Shown here: piece after piece, positions 1-64,000 of the stretch
How the letters are laid out: the number at the start of each line of letters is the position of its first letter
Numbering within the stretch: the stretch's first letter is position 1
Source: an uncultured Pseudomonadota bacterium
GTDB taxonomy: Bacteria; Vulcanimicrobiota; Vulcanimicrobiia; Eremiobacterales; Eremiobacteraceae
Assembly (NCBI GenBank): GCA_963736005.1
Contig: CAVTNB010000001.1
Span: 800,001-864,000 of the forward strand
Reading direction: 5' to 3'
Length of the DNA: 64,000 nt
The notes under the pieces: model-generated
Told to the model about the DNA's origin: nothing
What the model saw: only the letters and a program-made list of their open reading frames with translations
Database searches by the model: none
Made by a program: the position numbers and the translations under genes

Positions 1-498
1 CAGGGCACGGTAGCGCTCGAGCTGTGTCGCGAGGTCCCCGATCTCGATGCGTTGTTCGTTCCGCTCGGCGGTGGTGGGCTGCTCTCTGGAAGCGCGGTGG
101 CCGCAAAAGGTCTGCGACCGGAGATTGCGCTCTACGGCGTCGAGCCACAGGCGGGCAACGATTGGGAACGTTCGTTTCAAAAGGGCGAGCGCGTGCGGAT
201 AGCCATTCCCGATACCATCGCCGACGGTTTGCAAGCGACATCGCCCGGTGCGCTCGCCTGGCCGATCGTGCACGCACTCGTCGCGGGCGTTCTCACCGTT
301 TCTGACGATGAAATTCGACAGACGATGCGTCTGCTTTTTGAATTCGGCAGGCTCGTCGTCGAACCATCGGGCGCGGTCGCCGTCGCTGCAGCAATGTTTC
401 ACAAGACGGCGCTGCGCGGCAAGCGAATTGGAGCGATCATCTCAGGTGGCAATGTGGACCCGCGGGAGTTTTGCAAACTCATTTCAAGCGCTAGCTGA
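1..498 (+). CDS. Threonine/serine dehydratase-like PLP enzyme (5'-truncated by window edge)
   Basis: Frame 1 reads QGTVALEL...VPLGGGGLLSG...TIADGL...VVEPSGA...ISGGNVD, typical of the fold-type II dehydratase C-terminal half. Confidence 0.9.
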   Translation, partial: QGTVALELCREVPDLDALFVPLGGGGLLSGSAVAAKGLRPEIALYGVEPQAGNDWERSFQKGERVRIAIPDTIADGLQATSPGALAWPIVHALVAGVLTVSDDEIRQTMRLLFEFGRLVVEPSGAVAVAAAMFHKTALRGKRIGAIISGGNVDPREFCKLISSAS

Positions 499-565
499 GG
501 TCGATGGGTACAGGGGCCATGGCCTGTCCCTCGAATACGTCGAGTACGACAGAGGAGGTTTTGCT

Positions 566-943
566 ATGGCAAAGACCGTTGCTCTCATTTTTGGCATCAT
601 CTATACGCTTGTCGGTATCATCGGTTTCCTTCCCGCCTTGGGTGGCACATTTGGCATGGCTCCCAGTGCGTTGCTCAATATCTTCAGTATCAATGCTCTT
701 CACAACGTCGTTCACTTGGTCATCGGTGTTGGGGCGTTGATCGTTTCGGGCACTGAAGAAAAAGCAGCTCCATTCTTGCGCACGTTTGGATACATTCTCA
801 TCCTCATCGCCATTGTGGGCTTCTTTTGGAAAAACCCGTTCAATATTTTGCCGATTGGCGGCCCAGACGTTTGGCTCCATCTTGTCACCGGGCTCATCTT
901 CGTGTGGGCCGGGATGACCTCCGCACGCCCGGCCACTGCGTAA
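566..943 (+). CDS. Small membrane protein, DUF4383-like
   Basis: GGAGG RBS then ATG at 566; four hydrophobic segments; motifs 'NALHNVVHL' and 'DVWLHL'. Confidence 0.75.
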   Translation: MAKTVALIFGIIYTLVGIIGFLPALGGTFGMAPSALLNIFSINALHNVVHLVIGVGALIVSGTEEKAAPFLRTFGYILILIAIVGFFWKNPFNILPIGGPDVWLHLVTGLIFVWAGMTSARPATA

Positions 944-969
944 CCTTCCGCGGGATCGCGCATCGACGA

Positions 970-993
970 GCGGGCGACTTGACAGTCGCCCGC
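970..993. repeat. REP-like palindrome, family A (GTAG tag degenerate)
   Basis: gcgggcgact-tgac-agtcgcccgc, a perfect inverted repeat matching other copies in the window. Confidence 0.8.
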
Positions 994-1018
994 AATTATT
1001 TGGTCAAGGCCTCGAGTT

Positions 1019-1882
1019 GTGACTGACTTTACCTTCATAACCTATCGCGATTTGCCAAACCTCGACCCAGACGATCGTCTCGCCGCCGACTTGTTACGAC
1101 AGCGAGGCTTTACCGTTGGCGTGGCGGTCTGGGACGATCCCTCGGTTACATGGGCGAACGGCGGCATTTGCGTTTTGCGCTCCACGTGGGATTACAATCT
1201 GCGACTTCAGCAGTTTCTTGCTTGGGCTGAATCGGTTGCAGCGATTGCACCATTGTATAATCCGATCTCTTTGGTCCGGTGGAACAGCCATAAAAGCTAT
1301 TTGAAAGACCTCGCGGCGCGGGGCGTGCCGGTTGTTCCAACCCACTGGCTGAAAATTGGCGCGCAGGTTGACCTTGCAGCGATTCTCCGCGAACTGCGCT
1401 GGGAACGAGCAGTCGCCAAACCGGCCGTCGGCCTGTCGACCTACGGAGTGAAGGTCGTCGACGCAGGTCCGGACGCGCAGGCGCATGTCAATGAGCTGCT
1501 GCGCGAATATGACGTTATGCTGCAACCATATATTACCTCAGTCGACGATTATGGCGAGCGGGCGCTGACGTTCATCGATGGAATCTATTCCCATGCGACG
1601 CGCAAGACCGCATTTCAGTCGCTTGCGCCTGCGGGTGAAGCGGGAGAGACTGCAGCGCAAGCCACAGGAGAGGAGATTGCAGTTGGAGTGGCCGCGATGC
1701 GGGCGCTGGAGGAACCGGCTCTGTATGGACGCGTCGATATCGTCCGCGATAGCGCAGGCGCACCACGAGTGATTGAAATGGAGCTCGTCGAGCCAACCCT
1801 CTTTCTCGGAATGCACCCGCGCGCAGCAACTCGCTTTGCCGATGCGCTGGCCAAACGTGCGCGCTCACGGTCGCCATGGTGA
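1019..1882 (+). CDS. ATP-grasp fold protein (RimK/glutathione synthetase-like)
   Basis: Motifs RSTWDY, WNSHKSYL, KPAVG, YGRVDIV, EMELVEPTLF. Confidence 0.8.
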   Translation: MTDFTFITYRDLPNLDPDDRLAADLLRQRGFTVGVAVWDDPSVTWANGGICVLRSTWDYNLRLQQFLAWAESVAAIAPLYNPISLVRWNSHKSYLKDLAARGVPVVPTHWLKIGAQVDLAAILRELRWERAVAKPAVGLSTYGVKVVDAGPDAQAHVNELLREYDVMLQPYITSVDDYGERALTFIDGIYSHATRKTAFQSLAPAGEAGETAAQATGEEIAVGVAAMRALEEPALYGRVDIVRDSAGAPRVIEMELVEPTLFLGMHPRAATRFADALAKRARSRSPW

Positions 1883-2571
1883 TTTATCATTTTTGCAACG
1901 ATACGTTTGGCAGACCGTTTCCGGCGGTGTCAGCTGCGTTTGCGAAAGCGAGTGGGCTGCGGATCGTTCGGGTGTTGGCTGAGAAGCCGCCCGAATCTTC
2001 GCTTGCTTCGATGTCGAAAGCGATTCGCAGACCCGCAAGTCGCGCGCTTCGACGCGTTCAGCGGATGTTAACTAGAGCTCCCAGTCATGGTGAGGATTTG
2101 CCGACTCTCTATGTAACTGACGTCAACGCTCAAAGTTTCCGGCGATATATCAAAAAGGGCGACGCCGGCGTCATCACGGGCTTCAATCAGATCTTTAGCG
2201 CGGAGACGATCGAACGCTTCAGCTCGTTCGTGAATCTGCATCCCTCAATATTGCCGCTCTACCGCGGACCGGTTCCGACCTACTGGTGCATTCGCAATCG
2301 CGAACGCTTGACTGGATTCACCTTGCATAAGGTGACTCCCAAGATTGACGTAGGCGAAGCGCTGTATCAGGAAGTTGTTCCCATTGAGGGCGAGACCGAT
2401 GTGCTCGGTCTCGAGCTGAAGATCGCTCGCGCTGCGCTGCCGATGTTCTCGCGTTACTTAGAGCACCTTGCAACCGGCATGGAATGGGTGCCTCAATACG
2501 TTGATGCGTTCACCGTATACCAAACGCATCAGAACTACGCGACGTTTCCGGAGCTAGAATCTTTGGGATGA
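1876..2571 (+). CDS. Formyltransferase family protein
   Basis: NLHPSILPLYRG and TGFTLHKV..KIDVG motifs; overlaps the upstream ORF. Confidence 0.8.
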   Translation: MVIYHFCNDTFGRPFPAVSAAFAKASGLRIVRVLAEKPPESSLASMSKAIRRPASRALRRVQRMLTRAPSHGEDLPTLYVTDVNAQSFRRYIKKGDAGVITGFNQIFSAETIERFSSFVNLHPSILPLYRGPVPTYWCIRNRERLTGFTLHKVTPKIDVGEALYQEVVPIEGETDVLGLELKIARAALPMFSRYLEHLATGMEWVPQYVDAFTVYQTHQNYATFPELESLG

Positions 2572-2612
2572 CCGGGACTCGAACCCGGACGCCCTTTCGG
2601 GCGACAGATTTT

Positions 2613-2861
2613 CGCACCACTATGGCTTTCGCCACCACGTAAAGCGGACCTAAAGGTCCGCTGCTACATTGTTTGTGGTCCGGACTGTGCCTTGACCATA
2701 TCGCTTTGCCGCGACGTAGGCCGCGCCCATCCAGTCTCTACGCCTTCTTTCGTGCGTGCATCGAAAGCTTGGTTCGGCGTTGTCACGCCCCGCGGGCAAG
2801 AGAGTTCGCCGAGTTTGAGCGCATCCCGAAGGCGGTTTCCCAATCCTTCGGCTCCAAACGG
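2613..2861 (-). ncRNA. Group I self-splicing intron (IC3-like), 249 nt, no homing-endonuclease ORF
   Basis: Inserted after U34; P1 CUU|C-CGUUU-GGAG with a U-G splice-site pair; P/Q/R/S-like cores CTCAAACTCGGCGAA, AACGCCGAACCAAG, GCGTAGAGACTGGATGG, AAGGCACAGTCC; terminal G. Confidence 0.9.
2643..2667 (-). repeat. REP-like palindrome, family B, inside the intron
   Basis: GTAG-CAGCGGACC-TTTA-GGTCCGCT, identical to 23981-24005 and 35526-35550. Confidence 0.85.
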
Positions 2862-2951
2862 AAGTCTGTCGTGTCTGCCGATTTCACCATCATCCCACGA
2901 TCGGCGTCGATATCGTTGGCTTTCGCCGTGTCAAACGCCTCGGTGACTGAA

Positions 2952-3134
2952 CTAGCGGCGTCCAGCCTCATCGTAGCTTCGTGCCATCGGGTATAATCTC
3001 GCAAATCCAGCAATCGAGAGCACACCGAAGATGACAGCATCCCATGGGAAACCGCTATCACCGATGCTCAGGGACATCCAGAACACCGTGATCGCGATGT
3101 TGAGCATGCAGCCGATCCACCAAAGCACAACCAT
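2952..3134 (-). CDS. Small hypothetical membrane protein (60 aa)
   Basis: GAGGTGG RBS upstream; two hydrophobic segments. Confidence 0.5.
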   Translation of the reverse strand: MVVLWWIGCMLNIAITVFWMSLSIGDSGFPWDAVIFGVLSIAGFARLYPMARSYDEAGRR

Positions 3135-3165
3135 AACAATTCCACCTCAGTGGATTATCGGCATT

Positions 3166-3281
3166 TGGGCGACTTGACAGTCGCCCACTACGTTGGCGCG
3201 GGCGGCGGGAATGGGGCGATTTTCCAATCGCCCCCTACAGGGCGCGGACGGCATTTGGGCGATTTTCCAATCGCCCGCTAC
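3166..3281 (-). repeat. Cluster of three family-A REPs (3166-3191, 3213-3238, 3257-3281)
   Basis: Each is GTAG-N-GGGCGA..TCGCCC on the minus strand. Confidence 0.88.
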
Positions 3282-5401
3282 ACGACTGGGGCGAGGACGA
3301 GGAGCTCGTTTACCCCTTCGTCCAGCACTTGCTGGGCGAAGCTTTTTGGCCCCAGCCATCGCGGCTTCGTGCGAACCCCCTCCACAACAAACGTTGCTCC
3401 TGGGTGCGCCGCACCCATTCGCGCCAAGCCCCTCGCGGGGTTGGTGTCGGAATCGACCACCCAACGCCCATCGAGCATCCGCGTTGTTTCGCTCAACGTC
3501 TTGAGCGCAGCGCTTTGCGCGGCTTGCGCCGACGAGCTCACATGCACTACCGTAAAATCCGCATTGAGACGCTTGGCAAGCCGCGCCGCACGCTGCACGA
3601 GCACCGTGTCGCGCTCCCGAGCTGCGACCCCGAGCACAATTTCGCGGACGACATGCGGCACGCGCGTCGTTGCGCGCGCCCTCAGTGCTTCTCGCAAGGC
3701 GAGCTCGCGCAGCGCTGTGAGATTCTCGGTCCGAAAGAACGAACTGAGCGCTGCTTCAATCCGTTCCTTTGGATAAATTTTCCCCGCGCGGAGGCGATCG
3801 CGCAGCGTCTGGGCGCTGGCGTCGATGAGAACGACGTCGTCTGCCAGCTCCAAGATGCCATCCGGCATCGTCTCGCGTACCGTTACGCCCGTGAGCCGGC
3901 GCACGATGTCATTGAGACCTTCGAGATGTTGAACGTTGAGCGTAGTCAGCACCGAGATCCCCGACCTCAGGACGCTGAGAACGTCTTCATAGCGCTTGGG
4001 AAATTTGCTGCCGGGGGCGTTGGTGTGCGCAAGCTCGTCGATGAGGGCAACCTGTGGGCGGCGCTTAAGCAGCGCTTCGAGATCGAGCTCTGAATAGCGC
4101 ATCCCACCACTGACGATCTCTAATCTCGGTAACGTTTCCAGGCCTTCAAGTTTCCGGGTCGTATCGACACGCCCATGTGTCTCGACAAATGCAATGACGA
4201 CGTCGACACCTTCGCTTTTCAATTGGTGTGCCTGGTCGAGCATCGCATAGGTCTTGCCGCATCCGGCCGCCGCGCCCAGATAGACGGTGAGGCGACCGTA
4301 ACCCACGCGCATCCGATCGCCAGCCGTGCGCGCGTACGGATGCTGGCCAAAATCGTACGGTCCTTCTCGCTCGACGGGTTCGACGAGCCTCGAGGCGACG
4401 AACACATCGCGATCGATAGGGAGCTTCAGCAATTCGCTCGATACCCTGCCTTTCGGCAGCGCGACAAACGAAGCTGCGAGGTCGCGAAGTTGTGGTCTTG
4501 CAAAATCAAACGTCGAGTTCGACACGACGTGCGCGCCAACGGACGTGGCGACTCGCGCAACACTCTCTTCGCCGAAGCCGGGCGCTGGCAACACGGCGAG
4601 ATCGAGATTGAAGGCGTCCGCAAACGCGCCGACCCGGGCAAGAAACGCTTCAGTATTGAAGCCCGGGAACAAGAGCGCGAGCGCCGTTGACATGCGAGCG
4701 GCGGGGAGCTCCGGCACTGTGAGGTCATCAATGGTCCGCAGCATCATCTCGCGCAATGCGCGCAACGTCTGCGGCCGAAATGGGCCTTGCAACGCGCGCT
4801 CGATATCATCTTTGCGCACGATAGCGCCCGCGTAGAGGCGCGCTTCAAGCTGCTCGCGCTCCACGTCGATGGCAATAACCTGGTCTGCCGCTTTGAGAAA
4901 CGTCAGCGGCACGATTTCCCGAATGGGGAAGCCGATGAGGGCTTCTGCCGTCGGTGCGACGGTATCGAGGTGCGCGATGTTCATCGCACCGAGCACGCTG
5001 ATGCCGGCAGCGCGCAGGGCGAGGGCGTCTTGCCAGCGCTTCGCGTGCACGGATCCGGGAAGATTCGTGTGCGCAAGCTCATCGAGCACAATAGCCTGTG
5101 GTCGCGCAGCCAGCGCGGCTTCGAAGTCAAACTCGGGGAACGTCGTCGCTCCAACTTCAACCATTCGCGGGGGGATGCGCGGCAGACCCTCGCACAGTCT
5201 CTCGAGATCCGCCCTGCCTTTTGTTTCGATCCATCCGAGCACGACGTTGGTGCCGCTCTGTTGTAACTGTCGAGCTTCGCCGATCAGCCGATACGTCTTG
5301 CCCGCTCCGGGAGCGAAGCTGACGAACACCGTGAGGCGCGCCTGGGCCCCAATCTCCTTGAGGAGCTCGGTTGGGGTGGGGCGCTGCGCACGTGCGTCCA
5401 T
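3278..5401 (-). CDS. kdpD: Soluble KdpD-like sensor with two tandem KdpD N-terminal domains and USP-like domain(s); no TM or kinase domain
   Basis: Two copies of the G.GKTY / ET.GR / DELAHTN.PGS / N..HL motif set; likely start MDARAQ at 5401 (the longer ORF is an antisense overlap with the kinase). Confidence 0.85.
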   Translation of the reverse strand: MDARAQRPTPTELLKEIGAQARLTVFVSFAPGAGKTYRLIGEARQLQQSGTNVVLGWIETKGRADLERLCEGLPRIPPRMVEVGATTFPEFDFEAALAARPQAIVLDELAHTNLPGSVHAKRWQDALALRAAGISVLGAMNIAHLDTVAPTAEALIGFPIREIVPLTFLKAADQVIAIDVEREQLEARLYAGAIVRKDDIERALQGPFRPQTLRALREMMLRTIDDLTVPELPAARMSTALALLFPGFNTEAFLARVGAFADAFNLDLAVLPAPGFGEESVARVATSVGAHVVSNSTFDFARPQLRDLAASFVALPKGRVSSELLKLPIDRDVFVASRLVEPVEREGPYDFGQHPYARTAGDRMRVGYGRLTVYLGAAAGCGKTYAMLDQAHQLKSEGVDVVIAFVETHGRVDTTRKLEGLETLPRLEIVSGGMRYSELDLEALLKRRPQVALIDELAHTNAPGSKFPKRYEDVLSVLRSGISVLTTLNVQHLEGLNDIVRRLTGVTVRETMPDGILELADDVVLIDASAQTLRDRLRAGKIYPKERIEAALSSFFRTENLTALRELALREALRARATTRVPHVVREIVLGVAARERDTVLVQRAARLAKRLNADFTVVHVSSSAQAAQSAALKTLSETTRMLDGRWVVDSDTNPARGLARMGAAHPGATFVVEGVRTKPRWLGPKSFAQQVLDEGVNELLVLAPVV

Positions 5402-5473
5402 GAGTGGATTCTTCTGCCAGGTCAAAAGCTTTTCCAGCCGAAGCGTCCGATTGAAATGCAGAACTCCGCAAAC

Positions 5474-7078
5474 ATGAGACCACACCTGACGCTCATTGTC
5501 TGCATTGTTCTTCTCCTCGGCGCGTTTGCGTTTGACATGATAACGCCGCAAGCGCTCGTGGCAGCGATTCTGTTGACCATTCCCGTGGCGTTGAGCAGCT
5601 TGCTTCTCAACCGCAAGATCACGGGGACATTTGTCGTCGCGGCGCTCGTGGCCGACGTCGTTGCCGGTTGGTACAACGGCGCAGTCGAAGGACATCACTG
5701 GAGCACGATTGCCATCGCCAACCGGGCGCTGGCGGCGTTCTCCATCATTCTTGTCGGCGTGCTCGGCACGCTCGCGCAAGCAGCAGCGCAACGAAGCGGC
5801 CAAATTGCGGCCGAGCACCGTCAGGCCGAGCGAGAGCAGGCACTGCGCCGAGCCATGGAAACGATTCGTTCGTCGCTCAACGTCGAACTCGTCGCGCGGG
5901 CAATCGTACGGGAAGCGGTTGAGGCCCTGGGCGTCGACAGCGCTCGCCTTTATACGATTGAGAGCCATAATTTGGGAGCGACAACCTTCACGTGGGTCGC
6001 CGGCGGCGAGGACGTGAGCGTCAGCTGCGACCGTCCGAGCGCAGAGCTGCTTTCTCTGTTACAGCGAAGTCTCAGCGAGCGGCATCTCGTTGCGATAACC
6101 GAAGCCGATGCGCTGGGAAGGTTTGCGCTCGCGACGCTGGGCGCGGCACGCGCGATATGCGTCCCCTTAGTGAACTCCCAAATCACGTTTGGCATGCTGC
6201 TCTTGGCCGTCAAAGATGAGGGAAGTCTGCCGCCGGATATCGAGCAGTGGGTGGGAATCTTTGCCGAACAAGCCACCGTCGCGGCCGCTCAAGCCTCACT
6301 CTTTGTCGAGCTCGCCGATCGCAACGCCGAACTCCAGCAGGCAAACGAGACGCTGCAACGGCGTGGCGAGGTCATCCGTGACCTCGTGTATGCGTTATCT
6401 CACGACCTACGCACGCCCCTCACTGCGGCCGCGATGACCATGCAACAGGCACTCGACGGCGTTTACGGTCCGCTGCCGGAAAAGTATCGTGAAATTCTTC
6501 TCCGCTCGATTGTGTCGAACGACGAGCTTCGGCGGCTCGCCGAAACGTTGTTGCTCGTCGCTCGCTACGAGTCAGGCGAGCAATCGACCAGTCGCGAGCC
6601 CGTTGAGCTGGACGGTCTCGCCACGAGCGTGGTCACGGAGCTTGAGCCACTCTGGCGCGCGAAGCACATCGACTGCGCGGTTCGATCGGACGGTAAGTCG
6701 GCAATTTTAGGCGACGAGGCCGAGCTTCGGAGAGCGCTCACGAACCTGTTGGCCAACGCCATCAACTGGACGCCCGAAGGAGGCCACATTTGGATTACGA
6801 TCGCGCCCGCCGGCGCGAGAGTTTTGGTACGGGTTGAAGATGACGGCTACGGCGTTCCGCCACATGTGCGCAAGCAACTCTTTCAGCGCTTTGGCCCCGG
6901 CGATCACTCGCGACAAGGTGCGGGATCGGGGCTAGGTTTATACCTCGTCCGGCTGATCGCGGAAAATAACGGGGGAACGATTCGTTATGAACCCCGTGAA
7001 GGCGGGGGCAGCACCTTTGCGATCGATTTACCTGCCGCGCAAGCCGATGTAGCATCGCGAATTCATTCGCGAGTTTGA
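5474..7078 (+). CDS. Membrane sensor histidine kinase (TM helices, GAF, HisKA, HATPase)
   Basis: LSHDLRTPL H-box, NLLANA N-box, EDDGYG and GSGLGL G-boxes; hydrophobic N-terminus. Confidence 0.9.
   Translation: MRPHLTLIVCIVLLLGAFAFDMITPQALVAAILLTIPVALSSLLLNRKITGTFVVAALVADVVAGWYNGAVEGHHWSTIAIANRALAAFSIILVGVLGTLAQAAAQRSGQIAAEHRQAEREQALRRAMETIRSSLNVELVARAIVREAVEALGVDSARLYTIESHNLGATTFTWVAGGEDVSVSCDRPSAELLSLLQRSLSERHLVAITEADALGRFALATLGAARAICVPLVNSQITFGMLLLAVKDEGSLPPDIEQWVGIFAEQATVAAAQASLFVELADRNAELQQANETLQRRGEVIRDLVYALSHDLRTPLTAAAMTMQQALDGVYGPLPEKYREILLRSIVSNDELRRLAETLLLVARYESGEQSTSREPVELDGLATSVVTELEPLWRAKHIDCAVRSDGKSAILGDEAELRRALTNLLANAINWTPEGGHIWITIAPAGARVLVRVEDDGYGVPPHVRKQLFQRFGPGDHSRQGAGSGLGLYLVRLIAENNGGTIRYEPREGGGSTFAIDLPAAQADVASRIHSRV
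7049..7072 (+). repeat. REP-like palindrome, family C, within the last codons of the kinase
   Basis: GTAG-CA-TCGCGAATTCATTCGCGA; related to 20276-20299 and 23723-23747. Confidence 0.65.
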
Positions 7079-7079
7079 C

Positions 7080-7712
7080 GTGCCAAGCGTTGTGTTGGTG
7101 GAAGATCATGCACTAACCCGAGCCGGTCTGCGCGCCGCGCTTGCCGAGGCTGGATTCGAGGTCGTCGGCGAGGCGGCCGATGGATTGCGCGGCCTGGAAG
7201 AAGCGTCGCGCCTCAGGCCAGATATTGCCGTGGTCGACCTCGGATTACCGGGACTTGACGGAATTGACCTTACCCGACGCTTGCGCCAAGCCGTACCCGC
7301 CACCCGGGTCGTTATCTTGACGATGCACGACCTCGACACGGAGGTACTCGCGGCGCTGGCCGCCGGCGCCGATGCGTACTGTGTTAAGACGAGCAACCCA
7401 CAGGGGGTAATAACCGCGGTGCGTGTTGTTAGCGAAGGTGGCGCGTACTTTGACCCGGCTGTCGCACATGTCGTGCTTCGCAAGATAGCGAATCCCAGTG
7501 CTCCCTCCACAAAGGCAAGCTCGCCCCTCTCACCGCGCGAAACCGAGATTCTCAAACTGATTGCCGACGGTGTTGGAAATGCAGAAATCGCAGAGCGCTT
7601 GAGCATCGGCTTGGGAACCGTCAAGGGTCACGTGCGCGACATCTTGGAAAAGCTCTCCGCAGCGGATCGCACCCAGGCTGCAGTCGTAGCGCTACGGCGC
7701 GGAATTATCTAG
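7080..7712 (+). CDS. NarL/LuxR-family response regulator
   Basis: REC domain (VEDH, VDLGLPGLDG) plus LSPRETEIL...TVKGHV LuxR HTH. Confidence 0.92.
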   Translation: MPSVVLVEDHALTRAGLRAALAEAGFEVVGEAADGLRGLEEASRLRPDIAVVDLGLPGLDGIDLTRRLRQAVPATRVVILTMHDLDTEVLAALAAGADAYCVKTSNPQGVITAVRVVSEGGAYFDPAVAHVVLRKIANPSAPSTKASSPLSPRETEILKLIADGVGNAEIAERLSIGLGTVKGHVRDILEKLSAADRTQAAVVALRRGII

Positions 7713-8301
7713 CGGAATTGGCGTCGAGCGCAAGATTGAGCTCGAGCACGTTGACGCGAGGCTCCCCAAGGAATCCAAGCGTTCTGCCACGTTCGTGCGT
7801 GGCGACGAGCGCTAGCACCTGCGCGAGAGGGATGCCGCGTGCTTTTGCTATGCGCGGCGCTTGATAGTCTGCCGCTTGCGGACTGATATCAGGGTCAATG
7901 CCGCTGGCGCTGCTCGTCACGAGGTCGGGCGGCACGGGGCCGGTCGCGTCGGGGTTCTCCTTCTTCACCTCTGCGATGGTCGCTTTGGTCGCGTCAATCA
8001 GCTTCTTCGACGTCGGACCGAGATTCGTGGCGCCTGTGGATGTTGGATCATAACCTTTGCCGGCGGCGGACGGGCGACCATGGAAGTATTGCGGCTTGGT
8101 CCACAGCTGGCCAATGATCGCAGATCCCACCGGGATGCCGTTGCGATAAAGCATCTCGCCTTTTGCCTGCCAGGGGAAGATCAGCTGCGCGACAAGCGTC
8201 ATCACGATGGGGTAAACCAGTCCGAAGATTGCAACCGAACCTACTGTGTATATGACTGCAGTGCCGAGATACCTCAGGGTGCTGTCTTTGATGGTGTTCA
8301 T
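7705..8301 (-). CDS. kdpC: K+-transporting ATPase subunit C
   Basis: YFHGRPSA, DLVTSSASGIDPDIS, GEPRVNVLELNLALD. Confidence 0.95.
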   Translation of the reverse strand: MNTIKDSTLRYLGTAVIYTVGSVAIFGLVYPIVMTLVAQLIFPWQAKGEMLYRNGIPVGSAIIGQLWTKPQYFHGRPSAAGKGYDPTSTGATNLGPTSKKLIDATKATIAEVKKENPDATGPVPPDLVTSSASGIDPDISPQAADYQAPRIAKARGIPLAQVLALVATHERGRTLGFLGEPRVNVLELNLALDANSAR

Positions 8302-8308
8302 GATTTCC

Positions 8309-10366
8309 TCAGGTAAGATGTAAAGCGGCGAGGATCATGTCGATCAGCTTTATGCCAAGAAACGGCACGATAATACCGCCGATACCGTAGACGAACACGT
8401 TGATGCGAAGGACCGCATTCGCGCCGATCGGCCGATATGCCACGCCTCGCAAAGCAAGCGGGATCAGCGCGACGATAATGAGTGCGTTGAAGATGACTGC
8501 TGAAAGAATGGCTCTTTGTGGATCCTGTGCTGTCCCCAAATGCATGATATTGAGCGCCTGCATTGCGGGATAGGCTGTCACAAACATTGCCGGCAGGATG
8601 GCGAAGTATTTCGCTACGTCGTTGGCAATAGAGAATGTCGTCAGCGCGCCGCGCGTCATCAGCAGCTGCTTGCCGATCTCAACGATTTCGATGAGCTTGG
8701 TCGGATCGGAATCCAGATCCACCATATTAGCCGCTTCCTTCGCCGCCTGCGTGCCGGAATTCATCGCCACTCCAACATCGGCTTGCGCCAGAGCCGGCGC
8801 GTCATTGGTTCCGTCGCCGGTCATAGCCACGAGCCGACCGGCTTCTTGCTCGCGCTTGATCAACGCCATTTTGGTCTCCGGCGTGGCCTCGGCCAAAAAG
8901 TCGTCGACGCCAGATTCACGTGCGATAGTTGAAGCGGTCAGAGGATTGTCACCGGTAATCATGATCGTGCGAATGCCCATCTTTCGCAAACGGTCAAAGC
9001 GCTCGTGTATGGCCGGTTTGAGGATGTCCTTGAGGTGAATTGCGCCCAGAATCTTGTTCCCTTCAGCCAAGAGGAGTGGCGTGCCACCAGAACGTGCAAT
9101 AACCTCAACTTCTTTGGCAAGAGCGCTTGAGTCTTGTGCTCCTCGCTCGCGTACCCATGCCCGGATCGCATCCGGGGCCCCTTTGCGAATGACTTGGCCG
9201 TTCGCAAGGTCGACGCCGCTCATGCGCGTGTACGCGCTGAACGGAACAAATGTTGCATGCTCCACATCGGCCTTGCTGGCGCCTTCAGTCTCGGTTAATG
9301 CCACGATGGAGCGGCCTTCCGGCGTCTCGTCTGGCAACGACGAAATGTAGCCGGCGCGAACGGCAACGTCACGATCAACGCCGGGTGCAACGACAATCTC
9401 CGTGGCATGGCGATTTCCGAGAGTAATCGTGCCGGTCTTATCGAGCAGCAGCGTGTCGACATCGCCCGCCGCTTCTACGGCGCGACCACTCATGGCGAGC
9501 ACGTTACGCTGGAGCACGCGGTCCATGCCCGCAATACCGATAGCCGACAGCAAACCGCCGATCGTCGTGGGGATCAGACAAACAAGCAACGCAATCAGCA
9601 CCGTCACCGATTGCACGGTGCCCGCGTAAATCGAGTAAGGCGATAGCGTCGCGACGGCAATAACGAAAATAATGGTGAGACCCGCGAGCAGAATGGAAAG
9701 CGCAATTTCGTTAGGCGTCTTTTGCCGCTTCGCGCCTTCGACGAGGGCAATCATGCGGTCTAAGAACGTCTCGCCTGGATTCGAAGTAACGGCAACAAGG
9801 ACTTCGTCAGAAAGCACGCGCGTGCCGCCTGTCACTGCACTTCGATCACCGCCGGCTTCGCGGATCACCGGGGCCGACTCGCCAGTGATGGCAGATTCAT
9901 CGACTGACGCTGCCCCATGAATCACGTCACCGTCCACAGGGATCAACTCGCCCGCAGCAATGCGAACGACGTCGCCTTTATGCAGCAGCGTCGCGCTCAC
10001 AATCTCTTCTCGCCCGTCCACAACGCGGCGCGCTTTTGTTTCGGTTTTTGTACGCCTGAGATAATCTGCTTGGGCCTTGCCTCGCCCTTCAGCGACGGCT
10101 TCTGCGAAGTTCGCGAAGAGCACCGTGAACCACAGCCAGACTGAGATGGCTAAATCAAAGCGTGCTGGCCCGTGCGTGCGTAGGTCGCGGAAAAAGAACA
10201 GGAGCGTCACGAGCGCGCCGACCTCGCACACAAACATAACCGGGTTGCGGAATTGCCAGCGCGGGTCCAACTTGCGAAATGAGTCCAGGGTTGCGACGGC
10301 GAGAATCTTGCGGTCGAACAGCGATCGCGTCTTGGGGCGGCGCTCCAGTCGTCGTTGCGAAATCAT
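8309..10366 (-). CDS. kdpB: K+-transporting P-type ATPase subunit B
   Basis: [29 protein letters not shown]. Confidence 0.97.
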
Positions 10367-12067
10367 TAGAATAGCTTTCCTTGGGCCATGAGCAGATGTT
10401 CAACAATGGGACCGAGCGCGTCGGCTGGGAAGAACGTCAACGCTCCCACGATGAGAATCGTTCCTATCAGTAATCCAATGAAGATCGGCGAATGCGTTGT
10501 GAAGGTGCCGACAGTTGCGGGCGTGCTGACCTTGCCCGCCAGCGAGCCGGCCAGCAGCACAGCCGGAATGAGGAAGGTGAACCGTCCGCAAATCATTACG
10601 ATGCCCATCAGGATATTGAAATAGAGATTCGCCCCCGAGACCGGCAAATGCGCTTCCGTTGTTTTCCGTCGTGGACGTAAAGCCATAAAGCAGTTCGGAA
10701 AACCCGTGGGGCCCGCCGTTGTTGAGAGTTGCCGTTCCAGCTGGGACCAGCACCGAAATAGCGACCGGGATGAGCGCGAACACCGGAAGAACAAGTGCAC
10801 CGAGCATCGCGAGCTGCACTTCACGCCGTTCGATCTTCTTCCCCAAGTATTCCGGCGTCCGTCCGACCATGAGCCCGGCAATAAAGACAGTCAAGACGAC
10901 GAAGATAATCATGCCATAGAGGCCCGTGCCAACGCCGCCAAAGGCGACTTCACCGAGCTGCATGTCGGCCAAGGGAACGAGTCCGCCCAACGGCATGAAT
11001 GAATCATGCATCGCATTAACAGCCCCGCACGACGTATCGGTGGTGACCGTCGCAAAGAGTGCGGAAGCGGGAACGCCGAATCGGCACTCCTTGCCTTCCA
11101 TATTGCCGCCGGCGATGCCCAAGTGATGGATGAATGGGTTGCCGGCGGACTCCGCGGCGTATGCGACGGTGAAGCCGCTTGCAAAAAGAATCGCCATCAC
11201 CGCAAAGAGCGCCCACCCCTGCTGCTGATCTTTCGCGTAGCGTCCGTATGTGTACGTTAGCCCGGAACCAATTGAGAAAATGAGGAGTATTTCGAGCAGA
11301 TTGCTCAGCGGGGTTGGGTTCTCGTTCGGGGAGGCCGAGTTCGCATTGACAAAACCGCCGCCATTGGTGCCCAGTTCTTTAATGACCTCCTGCGACGCCA
11401 TCGGACCACCGGTAATGGTCTGTTTAAAACCCTCAATCGAGACGATGTCCTGGTAAGGATGGAAATTTTGTGGCATCCCCTGCCAAACCAGAAGTAGTCC
11501 TACAACGACGCTGATCGGGAGCAGCACATACAGGATCGACCGCGTGATATCGATCCAAAAATTGCCGAGCGTTTTGAACCCCGACCTGGCAACACCCCTT
11601 ATTACGGCGATCGCGATCGCGATTCCAACCCCGGCCGATGCAAAGTTGTGCCATGCAAGGCCAGCCATCTGCGAAAGATAGCTCATCGCACTTTCGCCAG
11701 AATAGAATTGCCAATTAGTATTGGTCATGAAGCTCGCCGCAATATTGAATGCGTTGTCGGCCGTGAAATTATCAAAGTGCTGCGGGTTGAGGGGAAGCCA
11801 CTTCTGCGTGCGCAAAAGAAGGTAAAGATATGCAAATCCGACGAGGCTGAAGGCAAGTGTCGCGAGCAGATATGCGGTAGCTGACATCTCCTTGCTGGGA
11901 TCAATCCTGCACGAGCGATAGATCAATCGCTCGACCGGGCCAAACAGAGGGCTGAGAAGCGTGCGCTCGCCCTCGAAAACACGCGCCATGTAAGCACCCA
12001 GCGGCTTGGTGATGAGCACAATGATCCCGAAGAAAACAGCGGCTTGGACCCAACCTATTATCGTCAC
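10366..12067 (-). pseudogene. kdpA: K+-transporting ATPase subunit A, frameshifted at ~10632-10636 (real mutation or sequencing error)
   Basis: SFMTNTNWQ, KELGTNGGG, GRTPEYLGKKI and NNGSAFAG in one frame; C-terminus (..[15 protein letters not shown]) in another; removing one G from the G5 run joins them. Confidence 0.9.
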
Positions 12068-12076
12068 CGGTAACTC

Positions 12077-12163
12077 CTAAAACTTCTCCGGACGCAGCAT
12101 GGCATAGCCAAGATAGGCGAGACCCAAAATGGAGAGTACCAGGCCGACCAGCTGTTCAAACAT
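12077..12163 (-). CDS. kdpF: KdpF peptide (28 aa)
   Basis: MFEQLVGLVLSILGLAYLGYAMLRPEKF; canonical ..LRPEKF end, immediately upstream of kdpA. Confidence 0.9.
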   Translation of the reverse strand: MFEQLVGLVLSILGLAYLGYAMLRPEKF

Positions 12164-12246
12164 CAGAGTCTCTCAAGCGCAACCGAATAACGGTCCAGCA
12201 CGAAAAAAAGCCCGAGTGCCAAGAGCATTAACAAGATATCAAGCAT
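12163..12246 (-). CDS. Second kdp-associated hydrophobic peptide (27 aa)
   Basis: MLDILLMLLALGLFFVLDRYSVALERL; GAGGA RBS; TGATG coupling to kdpF. Confidence 0.75.
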   Translation of the reverse strand: MLDILLMLLALGLFFVLDRYSVALERL

Positions 12247-12259
12247 ATCCTCAGTCCTC

Positions 12260-13477
12260 TCAAAATTGCAGCCCGGTTTCGACGACCGTTCGGTATTGAT
12301 CGGGTTCGTTGCCGGCTGTTCCGAAGACGGTGCCAGGCACGAAATTGCTCACGTGAATTGCCGACTCCTCAGCGCGTGCGAAGAAAATCCCACGCCGGTA
12401 CGTCGGCGTCAGGGTGTAGGTCCAAGCACTCGAACCGGGTCCGTAGCCGAGCAAGTTTGCGTTGGGGCTCAGATCTGCTTTTGTGCTACTATTGTTGCCA
12501 TATTCGACGCGAAGCGGCAACGACCAGGTGGAGCTTAACGCGTATGCTGCGTTGAACACGGCGCCGAAGGCGTGTTCATCTGACGTATAACCAAGAGCCT
12601 TGCTTGTGGGCGAATCAACAAACAACAGGTACGGTGAAAACGTCCACTTACCGGTTGTGTAGGTCAGAAGGGGATTGTAGAGCCGCTTATTCGCTATCGA
12701 TGCGGTGGCGTTGCCAGGAGCACTTGAATTTGGCACGACGAAGACGAACTCCAAGGTTGTACTCGAACTCGGCGTATTGGTGATTTGTCCTTCTAGGCCG
12801 AGCCGGTTGCCCGAGTAGAAACCATCATTAACCTCCAGAGCACCGTTGAATTTGGATCCGGCAAAGTTGGCTCGAACGCCGCGGCTTACGGCCGTTTCGA
12901 TTTCCCAAATAATGCCTCGCTGAATGTTCGGATTCTCGTAGGTGTAGGTACTCTCTTGACCCGTAAAGGTCGCGAGTTTACCGGCTTCAAGATTGAAACT
13001 CGACGTCGGAGCGTACTGCACGTCCATTGCGGGCACTACACCGTAGAGACTTGTGTTCGCATTGTTCTCCAGCGTCTTATTCAGCGCGAAACCGACGACT
13101 GGGATATTGTATGCGCCGGCGGCAAAGCCGTATCGGAATGTGCCTGAGTTCTTGTTGAGGATCAAGAATGCGTTGCTCACATCAGCGCGGCTGCTCACAT
13201 CAGCGCCAGTGGGTGTATCGAATGAACCCGATGCATTAACACCGCTTGTCACCGCCCCGTAGTAGCTTGCGACACCGTCGATCGTCAGTTGGCCCAGCGT
13301 CAAGCTCGTAGAAGACGGCGATGGGGACGGCGATGGAGCTGTGCTTGCAGCCGCCGTCGGAGAAGGCACGGGGCTCGCCACTGAGTCGGCCAGAGCCTTC
13401 GAGGCCGGACCGGAACCCGCGACGACACACGCGGCAATAGCGGCGTAAAGGAATCTTTTCGTAGGCATCGCGTCCAT
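12260..13477 (-). CDS. Outer-membrane beta-barrel/porin
   Basis: Signal peptide, Pro/Ser linker, alternating amphipathic strands, C-terminal Phe (ETGLQF). Confidence 0.75.
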   Translation of the reverse strand: MDAMPTKRFLYAAIAACVVAGSGPASKALADSVASPVPSPTAAASTAPSPSPSPSSTSLTLGQLTIDGVASYYGAVTSGVNASGSFDTPTGADVSSRADVSNAFLILNKNSGTFRYGFAAGAYNIPVVGFALNKTLENNANTSLYGVVPAMDVQYAPTSSFNLEAGKLATFTGQESTYTYENPNIQRGIIWEIETAVSRGVRANFAGSKFNGALEVNDGFYSGNRLGLEGQITNTPSSSTTLEFVFVVPNSSAPGNATASIANKRLYNPLLTYTTGKWTFSPYLLFVDSPTSKALGYTSDEHAFGAVFNAAYALSSTWSLPLRVEYGNNSSTKADLSPNANLLGYGPGSSAWTYTLTPTYRRGIFFARAEESAIHVSNFVPGTVFGTAGNEPDQYRTVVETGLQF

Positions 13478-13500
13478 AATAGTGCAGTTTCAACCTGGCG

Positions 13501-13535
13501 ACCATCCGTCCAACGGATGATCCAATCGGATGGGT
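13501..13535. promoter_or_regulatory. Candidate operator upstream of the porin-kdp operon
   Basis: Overlapping inverted CATCC/GGATG half-sites: catccgtccaacggatg-atccaatcggatg. Confidence 0.4.
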
Positions 13536-13589
13536 GAGCGACAAAACACGGAGCATGGGCACTTTTCAGGACACCCACTACAATGGTAT

Positions 13590-13616
13590 GGGGCGACCTT
13601 CCAATCGCCCCCCAAC
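13590..13616 (-). repeat. Degenerate family-A REP
   Basis: ggggcgaccttccaatcgcccc. Confidence 0.6.
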
Positions 13617-13618
13617 AT

Positions 13619-15559
13619 TCAATAATGGAAGCGCTGTTCTAGAATCAACAGAGAACCGTGGAAGTCGGGGGATGGGCCGTTGAGAATCGACGGCAAGCCG
13701 GAGAACGCAGAGTGACGTATTTGTATCAAAATGATCGCGTGCGGCGACTCGGCATACTGACCGCCGGCGAAAACAACGTCTTGCTGATAATTGACGTTTG
13801 TCAGGGGGCCGTGCGCCCACGAACCGAGCATCGCATATCGCCCGAAACCAATTGAGCTGAGCACTCGCTTATTGAAAGATTTGGAGAGAGCCAGTACTAC
13901 CTGCGGCGCGTCGTACGACACGGCGTCTTGGGGCTGACTCGGCGCAGCGTCGCGCTGCATCATATCATCGACAAAGTCCAACGTGACGGTGCCGAACTTC
14001 GGATGCCATGCAAGCCAACAAGCGTATTGCTTCTGCTTCCCAAGTGTCGCGAATTGCGCTTGTTGGGGCAAGAAAAAACCCTCGACGAAGCCTGTTTGAT
14101 GAGACAGGCCAATGCTCGCGGCATCGATCTGCTGAAATTGCGCAAACGAGGCATGCACGTCCAGCGACCCTCCGGTGCGCGTGTAATGCACGCGGTAGCC
14201 CTGGCGGTTCGCGCCGATCTGCGTGTTATCAACTAGTTGGTAGGTTGATTTGAGCCAGACGCCGGGCCACGACCAGGCGACGCTCCAAACGTTCTCAGGG
14301 GCGCCGTAAGGGAGGATCGCGGTTGCATAGCGCGGTTCGAATCTGTAGGCGTCGATTCCAACTGATGCTGTCCCCAGTGGGTGAGACAGAGCGGCGTGGT
14401 AGTAGTTCCCAGGCTTGGCCGTGCCAGGTTCTATGACGTGATCGGCATCGTACCAGGTTCTCCCGTACTCCACCGTCGCATCGAGCGAGTGAGCAACGTG
14501 GAACGAGCCGGCAACGCCAGCGATTGTCGAAATCTGCCCGCCCAGATTGCTAAACGGCAATGCTCCCTGCGGCCCAAAAAAGAGCCTCGCGCCCGACCCA
14601 AAGAGCGTGGTCGTGCTGATTTCACCGCCCGTCACGAGATGGAGGATCTCGGCAGAAAATTGGGTGCCTTCGCCTCGATCCAAAATGACCGAGCCGAGGG
14701 AAATCCGCGCCGACGTGCCCGGCAGCGACGGTAACGCCGCGTTGGTGAGTTCGGCGGACACTGAACCCTGGTGAAGCGTCAGATCGACTCCATCAAGCGG
14801 GAGACCGGGAGGCGGACTCGGCCATCCATCGAGCACCGGCGCACCCGTCCCCAAACTCTCTGCGGTTGCCAAGGACACCTCGGGCGTCTGGTTGGTCAAA
14901 GCCGGTTGCACGAACACAAATCGATCCGTTTGATTGAGATCGAACCACCCGCCGCGCAGGTTCCAACTCCCGTCGCGTGACCCGATCGATGCCGAAAAAA
15001 TAGAGAGGCCGAGCACGGTCGCGTCGTCTTGGCCTGCGTGAGACGGAAAAGCGATCGAGTAGGGCAGCGCTTGGGATCCTAGATGAGGGTTGAGAACCGG
15101 CAGCAAGTTCTCAGTCCAGTATGCGGCGTTGGTCGTACTCCCGGTCACGGAGCTGACGCCTGATTGGAGCGAGGCAAAAATCTTTTTCCCCGTATAGGAC
15201 GTGAGCAGCGTGAACTGCCCGATCCCAGCAACTCCAGGCGTCATCGGCGCGCTGGAAAACGTGTCATACGGCGTCATTGGTGATAAAACAAAACCAGCCG
15301 CAAACCCAGGACCCTCCGGTGGCTGCGTTCCTCTTCCTTCAGTCGCCTGATCGACGAGCGAAATAAATCCATCGACTGAGTTCTGCCAACCCAACGAGCT
15401 GGTGGATGCAACGGGCGCCGGCTGCACCGCACTTGCAGATGGCGTGGGTGTCGGATCGGCCAAGGCAGCCGACCAGCCAGCGCCCACGAGCAAAGCAACC
15501 GCCACAAGGACCCGTATGAAGGTCTCGGCGCGCGAAGCGAAATGCTGCAAACCAACCAC
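13619..15559 (-). CDS. Hypothetical exported/outer-membrane protein
   Basis: 646-aa ORF with signal peptide, PTPTPS linker, beta-rich sequence and aromatic C-terminus (QRFHY). Confidence 0.65.
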   Translation of the reverse strand: MVGLQHFASRAETFIRVLVAVALLVGAGWSAALADPTPTPSASAVQPAPVASTSSLGWQNSVDGFISLVDQATEGRGTQPPEGPGFAAGFVLSPMTPYDTFSSAPMTPGVAGIGQFTLLTSYTGKKIFASLQSGVSSVTGSTTNAAYWTENLLPVLNPHLGSQALPYSIAFPSHAGQDDATVLGLSIFSASIGSRDGSWNLRGGWFDLNQTDRFVFVQPALTNQTPEVSLATAESLGTGAPVLDGWPSPPPGLPLDGVDLTLHQGSVSAELTNAALPSLPGTSARISLGSVILDRGEGTQFSAEILHLVTGGEISTTTLFGSGARLFFGPQGALPFSNLGGQISTIAGVAGSFHVAHSLDATVEYGRTWYDADHVIEPGTAKPGNYYHAALSHPLGTASVGIDAYRFEPRYATAILPYGAPENVWSVAWSWPGVWLKSTYQLVDNTQIGANRQGYRVHYTRTGGSLDVHASFAQFQQIDAASIGLSHQTGFVEGFFLPQQAQFATLGKQKQYACWLAWHPKFGTVTLDFVDDMMQRDAAPSQPQDAVSYDAPQVVLALSKSFNKRVLSSIGFGRYAMLGSWAHGPLTNVNYQQDVVFAGGQYAESPHAIILIQIRHSAFSGLPSILNGPSPDFHGSLLILEQRFHY

Positions 15560-15674
15560 CTAGGCTCATTTTCAACAATCGACTGGATATCATGCTCGGG
15601 ATAGTCGAAACCCGGACTTCAAAAAATCCGAGCTCCTCCTGCTGTTCCACGGACTCCATTACCCCTTTTCAGAA

Positions 15675-15700
15675 GGGGCGATTTTCCAATCGCCCCCTAC
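15675..15700 (-). repeat. Family-A REP
   Basis: ggggcgattttccaatcgccccctac. Confidence 0.85.
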
Positions 15701-15751
15701 ATCTGTGAGCGGGGACAAGGCGCGCTTTCTGCTCTCGTTGAAATCCACAAA

Positions 15752-16864
15752 ATGGCCGTCTATGCAAAAACGAGCGTTCCCTCTGGAGCGCATACCCTGC
15801 CGCGCGAGTACTACACATCGGACCGCATCTTTGCCCTCGAGACACAGAAGATCTTCGAGCAGTGTTGGCTGCTCGTTGGCCGCGAGGAGCAAGTAGAGAA
15901 TCCGGGCGAGTTCTTCGTGGCCAATATTGGCCAAGAGAGTCTCATGATCGTGCGCGGCGCAGACCGCAGCTTGCGCGCGCTCTACAACGTGTGCCGGCAT
16001 CGCGGCACGCGAATTTGCAGCGAAGAATCAGGGAAATTCGTCGGGTCTATCATGTGTCCGTACCACGCGTGGACGTACGGACTTGATGGCAAACTCATGG
16101 CTGCACGGAACATGGATGGAGTGCCCGATTTTGACAAGTCAGAATACCCGCTGAAGCAAGCCGCGCTGGCCATCTGGGAAGGCTTCATCTTTGTCAATCT
16201 CGCGGAGCAACCGCAACCGTTTGCGGCTTCCCACGCAGCGCTCTTGGAGCGCTTCAAACGCTGGCACATCGCTGATCTGCGAATCGCCAGGACGATCGTC
16301 TACGATCTGCAGTGCAACTGGAAGCTCGTCGTTCAGAATTATTCGGAGTGCTATCATTGCCCGCTCGTCCATCCCGCACTCGACAAGCTGACGCCCTTTG
16401 ACAGCGGACGCAACGACTTGGGCGAAGGACCCTTCCTCGGCGGTTTTATGACCATGCGCAAGTCGGGGTCGCGCATGTCAATGAGCGGCACGGCACACTA
16501 TCCGCCTATTGGCGATGTGTCCGGTGAGGAATTGGATCGCGTGTACTATTACGCCATTTTCCCCGCGATGCTACTCAGTCTCGAGCCCGACTATGTCATG
16601 GTTCACCGGATTACGAGGGTGTCGACGAACCGCTCGATCGTCACCTGCCAATGGCTCTTCGATCCGGCGACGATTGCCACGCCCGGCTTTGATCCTTCCG
16701 ATGCCGTTGAGTTTTGGGATATGACGAATCGGCAGGACTGGCATGTGTGCGAACTCTCGCAGTCGGGAATTGAATCGCGCGCATACACGCCGGGGCCGTA
16801 TGCGAATCAGGAGGGGCTGCTTTACCAGTTCGACCGGCACTATCGCGGCGTTATGGAGTCGTAG
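15752..16864 (+). CDS. Rieske ring-hydroxylating oxygenase alpha subunit (choline/betaine monooxygenase-like)
   Basis: CRHRG..CPYHAW Rieske motif; NYSECYHC..VH mononuclear Fe motif. Confidence 0.9.
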   Translation: MAVYAKTSVPSGAHTLPREYYTSDRIFALETQKIFEQCWLLVGREEQVENPGEFFVANIGQESLMIVRGADRSLRALYNVCRHRGTRICSEESGKFVGSIMCPYHAWTYGLDGKLMAARNMDGVPDFDKSEYPLKQAALAIWEGFIFVNLAEQPQPFAASHAALLERFKRWHIADLRIARTIVYDLQCNWKLVVQNYSECYHCPLVHPALDKLTPFDSGRNDLGEGPFLGGFMTMRKSGSRMSMSGTAHYPPIGDVSGEELDRVYYYAIFPAMLLSLEPDYVMVHRITRVSTNRSIVTCQWLFDPATIATPGFDPSDAVEFWDMTNRQDWHVCELSQSGIESRAYTPGPYANQEGLLYQFDRHYRGVMES

Positions 16865-16865
16865 A

Positions 16866-19800
16866 TTGAAGCCAAAAGGGTGCTCTCTCCTCGTCCCCGC
16901 GTTTGCGTGCGCGGGGATGCTTTTTTTAATGGGGGCGACTTTCCAGTCACCTTCGACGATCAACTTGGGCGGTCTGCATTGGCGCAACATCGGACCTGCG
17001 ATTGCAGGGGGTCGAGTGGCTGCGGTGGCGGGAACCAACGCCAATCCATTCCTTTACTACCTCGGCGCTGCGGGTGGCGGCGTGTGGCGGACGACCAATG
17101 GCGGAGTCACGTGGGTAGATGTCTTCGGAAAACAACCGACTGCATCGATCGGTGCCCTGGCGATTGCACCTTCGAATCCAAATACCGTCTGGGTAGGCAC
17201 TGGGGAGTCGAAGCCGCGTAACGACATCTCGCTCGGTGACGGGGTGTGGTCAAGCAGCGATGGCGGAAGCACGTGGCGGCAGCGGGGGGTGAACTCACCA
17301 TCCATCGCGCGCATCCTTATCGATTGGCGCAATCCCAACGTCGTGCTCGTCGGTGCGTTGGGCGATCCATATCTCGACAGCAGCGATCGTGGCGTCTACA
17401 GAACGACCGATGGTGGCAACACGTGGCGGCAAACTCTCTTTGTCGGCCCATCGAGTGGGGCGAGCGATCTCGCCTGGGACGCGCGCGACAACAAGCTCGT
17501 CTTCGCGGGGATCTGGCAAATTCGCCGCGTGCCGTGGAACTTTAACAGCGGCGGTGCGCAAGATGGCCTGTACCGATCCCGCGATGGCGGCGCAACGTGG
17601 GAGCGTTTGACCGGTCACGGCTTGCCGCAGGGCATCATGGGGCGGATTGGCGTTGCCGTGGCCCCCAGTGATCCCAAGCGGGTCTATGCGCTGATTCAAT
17701 CCAGCCAGGGTTCGTTGTGGCGTTCGGATGACGGTGGCGATCATTGGCGTTTGATGACGCGCGATACGTACGTCAACCAGCGGCCGTTTTACATGAGCCG
17801 GCTCGAAGTCGATCCGAAAAATCCGGACCACCTCTTCTTCCTATCCGAGGATCTCGTTGAGTCGCATGATGGAGGGAAGACGTTCTTCAATAACGTCACC
17901 GCGGTGCACCAGGATCATCACGCGATGTGGATCGCCACAGATGGCAAGCGCATGATCGAAGGCAACGATGGCGGCGCTCCGATCAGCCTCGACGGGGGAA
18001 CAACGTGGGACTGGCGTTATAACGTGACCCTCGCGCAAATCTATCACGTTGGCTTCGACCTTGCGACGCCGTACAATGTGTGCGGCGGCATGCAAGACAA
18101 CGATTCGTATTGCGGACCATCCGACAGTCTGAGCCCGCTGGGCATTCTCAACCATGATTGGCTTGACGTCGGTAGCGACAGCGACGGATCCTGGACCTGG
18201 CCTGATCCGCTGGACCCGAACTTGGTTTGGAACGTTGGCGTAAGGGATCTCAACGGCCAGCTCACGATTTACGACAAGCGAACGCGCCAAAGCTACGATG
18301 TGACACCATACGTGCGCGATACCAATGGCGCGAATCTCGCGGGCCTGCCGTATCGCTTCAATTGGGAGGCGCCGGTTGCGTTTTCCAAGCTAGACCCAAG
18401 GACGGTCTACTTCGGCGGAAACGTCGTTTGGAAAACGCGCGACCGGGGCAGGCACTGGCTCCAGATCAGCACCGATCTGACGCTGAACGATCCGGCGCAC
18501 CAGTTAGTAGCGGGCGGCCCAATCAATACCGATGTGTCCGGTGCGGAGTTCTATGACACGATCTTAGATATTGCGCCCTCACCACGCAATGACAGCCTCA
18601 TTTGGGTTGGAACTGACGATGGACTCGTGCAGGTGACGCGCGACGGCGGCATCCATTGGACCAAGGTCACGCCGGTTGTGCCGCCATACGGGCGAGTCGA
18701 GGTGGTGGAGCCATCGCGCTATGCTGATGGCTCTGCTTTCGCCGTCATCGACCGGCATTTCATGGGCGATCGCGCGCCGTACATCTTCGCAACGTCTGAT
18801 TATGGTGCGCACTGGAGCTCGATCGTTTCGGATTTGCCCACCGACGAGACGATGCACGTCATCAGACAGGACCTGCGCGATCCGAACATTTTGTATGCAG
18901 GTTCGGAAAGCGGCGTGTGGGTCAGCTTGAACGGAGGGCTTCATTGGCTCCGTCTCAATAACAATATGCCCACGGTTTCCGTTCACGATTTGCGCATTCA
19001 GCCGCGCGAGAACGATCTCGTGATTGCTACGCACGGGCTTGGTTTTTGGGTGCTCGATGACGTCACGCCGCTGCAAGACCTTGCGACCAGTGGCGGGACT
19101 GGCGTCGCGTTCGATCAGCCGCGAACGGCGTATACCTTTTTCCGCTGGTGGAAGTATGAGTACGGATCGGGCGTGGGGGAATGTTGTGCGCCACAAAATA
19201 TGTTTAGCGGCGAGAACCCGCCGGCGGGCGCTCTGCTCAGTTATTACCTTCCCTCGCCTGCAGCGCATACGCCAAGCATCGAAATCAAAGATGTAAGTGG
19301 CCTGACGATTGCGCATGTCGACGGTACCAACCATGCCGGCATCAATCGCGTGGCGTGGGACTTGACTGACGATCCCCCCGTTTCGTGGCTCAGCGCGCGG
19401 CCCTGGAATCAGGGTCTGAGCCAAGGGGCACCTGTCGTGCCGGGGACCTACACCGCGACGCTTCGGGTTGATGGCGCTGCTTACTCGCACAGCGTTTTGG
19501 TCAAACCCGATCCACGAGCGCTCTGGTCACGGGCCGATTATGTTGAGCGACGCAATTTCTTGCATCAATTGGATGGTTGGCTGTCGCATATCGACACGGC
19601 GCTCAATAACCTTGACTCGATCCGTGGAGCCTTGTATCGGAGAATCGAAACGATGAAGGCAGGGCATGCGTCCGCTGCCTTGCTTGCGCGCCAGCAGCGA
19701 CTGCTGCATGAGGCGCAGGACATCTCTGCTCAAATCTCTTCGAACCCTCGTAATTCAGAAGACAATCAGTGGCGACCCGACAAACTGCGCGAGCGCTTGC

Positions 19801-19961
19801 TGATTCTGATTGACGTTTACTCACTGCTCTCGCAAGGGCCACCGCTTGAGCCGCATCGACGTGAAGCCGCTGAAATCGAGGTTTCATATGATGCAGCGAT
19901 GTCGCGGTATGGGGCCTTCGTCGCACAAGTTGCGCGGGACATCGAACACCCGCACCGATAG
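16866..19961 (+). CDS. Secreted BNR/VPS10-type beta-propeller (glycosyl hydrolase-like)
   Basis: WRNIGP..GGRV, many S/T-x-D-G-G-x-T-W Asp-boxes, GGMQDN; probable TTG start at 16866 with a signal peptide. Confidence 0.85.
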   Translation: MKPKGCSLLVPAFACAGMLFLMGATFQSPSTINLGGLHWRNIGPAIAGGRVAAVAGTNANPFLYYLGAAGGGVWRTTNGGVTWVDVFGKQPTASIGALAIAPSNPNTVWVGTGESKPRNDISLGDGVWSSSDGGSTWRQRGVNSPSIARILIDWRNPNVVLVGALGDPYLDSSDRGVYRTTDGGNTWRQTLFVGPSSGASDLAWDARDNKLVFAGIWQIRRVPWNFNSGGAQDGLYRSRDGGATWERLTGHGLPQGIMGRIGVAVAPSDPKRVYALIQSSQGSLWRSDDGGDHWRLMTRDTYVNQRPFYMSRLEVDPKNPDHLFFLSEDLVESHDGGKTFFNNVTAVHQDHHAMWIATDGKRMIEGNDGGAPISLDGGTTWDWRYNVTLAQIYHVGFDLATPYNVCGGMQDNDSYCGPSDSLSPLGILNHDWLDVGSDSDGSWTWPDPLDPNLVWNVGVRDLNGQLTIYDKRTRQSYDVTPYVRDTNGANLAGLPYRFNWEAPVAFSKLDPRTVYFGGNVVWKTRDRGRHWLQISTDLTLNDPAHQLVAGGPINTDVSGAEFYDTILDIAPSPRNDSLIWVGTDDGLVQVTRDGGIHWTKVTPVVPPYGRVEVVEPSRYADGSAFAVIDRHFMGDRAPYIFATSDYGAHWSSIVSDLPTDETMHVIRQDLRDPNILYAGSESGVWVSLNGGLHWLRLNNNMPTVSVHDLRIQPRENDLVIATHGLGFWVLDDVTPLQDLATSGGTGVAFDQPRTAYTFFRWWKYEYGSGVGECCAPQNMFSGENPPAGALLSYYLPSPAAHTPSIEIKDVSGLTIAHVDGTNHAGINRVAWDLTDDPPVSWLSARPWNQGLSQGAPVVPGTYTATLRVDGAAYSHSVLVKPDPRALWSRADYVERRNFLHQLDGWLSHIDTALNNLDSIRGALYRRIETMKAGHASAALLARQQRLLHEAQDISAQISSNPRNSEDNQWRPDKLRERLLILIDVYSLLSQGPPLEPHRREAAEIEVSYDAAMSRYGAFVAQVARDIEHPHR

Positions 19962-20007
19962 ACCGGACTCCTAATCGGGTATAAGCGAATTATCGCTACA
20001 CGTTGAT

Positions 20008-20032
20008 GTAGCAGCGGACCTCCGGGTCCGCT
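20008..20032 (+). repeat. Family-B REP variant
   Basis: GTAG-CAGCGGACC-TCCG-GGTCCGCT. Confidence 0.8.
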
Positions 20033-20053
20033 CGACCAAAGGGGGTCTCGCAC

Positions 20054-20131
20054 ATGGACGGAGCCGATGTCGCAATCATCATCTTACTTATCCTGGTCTT
20101 CCTCGCGGCAACCGGACATCTACGACTCTAA
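20054..20131 (+). CDS. Small hydrophobic peptide 1 (25 aa)
   Basis: MDGADVAIIILLILVFLAATGHLRL; AAGGGGG RBS; paralogous to the next ORF. Confidence 0.65.
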   Translation: MDGADVAIIILLILVFLAATGHLRL

Positions 20132-20156
20132 CTCAAGAGGAAGGGAGAAAAAAAAC

Positions 20157-20225
20157 ATGGATGCGTTAGTGCTTGTTCTTGTGGTGTTGATCTTACTGGC
20201 CGTCACCGGCCACCTCAAGCTCTAG
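20157..20225 (+). CDS. Small hydrophobic peptide 2 (22 aa)
   Basis: MDALVLVLVVLILLAVTGHLKL; AAGGGAG RBS. Confidence 0.65.
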   Translation: MDALVLVLVVLILLAVTGHLKL

Positions 20226-20235
20226 AAAACGAGAT

Positions 20236-20299
20236 GGGCGACTTCACAGTCGCCCACTACATTTGTATGCTGCATGTAGTCGCGCGAATTCTCGCGCGA
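20236..20299. repeat. Divergent REP pair: family A (20236-20260) and family C (20276-20299)
   Basis: gggcgacttcacagtcgcccactac ... gtagtcgcgcgaattctcgcgcga. Confidence 0.8.
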
Positions 20300-20303
20300 T
20301 AAT

Positions 20304-23300
20304 TCAGAGTTTCGCCGAAAGGCTGAACGTGAATTGGCGCGCCGGCATCAACCCCTCTGGTGAGTACGGGTAGTAGTTATCTCCGTAGTACTGCGGCTCG
20401 TTGGAAAACCCCGTATCCCCGTCTAGCCCGAGCGGGAAGCTGTAGAACGCGTTGTCGCCGTACGAAAGCACTTGATCTTTGCTCGGAAGCTCCCATGCAT
20501 AACCGTGGTTGTGGACAACGGTGAAAACATTCGTCCAAAGAAAGCTTGCAATCGTGTTCTTGCCGAGGTTGTGAGAAATGCCGAGGTTCATCGTGAGCCA
20601 CGATGGGCCTTTGAGCGAACCAAGCCCATCGAACTGACCCGTATACGGGTCTGGCCCGACTCCCAACGGAGTGACACCGGTTGGGTTTGAGATGCAGCCC
20701 GGATAATTACCAGCCGCTGACGGGGGACCTGGGTTCGGACAATGCGCGTCCAGGAAGTCCTGTGGATCGCCATACGGGTTGCCGGACTGAAAGTTGAATG
20801 TCGGCGAGATATCCCAACCGTGAACGGCTTCATCGAGATTGAGGTTGACGACCCACGGAACGTCGTAGGATGAGGACGTACCCCCCGGGGCCTGCGTCAA
20901 CGACGGTGAGTAGTAGCCATTCGGATCGAAGAGCGGATAGCTCGTCTTGTACTGCGCGTTGTAGTTAGCGATCTGCTTGTTGATGACGTCGATGTAGCTT
21001 GGGCCCAGCGAGCGCTGGAATCGAATCTTCGAATTCGTGAACGTCGCCGCGAGCGTGGCGGAAAGGCCGTTGGGGCCGCTGCGATTTTTGCGCAGAAGAA
21101 ACTCCGAGCCGTAAATGCGCGCCGCTCCGAAGTTGTAGCCAGTGACGAACGTGGGCTGCAGCGGATTGACGGGGATGCTGAGGATCTGACCTCGGGTAAT
21201 GCGGAAGAATGGGCTTAGTTTTGCAGATAAGCCGTTGTTGAAGTCTTGCTCAAATGAGAGGTCATAGTTCGTGCTATCTTGGGGTACCAGATTATGCACC
21301 GCTGTAAAGCCAAGAGGATCATAGAAGCGGTTGAGTATTGAAATAGTCGCCGGTGCACCAAACCACGGTGCGCCGATATACTCGTTGCCGAACGTTTCAG
21401 GCTGCTGCACGTAACGACCGACCGATGCTCGAAACACTTGTTGCGGGCTGATGGTGTACGTTAGGCCAAAGCGCGGGCTGAGGTAGCTAAAATCCTGAGA
21501 CCCAGAAACATTTGTCCAGTTTGCGGCCCCGGGTGTCGACGGATTAAAGCCCTGCGCTAGTTGCGAGGCGTTGATAGCCTTAAGGTATCCATTGCAGGGC
21601 TCGCCCGGCGCGTACGCATACCCGTGCAGGCAGTATCCAAACTGGTTTTGCCCAACTTCGGCCAGGCCGTTCGGACCCGTGATCTGTAGCGGCATCAGCG
21701 GCACTTCAAACCTATCCCAACGCAAACCAATATCGAAGAGCCACTTGTCGCCCGCCTTTAACGAATCGGCTAGAGCCGCATCGACATTCACCGGATTGAT
21801 GTCGTTCCAGTAGGCATACGGACCGCCGACAACGGCTACGTTATCACCCGGATTGCAATTTGCCAGGGTATTCGTGGCGAGGGTGCCGCATTGCACGTTG
21901 CCAGTGAAGAAGTCGGGAAAGAAGTTTGGCGCATAGTTGTACCGGAGCGTGACGTCTCTCGTGTAATCAGCGTCCAAACGTAAGAGGTTTTGTGGATTCA
22001 GTTGGTTCTGGTACGTCGCTGTGTAGCCACTTGCGTTATCGTGCAACTGGTAGAATGAATCGCCCAAAAATCCGTTGGTCGCCTGATCGAAATTCCATGC
22101 CGAATACAGCGAATAACCGTAAACGCGTACGAACGACGTGCTCGACAAGGAGCGCGTGTAACTGAGCTTCTCAACGGCCTCTTCTGTCGTTTGACCATCC
22201 ACGTACCAGGAGGGGATCACACCCGTTCCTCCGCCCGCGGACGGCCACGTGTACGTTCCGTATGCGGATGGATTGTAGGGCTTGTTGACGCCACCAAGAT
22301 ATGGATTGCCAGTCGGCCATAAGAGCTGGCCCGTTGGGCTCAGGCTTCCCCCGACGCCCTCGACAAAAAGCTTAGGATCGATACCAGTACCCGCGTACAA
22401 GAAGGGCGTTTCGGTTCCACCGACGAGATAGAGCGCTTGCACATCGTCGGACAGTCCGTTGTGCTCGATCGCGTAATGGAAGTTGCCAACCGTGTCTCTA
22501 ATGGCTGCGTATGGATTGACGAAGCTTTGCCACGCGCCTTGCGAGATGGGCATGTTGAGTACTTGCGCCACGCCGCAGTTCGTGAATGAAGTCGAAAAGT
22601 TAGCGAGGATCTGCGCATTAAAGGCTCCGCATCCCGCGTCGTTCGGCGGAAGCGCAAAGCTGGTATTATCGAGATTCGAGCCGTTGACAAAATTGTAGCC
22701 CTGGTTTTGGGCCAACGTCGAAACAAAATAGGTAAACCGGCGATCCGGAGTCCCACCATAGACGTCAGCCTGGATTGTGTGGTTGAAAGACGGTCCTCCC
22801 GTGGCACCCGTGAAATCAGCACCTCCCGGATAGCTCCCGCGGCGAATTTCCTCGTTGATGTACCCCGACATTGATCGGCCAGCATCGGCGGGCTCGCCGC
22901 CCGTGTAGACTTCCAAACTCCCGATGCCGTTTGTCGTGAACGAGGTGCCGTTGGCGGCATCGAAGCCGCGGTTGAGCGGAATCCCCTCGAGTTCGAACCC
23001 TACCTGGTCGGTCGAGCCGCCCCGGAAACTCAGCGTTCCGTTGCCAAAGTAACCGCCTCCGCTGCCGAGGCTGCGTGTAACTCCTGGCAAGGAGCCGACG
23101 ACGCCGTTTTGGCTATAGAGTGTTTCAGCGCCACCCGCGCTTCCCTGATATTGGCTGATGGTTTTTGCGTTCACTGCGTAGAGGTCGCCAGTGACGTTCT
23201 TACTCACCACACTCGCCGTCGCGGTTGTCACCACTCTGCCAAGCGATTTCGCCGAGAGATGCATCGTGACGGCAACTGATGCGGTCTGGTCAGCCTGCAC

Positions 23301-23588
23301 GGTTATCCCCGCTACTGAGGCCGTGTCATAGCCGTCTTTGCTTGCCGTTACAACGTAGGTATCGGGTGAAAGATTGAGGATCGAAAAGAAACCGTGGGTG
23401 TCGGTTGGCGAGCTGGCAGACTGAGATGGCGAACTTGCTGTGACCTTTGCTGCGCCGATTGGGTTACCTTGGTCGTCGGCTACGCGACCGGAGATATTGC
23501 CCGTAACCCCCGCAAGCGACACGGTGCCGCACCATGCGACAATTACGAACGCGACGGCGAGAAGCCGTCCAAGCTTCCAAGTCAACAT
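20304..23588 (-). CDS. TonB-dependent receptor-like outer-membrane protein with N-terminal carboxypeptidase-regulatory-like domain
   Basis: GGAGG RBS, start MLTWKLG and a signal peptide; 'TGNISGRV', plug-like 'RGG....GFELEGIP', 'GLRWD', 'SPRFGLTY'. Confidence 0.85.
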   Translation of the reverse strand: MLTWKLGRLLAVAFVIVAWCGTVSLAGVTGNISGRVADDQGNPIGAAKVTASSPSQSASSPTDTHGFFSILNLSPDTYVVTASKDGYDTASVAGITVQADQTASVAVTMHLSAKSLGRVVTTATASVVSKNVTGDLYAVNAKTISQYQGSAGGAETLYSQNGVVGSLPGVTRSLGSGGGYFGNGTLSFRGGSTDQVGFELEGIPLNRGFDAANGTSFTTNGIGSLEVYTGGEPADAGRSMSGYINEEIRRGSYPGGADFTGATGGPSFNHTIQADVYGGTPDRRFTYFVSTLAQNQGYNFVNGSNLDNTSFALPPNDAGCGAFNAQILANFSTSFTNCGVAQVLNMPISQGAWQSFVNPYAAIRDTVGNFHYAIEHNGLSDDVQALYLVGGTETPFLYAGTGIDPKLFVEGVGGSLSPTGQLLWPTGNPYLGGVNKPYNPSAYGTYTWPSAGGGTGVIPSWYVDGQTTEEAVEKLSYTRSLSSTSFVRVYGYSLYSAWNFDQATNGFLGDSFYQLHDNASGYTATYQNQLNPQNLLRLDADYTRDVTLRYNYAPNFFPDFFTGNVQCGTLATNTLANCNPGDNVAVVGGPYAYWNDINPVNVDAALADSLKAGDKWLFDIGLRWDRFEVPLMPLQITGPNGLAEVGQNQFGYCLHGYAYAPGEPCNGYLKAINASQLAQGFNPSTPGAANWTNVSGSQDFSYLSPRFGLTYTISPQQVFRASVGRYVQQPETFGNEYIGAPWFGAPATISILNRFYDPLGFTAVHNLVPQDSTNYDLSFEQDFNNGLSAKLSPFFRITRGQILSIPVNPLQPTFVTGYNFGAARIYGSEFLLRKNRSGPNGLSATLAATFTNSKIRFQRSLGPSYIDVINKQIANYNAQYKTSYPLFDPNGYYSPSLTQAPGGTSSSYDVPWVVNLNLDEAVHGWDISPTFNFQSGNPYGDPQDFLDAHCPNPGPPSAAGNYPGCISNPTGVTPLGVGPDPYTGQFDGLGSLKGPSWLTMNLGISHNLGKNTIASFLWTNVFTVVHNHGYAWELPSKDQVLSYGDNAFYSFPLGLDGDTGFSNEPQYYGDNYYPYSPEGLMPARQFTFSLSAKL

Positions 23589-23604
23589 ACACGCCTCCCA
23601 GCGA

Positions 23605-23747
23605 TGGGCGACTTGACAGTCGCCCGCTACAACTCCCTTTTGCGTTGGGCGACTTGACAGTCGCCCGCTACGACTCCCTTTGCGTGGGGCGATTTGCCAA
23701 TCGCCCCCTACAATCTTGTCCACGCGCGAATGAATTCGCGCGACTAC
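23605..23747 (-). repeat. Tandem REP array: three family-A units with ~40-bp period plus one family-C unit
   Basis: Units at 23605, 23646 and 23686 joined by near-identical linkers (a/g)actccctttt?gcgt; cgcgcgaatgaattcgcgcgactac at 23723-23747. Confidence 0.88.
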
Positions 23748-23748
23748 A

Positions 23749-24216
23749 TTAACGGTTCCGACGAGACGATTTGAGCCCCTTCCGGGAACGTCTTGGCATT
23801 TCACGATCTCGGCGCTGGTCTCGCTCTTCAAAAGGAAGAAGACGCTCCGTCCGTTTGTGCGACGTTTCATCGTCATCGACGCGACCGGCGTTTCGGTCCC
23901 ATTCAGACACTTGACGCCAAAAATCAATGATCTTCTGCTCGAGTGATGATGAAAAACGCTCGAGGGGTCTCTCTCCCGAGAGCGGACCTAAAGGTCCGCT
24001 GCTACTTTGCTGCGCGGTGAGCGAGAGTCGGACGCGCCGTCCGTTTTCCTCGGCGACGATGAAAGGGAGGTCTGGATGCCGCCCAGCCATCAACGCCCGT
24101 TTGACAACATCGACGCCTGGATCGGAGGCCGGAAGCAATCCAAAACGGCCATCTTCAAGCCGGACAATGCACCCGAAGCGACTGCAATGCACGACGCTCC
24201 CGCGCACCTGCTGCAC
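23749..24216 (-). CDS. YabR-like S1-domain protein (divergent)
   Basis: G.V....FGCIVRLEDGRFGL S1-like start, SLEQKI..F helix, basic tail; lies directly downstream of divIC as yabR does. Confidence 0.6.
   Translation of the reverse strand: MQQVRGSVVHCSRFGCIVRLEDGRFGLLPASDPGVDVVKRALMAGRHPDLPFIVAEENGRRVRLSLTAQQSSSGPLGPLSGERPLERFSSSLEQKIIDFWRQVSEWDRNAGRVDDDETSHKRTERLLPFEERDQRRDREMPRRSRKGLKSSRRNR
23981..24005 (-). repeat. Family-B REP inside a coding sequence
   Basis: Identical to the intron copy; translated as SSSGPLGPL. Confidence 0.85.
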
Positions 24217-24218
24217 GA

Positions 24219-24626
24219 CTACTGCTGCGCAGCGGGCGCAGGCGTTGACGGGGCTACTTCAATGAAGACTTCGTTGGGTTTGGCGAGGCCAAGTTGTTCG
24301 TGAATGAGCGGGACGAGGTATTCAGGGTCGTGCAGATGACCGACGCGCGCGACAAGCTTATCGTTTTGTGCTTGCAGCGTGGCGTTTTCACCCTCGACCT
24401 GCGAAATCTGCTGGTGCAATGCGACGTTGCGCATCGCGACATGCCACACTTGTGCACCTGCCGTCACTGAAATAAATAAAGCCGCCACCAACATCAATCC
24501 TCGGCCAGCAATCAGGGCGGCAACGCGTGCCGAGTGCAGGTGCTTTGAGGTTTGCTCGGCGCGATTGCTCCGCGCCTGCGTGAAACGAACGATTTTATGT
24601 CGGAGACTACCGCGCCGCGCTGTCAT
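24219..24626 (-). CDS. Septum formation initiator (FtsB/DivIC family)
   Basis: One TM helix, coiled coil, DPEYL...EQLGLAKPNE. Confidence 0.8.
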   Translation of the reverse strand: MTARRGSLRHKIVRFTQARSNRAEQTSKHLHSARVAALIAGRGLMLVAALFISVTAGAQVWHVAMRNVALHQQISQVEGENATLQAQNDKLVARVGHLHDPEYLVPLIHEQLGLAKPNEVFIEVAPSTPAPAAQQ

Positions 24627-25581
24627 GCACTAACTCGACATGTGAGCCCATGCGCCGGAACTTTTCGTAGCGACGGTCAACAAGCTCATCAGTACGAACG
24701 CGCAGCAGCCGATCGAGCGCTCTGCGATCCGCGGCGAGCGTATCTTTGATGATGCGCTCGGGATCCTGGTGGGCTCCGCCAAGCGGCTCCCTGATAATTT
24801 CATCAATCAGTCCGAACTCGAAGAGTTCATCCGAGGTTAGGCGCAAACGTTGAGCGGCTTCTTCCGCGCGGGATGCATCGCGCCAGAGGATGGAGGCCGC
24901 GGCTTCGGGTGATGCGACGGAGTAGATCGAGTGCTGCAGCATGATGATGTGGTCGCCGATGCCAATGGCAAGCGCGCCGCCGCTGCCGCCTTCACCCGTT
25001 ACATTGACCACGACCGGCGTCTTCAGACCGGCCATGACTCTTAAGGACGTCGCGATGGCCTCGGATTGACCGCGTTCTTCCGCGCCAATGCCTGGGTAGG
25101 CTCCGGGAGTGTCGATGAACGTCACGAGCGGTCTGCCGAACTTCTCGGCCAGCCGCATGATACGCTGCGCCTTTCGGTAGCCTTCCGGATGCGGCATGCC
25201 GAAATTGCGGTAGAGGTTATCCTTAGTGTCGCGGCCCTTTTGCTCACCAATCACGAATATCGGCAGATCGTCGAGATAAGCGTAGCCCGCGACAATGGCT
25301 GGATCGTCGCGAAATGCCCGATCCCCATGCAACTCCGTGAACCCATCGAGGGCGCTGAGGTAATCGAGAGCCAGTGGGCGGCGGGGGTGGCGTGCCAAGT
25401 GGACGCGCTGCCAAGGCGTAAGGTTAGCAAAAATCTCGAGCTTGAGCTGGCGCGCCTTCTCCTCGAGTGCGGCAATTGAACCGGACAGGTCAACCCGCTG
25501 CGTCTCGTTGAGTTTCTTGAGGTCTGCTATTTTGGCCTCAAGCTCGAGCAGCGGTTTCTCCAGTTCGACGATGACGTTCAC
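24607..25581 (-). CDS. accA: Acetyl-CoA carboxylase carboxyltransferase alpha
   Basis: LARHPRRP, FGMPHPEGYRKA, GEGGSGGAL. Confidence 0.97.
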   Translation of the reverse strand: MNVIVELEKPLLELEAKIADLKKLNETQRVDLSGSIAALEEKARQLKLEIFANLTPWQRVHLARHPRRPLALDYLSALDGFTELHGDRAFRDDPAIVAGYAYLDDLPIFVIGEQKGRDTKDNLYRNFGMPHPEGYRKAQRIMRLAEKFGRPLVTFIDTPGAYPGIGAEERGQSEAIATSLRVMAGLKTPVVVNVTGEGGSGGALAIGIGDHIIMLQHSIYSVASPEAAASILWRDASRAEEAAQRLRLTSDELFEFGLIDEIIREPLGGAHQDPERIIKDTLAADRRALDRLLRVRTDELVDRRYEKFRRMGSHVELVHDSAAR

Positions 25582-26426
25582 GCCGGCACCGCCTTGCGCG
25601 TCAGGAAACTCAACAACCTTCCGAGAGCGTTCTTGAGCTCGCCGCGCCGGACGACCATGTCCACTTGCCCGTGCTCGAGCAAGAATTCAGCAGACTGAAA
25701 CCCTTCGGGCAGTTTCTGCCGGATCGTCTGGTCGATGACGCGTCTACCCGCAAAACCAATAGCCGCACCAGTTTCGGCGATAATGACATCCGCTTGGAAG
25801 CCGAATGACGCGGAGACGCCGCCGGTCGTGGGATCCGTGAGGATGGTAATGAGAGGCAAACCGAGCCCGGCAAAGCGCTCGACGGCTGCTGTCGTCTTGG
25901 CGAGTTGCATCAGCGCGATCACGCCCTCTTCCATGCGCGCGCCGCCCGAAGCGGTGACAATCACCACTGGGAGTTTCTGGCGCGCCGCTTCCTCAATCAA
26001 CAACGTGATTTTCTCGCCCACGACACTACCCATCGTGCCGCCGCGGAAAAAGAAATCCATAACCCCCAGCCCGACCCGCACACCTTCGATGTTGCAGATG
26101 CCGACGACCACTGCTTCAAGCAGACCTGACTTTGCTCGGTCACCCGCGATCTTGGTCGCATAGGGCGTCCGGTCGGTCCATTGCAGCGGATCGCCCGTTG
26201 CGAGCAGCGGCGCGAGTTCCTGAAAATCTCCATCAGCGAGGAGCGCGATGCGATCGAAGGCATGCAGCCGAAAGTGATGGCCGCACTTCGGACAGACGTA
26301 GAGACGCTCGGCGAGATCCTTCTTATAGAGACGCTCACCGCACGATGGGCAAATCTCCCAGAGCGCGTCGCTTTGGGGTTCTGGTTTGGCGGATCGCCTC
26401 CGCAGCCAATTTGGGGTTGGCGCCAA
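25578..26426 (-). CDS. accD: Acetyl-CoA carboxylase carboxyltransferase beta
   Basis: CxxC..CxxC zinc finger, GGTMGSVVGEK, SGGARMEEG, PTTGGVSAS. Confidence 0.97.
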   Translation of the reverse strand: MAPTPNWLRRRSAKPEPQSDALWEICPSCGERLYKKDLAERLYVCPKCGHHFRLHAFDRIALLADGDFQELAPLLATGDPLQWTDRTPYATKIAGDRAKSGLLEAVVVGICNIEGVRVGLGVMDFFFRGGTMGSVVGEKITLLIEEAARQKLPVVIVTASGGARMEEGVIALMQLAKTTAAVERFAGLGLPLITILTDPTTGGVSASFGFQADVIIAETGAAIGFAGRRVIDQTIRQKLPEGFQSAEFLLEHGQVDMVVRRGELKNALGRLLSFLTRKAVPA

Positions 26427-26431
26427 CTCGT

Positions 26432-27181
26432 CTACTCCTGCTCTTTGAGCGTTTGGGTGGACGTCAGGCTGGCTTCGGACCGCCGGCCGGCTCCTGTATA
26501 AATCTTGCCAAGTTGCTTGAGATAGTTGAAGATTTCGCCCGAATTGAGTTTGCTCGAACCGTGCCGGCGGTCGGTAAAGACATACGGGACTTCCTTTGCA
26601 TTTCGATACTTCCCTTTCATGATGACTTCGAGACCGATCTTAAAACCGATGGGATCGAGCTTGACGCCCTCAATGACCGAACGCTTGCAAAAGAAAAATC
26701 CTGACGTGATGTCCTTCACGCGCGTGAGCGGCATGGCGAGCATGATCGCGACACGCGACGTGAGGCGACGGCGCCATGGCCAATTCGTAATGCCCCCACC
26801 TGGAATATATCGGCTGCCAATCGCCAGTTCGCATGCTCCGCTGCGAATTGCGTCGAGCATTGCCGGGACTATTTTTGGATCGTGGCTGAAATCGGCATCC
26901 ATCACGCCGAGGATCGGCGAGTCACAGGTTGCCCATCCGTCAATAACTGCCGAGGATAACCCAAGCTTGCCTGCTCGATGTACGCAGCGCACCGGATAGC
27001 GTGTGGCAAGAGAATCGACGAGCGCACCCGTTCCATCGGGTGAGTTGTCATCGACGACTACGATTTCTCCCTTGATGTTCGCTTGCGCAAAGACGCCGGT
27101 CAGCGCTGAGACAAGTTGCTCGATGCCGCCCGATTCATTATAGGTTGGGATGACGACCGAGACTTCATAGTCCTGTGCCAC
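26432..27181 (-). CDS. Polyprenol-phosphate mannose synthase-like GT2
   Basis: VIPTYNE, VDDNSPDGT, MDADFSHDP, GSRY. Confidence 0.9.
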   Translation of the reverse strand: MAQDYEVSVVIPTYNESGGIEQLVSALTGVFAQANIKGEIVVVDDNSPDGTGALVDSLATRYPVRCVHRAGKLGLSSAVIDGWATCDSPILGVMDADFSHDPKIVPAMLDAIRSGACELAIGSRYIPGGGITNWPWRRRLTSRVAIMLAMPLTRVKDITSGFFFCKRSVIEGVKLDPIGFKIGLEVIMKGKYRNAKEVPYVFTDRRHGSSKLNSGEIFNYLKQLGKIYTGAGRRSEASLTSTQTLKEQE

Positions 27182-27217
27182 TCTCGTATTGATTCAGGAA
27201 ATTTCCCACCGGACCTT

Positions 27218-27242
27218 GTAGCAGCGGACCCTTAGGTGCGCT
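27218..27242 (+). repeat. Family-B REP variant
   Basis: gtagcagcggacccttaggtgcgct. Confidence 0.75.
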
Positions 27243-27245
27243 CCG

Positions 27246-27971
27246 TTACCACCAACTTCGCAACGCGGCGATGGCAGCGATTGCCGCTGCAGCAGCCGTT
27301 TCAGTCCGAAGGGTTGTGGGACCGAGCGAGACGACGTCGCAATGCAAGCGTTTTGCGGCAGAAAGTTCTGCATCGGTGAAACTTCCTTCGGGCCCGATGA
27401 CAACGGCGAGCGAGCGGCGAGCGTCGACGCGAGCAAGGGATGACGCAAGACTCGCGTGCGACGCCTGCTCCCACGCAACCAAGACATGGACTGCACTGGC
27501 AAGACGCTCCAAGGTGCCCAGAAGATCCGCAACGGCTTCGACCTGCGGCACGCTGAGTCGCTGCGCTTGCGCAGCCGCAGAGCGAGCAATGCGTCTCCAG
27601 CGTTCGAGCTTGTGTGGCGCATCGCCACCGTACGAGCGCTCGCAGCGGACCGGCAGAATTTGCGAAGCACCAAGCTCGGTTACTTTCTCGATGACGTCAT
27701 CCATCTTGGTGCCTTTGGGAATCGCCTGCACGACAATCACCTCGACGGGCAATTCTCCCCCAAGTTTCGATTCCGCAAGAATCGTTGCGACCACGCGATC
27801 TCGCTGCACTTCTTCGAGTTGCGCGTTCCAGGCAACGCGATTGCTCACGACGGTGATCGAGTCGCCCCGCTGCATTCGTAGGACGAGCGCGATATGGCGC
27901 ACGTCCTCGGGGGCGAGCGACACCTGTCTACCCGGAGAACAGGGTTGGGTGGTGAAAACGCGCGTGCTCAC
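27246..27971 (-). CDS. rsmE: 16S rRNA m3U1498 methyltransferase
   Basis: HIALVLRM, KVTELG, IGPEGSF, LGPTTLRTETA; GTG start overlaps the prmA stop. Confidence 0.93.
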   Translation of the reverse strand: MSTRVFTTQPCSPGRQVSLAPEDVRHIALVLRMQRGDSITVVSNRVAWNAQLEEVQRDRVVATILAESKLGGELPVEVIVVQAIPKGTKMDDVIEKVTELGASQILPVRCERSYGGDAPHKLERWRRIARSAAAQAQRLSVPQVEAVADLLGTLERLASAVHVLVAWEQASHASLASSLARVDARRSLAVVIGPEGSFTDAELSAAKRLHCDVVSLGPTTLRTETAAAAAIAAIAALRSWW

Positions 27972-28921
27972 CGTGACGCTCGCTTCGCGTGGACAAATGC
28001 AAACCATTCTGCCTCGCTCTGCCGCTCGATGCATTCCAGGCCGGCACGCGCGAATGCCTGACTGATCAGATCCTTACCGCTTGCGACCACACCGCTCGTG
28101 ACGAGCACACCGTTTCGCTTGAGCTTGCGCGCAAGCGCCGGAGCCAGTCGCGCTAGAACTCGAGCCGTGATGTTGGCCACGATGAGATCGGCGCTTGGAA
28201 ACGATGCAGGCACGTCGCGCGAGCGCACGATAGCTCTTGCGCAAAGCTTGTTGTGGGCGAAATTTGCCCGGGTCGCCCGCACGGCAAGGGAGTCCATGTC
28301 ACTTGCATAGACCCGCGCGCCGCGCTGCGCAGCCGCCGTGGCGATGATCCCCGAACCGCAACCGACGTCGAGCACGACGCAGCCCGGGCGCACGCGGCGC
28401 AGCACAAGCGCCAGCGCTAGGCGCGTTGTGGGATGCTGCCCGGTGCCAAAAGCCATCCCCGGATCCAGCCAAAGGACCGTGGCTTTCTTTGGAGTGCGAA
28501 ATGCCCGCTCCCAGGTGGGAGCAATAAAAAGATTCGTGGCAATGGCAAACGGCTTGTAAAATTTTTTCCATGACGATGCCCACGAATCGTCGTTGACGAG
28601 TGTGTCGCCAAGCCGGGTTGTGCTGATGAACCGGCCCTTGCGTGCCGCACGCAGCATCGCGCGAATCCGTGCCCGAGCAGCGTTGGCTTGTGTGCGCGGG
28701 ACCCAAACGGTGATGCGTGTGTTGGGGGGACGGGCGCGCATTGACTCGGTCGCGGAGAGAGCTTCGGTCGCGCTTTCCAGGAGCGCCGCCGCAGAGATAC
28801 TCTGCTCTCGGGGCACCACAAGTGAAAAGCGCCGATAGGTAGCTTTAGTCGCCGCCGAACGCTTTGCGGACTTTGCCGATGAAATCTTTGTCCTCGATTT
28901 CCTCGCCGCCGGCGCGCGCAA
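27968..28921 (-). CDS. prmA: Ribosomal protein L11 methyltransferase (start uncertain)
   Basis: W...WK.FY.P, LDPGMAFGTGQHPTT, LDVGCGSG, VANI. Confidence 0.9.
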   Translation of the reverse strand: MRAPAARKSRTKISSAKSAKRSAATKATYRRFSLVVPREQSISAAALLESATEALSATESMRARPPNTRITVWVPRTQANAARARIRAMLRAARKGRFISTTRLGDTLVNDDSWASSWKKFYKPFAIATNLFIAPTWERAFRTPKKATVLWLDPGMAFGTGQHPTTRLALALVLRRVRPGCVVLDVGCGSGIIATAAAQRGARVYASDMDSLAVRATRANFAHNKLCARAIVRSRDVPASFPSADLIVANITARVLARLAPALARKLKRNGVLVTSGVVASGKDLISQAFARAGLECIERQSEAEWFAFVHAKRASR

Positions 28922-29960
28922 ACTCCTCTAAGATCTCGCGCTGCTTCCGCGTCAGCTTAGCAGGCACCACGACGCGAACGTCAACAACGAGATCACCCCT
29001 CGCGTGACCGCGAATCTTCGGCAACCCTCGGCCGCCGATGCGAAACGTCGTCCCGGTTTGGGTGCCAGCGGGAATCTTTAACGTGACGTCCCCATCGAGT
29101 GCTTCGATTTGCAGCGTGGCCCCTAGGGCCGCTTGCGTGAACGAAATCGCAGTTTCGCAGTGGAGATCGGCTCCTTGTCGTTCGAACACGTCGTTCGGCG
29201 CGACAGAAATGTAGACGTACAGGTCGCCGCTTTCACCGCCGCGCTCGCCTGCTTCACCCATGCCCGTATAACGCAGACGCGTGCCGTCGTCTGCACCTGG
29301 TGGCACTTTGACGGTCATCTTCTTACGCTGTTCGCTGCGTCCACTCCCATGGCAGGTCTTGCATGGATTGCGCACGACCCGCCCCGTGCCCCGGCATCTC
29401 GCGCAGGGCACACTCGTGACGAACTGACCCAGCATCGTATTACGTGTCTGGCGCAGCTCTCCCGTGCCGTGGCAATCCTGGCATGCGACCGGCTCGTGGC
29501 CATCCGCCGAACCAGAACCTGCGCAGGTCTCACAGCGCGCGAGATGTGCAAACTCAATTTCGCGCTCGCAGCCTTCGAGCACATCGTGCAATTCAATTTC
29601 CAAATCGTAGCGCAGATCGGATCCGCGCACCGGCCCATGGGGCCGCCGCATCCCGCCACCGAAGAAGAAATCGAAAATATCGCCGACTCCCGCGCCGGGA
29701 AATCCGCCAAACCCAGCGCCGGCCTGTCCGTCAACCGAACCAAAGCGGTCGTAGTGTGCGCGCTTGTTTGGATCCGAGAGTACCTCGTACGCCTCGTTGA
29801 TCTGCTTGAAGCGCGTCTCGGCGCGCTTGCGCTCTTCGTCGCCCTGCACGGTGTCCGGATGCATCCGTCGTGCGAGACTCCGGTACGCATGTTTGATTTC
29901 GCTTTCCGAGGCCGTCTTGGAAACGCCGAGAACTTGGTAATAGTCTTGCTGTGTTGGCAC
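28845..29960 (-). CDS. dnaJ: Chaperone DnaJ
   Basis: HPD J-domain, G/F region, four CxxCxGxG repeats. Confidence 0.97.
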   Translation of the reverse strand: MPTQQDYYQVLGVSKTASESEIKHAYRSLARRMHPDTVQGDEERKRAETRFKQINEAYEVLSDPNKRAHYDRFGSVDGQAGAGFGGFPGAGVGDIFDFFFGGGMRRPHGPVRGSDLRYDLEIELHDVLEGCEREIEFAHLARCETCAGSGSADGHEPVACQDCHGTGELRQTRNTMLGQFVTSVPCARCRGTGRVVRNPCKTCHGSGRSEQRKKMTVKVPPGADDGTRLRYTGMGEAGERGGESGDLYVYISVAPNDVFERQGADLHCETAISFTQAALGATLQIEALDGDVTLKIPAGTQTGTTFRIGGRGLPKIRGHARGDLVVDVRVVVPAKLTRKQREILEEFARAGGEEIEDKDFIGKVRKAFGGD

Positions 29961-29962
29961 GA

Positions 29963-31066
29963 CTAACGATCGAGTTCTTGTTCGCCCTGGAAGAGCGCGT
30001 TGAGGCTATCGGCCATGCCGTCGATGAGCGCAATGAGCCGCGCGTACTGCATGCGCCGCGGTCCAAGAATACCGACGGCGCCCGCGTTGCTGTTCCCCAC
30101 CTTGTACGGCACCGTCACGACGCTGCATTCGCTCATGTCCGCGTTCGGTAGTTCGTGGCCGATGGCAACGGTGGGACCTTCGGTTTGGAGCGAGCCGTGG
30201 AGCAATGTGTAGAGCGTCTGCTGTTCTTCAAGCAAGTCCAGAATAGCGCGGAGTTTGCGCAAGTCGCGAAATTCTTGTTGGTCCAACAAGTTGTGCGCGC
30301 CACCAGCGAACAGGCGATGCTCGGCGTCTGCGCCCGTGTGTTCTGCCAAGATGCCGGCGATGGCGCGAATCAGATCTTCGGGCAATGGAGCTTCACGCGC
30401 TAAGCTCTGCAAGTTGGCAACGGAAATCTCTACCAGCGGCATACCATGCAAGTGTTGGTTGAATGCGTTAGTTGCGCGAAGCAACTGGTCCGCGTCAGCT
30501 TCTTGCGCAGTCTCGATCGTTGCTTGCGCCGCCAGACCGAGATTGGTGACAAGCACCACGTGCGTCGCGCGCGCGCCAACGCGGATGAGTTCGATGTGTC
30601 GAAAAATCTGGCTGCTCAAGCGCGGCCTGATGGCGAAGGCGATGCTGCGCGTGAGGTTCGAGAGAACGTGCGACGCGTGATCCACAACGGAGTCGAGCTG
30701 GTGAGCGGCGCGCCTCACCTCGGCGCGGATACGGTCGCGCTCTTCTTGCGTGAGGGTCTCCGGCAGCATGAGGTGATCGACGTAATATCGGTAACCTCGA
30801 TCGGATGGCACTCGGCCGGCCGAGGTGTGCGGTTGGTCTAAATAGCCTTCTTCGTCCAAACTCGCGAGCTCGGCACGAACGGTGGCTGGGCTGATCCCAA
30901 GGTTGTACTTTTGGGTGAGGGTACTTGAACCGACCGGCTCGCCGGTCGCAATATACTCGTAGACGACCGTGCCAAGAATGGAGTTCTTGCGGTGATCGAG
31001 TTCGGGCTCGCTTGCGGGGGCCCGCCCGTCGGGCGTTTTTGAGCTTTTCTTCTTCTGCGTAACCAT
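29963..31066 (-). CDS. hrcA: Heat-inducible transcription repressor
   Basis: YIATGEPVGS, SPATVR, QPHTSAGRVPSDRGYRYYVD, GPRRMQY. Confidence 0.95.
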   Translation of the reverse strand: MVTQKKKSSKTPDGRAPASEPELDHRKNSILGTVVYEYIATGEPVGSSTLTQKYNLGISPATVRAELASLDEEGYLDQPHTSAGRVPSDRGYRYYVDHLMLPETLTQEERDRIRAEVRRAAHQLDSVVDHASHVLSNLTRSIAFAIRPRLSSQIFRHIELIRVGARATHVVLVTNLGLAAQATIETAQEADADQLLRATNAFNQHLHGMPLVEISVANLQSLAREAPLPEDLIRAIAGILAEHTGADAEHRLFAGGAHNLLDQQEFRDLRKLRAILDLLEEQQTLYTLLHGSLQTEGPTVAIGHELPNADMSECSVVTVPYKVGNSNAGAVGILGPRRMQYARLIALIDGMADSLNALFQGEQELDR

Positions 31067-31067
31067 A

Positions 31068-31094
31068 TTAGCAATCGGGGCACGAGAGTGCTAA
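31068..31094. promoter_or_regulatory. CIRCE operator
   Basis: TTAGCAATC-N9-GAGTGCTAA (one mismatch to consensus) directly upstream of hrcA. Confidence 0.92.
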
Positions 31095-31170
31095 TCCGAC
31101 TTTACGCCGGACGGTCGGTAGGTACCTTGTCACGAAGTGTGGCCACAGCTACCTTCCATATGGAGTATCG

Positions 31171-31944
31171 GTGAACGGTTCCAATCAGCGAGTGGCACTT
31201 GTGACTGGCAGTGCTGCCGGCCTCATGCGCGGCGTCTGCGTTTCGCTCGCGCAACGCGGGTACACCATTGCGGGCAACTACCGGCCTCCTCACACTCAGG
31301 CCGATCAGACGGTGCATGCCGTCCAAAGCGTAGGCGGAACGATCGAAGCATTCCCCGCCGACGTCTCCGATCCAGATCAAGCTGCCCGCCTCGTTTCGGC
31401 TGCGCAAGCTCGGTTTGGTCATGTTGACGTGCTCGTTGCCGGTGCTGGCCCCATGATCGTCAAGGACACGTATAATATAACGCTGCCCGAGTATCGCGAA
31501 ATGATCGAGGGTAACTTGGGTTCGGTTTTCTATTGCGTGAAGGCTGCGCTCCCGCTCATGCGCGAGCGTCACTTCGGACGAATCGTTGCGTTTGGGATGA
31601 TCGGCAGTGACGCAACGATGGGTTCCCGACACCTTGCTGCGTACGCAGCGGCGAAGGCGGGGGTCGTCGCTTTCATCCGATCACTGGCGCTCGAAGAGGG
31701 CCCGCACGGGATTACCTGCAACGCGATCAACATTGGTGATATTCGTGATAAGGACGCCGATCGCGCTTCGGTCCTGCAACGCCGAGACTATCGCAACCCG
31801 ACCATGCGCCCGGGAAGTTGGGAAGACGTGGGTGATGCCGTCGCCTATCTGGTGAGCGATGAAGCTTCATTTATTACGGGAGCCGTCTTGAATGTCACCG
31901 GCGGTTGGCAAGGCTTCCTCGCCGAATACGCTCGCTGGCCCTAG
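31171..31944 (+). CDS. SDR-family oxidoreductase
   Basis: ALVTGS.., YAAAK, FITGAVLNVTGG. Confidence 0.88.
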   Translation: MNGSNQRVALVTGSAAGLMRGVCVSLAQRGYTIAGNYRPPHTQADQTVHAVQSVGGTIEAFPADVSDPDQAARLVSAAQARFGHVDVLVAGAGPMIVKDTYNITLPEYREMIEGNLGSVFYCVKAALPLMRERHFGRIVAFGMIGSDATMGSRHLAAYAAAKAGVVAFIRSLALEEGPHGITCNAINIGDIRDKDADRASVLQRRDYRNPTMRPGSWEDVGDAVAYLVSDEASFITGAVLNVTGGWQGFLAEYARWP

Positions 31945-31971
31945 GCGGGGAACATCGGAAAGGATATTCAC

Positions 31972-33552
31972 ATGATACGCCACCTCGCCGCTGTTGTTGT
32001 CTTAGCAGTCCTCCTGGCAAGTTGCTCTCAGCAGCAAAGCACGACGCCTGCAAGCTCGTCGCCGTCCGCAGGGGGCGCCGCAGCACAATGGTCCATGTAC
32101 AATGGAACATACACCGGGGATCGATATTCGCAGCTCAGCGAAATCAATGTGTCCAACGTCGCGAGCTTGCGGCCAGTTTGCAAGTATCCGCTCGCCGAAG
32201 AAGGTCCATTTCAAGCCGGGCCGATCATCGCAGGTAAGGTGGCATACGTCACCACGTGGCACGATACATATGCACTCGATGCCACGAACTGCAAGCTGAT
32301 TTGGCGATCCACCTACGCGCCCTCGGGTCTTGAGCCGTTCAACACGAATCGCGGAGTTGCCATCGACGGCAATACCCTATTTCGTGGCACGCAGGATGGC
32401 CATCTCCTAGCCCTCGACGCGAAGTCGGGCAAGATGCTTTGGAACGTCAAAGCCGCGAATTCTAGCGAAGGTTATTTCTTAAGCGCCGCGCCCATCATCT
32501 GGGATGGCAAGGTGTACATGGGGACAGCGGGCGCCGATTGGGGAGCGCGCGGACGCATGATGGCGTTCGATGAGCACGATGGTCATCTAGTCTGGAGTTT
32601 CGATCTCGTCCCCACGGGCAACGAAGCGGGTGCGAACACCTGGGGAAAGGCATCGACTGCGACGACAGGAGGCGGATCCACTTGGTCGACGTTTGCGCTT
32701 GATACCCAAACCGGAGAACTCTTTGTGCCGGTCGGCAACCCAGCGCCGGATTTCTCCGGTGACTATCGACCCGGCAAGAACCTCTACACTGCCAGCTTAG
32801 TCGTGCTCGACGCTCAGACGGGCACCTTAAGGTGGTTCTACCAAGCGGTGCCCCATGACGTACATGATTACGATGTCGGCGCGTCACCCGTGCTCATTTC
32901 GACCAAGGCCGGGAAACGTCTCGTCGTTTTTGGTGGCAAGAATGGATATCTGTATGCGCTCGATCGGGCGACGCACGCAGTCGTCTACAAAGTTGCGGTT
33001 ACGACCATTCAGAATTCAGACCTCGCCCCAACCATCAAAGGTGTTCACGTGTGCCCTGGTTGGCTCGGCGGCGACGAATGGAACAGTCCGGTGTATGACC
33101 GGGCGAATAACGAACTTATTGTGGGCACGGTAGACTGGTGCGGCAACTACACGCTGAACCAAGCGCGTTTTGTCGCCGGCAAGTTCTTCCTTGGGGGCAC
33201 CTTTGTTCCAGACCCATACCAATCAGCACATGGCTGGGTGACAGCAATTGATGCCGACAGCGGTAAGATTGTTTGGCAGGATAAAACCACAGGTCCCGAT
33301 GTCGCCGCGATGGCGCCAACCGCCGGCGGCATTATTTTTAACGGCGACCTCGGCGGCACGTTTTACGCATTCGATGCACGTTCGGGAAAGGAGCTGTATA
33401 GGTATAAGACCGTGGGTGCCATGGCGGGCGGTGTCGTCGCGTACGACGAAAACGGGCGCCAATACGTCATCGCTGATTCTGGGAATGTCTCGCGCTCCAT
33501 TTGGCCCGGAGCCAGTGGCGGCCACCCAACAGTATATATCTTTAGCAGATGA
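31972..33552 (+). CDS. PQQ-dependent dehydrogenase-like beta-propeller lipoprotein
   Basis: Lipobox LASC; RYSQL..IN..NV; NRGVA; GNPAP; HDVHDYD; PQQ Trp-docking repeats. Confidence 0.85.
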   Translation: MIRHLAAVVVLAVLLASCSQQQSTTPASSSPSAGGAAAQWSMYNGTYTGDRYSQLSEINVSNVASLRPVCKYPLAEEGPFQAGPIIAGKVAYVTTWHDTYALDATNCKLIWRSTYAPSGLEPFNTNRGVAIDGNTLFRGTQDGHLLALDAKSGKMLWNVKAANSSEGYFLSAAPIIWDGKVYMGTAGADWGARGRMMAFDEHDGHLVWSFDLVPTGNEAGANTWGKASTATTGGGSTWSTFALDTQTGELFVPVGNPAPDFSGDYRPGKNLYTASLVVLDAQTGTLRWFYQAVPHDVHDYDVGASPVLISTKAGKRLVVFGGKNGYLYALDRATHAVVYKVAVTTIQNSDLAPTIKGVHVCPGWLGGDEWNSPVYDRANNELIVGTVDWCGNYTLNQARFVAGKFFLGGTFVPDPYQSAHGWVTAIDADSGKIVWQDKTTGPDVAAMAPTAGGIIFNGDLGGTFYAFDARSGKELYRYKTVGAMAGGVVAYDENGRQYVIADSGNVSRSIWPGASGGHPTVYIFSR

Positions 33553-34235
33553 CGCACATGCGGTGGTTGAGTTCGCCCCACCGCGCGGCTCTCGCCACTG
33601 TTGTAGCGGCGCTCATGGTTCTTTGGGTGCAGCCCGCGTCTGGGTTTGAGCCGGTCCTCCGCCCAGTCGAAAGACAGGCTGCGCTTGATGAGGGGAAGAG
33701 TGCCGCTCTTGCCCATCGAGGGTATTCGGTTACGAATTACACCGTCTATGCGGTTCCCGACGCGCTGGCGATTACGCCCGGCGAAGGAGCAATCGATGCG
33801 GTTGTGGTGGGCACCCCGTTCGAGCGCGTAAAATATGCAAGCTACCTGGCGCATTTTCAAGGTCAAGCGCCATCGCCCAAAGACGTCGAGGCAGCCGCCA
33901 CACCAAATGAGATCGAATTTGTGGTTTTTGCCCACAGTTCTGGAAAGCTGGACCCCGCTTTTCTCTCTCACTTTACCTCCGTGTCATTGTCCATCTCCGG
34001 CCGTACTCCACTCGCCCCGATCTCGAAGTCGACCTTTGGACCGACGGTTGACTTCTATAATGTCGTCGGCAAGGGTCGAGAGGAACGCTGGCTGGGCTAC
34101 GACACATTTGCGTTCGATCTGGGATCCCTCAAAGTGCAGGGGGTCGATATTGCACGTCTCGCTGGTACGTTCGCAGTCATCGATCCCAACGGTCACAAAT
34201 ATTCGTTGCCGTTCGATCTCTCCAAGTATCGTTAA
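33549..34235 (+). CDS. Hypothetical exported protein
   Basis: ATGA overlap with the PQQ gene; signal-peptide-like N-terminus. Confidence 0.65.
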   Translation: MTHMRWLSSPHRAALATVVAALMVLWVQPASGFEPVLRPVERQAALDEGKSAALAHRGYSVTNYTVYAVPDALAITPGEGAIDAVVVGTPFERVKYASYLAHFQGQAPSPKDVEAAATPNEIEFVVFAHSSGKLDPAFLSHFTSVSLSISGRTPLAPISKSTFGPTVDFYNVVGKGREERWLGYDTFAFDLGSLKVQGVDIARLAGTFAVIDPNGHKYSLPFDLSKYR

Positions 34236-34344
34236 CAGACGTTAACATAAAAGAGCGACGCACTTTCAGCAATTGTTCATGTAGTGTGGGTAGGCTTGAA
34301 TCCTGAAAATCTATCTGGGCGCTTATCCATTGGGGAGGTAACAC

Positions 34345-35526
34345 ATGAAAGTTTTCCGCGTGGCCACCGCGCTTGGCGCAGTGGTGGTGGCGGTGTATGC
34401 CCTTACCGGCTGCTCGGGGGGAGGAACGGTGAACCCGCCAGCATCGCTCACGAACAACGCGATGGGCACTCAAACGGGTCAATCGGCCGTTGTCGATACC
34501 TCCAATAGTGCTGCCGACACCGACCTCGAGCACGACACCGGCACGTCAGATCTTCAGCAACTCGACGATATGAAGACGATTGGTTCAACCGTCGATCCAG
34601 TCAACGGCGATCAAAATCCGTACGGTCTGGACATCGCGAAAGCGACTTCAGGCAAGCTTGACTCAGGCGATCTCGTCGTTTGTAACTTCAACAATGCGGC
34701 AAACGTGCAGGGAACGGGAACCACAATTATCGCGCTCCATCCAAAAGTTGGATCGGCGCCGCGTCGCATTGCGCAAAGTGCCTCTCTGAACGGATGTGAC
34801 GCGCTCGCGCTTTCACCTATCTCGATCTGGGCCGCCGCGTTTGCAGCGAATGACAACCCAATCGTGTCCCCAGGGGGCATGGTGCTGACGACGTTGAGCA
34901 ACGGACCATTTCATGGTCCGTTCGGACAAGCGTTTGCTCCTCACGCCGGGCCTTTTGGTGTTGCGGCATTCTATGGGAGCAACGCAGGTGACGGCAGCAT
35001 CGTTCGCATCAACATACTGAAAAATGGAACATTCGATTTCGACGTCATCGCGACCGGCTTCCCCGTCAATCATGGAGTTCCGGGCGCCATTCTCGGTCCG
35101 TCCGGCTTACAGTACGATGCCGCGCATGACCGCCTCTACATCGTCGATGGCACAGACAACTCGCTCATCGCGTTTTGCGGCGTCTCGACGATCCCATCGC
35201 ACGGAATTACAGTGATCGGAAATAACTTTGGAGGTCCATTTGGTCATCGTGCACACCTCATCCGTGCTGGACCCCCACTGAACGGTCCAATCAGCTCGGC
35301 GCTACTGCCCGATGGGCACCTCGTTGTTGGCAACACGCTCGATCCCGCCGGCAAAAACCTCATGGTCGAGATTGCGCCTAGCGGTCACGTGCTCGATGTC
35401 AAGAACGTCGATACTGGAGCCGCGGGCGCCATCTTCGGCATGGTGGCATCGGGTCACGATATCAGCGATCTAAAACTCTACTTCAACGACGACAACGCCA
35501 ACGCGGTGGAAGTCCTTTCGAAGTAA
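34345..35526 (+). CDS. Hypothetical lipoprotein (probable beta-propeller)
   Basis: GGAGGT RBS; lipobox LTGC; NGDQNPYGL, GPSGLQYD. Confidence 0.75.
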   Translation: MKVFRVATALGAVVVAVYALTGCSGGGTVNPPASLTNNAMGTQTGQSAVVDTSNSAADTDLEHDTGTSDLQQLDDMKTIGSTVDPVNGDQNPYGLDIAKATSGKLDSGDLVVCNFNNAANVQGTGTTIIALHPKVGSAPRRIAQSASLNGCDALALSPISIWAAAFAANDNPIVSPGGMVLTTLSNGPFHGPFGQAFAPHAGPFGVAAFYGSNAGDGSIVRINILKNGTFDFDVIATGFPVNHGVPGAILGPSGLQYDAAHDRLYIVDGTDNSLIAFCGVSTIPSHGITVIGNNFGGPFGHRAHLIRAGPPLNGPISSALLPDGHLVVGNTLDPAGKNLMVEIAPSGHVLDVKNVDTGAAGAIFGMVASGHDISDLKLYFNDDNANAVEVLSK

Positions 35527-35586
35527 GCGGACCTAAAGGTCCGCTGCTACATTGGACAGAGGGGCGATTTTCCAATCGCCCCCTAC
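35526..35586 (-). repeat. REP pair: family B (35526-35550) and family A (35561-35586) between convergent genes
   Basis: agcggacctaaaggtccgctgctac; ggggcgattttccaatcgccccctac. Confidence 0.88.
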
Positions 35587-37511
35587 CCCGCCAAGAAGGT
35601 GTGAACGGCGTCTAACGAGTGGACGCGGCGCGCAGGCGGCAACGCCTCGAGGATTCGCCGGCCATACCACATCGTTTCGAGCCGGCCATCGAGAATGCAC
35701 ATCAGACCCCGGTCGCTTGTGCTTCGGATGAGTCGACCAAGGCCTTGTTTGAGCTTGGTGATCGCGGCTGGGATCATCAAGTGCTCGAAGGGATCGCGGC
35801 CGCTCTCGAGGAGCAAACGCGAGCGAGTCGCGACGATGGGATCATCCGGGGGCGGGAACGGAAGGCGGTCGATGATGACGCACGACAAGGCGCTGCCGAT
35901 GACGTCAACACCTTCCCAGAAGGACGACGTCGCAAAGAGCACTGCGTGGGGTTCTTCCCGGAACCAACGCAGGAGTGCGCCTTTTGGCATCTGCCCTTGA
36001 ATCTTCCAAGGAAACTGGAGCTGCGGCCCCAGCTGCATTCCGACCGCTTGCATCACTGCGATGGAGGTAAACAGCACGAACGCGCGGCCCTGCGTTGCGT
36101 GGAGAATGTTCTCAACTACAGGCGCTGCCTCAGCGGCAAAGGTGGGGTTCTTTGGATTGAGCTGCTGCTCGGGTAAGAACAACATCGCTTGATTGGCAAA
36201 ATCAAATGGAGATTCCACAATCAGTTCATCGATGGGGGCGCTCTCCAATCCGACCTGGCGGCGCAGGTACGCAAAGTCGCCACCAGTAGAGATGGTTGCC
36301 GACGTCATGACGACGCTACGGCTCTTCTCAAAGAGCAGCTCGCGCAGCAAATCTGCAACCGACGCGGGCGCGCAATGCGCTGCGAAGTGCCCCGATCGAT
36401 CGTCGCTGCGCTCGACCCAACATATCCAGTCCTCACCCCCGAGACGGAGACGTTCGATGGTTTGCGTGTGCGCAACAATGAGCCGCAACACAAGGTCGCG
36501 GCGGCGCTTGAGTGCCTCTTCGGGCGCGCTCGGAAAGCGCGAGCCAGAAGCCCACTTCTCGGCAACCCAATTCTCGGCCCGATACAGGGCGCGCTGTAAG
36601 GGCTCGAGCTGCTCGATTGCTTGGGGATTCTCATGAAAGGGATAGCGCAGCAATGGACGACGTGACAGTCGCCCGCCCGATTCGAGCGCGTTGGCGAAAT
36701 CGCTGGCAGCTTGGCTAATCGCCGCACCGAGCAGTTCATCGAAGACATAGGCGCGAGCGAGCTTGTGCAGCAATCGCGCGATACCCGCGCGAGAAATGGT
36801 TGAAGAAAAGGCAGCGGTCGCCCATTCTTCGATCTGGTGCGCTTCATCGAGGACCACATAATCGTACGGCGGAATCACACCCCCGCCCATCGCGAGATCG
36901 CTAAAGAACAACGCATGGTTGACGACGACAATATCTGCGTGGCGAGCGGCGTCTCGCGCGTGCATTTGATGGCAGCGTTCTGGCCCAAAGAATTCACACG
37001 CTTCCATGAGACAGTCATCAGCATCGGCATCGACCTCGCGCCACAGAGCGTCCGGCGGGACGAAGTCAAGCTCGGCGCGATCTCCGGTGGCAGTGCGATC
37101 CGCCCATGCGAATAACGTTCGATCGTGCGAGCTTTGTGCAAGAACGAGCCGCGAGCGCAGTTGTTCGAGTTTGTCGCGGCACAAATAGTTGTTTCTTCCT
37201 TTGAGTTGGACGACGCGAGCATTGGAATCGAGGACCTCGAGCACGCGCGGGATGTCCTTTTGGAGCAGTTGTTCTTGCAGCGCGAGCGTCGCCGTGGAGA
37301 TAACGACTCGCTGCCCGGAGAGCACCGCAGGCACGAGATAGCCAAACGATTTGCCCGTGCCGGTTCCCGCTTCGACCATGACGTGAACGTGCTCGAGGAA
37401 ACCGCGGTTCACAAGCTTGCCCATAGCGATTTGCGCCGGGCGATACTCATAGCCGGCGAGCGAATCTGCCAGGGGGCCGCGGCGGCCCAAAACCTCATCT
37501 ATAGTGAGCAC
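35583..37511 (-). CDS. DinG/YoaA-family Fe-S helicase
   Basis: EAGTGTGKS, KGRNNYLC, DEAH, TSAT, FWEGVD, QGLGRLIRS. Confidence 0.92.
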   Translation of the reverse strand: MLTIDEVLGRRGPLADSLAGYEYRPAQIAMGKLVNRGFLEHVHVMVEAGTGTGKSFGYLVPAVLSGQRVVISTATLALQEQLLQKDIPRVLEVLDSNARVVQLKGRNNYLCRDKLEQLRSRLVLAQSSHDRTLFAWADRTATGDRAELDFVPPDALWREVDADADDCLMEACEFFGPERCHQMHARDAARHADIVVVNHALFFSDLAMGGGVIPPYDYVVLDEAHQIEEWATAAFSSTISRAGIARLLHKLARAYVFDELLGAAISQAASDFANALESGGRLSRRPLLRYPFHENPQAIEQLEPLQRALYRAENWVAEKWASGSRFPSAPEEALKRRRDLVLRLIVAHTQTIERLRLGGEDWICWVERSDDRSGHFAAHCAPASVADLLRELLFEKSRSVVMTSATISTGGDFAYLRRQVGLESAPIDELIVESPFDFANQAMLFLPEQQLNPKNPTFAAEAAPVVENILHATQGRAFVLFTSIAVMQAVGMQLGPQLQFPWKIQGQMPKGALLRWFREEPHAVLFATSSFWEGVDVIGSALSCVIIDRLPFPPPDDPIVATRSRLLLESGRDPFEHLMIPAAITKLKQGLGRLIRSTSDRGLMCILDGRLETMWYGRRILEALPPARRVHSLDAVHTFLAG

Positions 37512-37587
37512 AAAATGCTTGAGCTCGATTCCGGTAGCGAACGGGTGTTCGAGCGCAAAGGATTCGCGCCCTTGGCGCCGGCACCTT

Positions 37588-37651
37588 GGGCGACTTGACA
37601 GTCGCCCACTACAAGCCCACTAGGAGGGGCGATTTTCCAATCGCCCCCTAC
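37588..37651 (-). repeat. Two family-A REPs (37588-37612, 37626-37651)
   Basis: gggcgacttgacagtcgcccactac; ggggcgattttccaatcgccccctac. Confidence 0.88.
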
Positions 37652-37842
37652 AAATGATCCCAGTCCCGGCGCTGGCGACGCTTGCGTTCGAGCTTGCGTT
37701 TCTTTTCGACCAGCGTTTCGCTCACGCGCGCCTGGGTATTGACGGGGAGCGTCGGTCGAAGCGCGCGGCGGCGCTGCGCTTCAATTTTCTCTTGCAATGC
37801 GCGGATGCGTGCTTTCACCTTAGGCTTTTTCTTGCGTGCCAT
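37648..37842 (-). CDS. Small, highly basic hypothetical protein (64 aa)
   Basis: GGGAG RBS then MARKKKPKVK...RKRRQRRDWDHL. Confidence 0.55.
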   Translation of the reverse strand: MARKKKPKVKARIRALQEKIEAQRRRALRPTLPVNTQARVSETLVEKKRKLERKRRQRRDWDHL

Positions 37843-37951
37843 TGCTCCCTCAAAGGTCCGCCGCCACAGGTCAGCGGAACTCGCCTCTGTGGCAATTGCG
37901 AAAGACAGACCGAAAGTCGAGCAGTCTCTTAAAGGAGCGCTGCCCACAACC

Positions 37952-38995
37952 ATGCGCGCGCTCGTGAAAGAGCGGCCCGGGCCAGGACTCGAACTCAAGC
38001 GAGTTCCCGTGCCGCAGATCGGCCCGACCGACGTGCTCGTTCGCGTCCACATGGCCGGTATCTGTGGAACCGATGGTCATATCTACAACTGGGATAAATG
38101 GTCGCAGAGCCGAGTGGTGCCGCCCCTCATCGTCGGTCACGAGTTCATGGGGACGGTGGCCGCGATAGGTGAGGCAGTTCGCAACGTGGCGGTTGGCGAT
38201 CGCGTGGCGGCCGAAGGACATATTTCGTGCGGCGCATGCCTGCTGTGCCGCACGGGACAAGAATACATATGCGAGCACGTGCGCATTCTCGGGATCGACC
38301 GCGATGGTGCGTTTGCCGATTACGTCTCGGTACCGGAGCACAATATTTGGAAACTCGATCCAGCGGTGCCCGATGCTTGGGCGGCAGTGTTCGATCCTCT
38401 CGGCAATGCCGTGCACACCGTTATGGCAGCCGGCGTCAGCGCAAAGAGTGTGATTATTACAGGGGTCGGCTCGATTGGCTTGATGGCGATACCGGTGGCC
38501 CGCGCAGCCGGTGCCTCCCGCGTCATCGCTATCGACATCAATCCACAAAAGCTTGCGCTCGCAAAATCGCTTGGGGCTGATGCGGTCTTTGACGGTCGCG
38601 ACGCAGATTTACGCGAGAAAATTATGGCCCTCACCGGTGGTCATGGCGCGGACGTGCTGCTTGAGATGAGCGGGAGCGGCGCGGCCATCAATTCAGGACT
38701 CAGCATGGTGCGCAACGGTGGTCGCGCGGCGCTCCTAGGACTTCCCTCGGACAACGTCAGCTTGAACCTCGCGGAGAATATCATCTTCAAGGGGCTCACA
38801 GTCCTTGGCATCAACGGACGGAAAATGTTCGAAACCTGGTACCAAATGCAGGCGATGGTGACGGCCCGCCGCATCGACCTGACATCGATCATCACGCACA
38901 TTTTACCACTCGAACGTTTTCAAGAAGCATTCGATCTTCTCAAAGAAGGCAAGGCCGTGAAAATCGTCATCGAAATCAACGCAAAGGCGCAATAA
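37952..38995 (+). CDS. tdh: L-threonine 3-dehydrogenase (start may be GTG at 37889)
   Basis: ICGTD.HIY.WD.W, GHEF.G, four-Cys Zn site, DPLGNAVHT, GRKMFETW; adjacent to kbl. Confidence 0.93.
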   Translation: MRALVKERPGPGLELKRVPVPQIGPTDVLVRVHMAGICGTDGHIYNWDKWSQSRVVPPLIVGHEFMGTVAAIGEAVRNVAVGDRVAAEGHISCGACLLCRTGQEYICEHVRILGIDRDGAFADYVSVPEHNIWKLDPAVPDAWAAVFDPLGNAVHTVMAAGVSAKSVIITGVGSIGLMAIPVARAAGASRVIAIDINPQKLALAKSLGADAVFDGRDADLREKIMALTGGHGADVLLEMSGSGAAINSGLSMVRNGGRAALLGLPSDNVSLNLAENIIFKGLTVLGINGRKMFETWYQMQAMVTARRIDLTSIITHILPLERFQEAFDLLKEGKAVKIVIEINAKAQ

Positions 38996-39001
38996 GAGTT
39001 T

Positions 39002-40207
39002 ATGAATCAAACCTACGACCGCAAGCTCAAAGGCGAGTTGGAAGCGCTGCGCGCCGCGGGCACCTACAAGACGCTGCGGCACCTGACGACACCGATGGCA
39101 GCCCAGGTCAACATGGAAGAGGCCGGCGACGTTATCGTGCTCTCGAGCAACAACTACCTTGGCCTCGCCGACAACCCGCGCGTCGTCGCCGCCGGCATCG
39201 AAGGCTTGCGCAAATATGGCGCCGGGACGTCAAGCGTGCGGTTCATCTGTGGAACCTTTGACATTCACCGCCAGATCGAAGAAAAAATCGCCCTCTTTTT
39301 AGGCACGCAAGCCGCCTTAACGTATGTGTCATGCTGGAATGCCAATGAGGGTCTTATCCCAACCGTCGCCGTTGCGGGAACCGCTATCGTCTCCGACGAG
39401 CTCAACCACGCATCGATCATTGACGGATGCCGCCTGGCCACGCAAGCGCAGCGACTGCGTTTCAAGCATTCGGACATGGCCGACCTTGAAGCAAAACTCG
39501 CATCGCTGCCACCCGACATGACCAAGTTCATCATCTCAGATGGTGTTTTCTCGATGGAAGGCGACCTCGTCAAGCTGCCGCAGATTGTTGCGCTCGCCAA
39601 GCGCTATAACGGCGTGACGATCATCGACGATAGTCACGGCACGGGCGTCATGGGCCCGACCGGACGCGGAACGATCGAACATTACGGGCTCGCGGGGCAG
39701 ATCGACATCATCACGGGCACGCTCGGCAAGGCGCTGGGCGGTGCAGCCGGCGGCTTCGTCGCCGGTTCTGCCAATCTTATTGACACGCTCATCCAAAAAT
39801 CGCGCACCCAATTGTTCTCGAATGCGCTACCGCCGACGGTCGCATGCAGCGCGCTCGCTGCCATGGAAGAACTTGAAGAGCATCCCGAGCTCTTAGTAAA
39901 ACAGCGCGAGAACATCGCGTACTTTCGCGCAGGCCTCAAGACGCTTGGGTACAAGCCCCTCGAAGGCGAGAGTGCAATCATTCCAATCATTGTCGGCGAA
40001 ACTTCGTTCGCAATCAAAATGAGCGCACTGTTGCTCAAAGAAGGAATTTTTGTAACCGGTTTCGGCTACCCCGTGGTGCCTGAAGGAACAGCGCGCATCC
40101 GGGTACAGATGAGCGCGGCCCTTGACCGGCAGCAACTCGACAAAGCTTTGACTGCCTTCGAGAATGTCGGGACGCAGCTTGGATTGCTGCCGGCAAAGGT
40201 CATCTGA
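39002..40207 (+). CDS. kbl: Glycine C-acetyltransferase
   Basis: SNNYLGL, SVRFICGT, LNHASIIDG, TLGKALGGA, ARIRVQMSA. Confidence 0.93.
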   Translation: MNQTYDRKLKGELEALRAAGTYKTLRHLTTPMAAQVNMEEAGDVIVLSSNNYLGLADNPRVVAAGIEGLRKYGAGTSSVRFICGTFDIHRQIEEKIALFLGTQAALTYVSCWNANEGLIPTVAVAGTAIVSDELNHASIIDGCRLATQAQRLRFKHSDMADLEAKLASLPPDMTKFIISDGVFSMEGDLVKLPQIVALAKRYNGVTIIDDSHGTGVMGPTGRGTIEHYGLAGQIDIITGTLGKALGGAAGGFVAGSANLIDTLIQKSRTQLFSNALPPTVACSALAAMEELEEHPELLVKQRENIAYFRAGLKTLGYKPLEGESAIIPIIVGETSFAIKMSALLLKEGIFVTGFGYPVVPEGTARIRVQMSAALDRQQLDKALTAFENVGTQLGLLPAKVI

Positions 40208-40231
40208 TTGCCGCATGCTTCCCTGCAACGG

Positions 40232-40576
40232 TTAGCTCTTGATCTGCTGACCTGTACTTAGGACGATGATCTTGTCAGCATGCCGCGCGCCGAGCGCCTT
40301 CTGATCGTAATACACTGTCACCCACATACCAGGCTTGATATTCGCCATCTGAAACGTGGTTGTACCGTCGTCTGAGAAGACTTGATCAAACTTGGGGACC
40401 AGAAGGAAGCTAATGGTCTGATCACCCTCGCTGTTGTATACTTTGATATTCTCCGCCGACACATGGACGACCTGACCCGTCCAGACGTTGTTGCCCGCCA
40501 AGGCACTCGAAGCTGAGAACGAGAGCACGCTTGCAATGAACGAAGCACACAATAGTAGCAAGATGTATTTGCTCAT
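40232..40576 (-). CDS. Hypothetical exported protein
   Basis: GGAGG RBS; signal peptide; OB-fold-like beta pattern. Confidence 0.65.
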   Translation of the reverse strand: MSKYILLLLCASFIASVLSFSASSALAGNNVWTGQVVHVSAENIKVYNSEGDQTISFLLVPKFDQVFSDDGTTTFQMANIKPGMWVTVYYDQKALGARHADKIIVLSTGQQIKS

Positions 40577-40770
40577 GTAACCCCCTCCGTTGCTGTGGAT
40601 ATTCCCAAGATTCTCAGAAACGTAACGGGTGCCATGCAGGTTGCGAGGCCGCTCGCGTTCCGCGCTTGGGAACATTTGGCAACACTGACTAAGAGCGAAA
40701 TGCTTGGGGTATAACGCGCGTTATCACATGTGCGGTGTATTGCAAAACTCTAAGGAGGGACTAACCCAAG

Positions 40771-41577
40771 ATGCTCCTCAAGAAGTTATGGCTTGCGGCA
40801 CCGATTGCCGCGCTCGCACTGGTGGCAACCGCTTGTACGAGCAGTTCCGTTGGCAACCTGATCAGCGGCGCAACAGGAGGCAAGGCGCAAGTCCGGGCCA
40901 TCGATGCCTCGCCGAGCGAGCCCGGGCCGCTTTCGCTGGTCGTCGCCAACACAACCATAAACAGCGGTCTGACGGCAGGCACGCCAACGGGCACGTACGC
41001 GCTCGTCGGCGCCGGCAATCAGAACTTCCAGATCGCACCAACGAGCATACCCGCGCTCTCCAAGAGCGTGGCGGCTTCTGTTTTCTATAGCCTCGCGATT
41101 GTCGGCGAACCGGGCCTCGCCGATTTCAACCTCTACATGTTCCAAGACACCAATTCCCAGGCAACCGCGAACACCGTTCGCTACAAAGTGAACGATGCGG
41201 CGCCCGCACCAGGGCCGATAGATGTTTACGTCTATCAAGGTGCAACACTGCCAACGCTTCCAACAGTCCCGGGACTCACGGTCGGCAATGACTCGGGTTC
41301 GATTGCGAACCCGCCCGGCAATTCGTACATCCCAACGCAGGGCTCGTCAACGATCCTCTCGAGCGGTACCTACGTCATCACAGTGACGCCGGCGGGAGTA
41401 CCGAGCACGATCCTGTTCAGCGGTTCGGCCAATCTTAGCGTTGGGAACTCGTACTCGTTCACAGTTGAGGACATCCCTGGCGGCAGCGCGACATCTGTCC
41501 AAGTGATTCTCGCGATCGATCAACCCGCGCAAACTTCAAATCAATCCAATCTCCTGAGCACAGCACGAAAACCATAA
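40771..41577 (+). CDS. DUF4397-like lipoprotein
   Basis: AAGGAGG RBS; lipobox ATAC; 'AQVRAIDASP' and 'AP.IDVYV' repeats. Confidence 0.7.
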   Translation: MLLKKLWLAAPIAALALVATACTSSSVGNLISGATGGKAQVRAIDASPSEPGPLSLVVANTTINSGLTAGTPTGTYALVGAGNQNFQIAPTSIPALSKSVAASVFYSLAIVGEPGLADFNLYMFQDTNSQATANTVRYKVNDAAPAPGPIDVYVYQGATLPTLPTVPGLTVGNDSGSIANPPGNSYIPTQGSSTILSSGTYVITVTPAGVPSTILFSGSANLSVGNSYSFTVEDIPGGSATSVQVILAIDQPAQTSNQSNLLSTARKP

Positions 41578-41581
41578 TGGA

Positions 41582-41605
41582 AGGGCGACGTAACCGTCGC
41601 CCTAC
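41582..41605 (-). repeat. Family-A REP variant
   Basis: agggcgacg-taac-cgtcgccctac. Confidence 0.65.
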
Positions 41606-41630
41606 CTATGCGAGTTCGACATTCTAATTG

Positions 41631-41996
41631 CTAGGTAGTCGCGGGAGATTTTACCGAGGCAACAGCCTCGTCTGTCGTTTCGAACGTTGGAATGACGCGA
41701 GGCAACCCGGCGATGTCAAGGATGCGCGGGGCAAACCCCCCGGCAGGCGCAACAAGTGCGAGTCGCTGCCGGCGCGTACGAGCGTTTTGAGCAAAATCTG
41801 CCAACAACGCGATGGTCCGGCTGTCAAAATAGTCTGCCTTGGTCAGATCGACCACAATGCCTTGTGCCCGGGCTTCAGCGGCAGTTTCCAAGCAATGCTT
41901 CAGCTCTCCAACATTGGAGAGATCCACTTCACCGAAAACCGCGATCACGCTGACGCCATCGATCGCCCCTGTCGTAAAGCGCGCTTCGTTAGTCAT
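41631..41996 (-). CDS. STAS-domain anti-sigma-factor antagonist (RsbV-like)
   Basis: GEVDLSN, VVDL...YFDS, ILDIAGL. Confidence 0.88.
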   Translation of the reverse strand: MTNEARFTTGAIDGVSVIAVFGEVDLSNVGELKHCLETAAEARAQGIVVDLTKADYFDSRTIALLADFAQNARTRRQRLALVAPAGGFAPRILDIAGLPRVIPTFETTDEAVASVKSPATT

Positions 41997-44340
41997 TGCT
42001 GCCTCCCAAGGGCTCGATAAACCGTATGGTTGTGCCCTTGCTTGACCTTTGAATGGTTACCTTCTTCGCGATTGCTCGAATCACGTTCAAACCATATCCT
42101 CCCCCATCGCCATGGGGAGCGCGCCATCGTCCGGAGTCGCTGACGTCGACCACGAGCTTTCCATGTTCAACTCTTCCCCAAACGCGCACCGTTCCTCCCT
42201 GAACTCCATACGCGTGCTGTATGCAGTTGGTAATCGCCTCGCCTAAGGCCACCTGAAACAGTTGAATGTTTTCCTCCGTCATTCCAGCAGCAACAAAGAG
42301 ACGGCGTAGCGACTGACGGAAGATGCGGCTACTCAGTGGCTTCGCCGGTAGCTCTAAATTCATTTCGCGCAGAGGTGCCGGGGCGCACGCGATCGTGAGA
42401 ACGGCAATGTCGTCTTTCGGCGCGGAGTCGGTGAGCATACTGACAATTTTTCCAGCGGCATTTGACTCGTGCGTCGCCAAAATCGATCGAATGGCTTCGA
42501 GAAGACGCTCCTCGCCATTCGGTATTGTGCTCCTGTTTTGCTCGACGAGCCCGTCGGTATAGAGCACAAGCAGCGACCCGTGTGACAACTCGAGGGATTG
42601 CTCCGGAAATTCTGCTTCGAGCGAGACACCAAGCGGGGGAGCCACTGGCTGACCGAAAGCAATCGAGCCGTCGGGATTAGCGACAATTGGCGGCGGATGA
42701 CCGGCACAGGCAAACGAGAACGTCATCTTCTCAAGGTCAACGACGCCAAACAATGCGGTAACCATCGATGGCCGGTCGTTGAGTAATAACAGATTCGCCC
42801 TCGCGAGAACGTTCGAGGGCGTGAGGTGCTCGAGAGCTGTCGCGCGGATGAGCAGCCGCACCGCGCTCATGGCGGCCGCAGCTTGCAGACCCTTCCCAGC
42901 GACATCGCCGATGGACACGCCAAGCCTGCCGTCTGGCAAGGTGAAGGCATCGTACCAATCGCCGCCTATCTCAGCTTCTTTTGCGCCCGGCACGTAGTGT
43001 GCGCGAAGGGTAATGCCGGGTAGCTCAGGCATCGACGTTGGCAGCGAAGCGCGCTGAAAGATGTCGGCCACGCGATGCTCGCGCTCGTAAAGCCTTGCAT
43101 TGTCATAGGCAAGCGCAACGCGGCGGGCGATGATCCCCGCAAAGTCCGCGTCTTCTTGGGAATACGCTTTCGCTGCACCGGTTGCAACAAGCGTCAGTGC
43201 CCCAAAGGTCTGTTGGCGCGCTATCAGGGGTACGGTCACTGCGTGACCGAGGCCAAAGCGTTTGAGCAACGTGCGTTGCTTGCGCGAGAGCGGGGAAGCG
43301 TCAATCTCTTCATCACCCACGGGCTCATGCAACTGGGGCCGCCCAGTTGCTATTGCTTGTTCAGCGCGGTGGCCGAAGCGAACCGCCTCGCCGGCGTCGA
43401 TCAAATCTTGCGCCTGCGCCGTCAATCCTGGGTCGCGATGAACCATAAGCGCTCTGCGTATTTCTCCCTCATCGGAAACGAGATCGATCGCGCACCAATC
43501 CGCCAGGCGTGGAACGAGCAGCTCAGCTGCGCGAGAGAGAGTCCTTTGTGGGTCGAGCGAAGTTGAAAGCACGCGGCCCAGTTGTGAAAGGAGCGCGACC
43601 TTCTCTTCAGATCGCTTTCTGCCCGTAATGTCTAAACTAAAGCCTGCCCACCCGGTCGTTACACCGTCGTTGTCTGTGAGCCGGACCCCGCGCGAAAGAA
43701 TTGAGTACATATTGCCATCGACGCCAAGCACCCGATATTCGTTTTCAAAAATAGCGTCCTCGGCCCGGTTGCGCCACGCCGCCATGAACCGCTCGTAATC
43801 ATCCGGCGGGACTCTGGAGCGAAAGCCGTTGTCGGCGATCCCCTCGACGCTCATGCCGAAGAGCCGGCAGTAGTTTTCGCTTGCATGGAGCAATTTCGAT
43901 CCGTCGGCGTTCGTCAACCACGTACCATATGGCAACATGTCACTGATTGCCGCATAGCGCTGTTGCATTTGATAGAGTGCTGACCGCGTTGCACGCAAAC
44001 CCGTCAGATGTTCGACCTGCTCTTTGGCGCGAGCCAAGTCAAACTGCGCGGCAGCTTCGGACTGAGTCCTCGTGCGAACGAGCTCAACAAGTATGACTGA
44101 CGCGACGACCGCAGCAAAAAAGAACAAAGCATTGATCCAAACAACCAGCGAGAGCGTTGAATAGCCGCTGGAGATGTCAAGAATGGTAAAGACGAGCGTT
44201 GCAAACGCGCCCAGAGCTAATCCCCAGCGGTAGCCTCCCAGGGCTGCGGCCGCGAGGAGCAGGACGTAGGCAATAGGCCGAAGTGTGACTTCCGGCCATA
44301 GATAACTGATAGAGCCGGCCGCAACCGTAAGCGCAAACAC
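41989..44340 (-). CDS. Membrane PAS-GAF-PP2C(SpoIIE) phosphatase with C-terminal HATPase
   Basis: IGGDWYD, GDVAGKG, AGHPPP, LYTDGLVE, DDIA; EAITNCIQHA..DSG.W. Confidence 0.9.
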   Translation of the reverse strand: MFALTVAAGSISYLWPEVTLRPIAYVLLLAAAALGGYRWGLALGAFATLVFTILDISSGYSTLSLVVWINALFFFAAVVASVILVELVRTRTQSEAAAQFDLARAKEQVEHLTGLRATRSALYQMQQRYAAISDMLPYGTWLTNADGSKLLHASENYCRLFGMSVEGIADNGFRSRVPPDDYERFMAAWRNRAEDAIFENEYRVLGVDGNMYSILSRGVRLTDNDGVTTGWAGFSLDITGRKRSEEKVALLSQLGRVLSTSLDPQRTLSRAAELLVPRLADWCAIDLVSDEGEIRRALMVHRDPGLTAQAQDLIDAGEAVRFGHRAEQAIATGRPQLHEPVGDEEIDASPLSRKQRTLLKRFGLGHAVTVPLIARQQTFGALTLVATGAAKAYSQEDADFAGIIARRVALAYDNARLYEREHRVADIFQRASLPTSMPELPGITLRAHYVPGAKEAEIGGDWYDAFTLPDGRLGVSIGDVAGKGLQAAAAMSAVRLLIRATALEHLTPSNVLARANLLLLNDRPSMVTALFGVVDLEKMTFSFACAGHPPPIVANPDGSIAFGQPVAPPLGVSLEAEFPEQSLELSHGSLLVLYTDGLVEQNRSTIPNGEERLLEAIRSILATHESNAAGKIVSMLTDSAPKDDIAVLTIACAPAPLREMNLELPAKPLSSRIFRQSLRRLFVAAGMTEENIQLFQVALGEAITNCIQHAYGVQGGTVRVWGRVEHGKLVVDVSDSGRWRAPHGDGGGYGLNVIRAIAKKVTIQRSSKGTTIRFIEPLGGSND

Positions 44341-44576
44341 CGCAAAGAGACCAAGCGCCTGCGTTGTCTTTGAAATCCTTAGCGTAGGAAACGTGCCTCC
44401 GCCGCGTCACTCTTTCCGCGGACTGCCTTTGTTGCATTACCCGAAGCTTGCTTGCTTGAAACATTTCTCGCCGGGGCAATGACGCAGTCGCTCCAGGATA
44501 AACTCCGGGAACCGACTGCCCGTAACACCTACCCGGTGTGGGCGACGGTCAAACTCTTTTTTTGGCGGCGTTCTCG

Positions 44577-44601
44577 GCTTAGTGGTTGGCGAAGCGGGTA
44601 C
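44577..44601 (+). promoter_or_regulatory. SigB/SigF-like promoter
   Basis: GCTT-N15-GGGTAC upstream of the sigma operon. Confidence 0.5.
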
Positions 44602-44623
44602 GAGGATGGCGGAGGCAGCTAAC

Positions 44624-44833
44624 ATGGCAAAACGCACCAAGCGAAAATATTCCCCAAAGGCAGGCAAAAAAGTCGAGCGAGTGATGCGCGAAATGAAGGA
44701 AGGCAAACTCCGTTCGGGCCGATCCGGCAGAAAGGTTACGAACCGAAAGCAGGCGATTGCCATCGGCCTTTCTGAGGCACGAGAATCCGGAGCGAAAGTG
44801 CCACCGAGTCCTCGCAAGCGTCGCCGCGCTTGA
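44624..44833 (+). CDS. DUF6496-like small basic stress protein
   Basis: KVERVMRE.K.GKLRSG...V..RKQAIAIGLSEAR..G; GGAGG RBS. Confidence 0.8.
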   Translation: MAKRTKRKYSPKAGKKVERVMREMKEGKLRSGRSGRKVTNRKQAIAIGLSEARESGAKVPPSPRKRRRA

Positions 44834-45291
44834 GCGCGGTGATAATGTCTCACATTGACGTCTCGCAAGGTGCGACGGAACCGGCAAGCGGTTTGCCCGA
44901 GGGCCGAGTTAACCTCAACGTGCCCAAAGACCCCACCTTCATTGCAGCCGCCAGACTTACAGCGGCCGGGGTCGGACTACGCGCTGGCCTTTCGTTCGAG
45001 GTGATTGAAGATCTCAAGATCATCGTGGCCGAGGCATGCACCTTTTGCATTGTGGATGGAGGCACGGCGGGGCGCCTGCGAATTGCGTTTGAAGCTCGAC
45101 CAGATTGCTTTGTCGTTTTGGTAACAGACCCACATTTCAACATGGCTCGTCTTGGCGATGGCGGCGTTTCTTTGGTTGAGGACCGCATCGTCGATGAATT
45201 AGCCATTATCCGCGGCCTAACTGATGAGTTTGAGTGTCATGCTGCACTTGGCGGCGGCTTGCTCCTGCGGATGACCAAGAGAACCCGCTAA
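44830..45291 (+). CDS. RsbW-like anti-sigma factor with degenerate ATP-binding boxes
   Basis: ARL.AAG, EDLKIIVAEAC, IRGLTDE; directly upstream of the sigma factor. Confidence 0.7.
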   Translation: MSAVIMSHIDVSQGATEPASGLPEGRVNLNVPKDPTFIAAARLTAAGVGLRAGLSFEVIEDLKIIVAEACTFCIVDGGTAGRLRIAFEARPDCFVVLVTDPHFNMARLGDGGVSLVEDRIVDELAIIRGLTDEFECHAALGGGLLLRMTKRTR

Positions 45292-45292
45292 G

Positions 45293-46078
45293 ATGCAGCA
45301 ATCAGCCGCGCAGGAGCAACCAAAGGGCACGTCGCTAGACCGCGCCAAGCTCCGCCAATTACTGATCGAGTACGCGACGACGCGGTCAGCGGCCATTCGC
45401 GAAGAGCTCGTCCTCATGCATCTCAACGTAGTTCGGTACTTGGCAACGAAATTTGCGAATCGCGGGGAACCCCTTGAGGACCTCATCCAAGTAGGGTCGC
45501 TTGGATTACTCAAAGCGATTGATCGCTTCGATCCCAATCGGGGGGTCGAGTTCATCACCTACGCGATGCCCACGATCCTTGGTGAAATCAAACGCCATTT
45601 TCGAGATAAAGGCTGGGCCTTGCGCGTGCCGCGCCGGCTGCAGGAGCTAAGCCTTTCCGTCAATCGGGTGGCTGAGAGCATGTCGGTGGAGCTCGGACGA
45701 TCGGTGACGGTTGACGAGATCGCCCAGACGTTACACGCAAGCTCAGAGGAAATCATCGAAGCGCAAGAACTTGGTAGCTCGTATTGCACGCTGTCACTCA
45801 ACGCGCAAGTCACAGGCGATCGCCATTCCCGCACCAGCACACTTGCAGATCAGCTCGGCAGTGAGGATGCAGAATTTACTCTTTTGGAGCATAGAGTCTG
45901 CCTGAAGCAAGCGTGCAAGGTTCTGGAGCCGAAGGAACGTGCCGTGATCCTCCTGCGCTTCTTCGGGGAAGTCTCTCAAGCCGAAATCGCGCGACGCTTG
46001 GGTATTTCGCAAATGCAAGTTTCGCGATTGCAGCAGCGAGCCGTCGATAAGATACGGCTCACGATCCTCGGCGAATAG
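45293..46078 (+). CDS. SigB/SigF/SigG-family sigma factor
   Basis: EDLIQVG..GLLKAIDRFDP.RG, PTILGEIKRHFRD, SQMQVSR. Confidence 0.95.
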   Translation: MQQSAAQEQPKGTSLDRAKLRQLLIEYATTRSAAIREELVLMHLNVVRYLATKFANRGEPLEDLIQVGSLGLLKAIDRFDPNRGVEFITYAMPTILGEIKRHFRDKGWALRVPRRLQELSLSVNRVAESMSVELGRSVTVDEIAQTLHASSEEIIEAQELGSSYCTLSLNAQVTGDRHSRTSTLADQLGSEDAEFTLLEHRVCLKQACKVLEPKERAVILLRFFGEVSQAEIARRLGISQMQVSRLQQRAVDKIRLTILGE

Positions 46079-46104
46079 GCGCTGGCACCCAGGACCTTAC
46101 ACGC

Positions 46105-46473
46105 TCAGTCCTTGTCGTCCAAGAGCTCGATGCTGTACATTTGCCACCACCCAAGTTGGGCATGGGCAAAAGCGCTCGGCGCGGATAATGCGATGAGTTC
46201 CGCCACCTCGTAATCGAGGCCCTGACGCATCGAGACGACGCGCAAACCTTGAAGCTCGGCCAGCGCATCGTCGATGGCCTTGCTTTCCTCTCGAAGGGTT
46301 AGAGCCAAACTTACCCGATCGAATTCAACAAATCCGTCGTCCCAGCCCAGCACGTACAACATCTCTAGGAGCCGACGACTCAGGGGCCCAATCACGCCGG
46401 CTCGACAAAGCGCCTCCGTGTGGGAGAGCACGTCAGACACGGAATTCGGTATAGCGAGCACAACGCTTTTCAT
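46105..46473 (-). CDS. Hypothetical protein
   Basis: ATGA overlap with the HAD gene; no recognised motif. Confidence 0.55.
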   Translation of the reverse strand: MKSVVLAIPNSVSDVLSHTEALCRAGVIGPLSRRLLEMLYVLGWDDGFVEFDRVSLALTLREESKAIDDALAELQGLRVVSMRQGLDYEVAELIALSAPSAFAHAQLGWWQMYSIELLDDKD

Positions 46474-47195
46474 CGAACGGCTCGCACGTTCGAAATGTTC
46501 GCCTCGGCCTTCATCGTATGTCGTGACCCAACCGATTCAAAGAGCGCACCTTGAAGATCTGCCGGATCGTCAAAGATACCATCGGCCCCAGCGAGGTCGT
46601 TGACGCTCCAACCGCCGCAGCGCAAAGCGACAACAAAGACCTCAGCTTCGTGCGCTGCAGCGACGTCGTATGGGCTATCGCCGATGGAAAGTGCTTCATC
46701 CCTTCCAAGCGAGAGGCATTCCAACGCGAACAACAATGGGTCTGGCCACGGCTTCGAACGCGTCACGTCGTCCGCGCAGATGCGCACGGGGAGCACATCG
46801 CCGAGCTTTGCGACGTCCAACACGGCCGCAAGTTCTGTTTTCGATGCGGAACTGACCGCGACAATCTTCTTTCGATGGCGATGAAGCTCTTCGAGAAGCT
46901 CACGCGCGCCGCGAGTTGGCCGGAGGCGTGTCAAGTATTCGTTTGCGAAGATGCGACGGTGAGCTGCCATGACTTCCTCCCGCTCGTCTTTCCCCAATTT
47001 CGGTTTGAGGCTTTGAACGAGGTCCGACCCGGCGAGGCCGACGAGCGTGCGGATGCGCCAAGGAGGCGCATCGAAGATCCCACTCTCAGCAAAGGCGCGT
47101 GACCAGGCTAGCGCGTGAGCCGGATTGCTCTCGACGAGTGTGCCGTCAACGTCGAAGATAAAACCCCGCGCCTTCTCACTGAGCATCGCGTCCAT
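46470..47195 (-). CDS. HAD-family hydrolase
   Basis: FDVDGTL, KPWPD, IGDSPYD. Confidence 0.9.
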   Translation of the reverse strand: MDAMLSEKARGFIFDVDGTLVESNPAHALAWSRAFAESGIFDAPPWRIRTLVGLAGSDLVQSLKPKLGKDEREEVMAAHRRIFANEYLTRLRPTRGARELLEELHRHRKKIVAVSSASKTELAAVLDVAKLGDVLPVRICADDVTRSKPWPDPLLFALECLSLGRDEALSIGDSPYDVAAAHEAEVFVVALRCGGWSVNDLAGADGIFDDPADLQGALFESVGSRHTMKAEANISNVRAVR

Positions 47196-47354
47196 CTCGC
47201 GTCTCCGCTCCGATCAATGCACCCATGGCGACAAAAACGATACCAAGCAGTACCGAGGCCGAGAGGACTTCGGTTGAGGCGCTCAAGACCATGTCGTGCT
47301 CTCCCTTCGAGACCTGTCACGTGCTTGATTCCCGGTCTCAGCCTTTGTGAAACC

Positions 47355-47380
47355 GTTTGGTGTTTCGGCCGTTTGGGTAT
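47355..47380 (+). promoter_or_regulatory. SigB/SigF-like promoter
   Basis: GTTT-N16-GGGTAT. Confidence 0.65.
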
Positions 47381-47414
47381 CAAAGCACACGGACAGAAAG
47401 CGAGGAAGTTGGAG

Positions 47415-47708
47415 ATGGTGAAACAATTCAACGAGTTTGTTGACAGTGCGCAAGATGCAACAGCGCGGGCTGCAAAGACTCCAGCTGGCAAGACGGCACG
47501 CGAGCTGACGGAGCGAGTTGAGCGCGTGGTCCGAGATCGTCCGACGAACGCCCTTCTGCGAGCAACGTTGCTGGGTGCGACTGGCTTGGCGATGCTGCTT
47601 TCCTTAGGCTTTGCGCTCGGCAACCGCAAGCACGAAGCGCTCTATGTCGGCCAGTGGGTGCCAACTCTTTTGCTGGTGGCGCTTTGGGGTCAAACCGTAA
47701 AGCGTTAG
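47415..47708 (+). CDS. Small membrane-anchored stress protein
   Basis: GGAG RBS; 'ALYVGQWVPTLLL' motif. Confidence 0.65.
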   Translation: MVKQFNEFVDSAQDATARAAKTPAGKTARELTERVERVVRDRPTNALLRATLLGATGLAMLLSLGFALGNRKHEALYVGQWVPTLLLVALWGQTVKR

Positions 47709-47728
47709 CGGCGTTTGGGGTACCAACT

Positions 47729-47753
47729 GTTTAAGCCTCTTTGTCACGGGTAA
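47729..47753 (+). promoter_or_regulatory. SigB/SigF-like promoter
   Basis: GTTT-N15-GGGTAA. Confidence 0.65.
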
Positions 47754-47795
47754 CACAGCAAAAGAGTTCTTGCTACAACTCTCTAGGAGGAATAC

Positions 47796-47951
47796 ATGGG
47801 TGGCATACTGTGGACAATTATTGTAATCTTATTCGTCTTGTGGCTCATCGGTTTTCTGATGCATATCGGCGGCGGACTCATTCATCTACTTCTTGTCATC
47901 GCCGTTGTCGTCTTGGTGATCAATCTTCTCACCGGTCGCAAGACCGTCTGA
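47796..47951 (+). CDS. lmo0937/DUF5670-like membrane peptide (51 aa; not in the ORF track)
   Basis: AGGAGG RBS; MGGILWTIIVILFVLWLIGF..IGGGLIHLLLVIA...LLTGRKTV. Confidence 0.8.
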   Translation: MGGILWTIIVILFVLWLIGFLMHIGGGLIHLLLVIAVVVLVINLLTGRKTV

Positions 47952-47975
47952 TTCCGTCTTGAGCGGGAGGTTACG

Positions 47976-48239
47976 ATGGATATATTGGCTTGGGTAGTCG
48001 TCGGCATTATTGCCGGGTTCTTGGCGAAAACTATGGTTCCAGGGGAAGGCCCCGGCGGCGTCTTGGGTGATCTTGTGGTGGGCGTTGTCGGGGCTCTCCT
48101 CGGAGGCTGGATTTTTAATAGCTTCGGGCACATGGGAGTCACCGGATTAAACCTCTGGAGCATTTTGGTTGCGTTTGTGGGCGGCGTCGTCTTGCTCCTC
48201 ATTATTCGATTGATCACGGGCAGCCGGGTGGTGGCATAG
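47976..48239 (+). CDS. GlsB/YeaQ/YmgE-family stress membrane protein
   Basis: WVVVGIIAGFLA...GVVGALLGG...VAFVGGVVLL. Confidence 0.85.
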   Translation: MDILAWVVVGIIAGFLAKTMVPGEGPGGVLGDLVVGVVGALLGGWIFNSFGHMGVTGLNLWSILVAFVGGVVLLLIIRLITGSRVVA

Positions 48240-48446
48240 ATGGCCAAGCGAAAATCTGGCCATCGAAAGTACGGAAAGAAAGCCGGCGAGAAGGTCGAGC
48301 GCGCGATGCACGAACGAAAGCATGGTAAGCTCCGATCCGGTCGGTCCGGCAAGAAAGTTAAAAGTCGTAAACAAGCCATCGCCATTGCCCTTTCGGAAGC
48401 CAGAAAAAGCGGTGCAAAAGTTCCCAAGAAAAAGTCGTCACGCTAA
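48240..48446 (+). CDS. DUF6496-like small basic protein (second paralog)
   Basis: Highly similar to 44624-44833. Confidence 0.8.
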   Translation: MAKRKSGHRKYGKKAGEKVERAMHERKHGKLRSGRSGKKVKSRKQAIAIALSEARKSGAKVPKKKSSR

Positions 48447-48466
48447 CAAGAAAGGGGCTAATCGTA

Positions 48467-48865
48467 ATGCGCATCGGTGTCGCTATCGTCTGTCTTCTTA
48501 TGGTCCTTGCCATCAGCAGTCCAGGGCTGGCTGCTCATCCAGACGTCACGGTTCGAATGCTCAGTCAAAACCACTCCGGCGAAAATGGTTCTGCCACGCT
48601 CACCGATCTAAATGGGAGAACGAGAGTCGTCATTCATCTCTTGCACGAAAACACGACGGGTATTCAGCCGGCGCACATACATGCCGGCACGTGTGCCAAG
48701 CTCAACCCAGCGCCAAAATACCCGCTGAAGAATGTCGTTTTGGGAGATTCGAACACGATCGTTGACGTCCCCATAACCGCGCTCTTAGGTGGGCGTTATG
48801 CGATCAATGTCCACGAGTCTGCAAAGAATATCGCACAATACGTTTCATGCGGAAACATCCCATAA
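48467..48865 (+). CDS. Exported CHRD/SOD-like protein
   Basis: Signal peptide; QPAHIH.GTC, AINVHES, CGNI. Confidence 0.6.
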   Translation: MRIGVAIVCLLMVLAISSPGLAAHPDVTVRMLSQNHSGENGSATLTDLNGRTRVVIHLLHENTTGIQPAHIHAGTCAKLNPAPKYPLKNVVLGDSNTIVDVPITALLGGRYAINVHESAKNIAQYVSCGNIP

Positions 48866-48966
48866 GCAAGCTCGAAAAAAGCGCACGAAAGATCGACATA
48901 CCCTGATTGCGGCGTTAGCGGGAGTAACCCACCCCGTTCACGCCGCAACGGCAAATGACGCAGCAG

Positions 48967-49542
48967 TCACTTCGGACGGTGTTTCTTGGCGAACACTTTC
49001 TGCGTCTTCTCGACGATTCGCAGAGCCCGCGTGGCGTTCACGGTACCCTTTATTTTGATGCGGTTACCTTGTTGCTCGGAATAACTCTTTAAGAAGTTTT
49101 TAATCTCAAGCAAGAGCGGTTCAGGAACGTCGGCGATGTCTTTGTAATCATCAGAAGGCTGCGGCGCCCCTTTACTCGGAAGCAACGTGCTGATCAACCG
49201 GTCATTCTCAATGCCGTTTTTTAACTCCCGAATAGCGCCAAGAACTCGCACGGTCACTAAACAGCCGGAAAAGAGCCCTTCTTGAGTGATGACTAAGATG
49301 TCAAGGGGGTCACCGTCTGGCGCCAACGTGCCGGGAATAAAGCCGTAGTCGTACGGCCAATGCATACCGTCTGGCAGGACCTCTTTGAGGGCGATAATGC
49401 CATATTTGTTCTTAAGGGCGTATTTGTGAGGACTGTTCTTGCACGTTTCTATAATCGCGTGAACGGTATTTTTCTTTCGTTTCTTTGGAAAAGTCGGCAG
49501 ATCTTCATAATGCGTCGCATTCACGCTCTTGCTCACTAGCAT
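48967..49542 (-). CDS. ppa: Inorganic pyrophosphatase (family I)
   Basis: PYDYGFIPGT..DGDPLD; GGAGG RBS. Confidence 0.85.
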   Translation of the reverse strand: MLVSKSVNATHYEDLPTFPKKRKKNTVHAIIETCKNSPHKYALKNKYGIIALKEVLPDGMHWPYDYGFIPGTLAPDGDPLDILVITQEGLFSGCLVTVRVLGAIRELKNGIENDRLISTLLPSKGAPQPSDDYKDIADVPEPLLLEIKNFLKSYSEQQGNRIKIKGTVNATRALRIVEKTQKVFAKKHRPK

Positions 49543-49655
49543 CAGCCTCCTTTGGCTTGTTTGTAGGATCTGCCACAGCGGCGCAGAGTAAAAGCGTAGG
49601 CTGTGGGTATAGGTCATCACCACTGAATCTCTGACCGAAAGGACCGGTATGACGA

Positions 49656-50204
49656 ATGAAAATTGAAACCTTGCGCGATCTTTGGATCGACGAACTTAAA
49701 GACCTGTACAACGCAGAAAAACAGATCCTCAGCGCGCTACCAAAGATGGCCAAAGCTGCAACGTCGGACGACTTGCAACAAGCGTTTGAGGAGCACCTCG
49801 AGCAAACTCGAGAGCACGTTGAACGGCTCGACCAAATTTTTGACTCGATCGACGAAGCGCCACGGGGCAAGAAGTGTAAAGGCGTCGAAGGCATCATCGC
49901 CGAGGGTAAAGATATGCTCGAGTTAGATCTGTCAGAAGCGGTCGGGGACGCGGCCCTCATCGCGGCGGGGCAGCGAGTCGAACACTATGAGATAGCCGCC
50001 TACGGTACAGCGCGGACCTACGCTGACTTGCTTGGCGAAACCAGGGCGGTGCAACTGCTGCAACAGACCTTAGACGAAGAAAAAGACACCGATCAACGAT
50101 TGACGACCATCGCGGAGCAAGTCAATCTGGAGGCACAAGAAGTCGACGAGGACGAGGCTCCTTCGGGCAATCACAAGCGTCAGCTGGCTGAGTCGCGACG
50201 ATAA
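49656..50204 (+). CDS. Ferritin-like YciF/DUF892 protein
   Basis: DLYNAEKQ, HLEQT..H..RL, QRVEHYEIAAYGT. Confidence 0.9.
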   Translation: MKIETLRDLWIDELKDLYNAEKQILSALPKMAKAATSDDLQQAFEEHLEQTREHVERLDQIFDSIDEAPRGKKCKGVEGIIAEGKDMLELDLSEAVGDAALIAAGQRVEHYEIAAYGTARTYADLLGETRAVQLLQQTLDEEKDTDQRLTTIAEQVNLEAQEVDEDEAPSGNHKRQLAESRR

Positions 50205-50210
50205 GGGATT

Positions 50211-50241
50211 AAAGGCCGCACGACTAAGTCGTGCGGCCTTT
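50211..50241. terminator. Intrinsic terminator-like hairpin
   Basis: aaaggccgcacgac-taa-gtcgtgcggccttt just after the yciF-like gene. Confidence 0.7.
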
Positions 50242-50249
50242 CCCCCAGA

Positions 50250-50617
50250 CAGGCTCTTTCTTCATTGCTCTTACTGCAATCCTCAAGTCGCCGATAAATT
50301 TGGCCATTTGTTTGCGACGCGTCTTGTCGTCTGGAGCGCGCAAGATTGCCGATGGATGGAAGCTCGGTCCGAGTAGTGCTTGCGCCCGAGTCGCTGGGCT
50401 CCGAGTGTATTCTCCGCTTTCCGCGCCACACGTATTTGAAGTGCTTTACCGCATTGGTACGAAAGGGTGTCCGGTTTGGTCTTCGATATCGCCGGGCTGC
50501 TCGCCGACGAGCATGACCCTTGCGTGCGCGCGACCCTCACCAACTGCCGCCGCCGCCGCCCGGAGATTTGTCAGATTTTTCGCAGGAAGGTAGTCTGCGG
50601 CGCTAATTCTTTTTCAT
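50250..50617 (-). pseudogene. udgX: UdgX-family uracil-DNA-binding protein remnant with several internal deletions
   Basis: Fragments in changing frames: SAADYLP..LRAAAAA-VGEG..ARVMLVGEQPGDIEDQTGHPFV / TNAVKHFK..RGKRRIH / HPSAILRAPD...F.GDL. Confidence 0.8.
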
Positions 50618-50707
50618 ATACCCAAGACTTGCCGGTAATTAACGCTCTCTGCCGGTTTCTTAACCTGAACTTGTTTTCGCGAACGCCAACGAGGGAATAA
50701 GCGAAAT

Positions 50708-51124
50708 ATGATCGCGATGTTCAACCGAGACTACCCACCAAGCGCGCAGTGGGTGCGCAACGCAAGGGACGATGTTACTCGTTTCGCCGAATACTGCGGA
50801 TTCGAACGCGAGGAACTCGCGGAAATAAGGCTGGCCGTTGGGGAAGCCTGCAACAACGCGGTCGAGCACGCCGGATCATTCGATAACTTCAATGTGTGGT
50901 GCGAGTTTGATGGCACGAGCGTCGTGGTCAGGGTTGAAGATAAGGGCATCGGTTTTCATCTGCCGGCAACACCGGTAGAACGCGACCAACTTCAACCGCG
51001 CGGTCTGGGGATATTTCTCATGAACCGCTTGATGGATAAGACTGACTACGCCACCAAACCCAATGACGGAACCATCTTGACGTTGGAGAAGCGCAAGAGA
51101 AGCGGAAGCCTAGTCGCGTTCTAA
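50708..51124 (+). CDS. RsbW-like Ser/Thr kinase/anti-sigma factor
   Basis: EACNNAVEHA, VEDKGIGF, RGLGIFLM..LMD. Confidence 0.85.
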   Translation: MIAMFNRDYPPSAQWVRNARDDVTRFAEYCGFEREELAEIRLAVGEACNNAVEHAGSFDNFNVWCEFDGTSVVVRVEDKGIGFHLPATPVERDQLQPRGLGIFLMNRLMDKTDYATKPNDGTILTLEKRKRSGSLVAF

Positions 51125-51136
51125 GCCGATCCCCCC

Positions 51137-51385
51137 TTACCGAACGATGGTTGTGGTATCTCGATTGCGATTGAGAACGACCGCGATAATGACGATGACC
51201 GCAACCACAATAACGCCGATGATGATCCAGGTGTTGGTGTCTGGAGTGGTCGTGTTTGTAACATTTGTCGTGGTCGTGGTCCCCGTTGTGTATACGGGTT
51301 CCGGGGTCGCGGTTTGCGTTTGGTCGGTTGGAGCAACAGTTGGCTGATCGGTGCTTTGTGCCACAATCAAGTTTCCATGTATCAT
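51137..51385 (-). CDS. Small Thr-rich single-pass membrane protein
   Basis: GAGG RBS; Thr-rich N-terminus and one TM helix. Confidence 0.6.
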   Translation of the reverse strand: MIHGNLIVAQSTDQPTVAPTDQTQTATPEPVYTTGTTTTTNVTNTTTPDTNTWIIIGVIVVAVIVIIAVVLNRNRDTTTIVR

Positions 51386-51444
51386 TTTCTCATCCTCAAC
51401 TTTGCAAATGCGGAGTGCGATTAGTTGACCGGCCACGTCGAGGT

Positions 51445-51513
51445 TTACCCACGCTTCGTTGATCCAAAACTGGCTGCAAAGGCGCACGTTTAGCCCACCG
51501 CCACTTGCGGTAC
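51445..51513. promoter_or_regulatory. Divergent pair of SigB/SigF-like promoters
   Basis: Minus: GTTT-N16-GGGTAA (51445-51470); plus: GTTT-N16-CGGTAC (51488-51513). Confidence 0.55.
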
Positions 51514-52857
51514 CAAAGAAACGTGGCGTCACCGAAAGAGCACCCGTCTGGTAAAGTCGTGCCCGCGGTCGAGCTTGGCGTGCGCGAAGCTGCGCTTTCC
51601 AAAGAACGGCATCCAGTAAAGCGCTTTCTCAAGATCTTAGGTCCAGGTGTCATTGTCGGAGCATCTGATGACGATCCCTCGGGCATCGGCACGTATTCCA
51701 TCGCCGGTGCGACCCTTGGCTACGCAACCTTATGGACCACCATTGTGATGCTTCCCATGATGTTCGCGGTGCAGTTCATCTGTGCGAAGATTGGGCTCGT
51801 CACCGGCCGGGGGCTGGGGGAAGTTCTAGGCCGGAACTTTCCTAAGTACATTGCCTACCCCGCGGTCTTCGCGCTCGTGATCGCCAACTCGATCAACGCA
51901 GGCGCGGATATCGGAGCCATTGGCGCGGCGTTCAACTTGCTCGTACCGATCCCGATCGTCGCGCTTATCGTGCCGATCGCCGCGGTTCTCCTCGCATTGC
52001 AGATCTGGGGTTCGTATAAGATCATCTCGAGCATCTTCAAGTGGCTGACCCTCTCGCTTTTTGCGTACATCGCGGCATCTTTGTTTGCGCACCCCAACGT
52101 GCTGCACGTCCTTGAGGGAACGTTCATCCCGCGAATTCGGCTCGATGGTGCCTATCTCACCACGCTTGTCGCGCTACTGGGCACGACGATTTCTCCATAC
52201 ATGTTTTTCTGGCAAGCCATCCAAGAAGTCGAAGAAGACATCGCCTTGGGACGACGCTATTGCTGGCAGCGCAAAGGAACCACAGATGCCGAACTCACCT
52301 ATGCAGCGTGGGACGTTGGCGTCGGTATGGCTTTTTCTGAGCTCGTGGCATACTTCATCATCTTCGCGACGGCCGCGACGTTGTTTGTCAGCGGCCACAC
52401 GCATATTGCGACCGCCGCAGACGCGGCCCGGGCCCTCGAGCCTTTGGCCGGACGGTGGGCTGGCGTGCTCTTCGCGCTCGGGCTTATCGGAACGGGCTTT
52501 CTCGCGGTGCCGATACTGACGGGGTCGTCAGCTTACGCTCTCTCAACTCTGTTTGGGTGGAAGTTCGGGCTCAATGAACAGCCGGGCCGAGCGCCGCAGT
52601 TCTACGCCATCATTGCTCTTTCGACGTTGATCGGCATCGAGCTCAATTTCATAGGCATTGGCCCGCTAGCCGCGTTGTACTGGACCGCAGTCATCAATGG
52701 CTGCCTCGCACCCGTGCTGCTGGTATTGATCATGCTACTTGCCAACAATCGAAAAGTCATGGGCGAGCGGACCAACGGACTTGCTCTTAACCTGCTCGGT
52801 TGGTTTACCACCTTCGCCATGTTTGCTGCCGCGATCGGTGCCTTTGTGATCCATTAG
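51505..52857 (+). CDS. NRAMP-related divalent metal transporter (true start probably slightly downstream)
   Basis: LGPG...GASDDDPSGIGTYS, GTTISPYMFFWQ; multiple TM helices. Confidence 0.88.
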   Translation: MRYQRNVASPKEHPSGKVVPAVELGVREAALSKERHPVKRFLKILGPGVIVGASDDDPSGIGTYSIAGATLGYATLWTTIVMLPMMFAVQFICAKIGLVTGRGLGEVLGRNFPKYIAYPAVFALVIANSINAGADIGAIGAAFNLLVPIPIVALIVPIAAVLLALQIWGSYKIISSIFKWLTLSLFAYIAASLFAHPNVLHVLEGTFIPRIRLDGAYLTTLVALLGTTISPYMFFWQAIQEVEEDIALGRRYCWQRKGTTDAELTYAAWDVGVGMAFSELVAYFIIFATAATLFVSGHTHIATAADAARALEPLAGRWAGVLFALGLIGTGFLAVPILTGSSAYALSTLFGWKFGLNEQPGRAPQFYAIIALSTLIGIELNFIGIGPLAALYWTAVINGCLAPVLLVLIMLLANNRKVMGERTNGLALNLLGWFTTFAMFAAAIGAFVIH

Positions 52858-53345
52858 GTCTTCGGCCAGGCTGGTCTTTTGGTAACCAGCCGCTCAAGCC
52901 AGCGCAGAAGCCGCATCCAAAAGTCACGGCGTACGACCAGCGGGTCTGTAAGAATCGAACGCATTCCGAGGAGTCGAGCTCCAAGGAAATCCGTAAAAAC
53001 CTGATCCCCTATCACAGCGGTGGCGTGCCTGTGGGTGCCAAGCAAGGCGAGCGCGCGCTGGAAGCCGATAGGGAACGGTTTGAGAGCTTTGTGCACGAAG
53101 CGAATCTTGAAGCGATCCGCCACATTTTCTACCCACGCTCTCTCGTTGTTTGAGACGATGACGAGTTTGAAGCCCTGCTGGATAGCCTCCGCCACCCAAG
53201 CCGCATCTTGTTCGTCGGGATGGAGCAGCCCGTAGCCGATAAGCGTGTCATCGAGATCGACAATCAACCCCGCAACCCCAGCTTCTCGAAGCTCATCGAA
53301 AGATATCGCAGAGATGCGCGCCGCAAAGGAATACGGACGAAACAC
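52854..53345 (-). CDS. YqeG-like HAD IIIA phosphatase
   Basis: DLDDTL, VSNN, KP, IGDQVFTD. Confidence 0.85.
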   Translation of the reverse strand: MFRPYSFAARISAISFDELREAGVAGLIVDLDDTLIGYGLLHPDEQDAAWVAEAIQQGFKLVIVSNNERAWVENVADRFKIRFVHKALKPFPIGFQRALALLGTHRHATAVIGDQVFTDFLGARLLGMRSILTDPLVVRRDFWMRLLRWLERLVTKRPAWPKT

Positions 53346-53348
53346 TCG

Positions 53349-54221
53349 TTATCTGCGCATATTCGGCGCCGCAAAGATAGCAAGCGCGGATGGCACCAAC
53401 TCGAAAAGAGCAGGTGTGGCGGTTGAAAGCTCACCATCGGTGTAAATGGCCTTCGGACGTGCGGTGTGGATTTCGATCTGCCGTCCGCGTTCCAACCGCA
53501 CCCCAGGAACGCCCGCGTACCGTGCTTGCACGAGCGCGGGGATAAGACGTACAAGATCAGGGAACCGACAAACCTCAAGAGCGTACAGTTCAAAGCGATG
53601 ATCGCTGATATCGGCTTCTGGGGATTTTATCAATCCTCCGAAGCGCTCCCCATTGCCCACGGTTATTTGTAACGCTGACAAGTCTTCTGTCGTGTCGTCC
53701 CAGCGCACTCGGGCACGAAATCGCCGAGCTCGTGTGAGAGCCCGCGCCGCATTGCCTATGGCTGCCCCAACCCCAAAAAATTTCTTTGTGGTTGGGTTAA
53801 GATCCCGAACGATGCTATTGCTGAGGCCCATACTGGCTTCGTTGACGAAGTATCTGTCATTGACACGGCCGAGATCTATGTGACGTATCCTGCCCACGGC
53901 AATCGTTCGACAAGCTTCACGGAGATCGCTCGATATTCCGAGGGTGGCGGCAAGGTCGTTGGCTGTTCCGAGGGGGATAAGGCCAACCGGCAGTTTGAGT
54001 TGCACAAGAGCCCCGAGAAGCTGGTTGATCGTGCCGTCGCCGCCCCCCACGATGACGTAGTCTATTTTGCCCTGCTCGCGAACAACAGATGCGAATCTTC
54101 CTGGCGGCGTATGGGAAACGTCAACGACCTCGATGTTAAGTTCAGCAAGACGGGTCATTGCTTTTAGCTTAAGAGCAGCACCGCTTCGGGATCGTGGGTT
54201 GACGTAGAGCGCAGCACGCAT
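53349..54221 (-). CDS. YegS/diacylglycerol-kinase family lipid kinase
   Basis: NP.S, GGDGT, PLGTANDLA, DGE. Confidence 0.88.
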   Translation of the reverse strand: MRAALYVNPRSRSGAALKLKAMTRLAELNIEVVDVSHTPPGRFASVVREQGKIDYVIVGGGDGTINQLLGALVQLKLPVGLIPLGTANDLAATLGISSDLREACRTIAVGRIRHIDLGRVNDRYFVNEASMGLSNSIVRDLNPTTKKFFGVGAAIGNAARALTRARRFRARVRWDDTTEDLSALQITVGNGERFGGLIKSPEADISDHRFELYALEVCRFPDLVRLIPALVQARYAGVPGVRLERGRQIEIHTARPKAIYTDGELSTATPALFELVPSALAIFAAPNMRR

Positions 54222-54539
54222 TGTGGTTTTCGTTGCGATTCCGTCCGACGAGTTGGAGCGAAGCGCCGGATTGGTACCCGGCGCTTTTTGCTCTACACGC
54301 AGTCCGAATGACCGCAGGCGCACTTGTCGCCGTTCATCTTGCCCTGTTTGCAAGAATCGCTGCAGTAGCCCGCGTTCGAACTTTCATTACATTGGCACGG
54401 GGCCTGTCCGCACTTACCAGCCATACAATCACCTCCGCTGCGACGGGAGCAATTAAAGCCGGCCCCCGATGAGCAGGGTTATTCCCAAATCTATCTCACA
54501 AAAACGCGTCGAACTTTTCTGATGTGTGCAGCGCCTTGC

Positions 54540-54725
54540 TCAGCGCCGGCGCAGGGTTGGCGGTTCGCGCTTGCCTTTCTGTCCGACACCACGTGCGAGA
54601 ATCGCCACCAGGACCGCCACGATCGCGATAAAGACAACAATCCACAACCACCATTCGGGCGATCCAAATGTTGGTTTGGTCGTGCCAAGCGGTGTCGGCT
54701 CGGCAATCACCGTCTGCATCAGCAT
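54540..54725 (-). CDS. Small single-pass membrane protein
   Basis: One strong TM segment and a basic tail. Confidence 0.45.
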   Translation of the reverse strand: MLMQTVIAEPTPLGTTKPTFGSPEWWLWIVVFIAIVAVLVAILARGVGQKGKREPPTLRRR

Positions 54726-54776
54726 TACATCACTTCTTACCCAAAGCCGGCCCTTGTTTATCGCTTTATAGCGACG

Positions 54777-54802
54777 GTTTGTGCGTTCTTCGATGTGGGT
54801 AA
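54777..54802 (+). promoter_or_regulatory. SigB/SigF-like promoter
   Basis: GTTT-N16-GGGTAA. Confidence 0.6.
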
Positions 54803-54811
54803 AAACAACTC

Positions 54812-55423
54812 ATGAGGATTGCTTCTACTATGCCGATCAGAATCTGTCATAAACCTATGTGGTTGGCCATGCTGGTCGCGATCGGGGTTGTTGGTTGTAC
54901 GCATCAAGACGTAGCCTCAGGGTTGCAGGCCCAAGCGCAACCGTTCGTGCAGGCGCGCGCTCAGGCGGTGGCGATCGTTGCAAACGCAAAACAGCAAGTA
55001 GACCCAGGCAGCATCAACTATGTCAACGTGAAATACTCGGCGCTGCAGGAGCAGGCGAATAACTACGTTGGTTTGCTCGTTGAGGCGCTGGATATCGCAT
55101 CCTTTGACAGTGGGAAAAGTCAAATTGATGCGGCCGAGTTGACAAAGGCGATTGATGGGTTTAACGGCTCCATACAGCCGCTAGTAAAGCCAAAGACATC
55201 GGCCATAACGCAAGGCGGCTCAAGTGGCCCTTCGCCTCTCCCCGATCAATGGGTTGAAAGTTTCCGAGCAAGCCTCGACGCGTATTGGTCTCAAAACCGG
55301 GCGCGTATAGCCAAGATGACTCCAGACCAACGAACGGCGCTTGGCGAGCAAATCAAAGCGCAACTTGCCTGGCCAAACTTTCAAGACATAGCGCGAGAAA
55401 AGCTTCAATCTCCTGCATCTTAG
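54812..55423 (+). CDS. Hypothetical lipoprotein
   Basis: Lipobox VVGC; helical body. Confidence 0.65.
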   Translation: MRIASTMPIRICHKPMWLAMLVAIGVVGCTHQDVASGLQAQAQPFVQARAQAVAIVANAKQQVDPGSINYVNVKYSALQEQANNYVGLLVEALDIASFDSGKSQIDAAELTKAIDGFNGSIQPLVKPKTSAITQGGSSGPSPLPDQWVESFRASLDAYWSQNRARIAKMTPDQRTALGEQIKAQLAWPNFQDIAREKLQSPAS

Positions 55424-55473
55424 ACCGTTGGTAAACAATCGGTATCTCTGATTTTGGACGGAGGGTCAAGACC

Positions 55474-56523
55474 GTGAAGACTTGTGGATTCTCTTCTAGC
55501 ATCAAACGGAGGCCATTGGGCGTTTTTTGCGGTGTGGCCCTTGGATTGGTCGTGCTCTGCGCCGCGGGGTCCGCGGCGGCCACCATTCCCGTCATTGTCA
55601 ACGGTCAACAGGTGCAGTTCGATACGCCGCCGATCGAGCGATCGGGACGTGTTTTTGTGCCCCTGCGAGGAGTTTTTGAGAAGTTAGGCGCCAGCGTCGT
55701 TTATGACAATGGGCTCATCAATGCAACAGGAGACGGGCGCAGCATCCAGTTGAGGATTGGATCGACAACTGCTACGGTGGATGGAAACACACAGCAGTTG
55801 GAGGTCGCACCCTTCCTCGTGGGGCCGCGGACGTACGTGCCCTTGCGTTTCATCTCTGAAGCGCTTGGCGCGACAGTCGATTGGAATGACAACACGCAGA
55901 CCGTCAGCATTTTCTCCGGGAGCCAATCGTCCGCTGGGGTGCAACTGCTTGAGGTGACGCCTGCGTCGGGTTCTGTGGTTGCAGCACAAAGCCCAGCGGT
56001 TTCAGCCACTTTTTCTTCAGCGGTCGATCCCAACTCGGTGCACATCACGCTAGACGGACGTGATGTGTCAACCACCACAGACATTTCCGGCACCAACTTT
56101 CTGTTCACTCCGCCCTACGCCCTGACAGCGCAACAACACACGGTACGGGTTAGCGGCACCTCAACCAGTGGCACGTCGTTCGTTCAAAGCTGGTCATTTA
56201 CGTCCGGCACGAGCGTCGTCGGAAACTATCTGAGGAATTTGAGTCCCAGCAATGGCTCAACTGTAGGCAGCACGTTTACCATTTCCGGACGCACGATCCC
56301 TAACTCTGCGGTTCACCTTGTGGTCATCCCGACAGCCGTCTTTGGCGGCGTCTTCGCGGTCACATCAGGGACGTATGTGGCCGACGTAACCGCCGACAGT
56401 AACGGGCTATTCTCGCAGGTGGTTAACGTTCAGACGGTCGCGGGAGGCAAGGTAGGCGTTCGCATTACTTCTGTCGCTCCAAGCAAGGAAAGCGCGACGG
56501 TGAGCCTCAGCCTGAACAGTTAG
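55474..56523 (+). CDS. Copper amine oxidase N-terminal (stalk) domain protein with Ig-like domains
   Basis: GRVFVPLRGVFEKLGA.V and TYVPLRFISEALGATVDW. Confidence 0.8.
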   Translation: MKTCGFSSSIKRRPLGVFCGVALGLVVLCAAGSAAATIPVIVNGQQVQFDTPPIERSGRVFVPLRGVFEKLGASVVYDNGLINATGDGRSIQLRIGSTTATVDGNTQQLEVAPFLVGPRTYVPLRFISEALGATVDWNDNTQTVSIFSGSQSSAGVQLLEVTPASGSVVAAQSPAVSATFSSAVDPNSVHITLDGRDVSTTTDISGTNFLFTPPYALTAQQHTVRVSGTSTSGTSFVQSWSFTSGTSVVGNYLRNLSPSNGSTVGSTFTISGRTIPNSAVHLVVIPTAVFGGVFAVTSGTYVADVTADSNGLFSQVVNVQTVAGGKVGVRITSVAPSKESATVSLSLNS

Positions 56524-56604
56524 ACGTCCAGAATTCGGCAACGAACGGGGGCGCGGGCCGGTGAAGGACCGTGCCCCACGCCATCTAGCGTTGCCGTTTT
56601 TGTT

Positions 56605-56859
56605 TCACTTTCGCTTGTTTAGCCGATCACGCAGCTGGCGCTTCGTCTTGTCAATCGCAGCGGCACCGCGGTGACTAGCTTCCTTCACCGCCGACCCGGC
56701 TTTTTCACGGGTGGTCATGGCATCGCCGGCAACATCGCGCTTCGCGCGTTCGCCTGCCGCGCCCACTCGATGCTTTATCTCGCTGATGCTGTCTTTGAGA
56801 TCGGACGCAAGAACGCGTCCGTCCTTTTTTGCACGTGCTACCTGTCGGTTGGTTTTCAT
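56605..56859 (-). CDS. Small hydrophilic stress protein
   Basis: AAGGAG RBS; MKTNRQ...; K/A/D/E-rich helical sequence. Confidence 0.55.
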   Translation of the reverse strand: MKTNRQVARAKKDGRVLASDLKDSISEIKHRVGAAGERAKRDVAGDAMTTREKAGSAVKEASHRGAAAIDKTKRQLRDRLNKRK

Positions 56860-56987
56860 GGGTCTCCTTTCAATGCCTAGCCACTTGCTGTCGGCCTCCT
56901 GCTGCCGGTCTTGGCCCATCATCATTGCCCAAATCCGGTGCCTGCTAAACGGGGTCGTTGACGCCAACTTGGGTAGAAGTTTTGTCT

Positions 56988-57716
56988 ATGGCGCGTAGCG
57001 GCAACAGGGATGCTCATTCCAACGAATTTTCACGAGGGGTTGCGGAATTCACCGGGACCTTCTTTCTCACTTTGGTCGCCGCGGGCGCGGACGTCGTTGA
57101 AACGGCAAGCCACGGCGAACTTGGACATACGTCGCACTATTTGGCGCCCGGTTTTGTGGTTGCCGCAATGATCTGGAGCATAAGCGGGGTTTCTGGTGCT
57201 CACCTCAATCCCGCAGTAACCTTTGCTTTTGTTCTTCGAAAGACGTTCCCCTTAAGCCGCGCAGTTGTCTATTGGGTCGTTCAGTTTGCGGGTGCTCTAG
57301 CAGCGGCAGCCACGTTGCGCGGCTTCTTCGGAGACTTGATACGCGCCGGTGCGAGCGCACCCGGCGCGGGTATTGCGGATTGGGCTGCGGTCGCGTGGGA
57401 AGCGATCCTCACGCTGCTGTTGCTGTTGGTCATCTTGGGCACGGCGGAAAATGAGGCGGTGGTCGGTAAGAATGCGGCACTCGCCGTTGGCTTAACGGTC
57501 GCGCTTTGCGGCCTTTTCTCAAGTCCGATCTCTGGGGCGTCCATGAATCCAGCACGGTCTCTTGGACCGCAACTCGTGGCTGGAGTGACAGACCACTGCT
57601 GGATCTATCTGCTCGGCCCGTTACTCGGTGTTTTTGCTTCGCTCGGGCTAGGGTGGGTGCTCTTTGGACCCCCTAGGCTGTCGGAGCGAGAAGCGGCACA
57701 CGGAAAGCATCCTTGA
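56988..57716 (+). CDS. Aquaporin (MIP family)
   Basis: SGAHLNPAVT and SGASMNPARS (two NPA motifs). Confidence 0.93.
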   Translation: MARSGNRDAHSNEFSRGVAEFTGTFFLTLVAAGADVVETASHGELGHTSHYLAPGFVVAAMIWSISGVSGAHLNPAVTFAFVLRKTFPLSRAVVYWVVQFAGALAAAATLRGFFGDLIRAGASAPGAGIADWAAVAWEAILTLLLLLVILGTAENEAVVGKNAALAVGLTVALCGLFSSPISGASMNPARSLGPQLVAGVTDHCWIYLLGPLLGVFASLGLGWVLFGPPRLSEREAAHGKHP

Positions 57717-57747
57717 ACAGATTCTGAGAGGCGGACCCCCAAACTGG

Positions 57748-59172
57748 CTAGCCCGACATGATCATATTCAGCGACTGATAGATCGCGGCCGCGGCATTGA
57801 GGGCTTCCAAGTCTGTCGTGATGCGCGGCGGCGTATAAGCCGCGGGATAGAGCTCAGGAAGACTGGGGCTCGTTGGGGGTGTGGCGGACAAGCCTGCAAC
57901 GCAACGAAAGATAAGTTCCGCGTACAGCGCATTCGCCCACCCAAATTCACTTCGCGTGAAGTGCCACGGCTCGTCTGGGTCAATGCTCTCGTAGAACAGA
58001 CCGCGCGCGCCATCCAGGGCTCGCAGCTCGGCAATGGGCTCATCGACTTCTCCCGGGGTTGCGGCGGTTAGCGCCTGGCCAATCAGTCCGAGCGGCCATA
58101 CCCAGCCCGTGCGTGTGTGCGGGCTGCCGAGGCCTGCGCCGTAGGTTCCGCGATACCAGTATGGATTGTCTTGTGAGAGAGAAAAGCGGCGCGTGTTTGT
58201 GTAGATGGGATCGAAGCGCAAGACGAGCCCTAAGAGCGGCATGGTCAGGAGGTTTGGAATATTGGCATCGTCCATGAGAATGAAATTCCCAAGCCCGTCA
58301 ACCTCATACGGATACATCCACCCGTAACGGAAATCGTAGACGATCCCGTAGGTTGCAACCCCAAATTGGATCTCTTCCGCCAACGAGGTCGCGCGCCCGG
58401 CGAGTTTGGAATCTCCATACCCGATCACAGCAAGTCGCGCCAAATCTTGCAGCTCGTAAGCGGCGAACAGCTCCTGCGGGATGTTATAAGAGTACCGCAC
58501 GGGATCGTCCGAGGGACGAAACGCGCACCAAATCATTCCCGTATAGGCGAAGTCTTGCCCGCGGCCATGGTTCCCAAGGAAGGGCGAACGGTAGCTCGAG
58601 CATGTGCTGTGATGCTGCTCGCATTCATAGGTTGAGACAATGTGTTCGAGTGCCCAATGCAACTGCAAGGTGAAGATGGAGCGATCTCTGGTCCTGCGCC
58701 AATACACAGAATCGAGCAATACTGGATAGCTCAGCGAATCGACCTCCCACTTCTCCTCCCAGAGCTTGTAACTGCGCGTGAAGGCGTTCGCATACGCAGA
58801 GGTGAGTATGTTTCTTGCGTTGCGCTGGATAACACCGCGAACGATCGTCTGAAGCTCCGGGTATGCGGGGACGAAACGGACGTAGGGCAGCGTTTGCGAG
58901 GAGGAGTCGCGCAACCACATCGCGGGGATGTCTCCCGTCTCGACGTAGATGGTCCCATCGTCTTCCAATGAAAAGTCCGAGAACAAAGTGTGAAAGAGCG
59001 TCTCGGCGTCAACATCGATCGTGCGCTGTCGCATGCCGGGCAGCGACAAGGGAATCGTCGTACTGACATTGCTCGTCCCAATTGCTGCGGAAGGGCGGGG
59101 GGTGATGACGCATAGGAGAGAGGCAAAGCACGCCGCGAGGACGATGATGAGTGAAGGGCGTGCGAGCGTCAC
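57748..59172 (-). CDS. Glycoside hydrolase family 125 (alpha-mannosidase-like)
   Basis: TGDIPAMWLRDS, EKWEVDSL, FRPSDD, YEVDG, DDANIPNLL, F.WAN. Confidence 0.88.
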   Translation of the reverse strand: MTLARPSLIIVLAACFASLLCVITPRPSAAIGTSNVSTTIPLSLPGMRQRTIDVDAETLFHTLFSDFSLEDDGTIYVETGDIPAMWLRDSSSQTLPYVRFVPAYPELQTIVRGVIQRNARNILTSAYANAFTRSYKLWEEKWEVDSLSYPVLLDSVYWRRTRDRSIFTLQLHWALEHIVSTYECEQHHSTCSSYRSPFLGNHGRGQDFAYTGMIWCAFRPSDDPVRYSYNIPQELFAAYELQDLARLAVIGYGDSKLAGRATSLAEEIQFGVATYGIVYDFRYGWMYPYEVDGLGNFILMDDANIPNLLTMPLLGLVLRFDPIYTNTRRFSLSQDNPYWYRGTYGAGLGSPHTRTGWVWPLGLIGQALTAATPGEVDEPIAELRALDGARGLFYESIDPDEPWHFTRSEFGWANALYAELIFRCVAGLSATPPTSPSLPELYPAAYTPPRITTDLEALNAAAAIYQSLNMIMSG

Positions 59173-59269
59173 GGAAGTCGCTCTTAGGGAAAATGCGATG
59201 CAGACCTTCCCTGCAAAAGCGAAGAGGCGGCCATGGCCGCCCCTCCGATCGCTCTTCGCGAAGTCGCTT

Positions 59270-59506
59270 TTACGACGCCCGCTGCCGGAGCGGCGGGAAG
59301 AGAAGGTCGATGTCCTTGTTGCCGTCGATTACCTGTAACGGCTGTGGCTGAGGCGTCGATGCCTGCGCCTTCTGCTCTCCAATTTTCATCGCCACGAGCA
59401 ACGCCAACGAGCTGGCTGCCGTGAGCACGAGAGCAACGATCGGTCCTTGCATGTAGAACACGGCCCCTATGGTGGCCACGCTCGCGATAATTCCACTCCA
59501 CATCAT
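59270..59506 (-). CDS. Small hypothetical membrane protein
   Basis: Two hydrophobic segments; GAGG RBS. Confidence 0.45.
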   Translation of the reverse strand: MMWSGIIASVATIGAVFYMQGPIVALVLTAASSLALLVAMKIGEQKAQASTPQPQPLQVIDGNKDIDLLFPPLRQRAS

Positions 59507-59679
59507 GAATCGCCTCAATATCTCGATAAAGTATAGCGCCCGCCTGGGCTGCCAGTAAGACCAACACCTCATTTCGCTGTTACGTAAAGAACCGCGCAAA
59601 CGGCCGTCGGGCAATGGTTTGTGACCTCGCTCATCGGCAAGGTGTGCGCCGCAGGCACTGCCAAGTCATATGATCGCGC

Positions 59680-60867
59680 ATGTTTTCTCGCATTTTGCCC
59701 ATCTTGGGCGTTACCTTTATCGACATTTTGGGCTTCAGCATTCTCTTGCCGATCCTGCCCTATTTCGTCAAGAGTTTCGGCGCATCAGACGTTGTCGTGG
59801 GCTTGCTGTTTTCGACCTTTGCGGCGTGCCAATTTCTTTCTGGCCCAGTCTGGGGCAACATCAGCGATCGCATTGGTCGCAAGAAAGTGTTGATCGTCAG
59901 CCAGATAGGCGCAAGCATCGGTTGGTACATGCTCGCATATTCACATACGATCGGCATGGTTTTTTTTGCGCGCATCGTCGAAGGCATTTCGGGTGGCAAT
60001 ATCAGCGTCACGCAGGCGTACGTCGCCGATCTCGTGGAGCCGAAGCAACGCGGGCGCGCGTTCTCTTACGTGGGAGCATCCTTCAGTGCGGGCATCGTTT
60101 TTGGCCCCGTCCTCGGCGGAGTGCTGCTCGAACGCTATGGCTTTGCGGCCCCCTTTTTAGCCGCGGCGACCTTGCAAGTGATCACGCTAATCGTCACGAT
60201 TTTGATGCTGCCCGAATCACGCAGCGCCCGCGACAGCCAGGCGGCGTCGTTTGGTCAGATTCGAGCATCCCTTGTCGATCCGCGCGTAGGACCGGTCTTG
60301 GTGCAGATGTGGGCTTTCTCGCTCGCCCTGTATGCGTGGTTCGGCGTCTTCGCCCTTCTGATTAAAGCGGCCCTTGGGTTTACCGCAAGCCAGACGAGCT
60401 TCTTTTTTGCGGCATTCGGCGTGGTGAGCGTGTTTTTGCAACTTGGGCCCGGTCCGCGTCTCATCGACAGGTCTGGCGACAGGCTGAGCAGCAACATCGG
60501 CATCGGCGCCGCGCTGCTTGCATTCTTGCTCGTGCCATTCATTCACAACCTGGCGACGTTGCTGCCTACCTTCTTGCTCTTCGCGGTGGGCATGGCAATA
60601 GCTCGTCCAGCGCTCTCGTCAATCTTGACTGCGGGAGTCCCTGAGAATCAGCGAGGCACTATCCTCGGCGTGAATTCTGCCCTTGATAACTTGTCAGGGG
60701 TCACCATGCCTCCCCTGTCAACCGGTCTGCTCGGCGGCCTGGGAACGCCGTGGGCGGGCGCGACCTCAAGCCTTTTTGCCTTCATCGCTTTGGTCATGGG
60801 TATCGCTGCTCAACGCAAGGGAGCGCACGTTCTGGCGGAAACGCCGGTCGAAGCAACAGCAAGATAA
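59680..60867 (+). CDS. MFS transporter (TetA/DHA1-like)
   Basis: Motif A GNISDRIGRKK, QAYVAD, motif C GPVLGG. Confidence 0.9.
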   Translation: MFSRILPILGVTFIDILGFSILLPILPYFVKSFGASDVVVGLLFSTFAACQFLSGPVWGNISDRIGRKKVLIVSQIGASIGWYMLAYSHTIGMVFFARIVEGISGGNISVTQAYVADLVEPKQRGRAFSYVGASFSAGIVFGPVLGGVLLERYGFAAPFLAAATLQVITLIVTILMLPESRSARDSQAASFGQIRASLVDPRVGPVLVQMWAFSLALYAWFGVFALLIKAALGFTASQTSFFFAAFGVVSVFLQLGPGPRLIDRSGDRLSSNIGIGAALLAFLLVPFIHNLATLLPTFLLFAVGMAIARPALSSILTAGVPENQRGTILGVNSALDNLSGVTMPPLSTGLLGGLGTPWAGATSSLFAFIALVMGIAAQRKGAHVLAETPVEATAR

Positions 60868-60875
60868 CGTTGGAC

Positions 60876-62840
60876 TTAGAGACCGCCCCCGGCACCTAGG
60901 GCAGAATTGGTTTTTTCGGGGACCTCGATGTAGTCTTCGTAGACCAGACCTTCTGCAATCTCCATTGATTCTCCGAAGAGATTCTGCTGGAGGGCAATAT
61001 CTGCGCACGAAAAGCCGTTGGCTCGCTCTTGAGCCAGCAGCGCTGTGACACTCTGCTTGGTCTCGTAGCCGATCCACGCGTCGCAGCCAAGTTCGCCCGA
61101 AAGAGTGTTAGAATTCAATACCGTTTGATAATCGGGCAAGGCAACCCCGGGGAAGCGGAATGCCAAGGCCTTACGATACGCATCGTAGCGCGCGCTCGAG
61201 GAGAACAGATCCAGGAGGGAGATGTTTGCCGAGAGGGTGGTCGTCTGCGCTGAATACACGAGGTTGGACGCGCGCTGCGCCATCACGAGGGCGGCATCCC
61301 ATGCAGTTGTAGCAGCATCCAGCGATGCCTGCACCTTCGGCAAGTCTTTCGGCGCGATATCGCCGCTCGTGGTGTCGATGGAATTGAGCGCCGCGAGGAA
61401 GGCAGCGAGCAGTTTGACCGAGTCATTGCCCATGGAGATTGCCGCTCGCGCGTCGTCGACACCGTTCACGAACTGCTCGCCGCTCTCTGAGAGGTTCGCA
61501 GCAAATTGAGGATAGTGCGGAAGCAAGGCTCGGGTCTTGCCTGATGGCGGCCCGCTGCTAATGGAATCAGCCATGTCCTTCAACGGTTCCAGGTTCTGCG
61601 CGGCCAAGTCTGGGGCGCTGCTCAAGGCGTCCGCACTCATCCCGAGCGTTCCATTGATATCGCGCGTCAAGTGGTTAATTCCGGCGATCACCTTGCCGAG
61701 ACTGTTGTCCTTTTTCTTGGGCGAACCAAGGTTGGGAGTGGCGTTGGTCTGACCCTCGAGGGCATTCCCCAACATTTCGATATCCGTGCGAGACCCGCGC
61801 GCGCGCTCGGCCGCGAGCTGCGCGTCTGCTTTCGCGACGGCCTGAGCGCGAGCTATGCGCATCGCGAGGTCGCTAATGCTGAGCGAGTCGAGTTCGAGTG
61901 CATTTGCGACGGACTGATCGGTGGACGCCTTGGGTACTCCGGGCTTTTCGAGCGCGATGTCTATATCGCTATACTTGAGTGCGACCGCCACTTCGCCCAG
62001 ATGCTGGAGTGCGAGAGGATTGCCGGGAGACTTCTTGAGCCCTTCCTCAAGACGGACTTGAGCGTACGAGTACCGCCCTTCTTCCTGATCATGAATCGCA
62101 GTGGCGATGATGGAACTCGCACTGGGGTTATCCAATTCAGGATAGCCTTCCAAGTGCGCGATGCGATCTTTGGGCTCCGGGTGACTTTCCATCCACACGT
62201 CGCTCTTGCTCTCCTGCGGCCCGCCCGCCCCGAGCTTGCCCAAATGCGCCATGAGGTCCACCATTGCTTGTGGATCGTAGCCCGCTCTCGTCATGAGCAA
62301 CAATCCGTACTGGTCCGCTTGCAACTCGTCTTCCCGCGAGAACTTGTTCGCCGCGAGGTCGCCGCCGTAGCCGCCCAGCGCGTACGCGATCGGCGAGAAG
62401 ATGGAAATGACGCCAATCAAGACCGCCAGGACCGTATCCTTTATGCCAAGCGTGATGACATGGCGCCGCTCGATGTGGCCCGTTTCGTGTCCGAGCACCC
62501 CCGCGAGTTCATCGTCCGAACCCACAAAATTGAGCAAGCCCATCTCTGCGTGCACAAAGCCGCCAGGCAGCGCAAACGCGTTGATATCATTGTCATCGAG
62601 TATCTCATAGCGGTAGGTGATGTCGGTGCGATAGCGATTCGCAGCCAGTTTTGAGCCGATTCCATTCACCCAGTTGGCCAAGAAGGGATCGGTGATGATG
62701 ATGTTTTCGTCGTCGATTTGCTGGCTTTCGCTCTGACCGATCGCGACTTCTTTTGCGGTCGTCATGGCCGACGCCGGAAGCACGGGCATGAAGAAGCCTG
62801 ACACCAGGGTGGCTGCCAAAAGGAGGGCGATGAAACGCAT
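60876..62840 (-). CDS. M48-family metalloprotease with long helical C-terminus
   Basis: Signal peptide, NAFALPGG, HETGH, SREDELQAD, SHP. Confidence 0.85.
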   Translation of the reverse strand: MRFIALLLAATLVSGFFMPVLPASAMTTAKEVAIGQSESQQIDDENIIITDPFLANWVNGIGSKLAANRYRTDITYRYEILDDNDINAFALPGGFVHAEMGLLNFVGSDDELAGVLGHETGHIERRHVITLGIKDTVLAVLIGVISIFSPIAYALGGYGGDLAANKFSREDELQADQYGLLLMTRAGYDPQAMVDLMAHLGKLGAGGPQESKSDVWMESHPEPKDRIAHLEGYPELDNPSASSIIATAIHDQEEGRYSYAQVRLEEGLKKSPGNPLALQHLGEVAVALKYSDIDIALEKPGVPKASTDQSVANALELDSLSISDLAMRIARAQAVAKADAQLAAERARGSRTDIEMLGNALEGQTNATPNLGSPKKKDNSLGKVIAGINHLTRDINGTLGMSADALSSAPDLAAQNLEPLKDMADSISSGPPSGKTRALLPHYPQFAANLSESGEQFVNGVDDARAAISMGNDSVKLLAAFLAALNSIDTTSGDIAPKDLPKVQASLDAATTAWDAALVMAQRASNLVYSAQTTTLSANISLLDLFSSSARYDAYRKALAFRFPGVALPDYQTVLNSNTLSGELGCDAWIGYETKQSVTALLAQERANGFSCADIALQQNLFGESMEIAEGLVYEDYIEVPEKTNSALGAGGGL

Positions 62841-62892
62841 GGGAGAGATCCTTGTTCGATGGGCAGACCTCAAGGTCCGCTAGCGGGGAGAT

Positions 62893-63639
62893 TTACCAGG
62901 GAATAATTTGTTGATCCCGCCAGAAGAGGCCTGTCTGAGAAGACGGCGGACGCGCTGCTAAAAACAACGCCGTTTTCGCGGCATTTTCAGGTTCGATTGG
63001 TGCGCCGCTCCCACCCATATCCGTCTTCACCCACCCGGGATCGAATGCATCGACCATGATCTGACGATCGCGCACGTCCGCGGCCAGCAGCTGCGTGTAC
63101 ATGTTCAAGCCTACTTTACTCATGCAATACGCCGGCCCGTACCCATCTGATTCTCCCGCCAATTGTCCCATGGACGATGACACGTTGATGATGCGGCCGC
63201 CTGCGCGCAACAGCGGCACGAACGCGTTGCACATGCTGATGGGTCCCAGCAGATTGACGTTGAGGGTGCGCGCTAGAACCAAGGGATCGATCTGCGAAGG
63301 GCGCATGGCTCTGTCTTCATCGAGGAAGATGCCGGCATTGTTGACGAGCACGTCGATGACGGGATGCCGCTGCACGAGATCGAGAACGAGCATGGATATC
63401 TGGGCGGGCTCGGTGACATCGGCAACGCCGAAGTCCGCCTGGTAGCCGGCTTTGGAGAGCTCGCTTGCGATCTGTTCGCCCACTGCTCGGTCGCGAACAA
63501 CGAGTACGCTGCACGCGCCGGCCTTTGCAAAAACGGTGGCAATTGCTTTGCCGATACCGCGCCCGGCGCCGGTGATGACTGCGGTCTTGCCGCGGAGTGC
63601 ATCGGGATCGATGTGCGCATTCGCTGCGATGGTCTTCAT
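62893..63639 (-). CDS. SDR-family oxidoreductase
   Basis: TGAGRGIG, NNAG, NVSS, YCMSK, PGWVKTDMGG. Confidence 0.88.
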   Translation of the reverse strand: MKTIAANAHIDPDALRGKTAVITGAGRGIGKAIATVFAKAGACSVLVVRDRAVGEQIASELSKAGYQADFGVADVTEPAQISMLVLDLVQRHPVIDVLVNNAGIFLDEDRAMRPSQIDPLVLARTLNVNLLGPISMCNAFVPLLRAGGRIINVSSSMGQLAGESDGYGPAYCMSKVGLNMYTQLLAADVRDRQIMVDAFDPGWVKTDMGGSGAPIEPENAAKTALFLAARPPSSQTGLFWRDQQIIPW

Positions 63640-63681
63640 GGGCGCAAGAATTCGTGCCGGCGCAGCGAATGACCCGCGCGT

Positions 63682-64000
63682 ATGAGCGAAGACAAACAGG
63701 CGATTGAGGCTCTTTTTGCCGAGCACCGCACGTTTCCGCCGAGCGAGGAATTTGCGCGCCACGCCAGACTGAGAGATCCGCAGATTTACGCGCGGGCGGC
63801 TGCCGACTTCGAAAAATTCTGGGAGGGCGAAGCGGAGTGTCTCGATTGGTTCGAGCGCTGGCGCAAAGTTTTGGTCTGGGATGATAAGTCTAAAGTCGCT
63901 CGTTGGTTTGATGGTGGCAAGATCAACGTTTCGTATAATTGCTTGGACCGTCATGTCGCTGCCGGTCACGGCAAGCAAGTCGCATACTATTGGGAAGGCG
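63682..64000 (+). CDS. acs: Acetyl-CoA synthetase (3'-truncated by window edge)
   Basis: EHRTFPP, FW...A..LDW, WFDGGKINVSYNCLDRHV, AYYWEG. Confidence 0.88.
   Translation, partial: MSEDKQAIEALFAEHRTFPPSEEFARHARLRDPQIYARAAADFEKFWEGEAECLDWFERWRKVLVWDDKSKVARWFDGGKINVSYNCLDRHVAAGHGKQVAYYWEG

Follow-up and report, generated by a model that had tools for sequence, protein, structure and literature searches.

The group I intron of tRNA-Leu(UAA) is the textbook case of an ancient bacterial intron, common to cyanobacteria and plastids, for which the 1990 work of Kuhsel et al. is reportedly cited. The locus analyzed here raises the question of whether an intron at the same site, in a genome that does not look cyanobacterial, is a genuine and functional member of this kind, and how it bears on whether the intron is ancient or horizontally spread. 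The window, that is, the whole stretch of 64,000 nt that was analyzed, belongs to a genome of 2.84 Mb with a G+C content of 58.6% and a completeness of 84%. Group I introns that interrupt tRNA genes outside cyanobacteria have already been surveyed, in 21 settings and with counts by phylum (Williams 2020, bioRxiv 10.1101/2020.01.27.920355). The novelty that the initial annotation attached to the copy was thus overstated, whereas its view that the copy bears on the question of an ancient or a spread intron held. Our literature searches for a group I intron in Eremiobacterota, WPS-2, or Vulcanimicrobium, or for a non-cyanobacterial tRNA-Leu intron, returned no report, and the phylum table of Williams 2020 may list the phylum.

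Organization of the interrupted tRNA-Leu(UAA) gene

The gene is located on the minus strand at positions 2896–2564 and is interrupted between U34 and A35 by an intron of 249 nt. The limits of the whole 333-nt precursor (2564..2896) were obtained from ARAGORN in intron mode (-i), in-silico splicing, and an alignment of 17 copies. The 5' exon (2862..2896, minus strand, 35 nt) comprises the 5' strand of the acceptor stem, the D arm, the 5' strand of the anticodon stem, and C32, U33, and U34; it terminates in CTT, and U34 (position 2862) is the -1 U at the 5' splice site. The ORF-less intron (2613..2861, minus strand), supported by ARAGORN -i, the alignment, and a profile built from viral introns only, ends in a terminal G (omega G) at position 2613. 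The 3' exon (2564..2612, minus strand, 49 nt) opens with AAAA and includes A35 and A36, the 3' strand of the anticodon stem, a long variable arm, the T arm, the 3' strand of the acceptor stem, and the discriminator A, after which no CCA is encoded. The spliced form consists of an 84-nt mature body plus the discriminator.

ARAGORN in intron mode called tRNA-Leu(taa), placing an intron of 249 nt at gactt-intron-aaaat, and the exons spliced in silico were recognized as a normal tRNA-Leu(taa) of 86 nt. The proposal of the initial annotation that a group I intron follows U34 of a tRNA-Leu(UAA) gene at 2564–2896 is therefore borne out to the exact gene ends, by the very intron-enabled search that had been suggested as a check. 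The uninterrupted tRNA-Leu(UAA) genes of relatives (G001, G004, G013, G025, G028, and G029) are equivalent to both exons fused exactly at CTT/AAAA, so that the insertion site (U34/A35, class Leu.3Ug) coincides with the point at which the uninterrupted alleles join the exons. Under default settings, ARAGORN found no tRNA anywhere in the whole 64,000-nt window, and Rfam was silent as well, as had been anticipated for automated annotation. The ORFs that overlie the intron (2673–2996 on the plus strand and 2783–3061 on the minus strand) had no Pfam match. A scan of positions 2300–3300 revealed no promoter-like site, and two terminator-like sites against 1.0 expected, which is no signal.

Intron fold and covariation

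An Azoarcus-type group I structure was drawn on the window's own sequence and then scored on a MAFFT alignment of 17 sequences, in which the window precursor was joined by 16 homologues of full length taken from relatives; such a homologue was present in 16/40 relatives. All helices from P1 to P9 could be written on the window sequence with standard pairs only. Pairing was observed in 97.0% of 1456 cells, compared with 34–42% when the partners were slid by 1–3 columns, a contrast that is raised by the drawing of the structure on one of the aligned sequences. The compensatory counts are unaffected by this choice: both-side changes were found in 30 of the 88 pairs versus 6–16 in the slid versions, and 0/500 shuffles matched the structure on any of five measures. 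The z-score of the fold energy was -4.2. The compensatory changes were located in the P1 extension, P2, P5, P6a, P8, P9, and the tRNA stems. The pairs of P3, P4, and P7 were kept in 17/17 copies, being invariant or changed on one side only; since these helices never covary, they rest on conservation and on their likeness to other lineages and not on covariation.

All of the following elements lie on the minus strand. P1 (2852..2864) is formed by the exon C-U-U and the first intron base with the internal guide GGAG around a 5-nt loop, and its fourth pair covaries (CG in 7 copies, GU in 4, and AU in 1). The U.G wobble of P1 (U35.G43 in the numbering of the pre-tRNA, window positions 2862 and 2854) was UG in 17/17 copies. 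P2 (2826..2851) is a hairpin with a GAAA loop and both-side changes in 5/9 pairs. It is followed at 2743..2822 by the 5' strand of P3 (2817–2822), J3/4, and the P4-P5-P6 domain (2743–2812), in which P5 and P6a covary and, as in P3, the changes in P4 are absent or one-sided. The core of the P3/P7 pseudoknot (2723..2738) contains the 5' strand of P7 with a bulged A (2732–2738), J7/3, and the 3' strand of P3 (2723–2728), and 12/12 of its pairs were kept in 17/17 copies. P8 (2694..2722), four of whose five distal pairs covary, has an internal loop resembling a tetraloop receptor, and it may be one. The 3' strand of P7 is located at 2682..2687; P7 has invariant G-C pairs in addition to the bulged A, and the pair that would bind guanosine may be assigned here by analogy with other group I introns. 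The 3' domain (2616..2679) consists of a P9.0-like helix (2675–2679 with 2616–2620) around P9a and the P9 hairpin with its GAAA loop (2622–2635), and three pairs of P9 showed both-side changes. The terminal G (2613; G284 of the alignment) was invariant in the 17 whole precursors, which had been picked without regard to it.

Each of the elements named in the initial annotation, i.e., the U-G pair of P1, the P/Q/R/S cores (the strands of P4 and P7), and the terminal G, was recovered. With the P1 U.G wobble, the omega G, and a P3–P8/P4–P6 core with a P3/P7 pseudoknot all present, the sequence is, by every structural criterion tested, a group I intron like those of tRNA anticodon loops, inserted at the site classically known from tRNA-Leu(UAA).

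Detection by the covariance model and by lineage-free profiles

The search with the Rfam model RF00028 returned no match at the intron site, neither at the gathering score nor at E<=10. Over the whole genome, the model matched just two places, both inside the 23S rRNA gene. Three weak Rfam rows that appeared in the window at E<=10 were rejected, since they match the T arm and hairpins by chance. The initial annotation had named the lack of a hit to this model as grounds for abandoning the intron, and formally that is the outcome obtained here. The criterion proved unsound when 17 loci were searched together with RF00028: the cyanobacterial tRNA-Leu introns were detected in 5/5 cases (65–74 bits), the viral ones in 3/3 (51–63 bits), and an alphaproteobacterial copy with 40 bits, whereas 0/8 copies of the window's lineage were found at E<=1, copies lacking the repeat insert included. 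None of the 12 seeds of RF00028 was bacterial, and a model of bacterial tRNA introns recovered 20% more introns (Williams 2020, bioRxiv 10.1101/2020.01.27.920355). The RF00028 miss is a blind spot of the model for this lineage and not a refutation of the group I identity.

Two nhmmer profiles were built from viral introns only (20 introns) and from cyanobacterial introns only (89 introns), with no sequence of the window's lineage in either of them. The sole match of the viral-only profile in the 2.84-Mb genome was the window's intron (E 5.7e-16, 58.6 bits). With the cyanobacterial-only profile, it was again the sole match in the genome, at E 0.0063 and 14.9 bits. By profile score, the viral introns are thus the nearest of the lineages tested to the window's intron. 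A search with nhmmer for further relatives of the intron in the same genome found none. ARAGORN -i also produced 15 other "split tRNA" calls in the genome, none of which was matched by the intron profiles and which were taken as false positives.

Host and phylogenetic position of the intron

A lineage-neutral pattern of 24 bases, covering the junction and the core, was run over species-representative genomes. In a local check, this pattern recovered 17/17 copies of the clade and 12/13 viral copies, and it passed over every uninterrupted gene. Among the 119 matches listed, the record titles named Cyanobacteriota in 91 cases and Vulcanimicrobiota or Eremiobacter in 22; the remaining titles among these matches were Pseudomonadota (2), Opitutus (1), Ca. 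Acidoferrum (1), and "uncultured bacterium" (2). A scan of viral sequences with a pattern of 16 bases was too loose, and a junction rule kept 20/119 of its rows as split tRNA-Leu genes; ARAGORN made intron-split tRNA calls in 13/80 viral loci taken with their flanks. The window's intron can be aligned with cyanobacterial introns over about 220 columns, and the trees were built without outgroup introns (tRNA-Ile, Arg, and fMet). A quick tree contained 154 rows and 225 columns, with the matches listed as its pattern rows, and a careful tree contained 95 rows, including every third cyanobacterial row (30/89); both are unrooted.

On the quick tree, the window's lineage (41 rows) was split from the rest by a branch of length 1.6 with a support of 100. 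The same split received 100/100 in the careful tree, with the cyanobacterial rows on the opposite side. The 41 rows were made up of the window, its 16 relatives, and, from among the matches listed, all 22 rows of Vulcanimicrobiota together with one each of Opitutus and Acidoferrum. The cyanobacterial group comprised, among the matches listed, 89 rows plus three with odd labels (support 99), and the viral group 19 rows (support 99), while one viral row (L087) and one alphaproteobacterial row each formed a long branch of their own. The Opitutus row, a contig of 1.8 kb, and the Acidoferrum row nest among the Vulcanimicrobiota rows, and a Tatlockia row nests among the cyanobacteria; judging by these positions, the three are probably errors of binning or labelling.

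A relative from the same class as the window's genome was 89% identical, across 709 nt that take in the flanks, to a record named Vulcanimicrobiota bacterium. On the basis of this and similar likenesses to named MAG records, rather than of a marker-gene tree, we assign the host to the class Vulcanimicrobiia of Vulcanimicrobiota (Eremiobacterota, WPS-2). A comparison of KdpB with a protein atlas was uninformative on the host, most of the nearest clusters being from Pseudomonadota. Within the intron clade, the records with names were likewise Vulcanimicrobiota or Eremiobacterota and not the cyanobacteria or plastids to which the classical circumscription of the intron refers, in agreement with the earlier impression of a non-cyanobacterial genome. 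Judging by the tree positions, the window's intron is outside the cyanobacterial and plastid clade.

These data also bear on the possibility that the gene was recently gained from a cyanobacterium, or that the contig is a mis-binned cyanobacterial one, as the classical insertion site and the clearly unreliable labels of some MAGs in the census might suggest. Against this, 41/41 copies of the lineage lie across the long, fully supported branch in both trees, the score to the cyanobacterial-only profile is far below that to the viral-only one, and the gene is carried on a contig of 2.06 Mb with 58.6% G+C. In addition, the same locus recurs in two congeners, and 153/401 genomes of the phylum carry the split gene. 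We consider such an origin extremely improbable, and a recent gift from cyanobacteria appears, from these comparisons, to be excluded.

Distribution of the intron within the phylum

The phylum was sampled with 401 genomes, the window's included. The sample contains eight genomes flagged as unpublished (G013, G197, G245, G251, G261, G288, G339, and G367), of which G245, G339, and G367 were positive for the exact pattern. A BLAST search with the precursor of a congener as the query, in which a best E<=1e-25 was counted by hand as intron-spanning, gave intron-bearing genomes in two families, 14/30 in family f1 and 147/297 in family f2, or about 161 genomes. Matches to the exons only were obtained for three genomes of f1 and 92 of f2, and there was no match in 145. 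The exact pattern was found in 153/401 genomes (f1, 13/29 plus the window's; f2, 139/297), and the reversed pattern, used as a control, gave 0 in all genomes. In the other 19 families, the exact pattern was found in 0/74 genomes; the exons there were also without a BLAST match, so divergent copies are beyond the reach of this search. The intron length in the lineage ranges from 207 to 265 nt.

Within the genus of the window's genome, two congeners have the intron with identical neighbours, one gene formyltransferase-like and the other KdpD-like, and a third congener has an uninterrupted gene adjoining the KdpD-like side. As congeners with and without the intron share the locus, its presence and absence are alleles of one locus. 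The flanks of the split gene differ among carriers outside this genus. The assembly of the third congener breaks off precisely where exon 2 has its first base, and a sample containing both alleles would give such a break.

The initial annotation had proposed a comparison of the intron and host phylogenies. Family labels do cluster on the intron tree, with three changes versus a mean of 7.0 for shuffled labels, on an inner tree that is poorly resolved. In the constraint tests, holding f1 or f2 together cost 11.4 or 13.0 log-likelihood units, respectively (p-AU 0.069 and 0.067), so that the grouping by family is neither rejected nor shown. The pattern agrees with an intron that descends mainly vertically and has been lost exactly, and repeatedly, and it would also be compatible with movement inside the phylum. 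Descent of this kind, with repeated exact loss, has long been argued for the cyanobacterial introns.

A repeat element in the peripheral P9a loop

The insert at P9a (2637..2670, minus strand) belongs to a REP-like palindromic repeat that is dispersed in the genome, and the stem of this copy lies at 2644–2661. With its flank, the repeat accounts for 34 nt at the tip of P9a, and it occurs in 135 copies in the genome versus about 0.15 expected from the base composition. The nearest congener, whose precursor is 91% identical, has another hairpin at the same spot; that hairpin is a member of a different repeat family, which is present 88 times in the window's genome. The third congener has 8 nt at this spot, and in a close relative from a soil run, one base stands in place of the 37 nt here. 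Therefore, two unrelated REP-like elements have inserted independently at this one peripheral loop, which suggests that the P9a loop tolerates cargo. Comparable cargo is known from cyanobacteria, in which, according to the accessible part of PMC4476775, repeat motifs gather in a peripheral loop of the intron as well, namely in P6b of the trnL introns of Nostoc.

Probable requirement for the gene and its proposed splicing

The genome contains 46 uninterrupted tRNA genes, and their leucine anticodons are CAA, CAG, GAG, and UAG. Neither a second UAA isoacceptor nor a second match to the exons was found in this 84%-complete genome, so a missed uninterrupted copy is possible. TTA codons are used at 3.5 per 1000 and were present in 695/875 frames of at least 400 codons, which served as a crude proxy for genes. 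Given the sole UAA gene found and the widespread TTA codons, the decoding of UUA appears to depend on the removal of the intron.

Our interpretation, given a probability of about 0.85, is that the locus is a functional gene for tRNA-Leu(UAA) in a soil bacterium of the little-studied phylum Vulcanimicrobiota, interrupted by a compact, ORF-less, IC3-like group I intron of the Azoarcus type; both its splicing and the autonomy of that splicing are deduced from sequence. In the folded precursor, the exon nucleotides C32-U33-U34 would pair with the internal guide to form P1, the U.G wobble marking the splice site. P7 would bind a free guanosine, which would then attack after U34, and the terminal G (2613) would next occupy the same P7 site. 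The 3' OH of U34 would attack after the terminal G, joining CUU to AAAA as the anticodon loop and releasing the intron. In the history that we propose, the intron, widespread in two families, would have been passed down mostly together with the tRNA gene, exact deletions having removed it repeatedly, and the REP-like repeat would have landed harmlessly in the peripheral P9a loop of the window's genome.

In public transcript data, one metatranscriptome contig spans positions 2706–2868 (the intron plus 7 nt of exon 1), and it could be precursor RNA or a carry-over of DNA. Four public runs, stored as contigs, showed no exon joint; a tRNA of about 85 nt would hardly form a contig, which makes them uninformative.

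The gene could instead be a decaying relic, a tRNA pseudogene whose intron is no longer spliced, given that another tRNA-Leu(UAA) gene may be hidden in the missing part of the genome and that the intron has received a repeat element. The exons, however, are undamaged and give the fold of a normal tRNA-Leu, the catalytic core does not vary, and the peripheral helices stay paired through compensatory changes across two families. TTA codons are in wide use although no other UAA isoacceptor was found, and the place taken by the repeat is the tip of a peripheral hairpin that varies, its length differing freely among copies. Decay is, in our judgment, very improbable.

A second alternative is that the intron is removed, but with the help of a protein cofactor, such as a tRNA synthetase, a maturase-like protein, or a chaperone, for folding or splicing. 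No observation argues directly for it; a 3' domain and peripheral inserts of its own are features of the lineage, which RF00028 does not recognize, and in this it departs from the well-studied self-splicing introns. On the other hand, two GAAA loops (L2 and L9) and the receptor-like loop of P8 are retained, and we assume that these would confer self-contained tertiary stability in an Azoarcus-type fold. The intron has no ORF, and there is no conserved neighbouring gene outside the genus. The whole set of P2–P9/P9.0 elements of the self-splicing Azoarcus pre-tRNA, as given in the accessible part of PMC13168695, is present as well. Dependence on a cofactor is thus improbable, and we continue with a functional gene whose intron would be removed autonomously.

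Comparison with known introns

The presence of GAAA loops on P2 and P9 and of what is presumably a receptor in P8 would relate the intron to that of the Azoarcus pre-tRNA, to which a likeness in sequence may exist as well. An extra and variable P9a hairpin sets the window's lineage apart from it. The Azoarcus intron is similarly located in a tRNA anticodon loop and has a compact set of helices (P2, P3–P9, and P9.0) with no large peripheral domains, as far as the accessible text of PMC13168695 describes it; according to the same part of the source, it differs in the tRNA and the splice position and is 205 nt long versus 249 nt here.

With the cyanobacterial and plastid intron, the window's copy shares the identical host gene, the site (CUU/...G/AAAA), the lack of an ORF, the order of helices, and a patchy presence among close relatives, and the sizes are similar (roughly 220–440 nt in the sampled cyanobacterial copies versus 207–265 nt here). 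It differs in belonging to another phylum, in forming a separate clade on a long branch, and in its 3' domain and 3' end. The viral (IMG/VR) tRNA-Leu(UAA) introns (L038, L066, and 18 others) have the same gene, the same site, and the same 3' frame around P9.0 and P9. Unlike the window's intron, they have a low G+C content, are 197–262 nt long, were RF00028-positive in 3/3 cases tested, and occur in phage-like tRNA clusters; 19/20 of them form their own clade (support 99), with L087 on its own long branch. All phage introns known by 2014 were in protein-coding genes despite the many tRNA genes of phages, according to the accessible part of Hausner et al. (2014, PMC3984707). The proteobacterial "Leu.3Cg" introns are also non-cyanobacterial and occupy the same anticodon-loop position of a leucine tRNA; they have a C at -1 and a Watson-Crick pair in P1 (Williams 2020), whereas the window's lineage keeps the U.G in 17/17 copies.

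Implications for the lineage and for the age of the intron

The copy bears on the question of an ancient versus a transferred intron without settling it, as the tree is unrooted and the direction of transfer undecided. A broader reading, which we put forward tentatively and consider rather unlikely, is that the Vulcanimicrobiota intron, instead of being a stray copy, forms another ancient reservoir of the "oldest intron" that predates the split of two large families, that phage-borne tRNA-Leu(UAA) genes served as the vehicle between phyla, and that a larger family linked to phages has the intron of cyanobacteria and plastids as one of its branches. If this were true, the standard covariance model would have concealed a substantial share of that family.

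Existing knowledge of how such introns work is left unchanged by the window's copy. Three points deserve to be retained: that RF00028 is blind to a phylum-wide lineage, how large the second reservoir is, and that P9a carries repeat cargo. As RF00028 and the default tRNA finders miss the tRNA-Leu(UAA) gene of this lineage, its carriers seem to be without a UUA decoder, and marker or completeness counts based on tRNAs would be off in the carrier genomes. A second phylum with a deep and well-separated lineage at the same site widens the frame in which the age and spread of the intron are considered, with the tRNA genes of phages as a possible vector.

Alleles and Repeats Associated with the Intron

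In the congener G001, two stretches corresponding to the split tRNA-Leu(UAA) locus were recovered on separate contigs (loci L020 and L031). Contig C146 opens with exon 2 (positions 1–49), which starts at the very first base of the contig and is followed by the side carrying the formyltransferase-like gene. Since C146 begins at exon 2 while contig C129 holds an uninterrupted tRNA-Leu(UAA) gene (positions 3718–3801) adjoining the KdpD side, the data suggest that intron-plus and intron-minus alleles were present together in the G001 sample.

A dispersed palindromic repeat with 7-bp G+C-rich arms and a loop of 3–5 nt was found at positions 20014, 23982, and 35527 of the window, as well as at 2644, within the intron. 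The genome contains 135 copies of this repeat, including 11 pairs separated by less than 200 nt, and a second hairpin family, found in the intron of another congener, is represented by 88 copies. By their appearance, both families look like REP-type elements of the genus.

Other Group I Intron Matches in the Genome

Searches with the Rfam group I intron model RF00028 gave two matches outside the window in the window's own genome (G000, contig C1), at 1142366–1142673 (L001; 58 bits) and 1141062–1141349 (L002; 27 bits). Because these matches fall inside the 23S rRNA gene, adjoining 5S, this genome has one further group I intron in its large-subunit rRNA, and perhaps a second one. A whole-genome tRNA search also revealed a tRNA-Sec(tca) gene.

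Distribution of the tRNA-Leu(UAA) Intron

Twenty IMG/VR viral contigs carried a tRNA-Leu(UAA) gene interrupted at the same site by introns of 197–262 nt (L038, L053, L060, L066, L080, L081, L087, L096, L101, L105, L106, L109, and eight others); several of these genes were located in tRNA arrays, with Ile and Met adjacent. In GenBank, three unannotated “uncultured phage” records of 595–735 kb matched the intron at approximately 77%. About 155 nt of the Pelagibacter phage HTVC120P (19653–19807) matched the viral intron core at 75%; the overlying feature is annotated as a capsid protein, and this segment may represent a group I intron within a phage capsid gene.

The introns and exons of the MAG records L153 (Opitutus sp., 1.8-kb contig) and L166 (“Ca. 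Acidoferrum” sp.) were nested in Vulcanimicrobiota, and those of the MAG record L206 (Tatlockia sp.) in cyanobacteria. These placements probably reflect binning or labelling errors, not transfers. Locus L204, a 869-kb contig whose record is titled Alphaproteobacteria bacterium, contained a 247-nt tRNA-Leu(UAA) intron that formed a separate long branch and scored 40 bits against RF00028, under the cut-off. This intron may represent an additional non-cyanobacterial lineage.

Follow-up and report, generated by a model that had tools for sequence, protein, structure and literature searches.

The stretch of DNA analysed here (the window, 64,000 nucleotides long) carries on its minus strand a tRNA-Leu(UAA) gene that is split by an intron. 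Hand reading places the gene at 2564..2896, and the intron mode of ARAGORN gives 2563-2897, the match being reported as tRNA-Leu (taa) i(37,249) at C1 802563-802897, where C1 to C3 are the contigs of the window's own genome, G000. The 5' exon (2862..2896, minus strand) ends in ...ACAGACUU, and its last U forms the U.G wobble pair of P1, a pair found in all 55 compact orthologues. The intron itself (2613..2861, minus strand) is 249 nt long and runs from CCGUUUGGAGCC... to ...GUGGUGCG, with omega-G at 2613. The 3' exon (2564..2612, minus strand) extends from AAAAUCUGU... to the discriminator A, with no encoded CCA. It interrupts the anticodon loop after U34 and before A35 (CUU/CCGUUU...GUGCG/AAAA), and excision of the intron would leave a canonical tRNA-Leu(UAA).

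In an assembly that is about 84% complete, this intron-bearing gene is the only tRNA-Leu(UAA) gene found among 47 tRNA genes. Plain ARAGORN reported 46 tRNAs in the whole assembly, with no Leu(taa) among them, and, when run on the window without intron mode, no tRNA gene at the host locus. The remaining 46 anticodons are all present in that plain search, each in single copy. The codon read by the split gene, UUA, makes up 3.6% of leucine codons (1,633 in 875 long open frames). The further "intron-bearing" tRNAs that intron mode proposed (Arg, Glu, Pro, Leu-caa and "Stop") were rejected as false positives, as they contain no copy of the repeat core described below and their anticodons duplicate those of normal genes.

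The intron possesses the core helices P3 to P8 and the P3/P7 pseudoknot of a group I ribozyme, with covariation support. RNAalifold recovered P1, P2, P3, P4, P5, P6, P8 and P9/P9a/P9b from the 55 compact orthologues, and double compensatory changes occur at five pairs of P2, six of P5, four of P6, five of P8 and three of P9b, while P3, P4 and P7 show little or no variation. The S element, which is the 3' strand of P7 (CACAGUCC), lies at 2682..2689 on the minus strand, and the P7 register GACUG/CAGUC is invariant in the same 55 sequences. The host is a group I intron that has been inherited vertically and occupies the classical "Leu.3Ug" position (CUU/intron...G/AAAA).

Covariance-model searches do not recover this intron, which falls below the gathering threshold of Rfam RF00028. 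No Intron_gpI match was obtained in the window either at the gathering score or at E<=10, and the region 2450-3050 gave only chance-level matches. Among five orthologous loci searched with RF00028, only L052 was matched, with 34.9 bits (E 8.5e-6) and thus below the gathering score of 50. Because orthologues that lack the repeat were missed too, the failure in the window does not weaken the assignment to group I. The Rfam seed comprises 12 sequences, with no bacterial one among them (Williams 2020, preprint, 10.1101/2020.01.27.920355). Introns recognisable as this tRNA-Leu(UAA) intron occur in many Eremiobacterota/Vulcanimicrobiota genomes, and their presence there is not claimed as new. As a widespread intron that is missed by default ARAGORN and by the Rfam gathering score, it would lead automated annotation to report genomes without a tRNA-Leu(UAA).

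The 3' domain of the intron is built around P9. Its 5' strand, ACCAC, lies at 2675..2679 (minus strand) and is followed by the junction AAAC at 2671-2674, as seen in the orthologue alignment and in folding; its conserved 3' strand, a distal GUGGU, lies at 2616..2620 (minus strand). RNAalifold predicts this helix, each of its pairs is canonical in 90 to 96 of 96 sequences, and an A-U to G-C exchange is found in five distinct sequences. The earlier note had described a repetitive extragenic palindrome (REP) enclosed by an ACCAC/GTGGT helix. Both words are indeed present, but the partner differs from the one closest to the repeat: a five-pair P9 is possible with the distal GUGGU in 84 of 97 distinct orthologues and with the proximal word beside the REP (2634-2638) in only 5 of 97. 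Since the conserved partner is the distal one, the helix encloses two hairpins, that of the REP and a GAAA hairpin, and P9 is a three-way junction in which the REP stands in for the variable arm P9a.

The GAAA hairpin, P9b (GUGGC-GAAA-GCCAU, 2622..2635, minus strand), adjoins the REP as had been noticed from the sequence. It is conserved and covarying in the orthologues, with five pairs that are canonical in 74 to 96 of 96 sequences, U-A/C-G and G-C/A-U exchanges, and double changes at three pairs. P9a, by comparison, ranges from 7 to 50 nt in the 97 distinct orthologues, with a median of 12, and mostly folds as a hairpin; the view that the repeat sits at a tolerant peripheral site of P9 is borne out by this variation in length.

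The unit that occupies P9a is a 28-nt REP of family B at 2643..2670 on the minus strand, 3' of the S element in the RNA. Its head strand lies on the RNA sense strand and reads AAU-GUAG-CA-GCGGACC-UUUA-GGUCCGC-U, with GTAG at 2664-2667, a stem whose arms occupy 2655-2661 and 2644-2650, and a loop at 2651-2654. The unit is a single REP core rather than the inverted doublet of a REPIN. Between it and P9b lies UUACGU (2637..2642, minus strand), which is outside the REP consensus but whose UACG can pair with the UGUA of the head and so lengthen the REP stem; the segment has a minimum free energy (MFE) of -19.5 kcal/mol. The REP hairpin was not among the hits of a terminator scan, which were a hairpin beyond the 3' end of the tRNA gene (2541-2525, minus strand) and another one further upstream.

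Exact copies of the core GCGGACCTAAAGGTCCGC are found at 2644, 23982 and 35527 in the window, against an expectation of 0.01, and 0 of 100 shuffles reached this count. The identity to two other copies in the window, claimed earlier, extends over 25 nt for the copy at 23981..24005 (plus strand) and over 30 nt for the intergenic copy at 35526..35555 (plus strand). The label "intragenic", given earlier to the former, could not be confirmed: the only open reading frames that overlap this copy are two mechanical ones of 155 and 112 aa. A REP of family A is found at its orthologous place in the sister genome G002. The copy at 35526..35555 lies between convergent open reading frames and is followed by a REP-A at 35561-35582.

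Family B is an imperfect palindrome with an unpaired GTAG at one end, dispersed in high copy number. In its own genome there are about 150 copies (149-152) on contigs C1 to C3; a search at <=1 mismatch gave 152, and a reversed-pattern control gave 0. The consensus on the head strand is aATGTAG-CA-GCGGACC-TTTA-GGTCCGC-TC; the 152 copies define about 29 informative columns, (G)AGCGGACCTAAAGGTCCGCTGCTACAT(t). The TGTAG head is common to families A, B and C. From about 0.5 to 1.5 Mb each of these families shows a local excess of one orientation, which is also that of the intron copy. REP orientation was also examined against the direction of replication, but the cumulative GC skew of C1 was too weak and noisy for an origin or terminus to be placed.

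The same genome encodes three RAYT genes, with scores of 104.6, 104.6 and 98.3 bits against the cut-off of 80 for NCBIfam NF047646. One of them (G000:C3:137813-138274, locus L063) is followed on its 3' side by eight tandem 41-nt REP-B units and preceded on its 5' side by two inverted REP-B copies, as is expected of a cognate RAYT. In the RAYT protein the words PDHIHLL, with an HxH motif, and YIRLNPVRAGL are visible, which we take to be the HUH motif and the region of the catalytic tyrosine, respectively. By these features, family B is a bona fide RAYT-associated REP of the GTAG type. REPs also differ in presence and absence between related genomes, as the comparison with G002 given below illustrates.

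Another account is that the hairpin is native to P9a and either came to look like the repeat through chance or convergence or gave birth to the repeat family, and P9a is natively a hairpin at the same place; a GTAG-like word is even found in the short P9a of G026 (CCGUAGGG). Such an origin is hardly credible given the rest of the evidence. The intron copy matches the family-B consensus at 28 of 28 positions, including the unpaired TGTAG head, the non-palindromic tail and 10 non-palindromic positions in all, and family B flanks its own RAYT. The 96 remaining distinct P9 regions of orthologues all lack the hairpin, so that REP-B is restricted to the intron of the window, and the refuting observation named in the earlier note, the hairpin conserved in introns of genomes without this repeat family, was not made. 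These 96 include the introns of genomes that carry family B elsewhere (13 copies in G003, two in G026 and two in G009). Family B occurs in genera g2 and g7, and it is missing from their introns. Furthermore, a near-identical intron on the metagenome contig L183 holds family A instead.

The possibility that a dispersed repeat was wrongly threaded into the intron during assembly was considered on the basis of independent samples. Short-read contigs of runs X1 and X3 do end at the edges of the REP (2641-2643 and 2669-2671), as an artefact would predict; short-read assemblies break within this tRNA gene at the REP. However, one contig (record 16) of run X4, which comes from another study, spans 2560-2700 with 0 differences and bridges both REP junctions, reaching 83 and 30 nt beyond them, and in two further assemblies this hairpin likewise holds a REP. 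An artefact is thus extremely unlikely. Joints in X3 that connect 2666-2671 to 3166-3167 were considered as deletions and rejected, as they are contig paths leading from repeat to repeat. The sole contig from an RNA library, in X18, covers 2706-2868 with three differences and consists of unspliced intron and 7 nt of exon; it may derive from DNA or from a relative.

The REP is predicted to fold without disturbing its surroundings. The proposed folding check of P9 returned a three-way junction as the MFE structure of the domain (-35.8 kcal/mol). In the whole-intron ensemble the pairs of the REP stem have probabilities of 0.99-1.00, and the rival pairing of the REP with the CGGACC word of P7/J7-9 has a probability of 0.000; these thermodynamic values disregard tertiary structure and the P3/P7 pseudoknot. 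The REP leaves P9, the tetraloop of P9b and the core of the ribozyme intact, so the intron should still splice.

An insertion that harms splicing would have a different consequence: the gene would be on its way to being lost, with a second tRNA-Leu(UAA) in the unassembled 16% of the genome. An assembly of 84% completeness leaves room for a second, intron-less gene, and the exon halves of tRNA-Leu(UAA) are contiguous in at least 10 of 61 genomes of relatives, including G001 of the same genus. Against this decay stand the exons and all core helices, which are intact and match the family consensus, the recurrence of the REP-bearing 3' portion, without a difference, in the independent sample X4, the single-copy set of 46 other anticodons and the predicted independent folding of the REP, and we judge it very unlikely.

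The closest relatives carry different alleles at the same site. The sister species G002 has a REP-A at P9a in the opposite orientation. The contig L183, which is about 98.5% identical to the window's intron outside P9a, has a REP-A in the same orientation, and G003, in the same genus, has a P9a of 9 nt. The flanks of P9a differ between G000 and L183 on both sides (AA versus CG; UUACGU versus UAGUGCAGCG). The difference between the two alleles is thus more than a clean swap of REPs, and independent insertions into an empty ancestor are possible. Dispersed repeats are also found in P9a or other loops of 11 further distinct introns, which gives 13 of 96 when G000 and G002 are included.

Turnover of this kind extends to other REP sites. 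In a comparison that covered 800 kb of one sister genome, 83 REP sites of G000 were mapped onto G002, where 43 hold the same family alone, one holds families A and B, 10 hold another family, 17 are empty and 12 are degenerate or unclear. At seven of the 10 family-swapped sites the orientation is the same.

The REP hairpin may instead have been co-opted, with a long and stable stem in P9a, or a protein that binds this stem, aiding the folding of the ribozyme or shielding the excised intron or precursor from exonucleases, and with selection keeping it in place. All three of the closest intron-bearing genomes (G000, L183 and G002) have a REP in P9a, and the REP stem, at -19.5 kcal/mol, is much more stable than typical P9a hairpins, which range from 0 to -8. 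In other lineages, too, P9a can be a long stem (24-37 nt) in which no repeat is recognisable, for example in L121 at -27.4. However, the three alleles differ in family and orientation, a P9a of 7-14 nt suffices in G003 and in most orthologues, and ordinary intergenic sites show an equal rate of REP turnover. Selection for the repeat is thus improbable.

It is likely, in our assessment, that the REP-B, mobile at the level of DNA, forms P9a of a splicing-competent tRNA-Leu(UAA) intron as a tolerated passenger, and that it replaced a REP-A at a later stage. The repeat's identity, its family and RAYT, the anatomy of P9, the absence of the unit from the other orthologues and the diversity of alleles at the site are established, whereas it is by inference that the intron splices, that a RAYT mobilises the repeat and that the alleles arose in the order given. 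P9a here is almost wholly one family-B unit. The family spreads as DNA, with its cognate RAYT, an HUH/Y1 transposase working on single-stranded hairpin DNA, as the presumed driver. In RNA, the REP would simply fold as a longer P9a stem, and it would be a passenger rather than a working part of the ribozyme.

With respect to the order of events, the closest relatives have REP-A in P9a in either orientation and families are swapped at other sites, which points to ancestral occupancy by a REP followed by the replacement of REP-A by REP-B. Most likely, the ancestor of the species group already had a REP in P9a and REP-B then replaced REP-A in the lineage of the window, although independent REP insertions into an empty ancestor may also account for the alleles. 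The earlier proposal of a mobile palindrome that colonised the intron thus holds as regards a RAYT-associated REP, but the process was probably turnover of one REP by another and not a single first colonisation. Its further idea, of a REP-recognising nuclease that might influence the mobility of the intron or the maturation of the tRNA, is speculative.

A more speculative extension, which is rather doubtful at present, is that P9a acts as a fixed "address" for exchange between REP families and that REP-for-REP replacement is a general and so far undescribed mode of REP spread. The TGTAG head that the families have in common is the presumed cutting site of RAYTs, which would allow a RAYT to exchange one hairpin for another in single-stranded DNA and leave the flanks undisturbed. 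The words "replaced" and "hot spot" are absent from the accessible part of Nunvar 2013 (PMC3686654). If this extension is correct, the tRNA intron would be a natural reporter of REP exchange, with three alleles among near-identical strains, each of which needs splicing competence.

These observations show that REPs of the RAYT type, usually seen as intergenic elements, can reside in a catalytic RNA on which the cell probably depends, where they replace a naturally variable arm. The presence of REP-B, of REP-A in both orientations and of short native hairpins in near-identical or related introns provides a natural experiment on the tolerance of the P9 junction and on REP replacement. A literature search with sparse coverage of subscription journals did not turn up any group I intron that contains a REP; the same search, with most such journals outside it, found nothing on group I introns in Eremiobacterota.

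Compared to known systems, the locus combines several familiar features. First, the available portions of two studies of GTAG-type REPs (Nunvar 2010, PMC2817692; Di Nocera 2013, PMC3733652) describe a 7-bp stem, a 4-nt loop and a GTAG that is left unpaired at one end, a copy number above 100 per genome, several coexisting families and a RAYT flanked by inverted cognate REPs, all of which are shared by the repeats described here. The dinucleotide between head and stem in REP-B is as in the GTAG-1/2 families of those sources. The GTAG REP survey, in the part available (PMC3733652), spans Proteobacteria, Cyanobacteria, Chloroflexi and PVC, with the phylum of the window outside it, and it already reports REPs within genes (Di Nocera 2013). 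Unlike the GTAG REPs in the consulted portions of both studies (PMC2817692; PMC3733652), which are intergenic or in protein-coding genes, the intron copy lies within a catalytic RNA.

Second, the host resembles the cyanobacterial and plastid tRNA-Leu(UAA) intron "Leu.3Ug" (Williams 2020, 10.1101/2020.01.27.920355) in its insertion point (CUU/...g/AAAA), U-1.G pair, omega-G, length of about 250 nt and GAAA-capped peripheral hairpins. It differs from that intron in having Eremiobacterota-like hosts, in being too divergent for the RF00028 gathering score and in a three-way P9 with an extra variable arm.

Third, IStrons, in which an element of the IS200/IS605 or IS607 type is attached to the 3' end of a group I intron (Tourasse 2014, PMC4227781, seen in part), similarly join a group I ribozyme to single-strand transposition of the HUH/Y1 (IS200/IS605-related) type, with palindromes that are recognised by the transposase and also form RNA stems. 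As far as the accessible text of that study goes, IStrons are subclass IA2 introns that are equipped with transposase ORFs, transpose as one unit and reside in genes for proteins. The 249-nt intron described here is no IStron: it is a fixed tRNA intron whose passenger is a 28-nt, non-autonomous REP without an ORF, and the RAYT genes lie elsewhere in the genome.

Fourth, P6b of the Nostoc tRNA-Leu(UAA) intron offers a parallel. In the available part of Kaasalainen 2015 (PMC4476775), this peripheral stem consists of a repeat of a type found in the genome, varies in length and has repeatedly been swapped for another class of repeat between close lineages, as seen here. The Nostoc repeats, as given in that part of the study, are tandem heptanucleotides of Class I or Class II with no known transposase, whereas the intron of the window has a single RAYT-associated REP in P9a.

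The host of the repeat is a tRNA-Leu(UAA) gene on the minus strand (2564-2896), in which a 249-nt intron (2613-2861, minus strand) splits the anticodon loop (…ACAGACUU / intron / AAAAUCUGU…). In a whole-genome search, the intron mode of ARAGORN reported a tRNA-Leu(taa) with a 249-nt intron at position 37 (C1 802563-802897, window 2563-2897); the program found no tRNA in 1-6000 when run without this mode. No Rfam 15 family reached its gathering score in the whole window, and Intron_gpI was absent among the four chance-level matches at E ≤ 10 in 2450-3050. One of five orthologous loci, L052, the shortest of them, matched Intron_gpI with an E of 8.5e-6 and 34.9 bits, short of the gathering score of 50 that is the Rfam threshold for group I membership. 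The Rfam seeds of this family include no bacterial sequence, and the insertion point is known as 'Leu.3Ug' in its classical cyanobacterial setting (Williams preprint, 10.1101/2020.01.27.920355). RNAalifold and pair counts on 55 compact, distinct orthologues recovered the tRNA arms together with P1, P2, P3, P4, P5, P6, P8, and the P9 domain. All 55 have the U.G wobble at the 5′ splice site; double compensatory changes occur in P2 (5 pairs), P5 (6), P6 (4), inner P8 (5), and the P9b arm (3), and P3, P4, and P7 (GACUG/CAGUC) show little or no variation. Because of this covariation, the L052 match, and the insertion point, the host is accepted as a group I intron of the Leu.3Ug type, with self-splicing itself a prediction.

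The region from the S element (the 3′ strand of P7) to the omega-G at 2613 could be parsed in 109 of 110 loci holding the core word, giving 97 distinct sequences with a common plan, GGACCAC-(A/G)AAC-[variable hairpin]-G-GUGGC GAAA GCCAU-A-GUGGU-GCG. The earlier note, which had placed the repeat within an ACCAC/GTGGT helix, was right that an enclosing helix exists but not about its partner: all five pairs are possible between ACCAC and the distal GUGGU (2616-2620) in 84 of 97 sequences, and with the proximal word in 5 of 97. Canonical counts for the distal helix are 90-96 out of 96 for each pair, five distinct sequences have G-C in place of A-U at one pair, and RNAalifold also predicts this helix. 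Since ACCAC pairs with the distal word, P9 is a three-way junction composed of this closing helix, a variable arm P9a, and a conserved GAAA-capped arm P9b (2622-2635), which corresponds to the GGC-GAAA-GCC hairpin pointed out in the same note.

P9a is a hairpin in most orthologues, with a length of 7-50 nt (median 12). In the window it is 35 nt long, comprising the 28-nt REP, UUACGU, and one G before P9b, and the UACG of the remainder is able to pair with the UGUA of the REP head. The P9a segment has a minimum free energy of -19.5 kcal/mol; for the whole P9 domain the value is -35.8 kcal/mol, and the predicted fold is the three-way junction. In the whole-intron ensemble, the REP stem forms by itself with a pair probability of 0.99-1.00, and competing pairing of the REP with the conserved CGGACC of P7/J7-9 has a probability of 0.000.

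The intron copy of the repeat (2643-2670, head on the RNA sense strand) matches the family B consensus at 28 of 28 positions, including ten non-palindromic ones, and lies inside P9 as had been proposed, in an arm that is naturally variable. The exact 18-nt palindromic core occurs three times in the window (2644, 23982, and 35527) versus 0.01 expected. At up to one mismatch, it occurs 152 times in the 2.84-Mb genome (reversed control, 0). The consensus of these 152 copies with 40-nt flanks is informative over only ~29 columns, (G)AGCGGACCTAAAGGTCCGCTGCTACAT(t), or aATGTAG-CA-GCGGACC-TTTA-GGTCCGC-TC on the opposite strand. The unpaired GTAG head, two-base spacer, 7-bp stem, and 4-nt loop are the layout of the GTAG-type REPs described in Di Nocera et al. 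2013 (PMC3733652).

Three proteins in this genome score above the NCBIfam cut-off of 80 for 'REP-associated tyrosine transposase' (RAYT), at 104.6, 104.6, and 98.3 bits; all three genes lie outside the window. RAYT-B (G000:C3:137813-138274; L063 1270-1731) is followed at its 3′ end by eight tandem 41-nt REP-B units and preceded at its 5′ end by two inverted REP-B copies. RAYT-A (G000:C1:912233-912694, L061) is flanked by family A (GGGGCGATTTTCCAATCGCCCC-CTACA), and RAYT-C (G000:C1:1990466-1991032, L062) by a third family, C. The TGTAG head is common to the three families. Family B is therefore a genuine REP with a cognate RAYT. The REP-B array directly 3′ of RAYT-B (L063 950-1265) decays stepwise in its distal units (GGACC to GGATC to GGATA). 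The annotated start of the RAYT-C frame runs through upstream REP-C copies, so the true start is probably later.

Among 61 genomes searched with a family B 26-mer at up to two mismatches, copies were found in the window's own genome G000 (149), its sister species G002 (38), G003 (13) and G001 (4) of the same genus, G004 (14), the unpublished genome G013 (20), G028 (11), G026 (2), and G009 (2), and none in the remaining 52. Family A was confined to the genus, whose four genomes have 143, 262, 21, and 26 copies. REP-B has its higher copy number in G000 (149 vs 38 in G002) and REP-A in G002 (262 vs 143 in G000).

REP-B is absent from the other 96 distinct orthologous P9 regions, the outcome of an orthologue comparison that the earlier note had named as supporting insertion. 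G003, G026, and G009 carry family B elsewhere in the genome, yet have no REP-B in P9. Three further comparisons gave unexpected results. In the sister species, whose intron is 91% identical, P9a holds a complete 28-nt REP-A unit whose head is on the antisense strand. L183, a JGI metagenome contig that shares ~98.5% identity with the window outside P9a and 95.8% overall, has REP-A with a sense-strand head that begins two bases past AAAC, the exact start of the window's REP-B head. G003 has a 9-nt P9a and G001 no intron. The P9a hairpin thus exists in four states within one genus. The short native P9a of L033 (G026) is CCGUAGGG, followed by GG, and contains the word GUAGGGGG, which equals the REP-A head and first stem bases; this may be chance, or a REP-like native hairpin word may have attracted the first REP.

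The 471 REP cores of G000 (143 A, 182 B, 146 C) were compared with 800 kb of the sister species (G002:C3:1-800000). Both 120-nt flanks mapped uniquely for 83 sites. At these, the sister species had the same family alone in 43 cases and A together with B in 1; another family was present in 10 (five B to A, three C to A, two C to B), 17 sites were empty, and 12 had degenerate or unclear sequence. Orientation was kept in seven of the ten family swaps, ambiguous in one, and inverted in two, one of which is the intron. All three exact REP-B copies of the window lie at or beside a family A site: REP-A stands in the sister species at the place of the copy at 23982 (23981-24005) and at that of the intron copy, and the copy at 35527 (35526-35582 with its neighbour) directly adjoins a conserved REP-A and is missing in the sister species. 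REP families thus take over from or join each other at fixed places, the intron hairpin among them. Separately, 3213-3277 holds two REP-A units versus one in the sister species, which looks like a local duplication of the REP unit, and a diverged family-A-like variant (GGGCGACTTGACAGTCGCCC) lies at ~3166-3190.

A different dispersed repeat, TCCTGAGCTTGTCGAAGG, belongs to the other family of the class, where 23 of 28 genomes contain it, at up to 158 copies (control, 0). In other lineages, repeats of this type lie within the same intron, in P5, P6, or P9a or close to the 5′ end, at loci L053-L056, L058, L059, L065, L089, L120, L124, L139, and L140. A recognisable dispersed repeat is present in 13 of 96 distinct full-length introns, located near the 5′ end or in P5, P6, or P9a. 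Five of the eight P9a segments of at least 30 nt hold REP-A, REP-B, or the TCCTGAGCTTGTCGAAGG repeat (L031, L032, L059, L065, and L139), and a sixth, L124, holds a more diverged copy, judged by eye.

Short-read contigs from two runs end at the REP boundaries, the expected behaviour for a repeat. A run X4 contig, which comes from another study, covers 2560-2700 with zero differences and includes 83 nt on one flank of the REP and 30 nt on the opposite flank. Its match is perfect to 2560, below which it continues into unrelated sequence; the X4 sample may have the same tRNA gene with its REP in another downstream context, or the contig may be chimeric. Plain ARAGORN reported 46 tRNA genes, each anticodon being single-copy except for three tRNA-Met(CAU). 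Because tRNA-Leu(UAA) is not among these 46, the intron-bearing gene is the sole tRNA-Leu(UAA) in this 84%-complete assembly. UUA accounts for 3.6% of leucine codons, with 1,633 occurrences across 875 long open frames. The exons and the intron core are intact, and the intron is presumably still working; against this stand the incompleteness of the assembly and the sole RNA-library contig, which is unspliced and shows three differences. A hydrophobic ORF of ~60 aa (start MVVLWWIG...) lies upstream of the tRNA gene at ~2945-3130 on the minus strand; G002 and L183 conserve it, and the differences are mostly third-position-like.

Of 61 related genomes searched at the DNA level, 47 gave a match; 30 of these, including G000, carry a full-length intron-bearing gene at 68-91% identity (L031-L060). 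In at least 10 genomes, among them G001 and G013, the exon halves abut directly. At least 119 records in the public species-representative collection contain a conserved 25-mer of the intron core, and nearly all of those listed have Eremiobacterota/Vulcanimicrobiota titles, with Baltobacteraceae, Elarobacter, Cybelea, Tumulicola, and Velthaea among them. The tRNA-Leu(UAA) group I intron is widespread in this phylum and patchy within families, even within one genus (L031-L143). Default ARAGORN and the Rfam gathering score miss the intron-bearing gene, and such genomes would therefore be annotated as being without tRNA-Leu(UAA).

Collectively, the observation that a REP sits in a tRNA ribozyme is confirmed and its reading as an insertion into a tolerant loop is supported, the REP and the group I intron both being real and the site being a naturally variable arm; the corrected P9 architecture and the evidence for REP-for-REP turnover at the hairpin are additions. 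The locus is of value mainly as a natural system in which to test ribozyme tolerance and REP replacement. In the literature we could cover, which was incomplete, neither a RAYT-type REP within a group I intron nor a tRNA-Leu(UAA) group I intron in Eremiobacterota was described. REPs inside protein-coding genes are documented (Di Nocera et al. 2013, PMC3733652). In IStrons, a group I intron is joined to an IS200/IS605 element, and the palindromes recognised by the transposase serve also as RNA stems (Tourasse et al. 2014, PMC4227781). The nearest precedent is the Nostoc tRNA-Leu intron, in which P9 is also named as variable and the P6b stem consists of heptanucleotide repeats of Class I or Class II, one class having repeatedly replaced the other (Kaasalainen et al. 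2015, PMC4476775).
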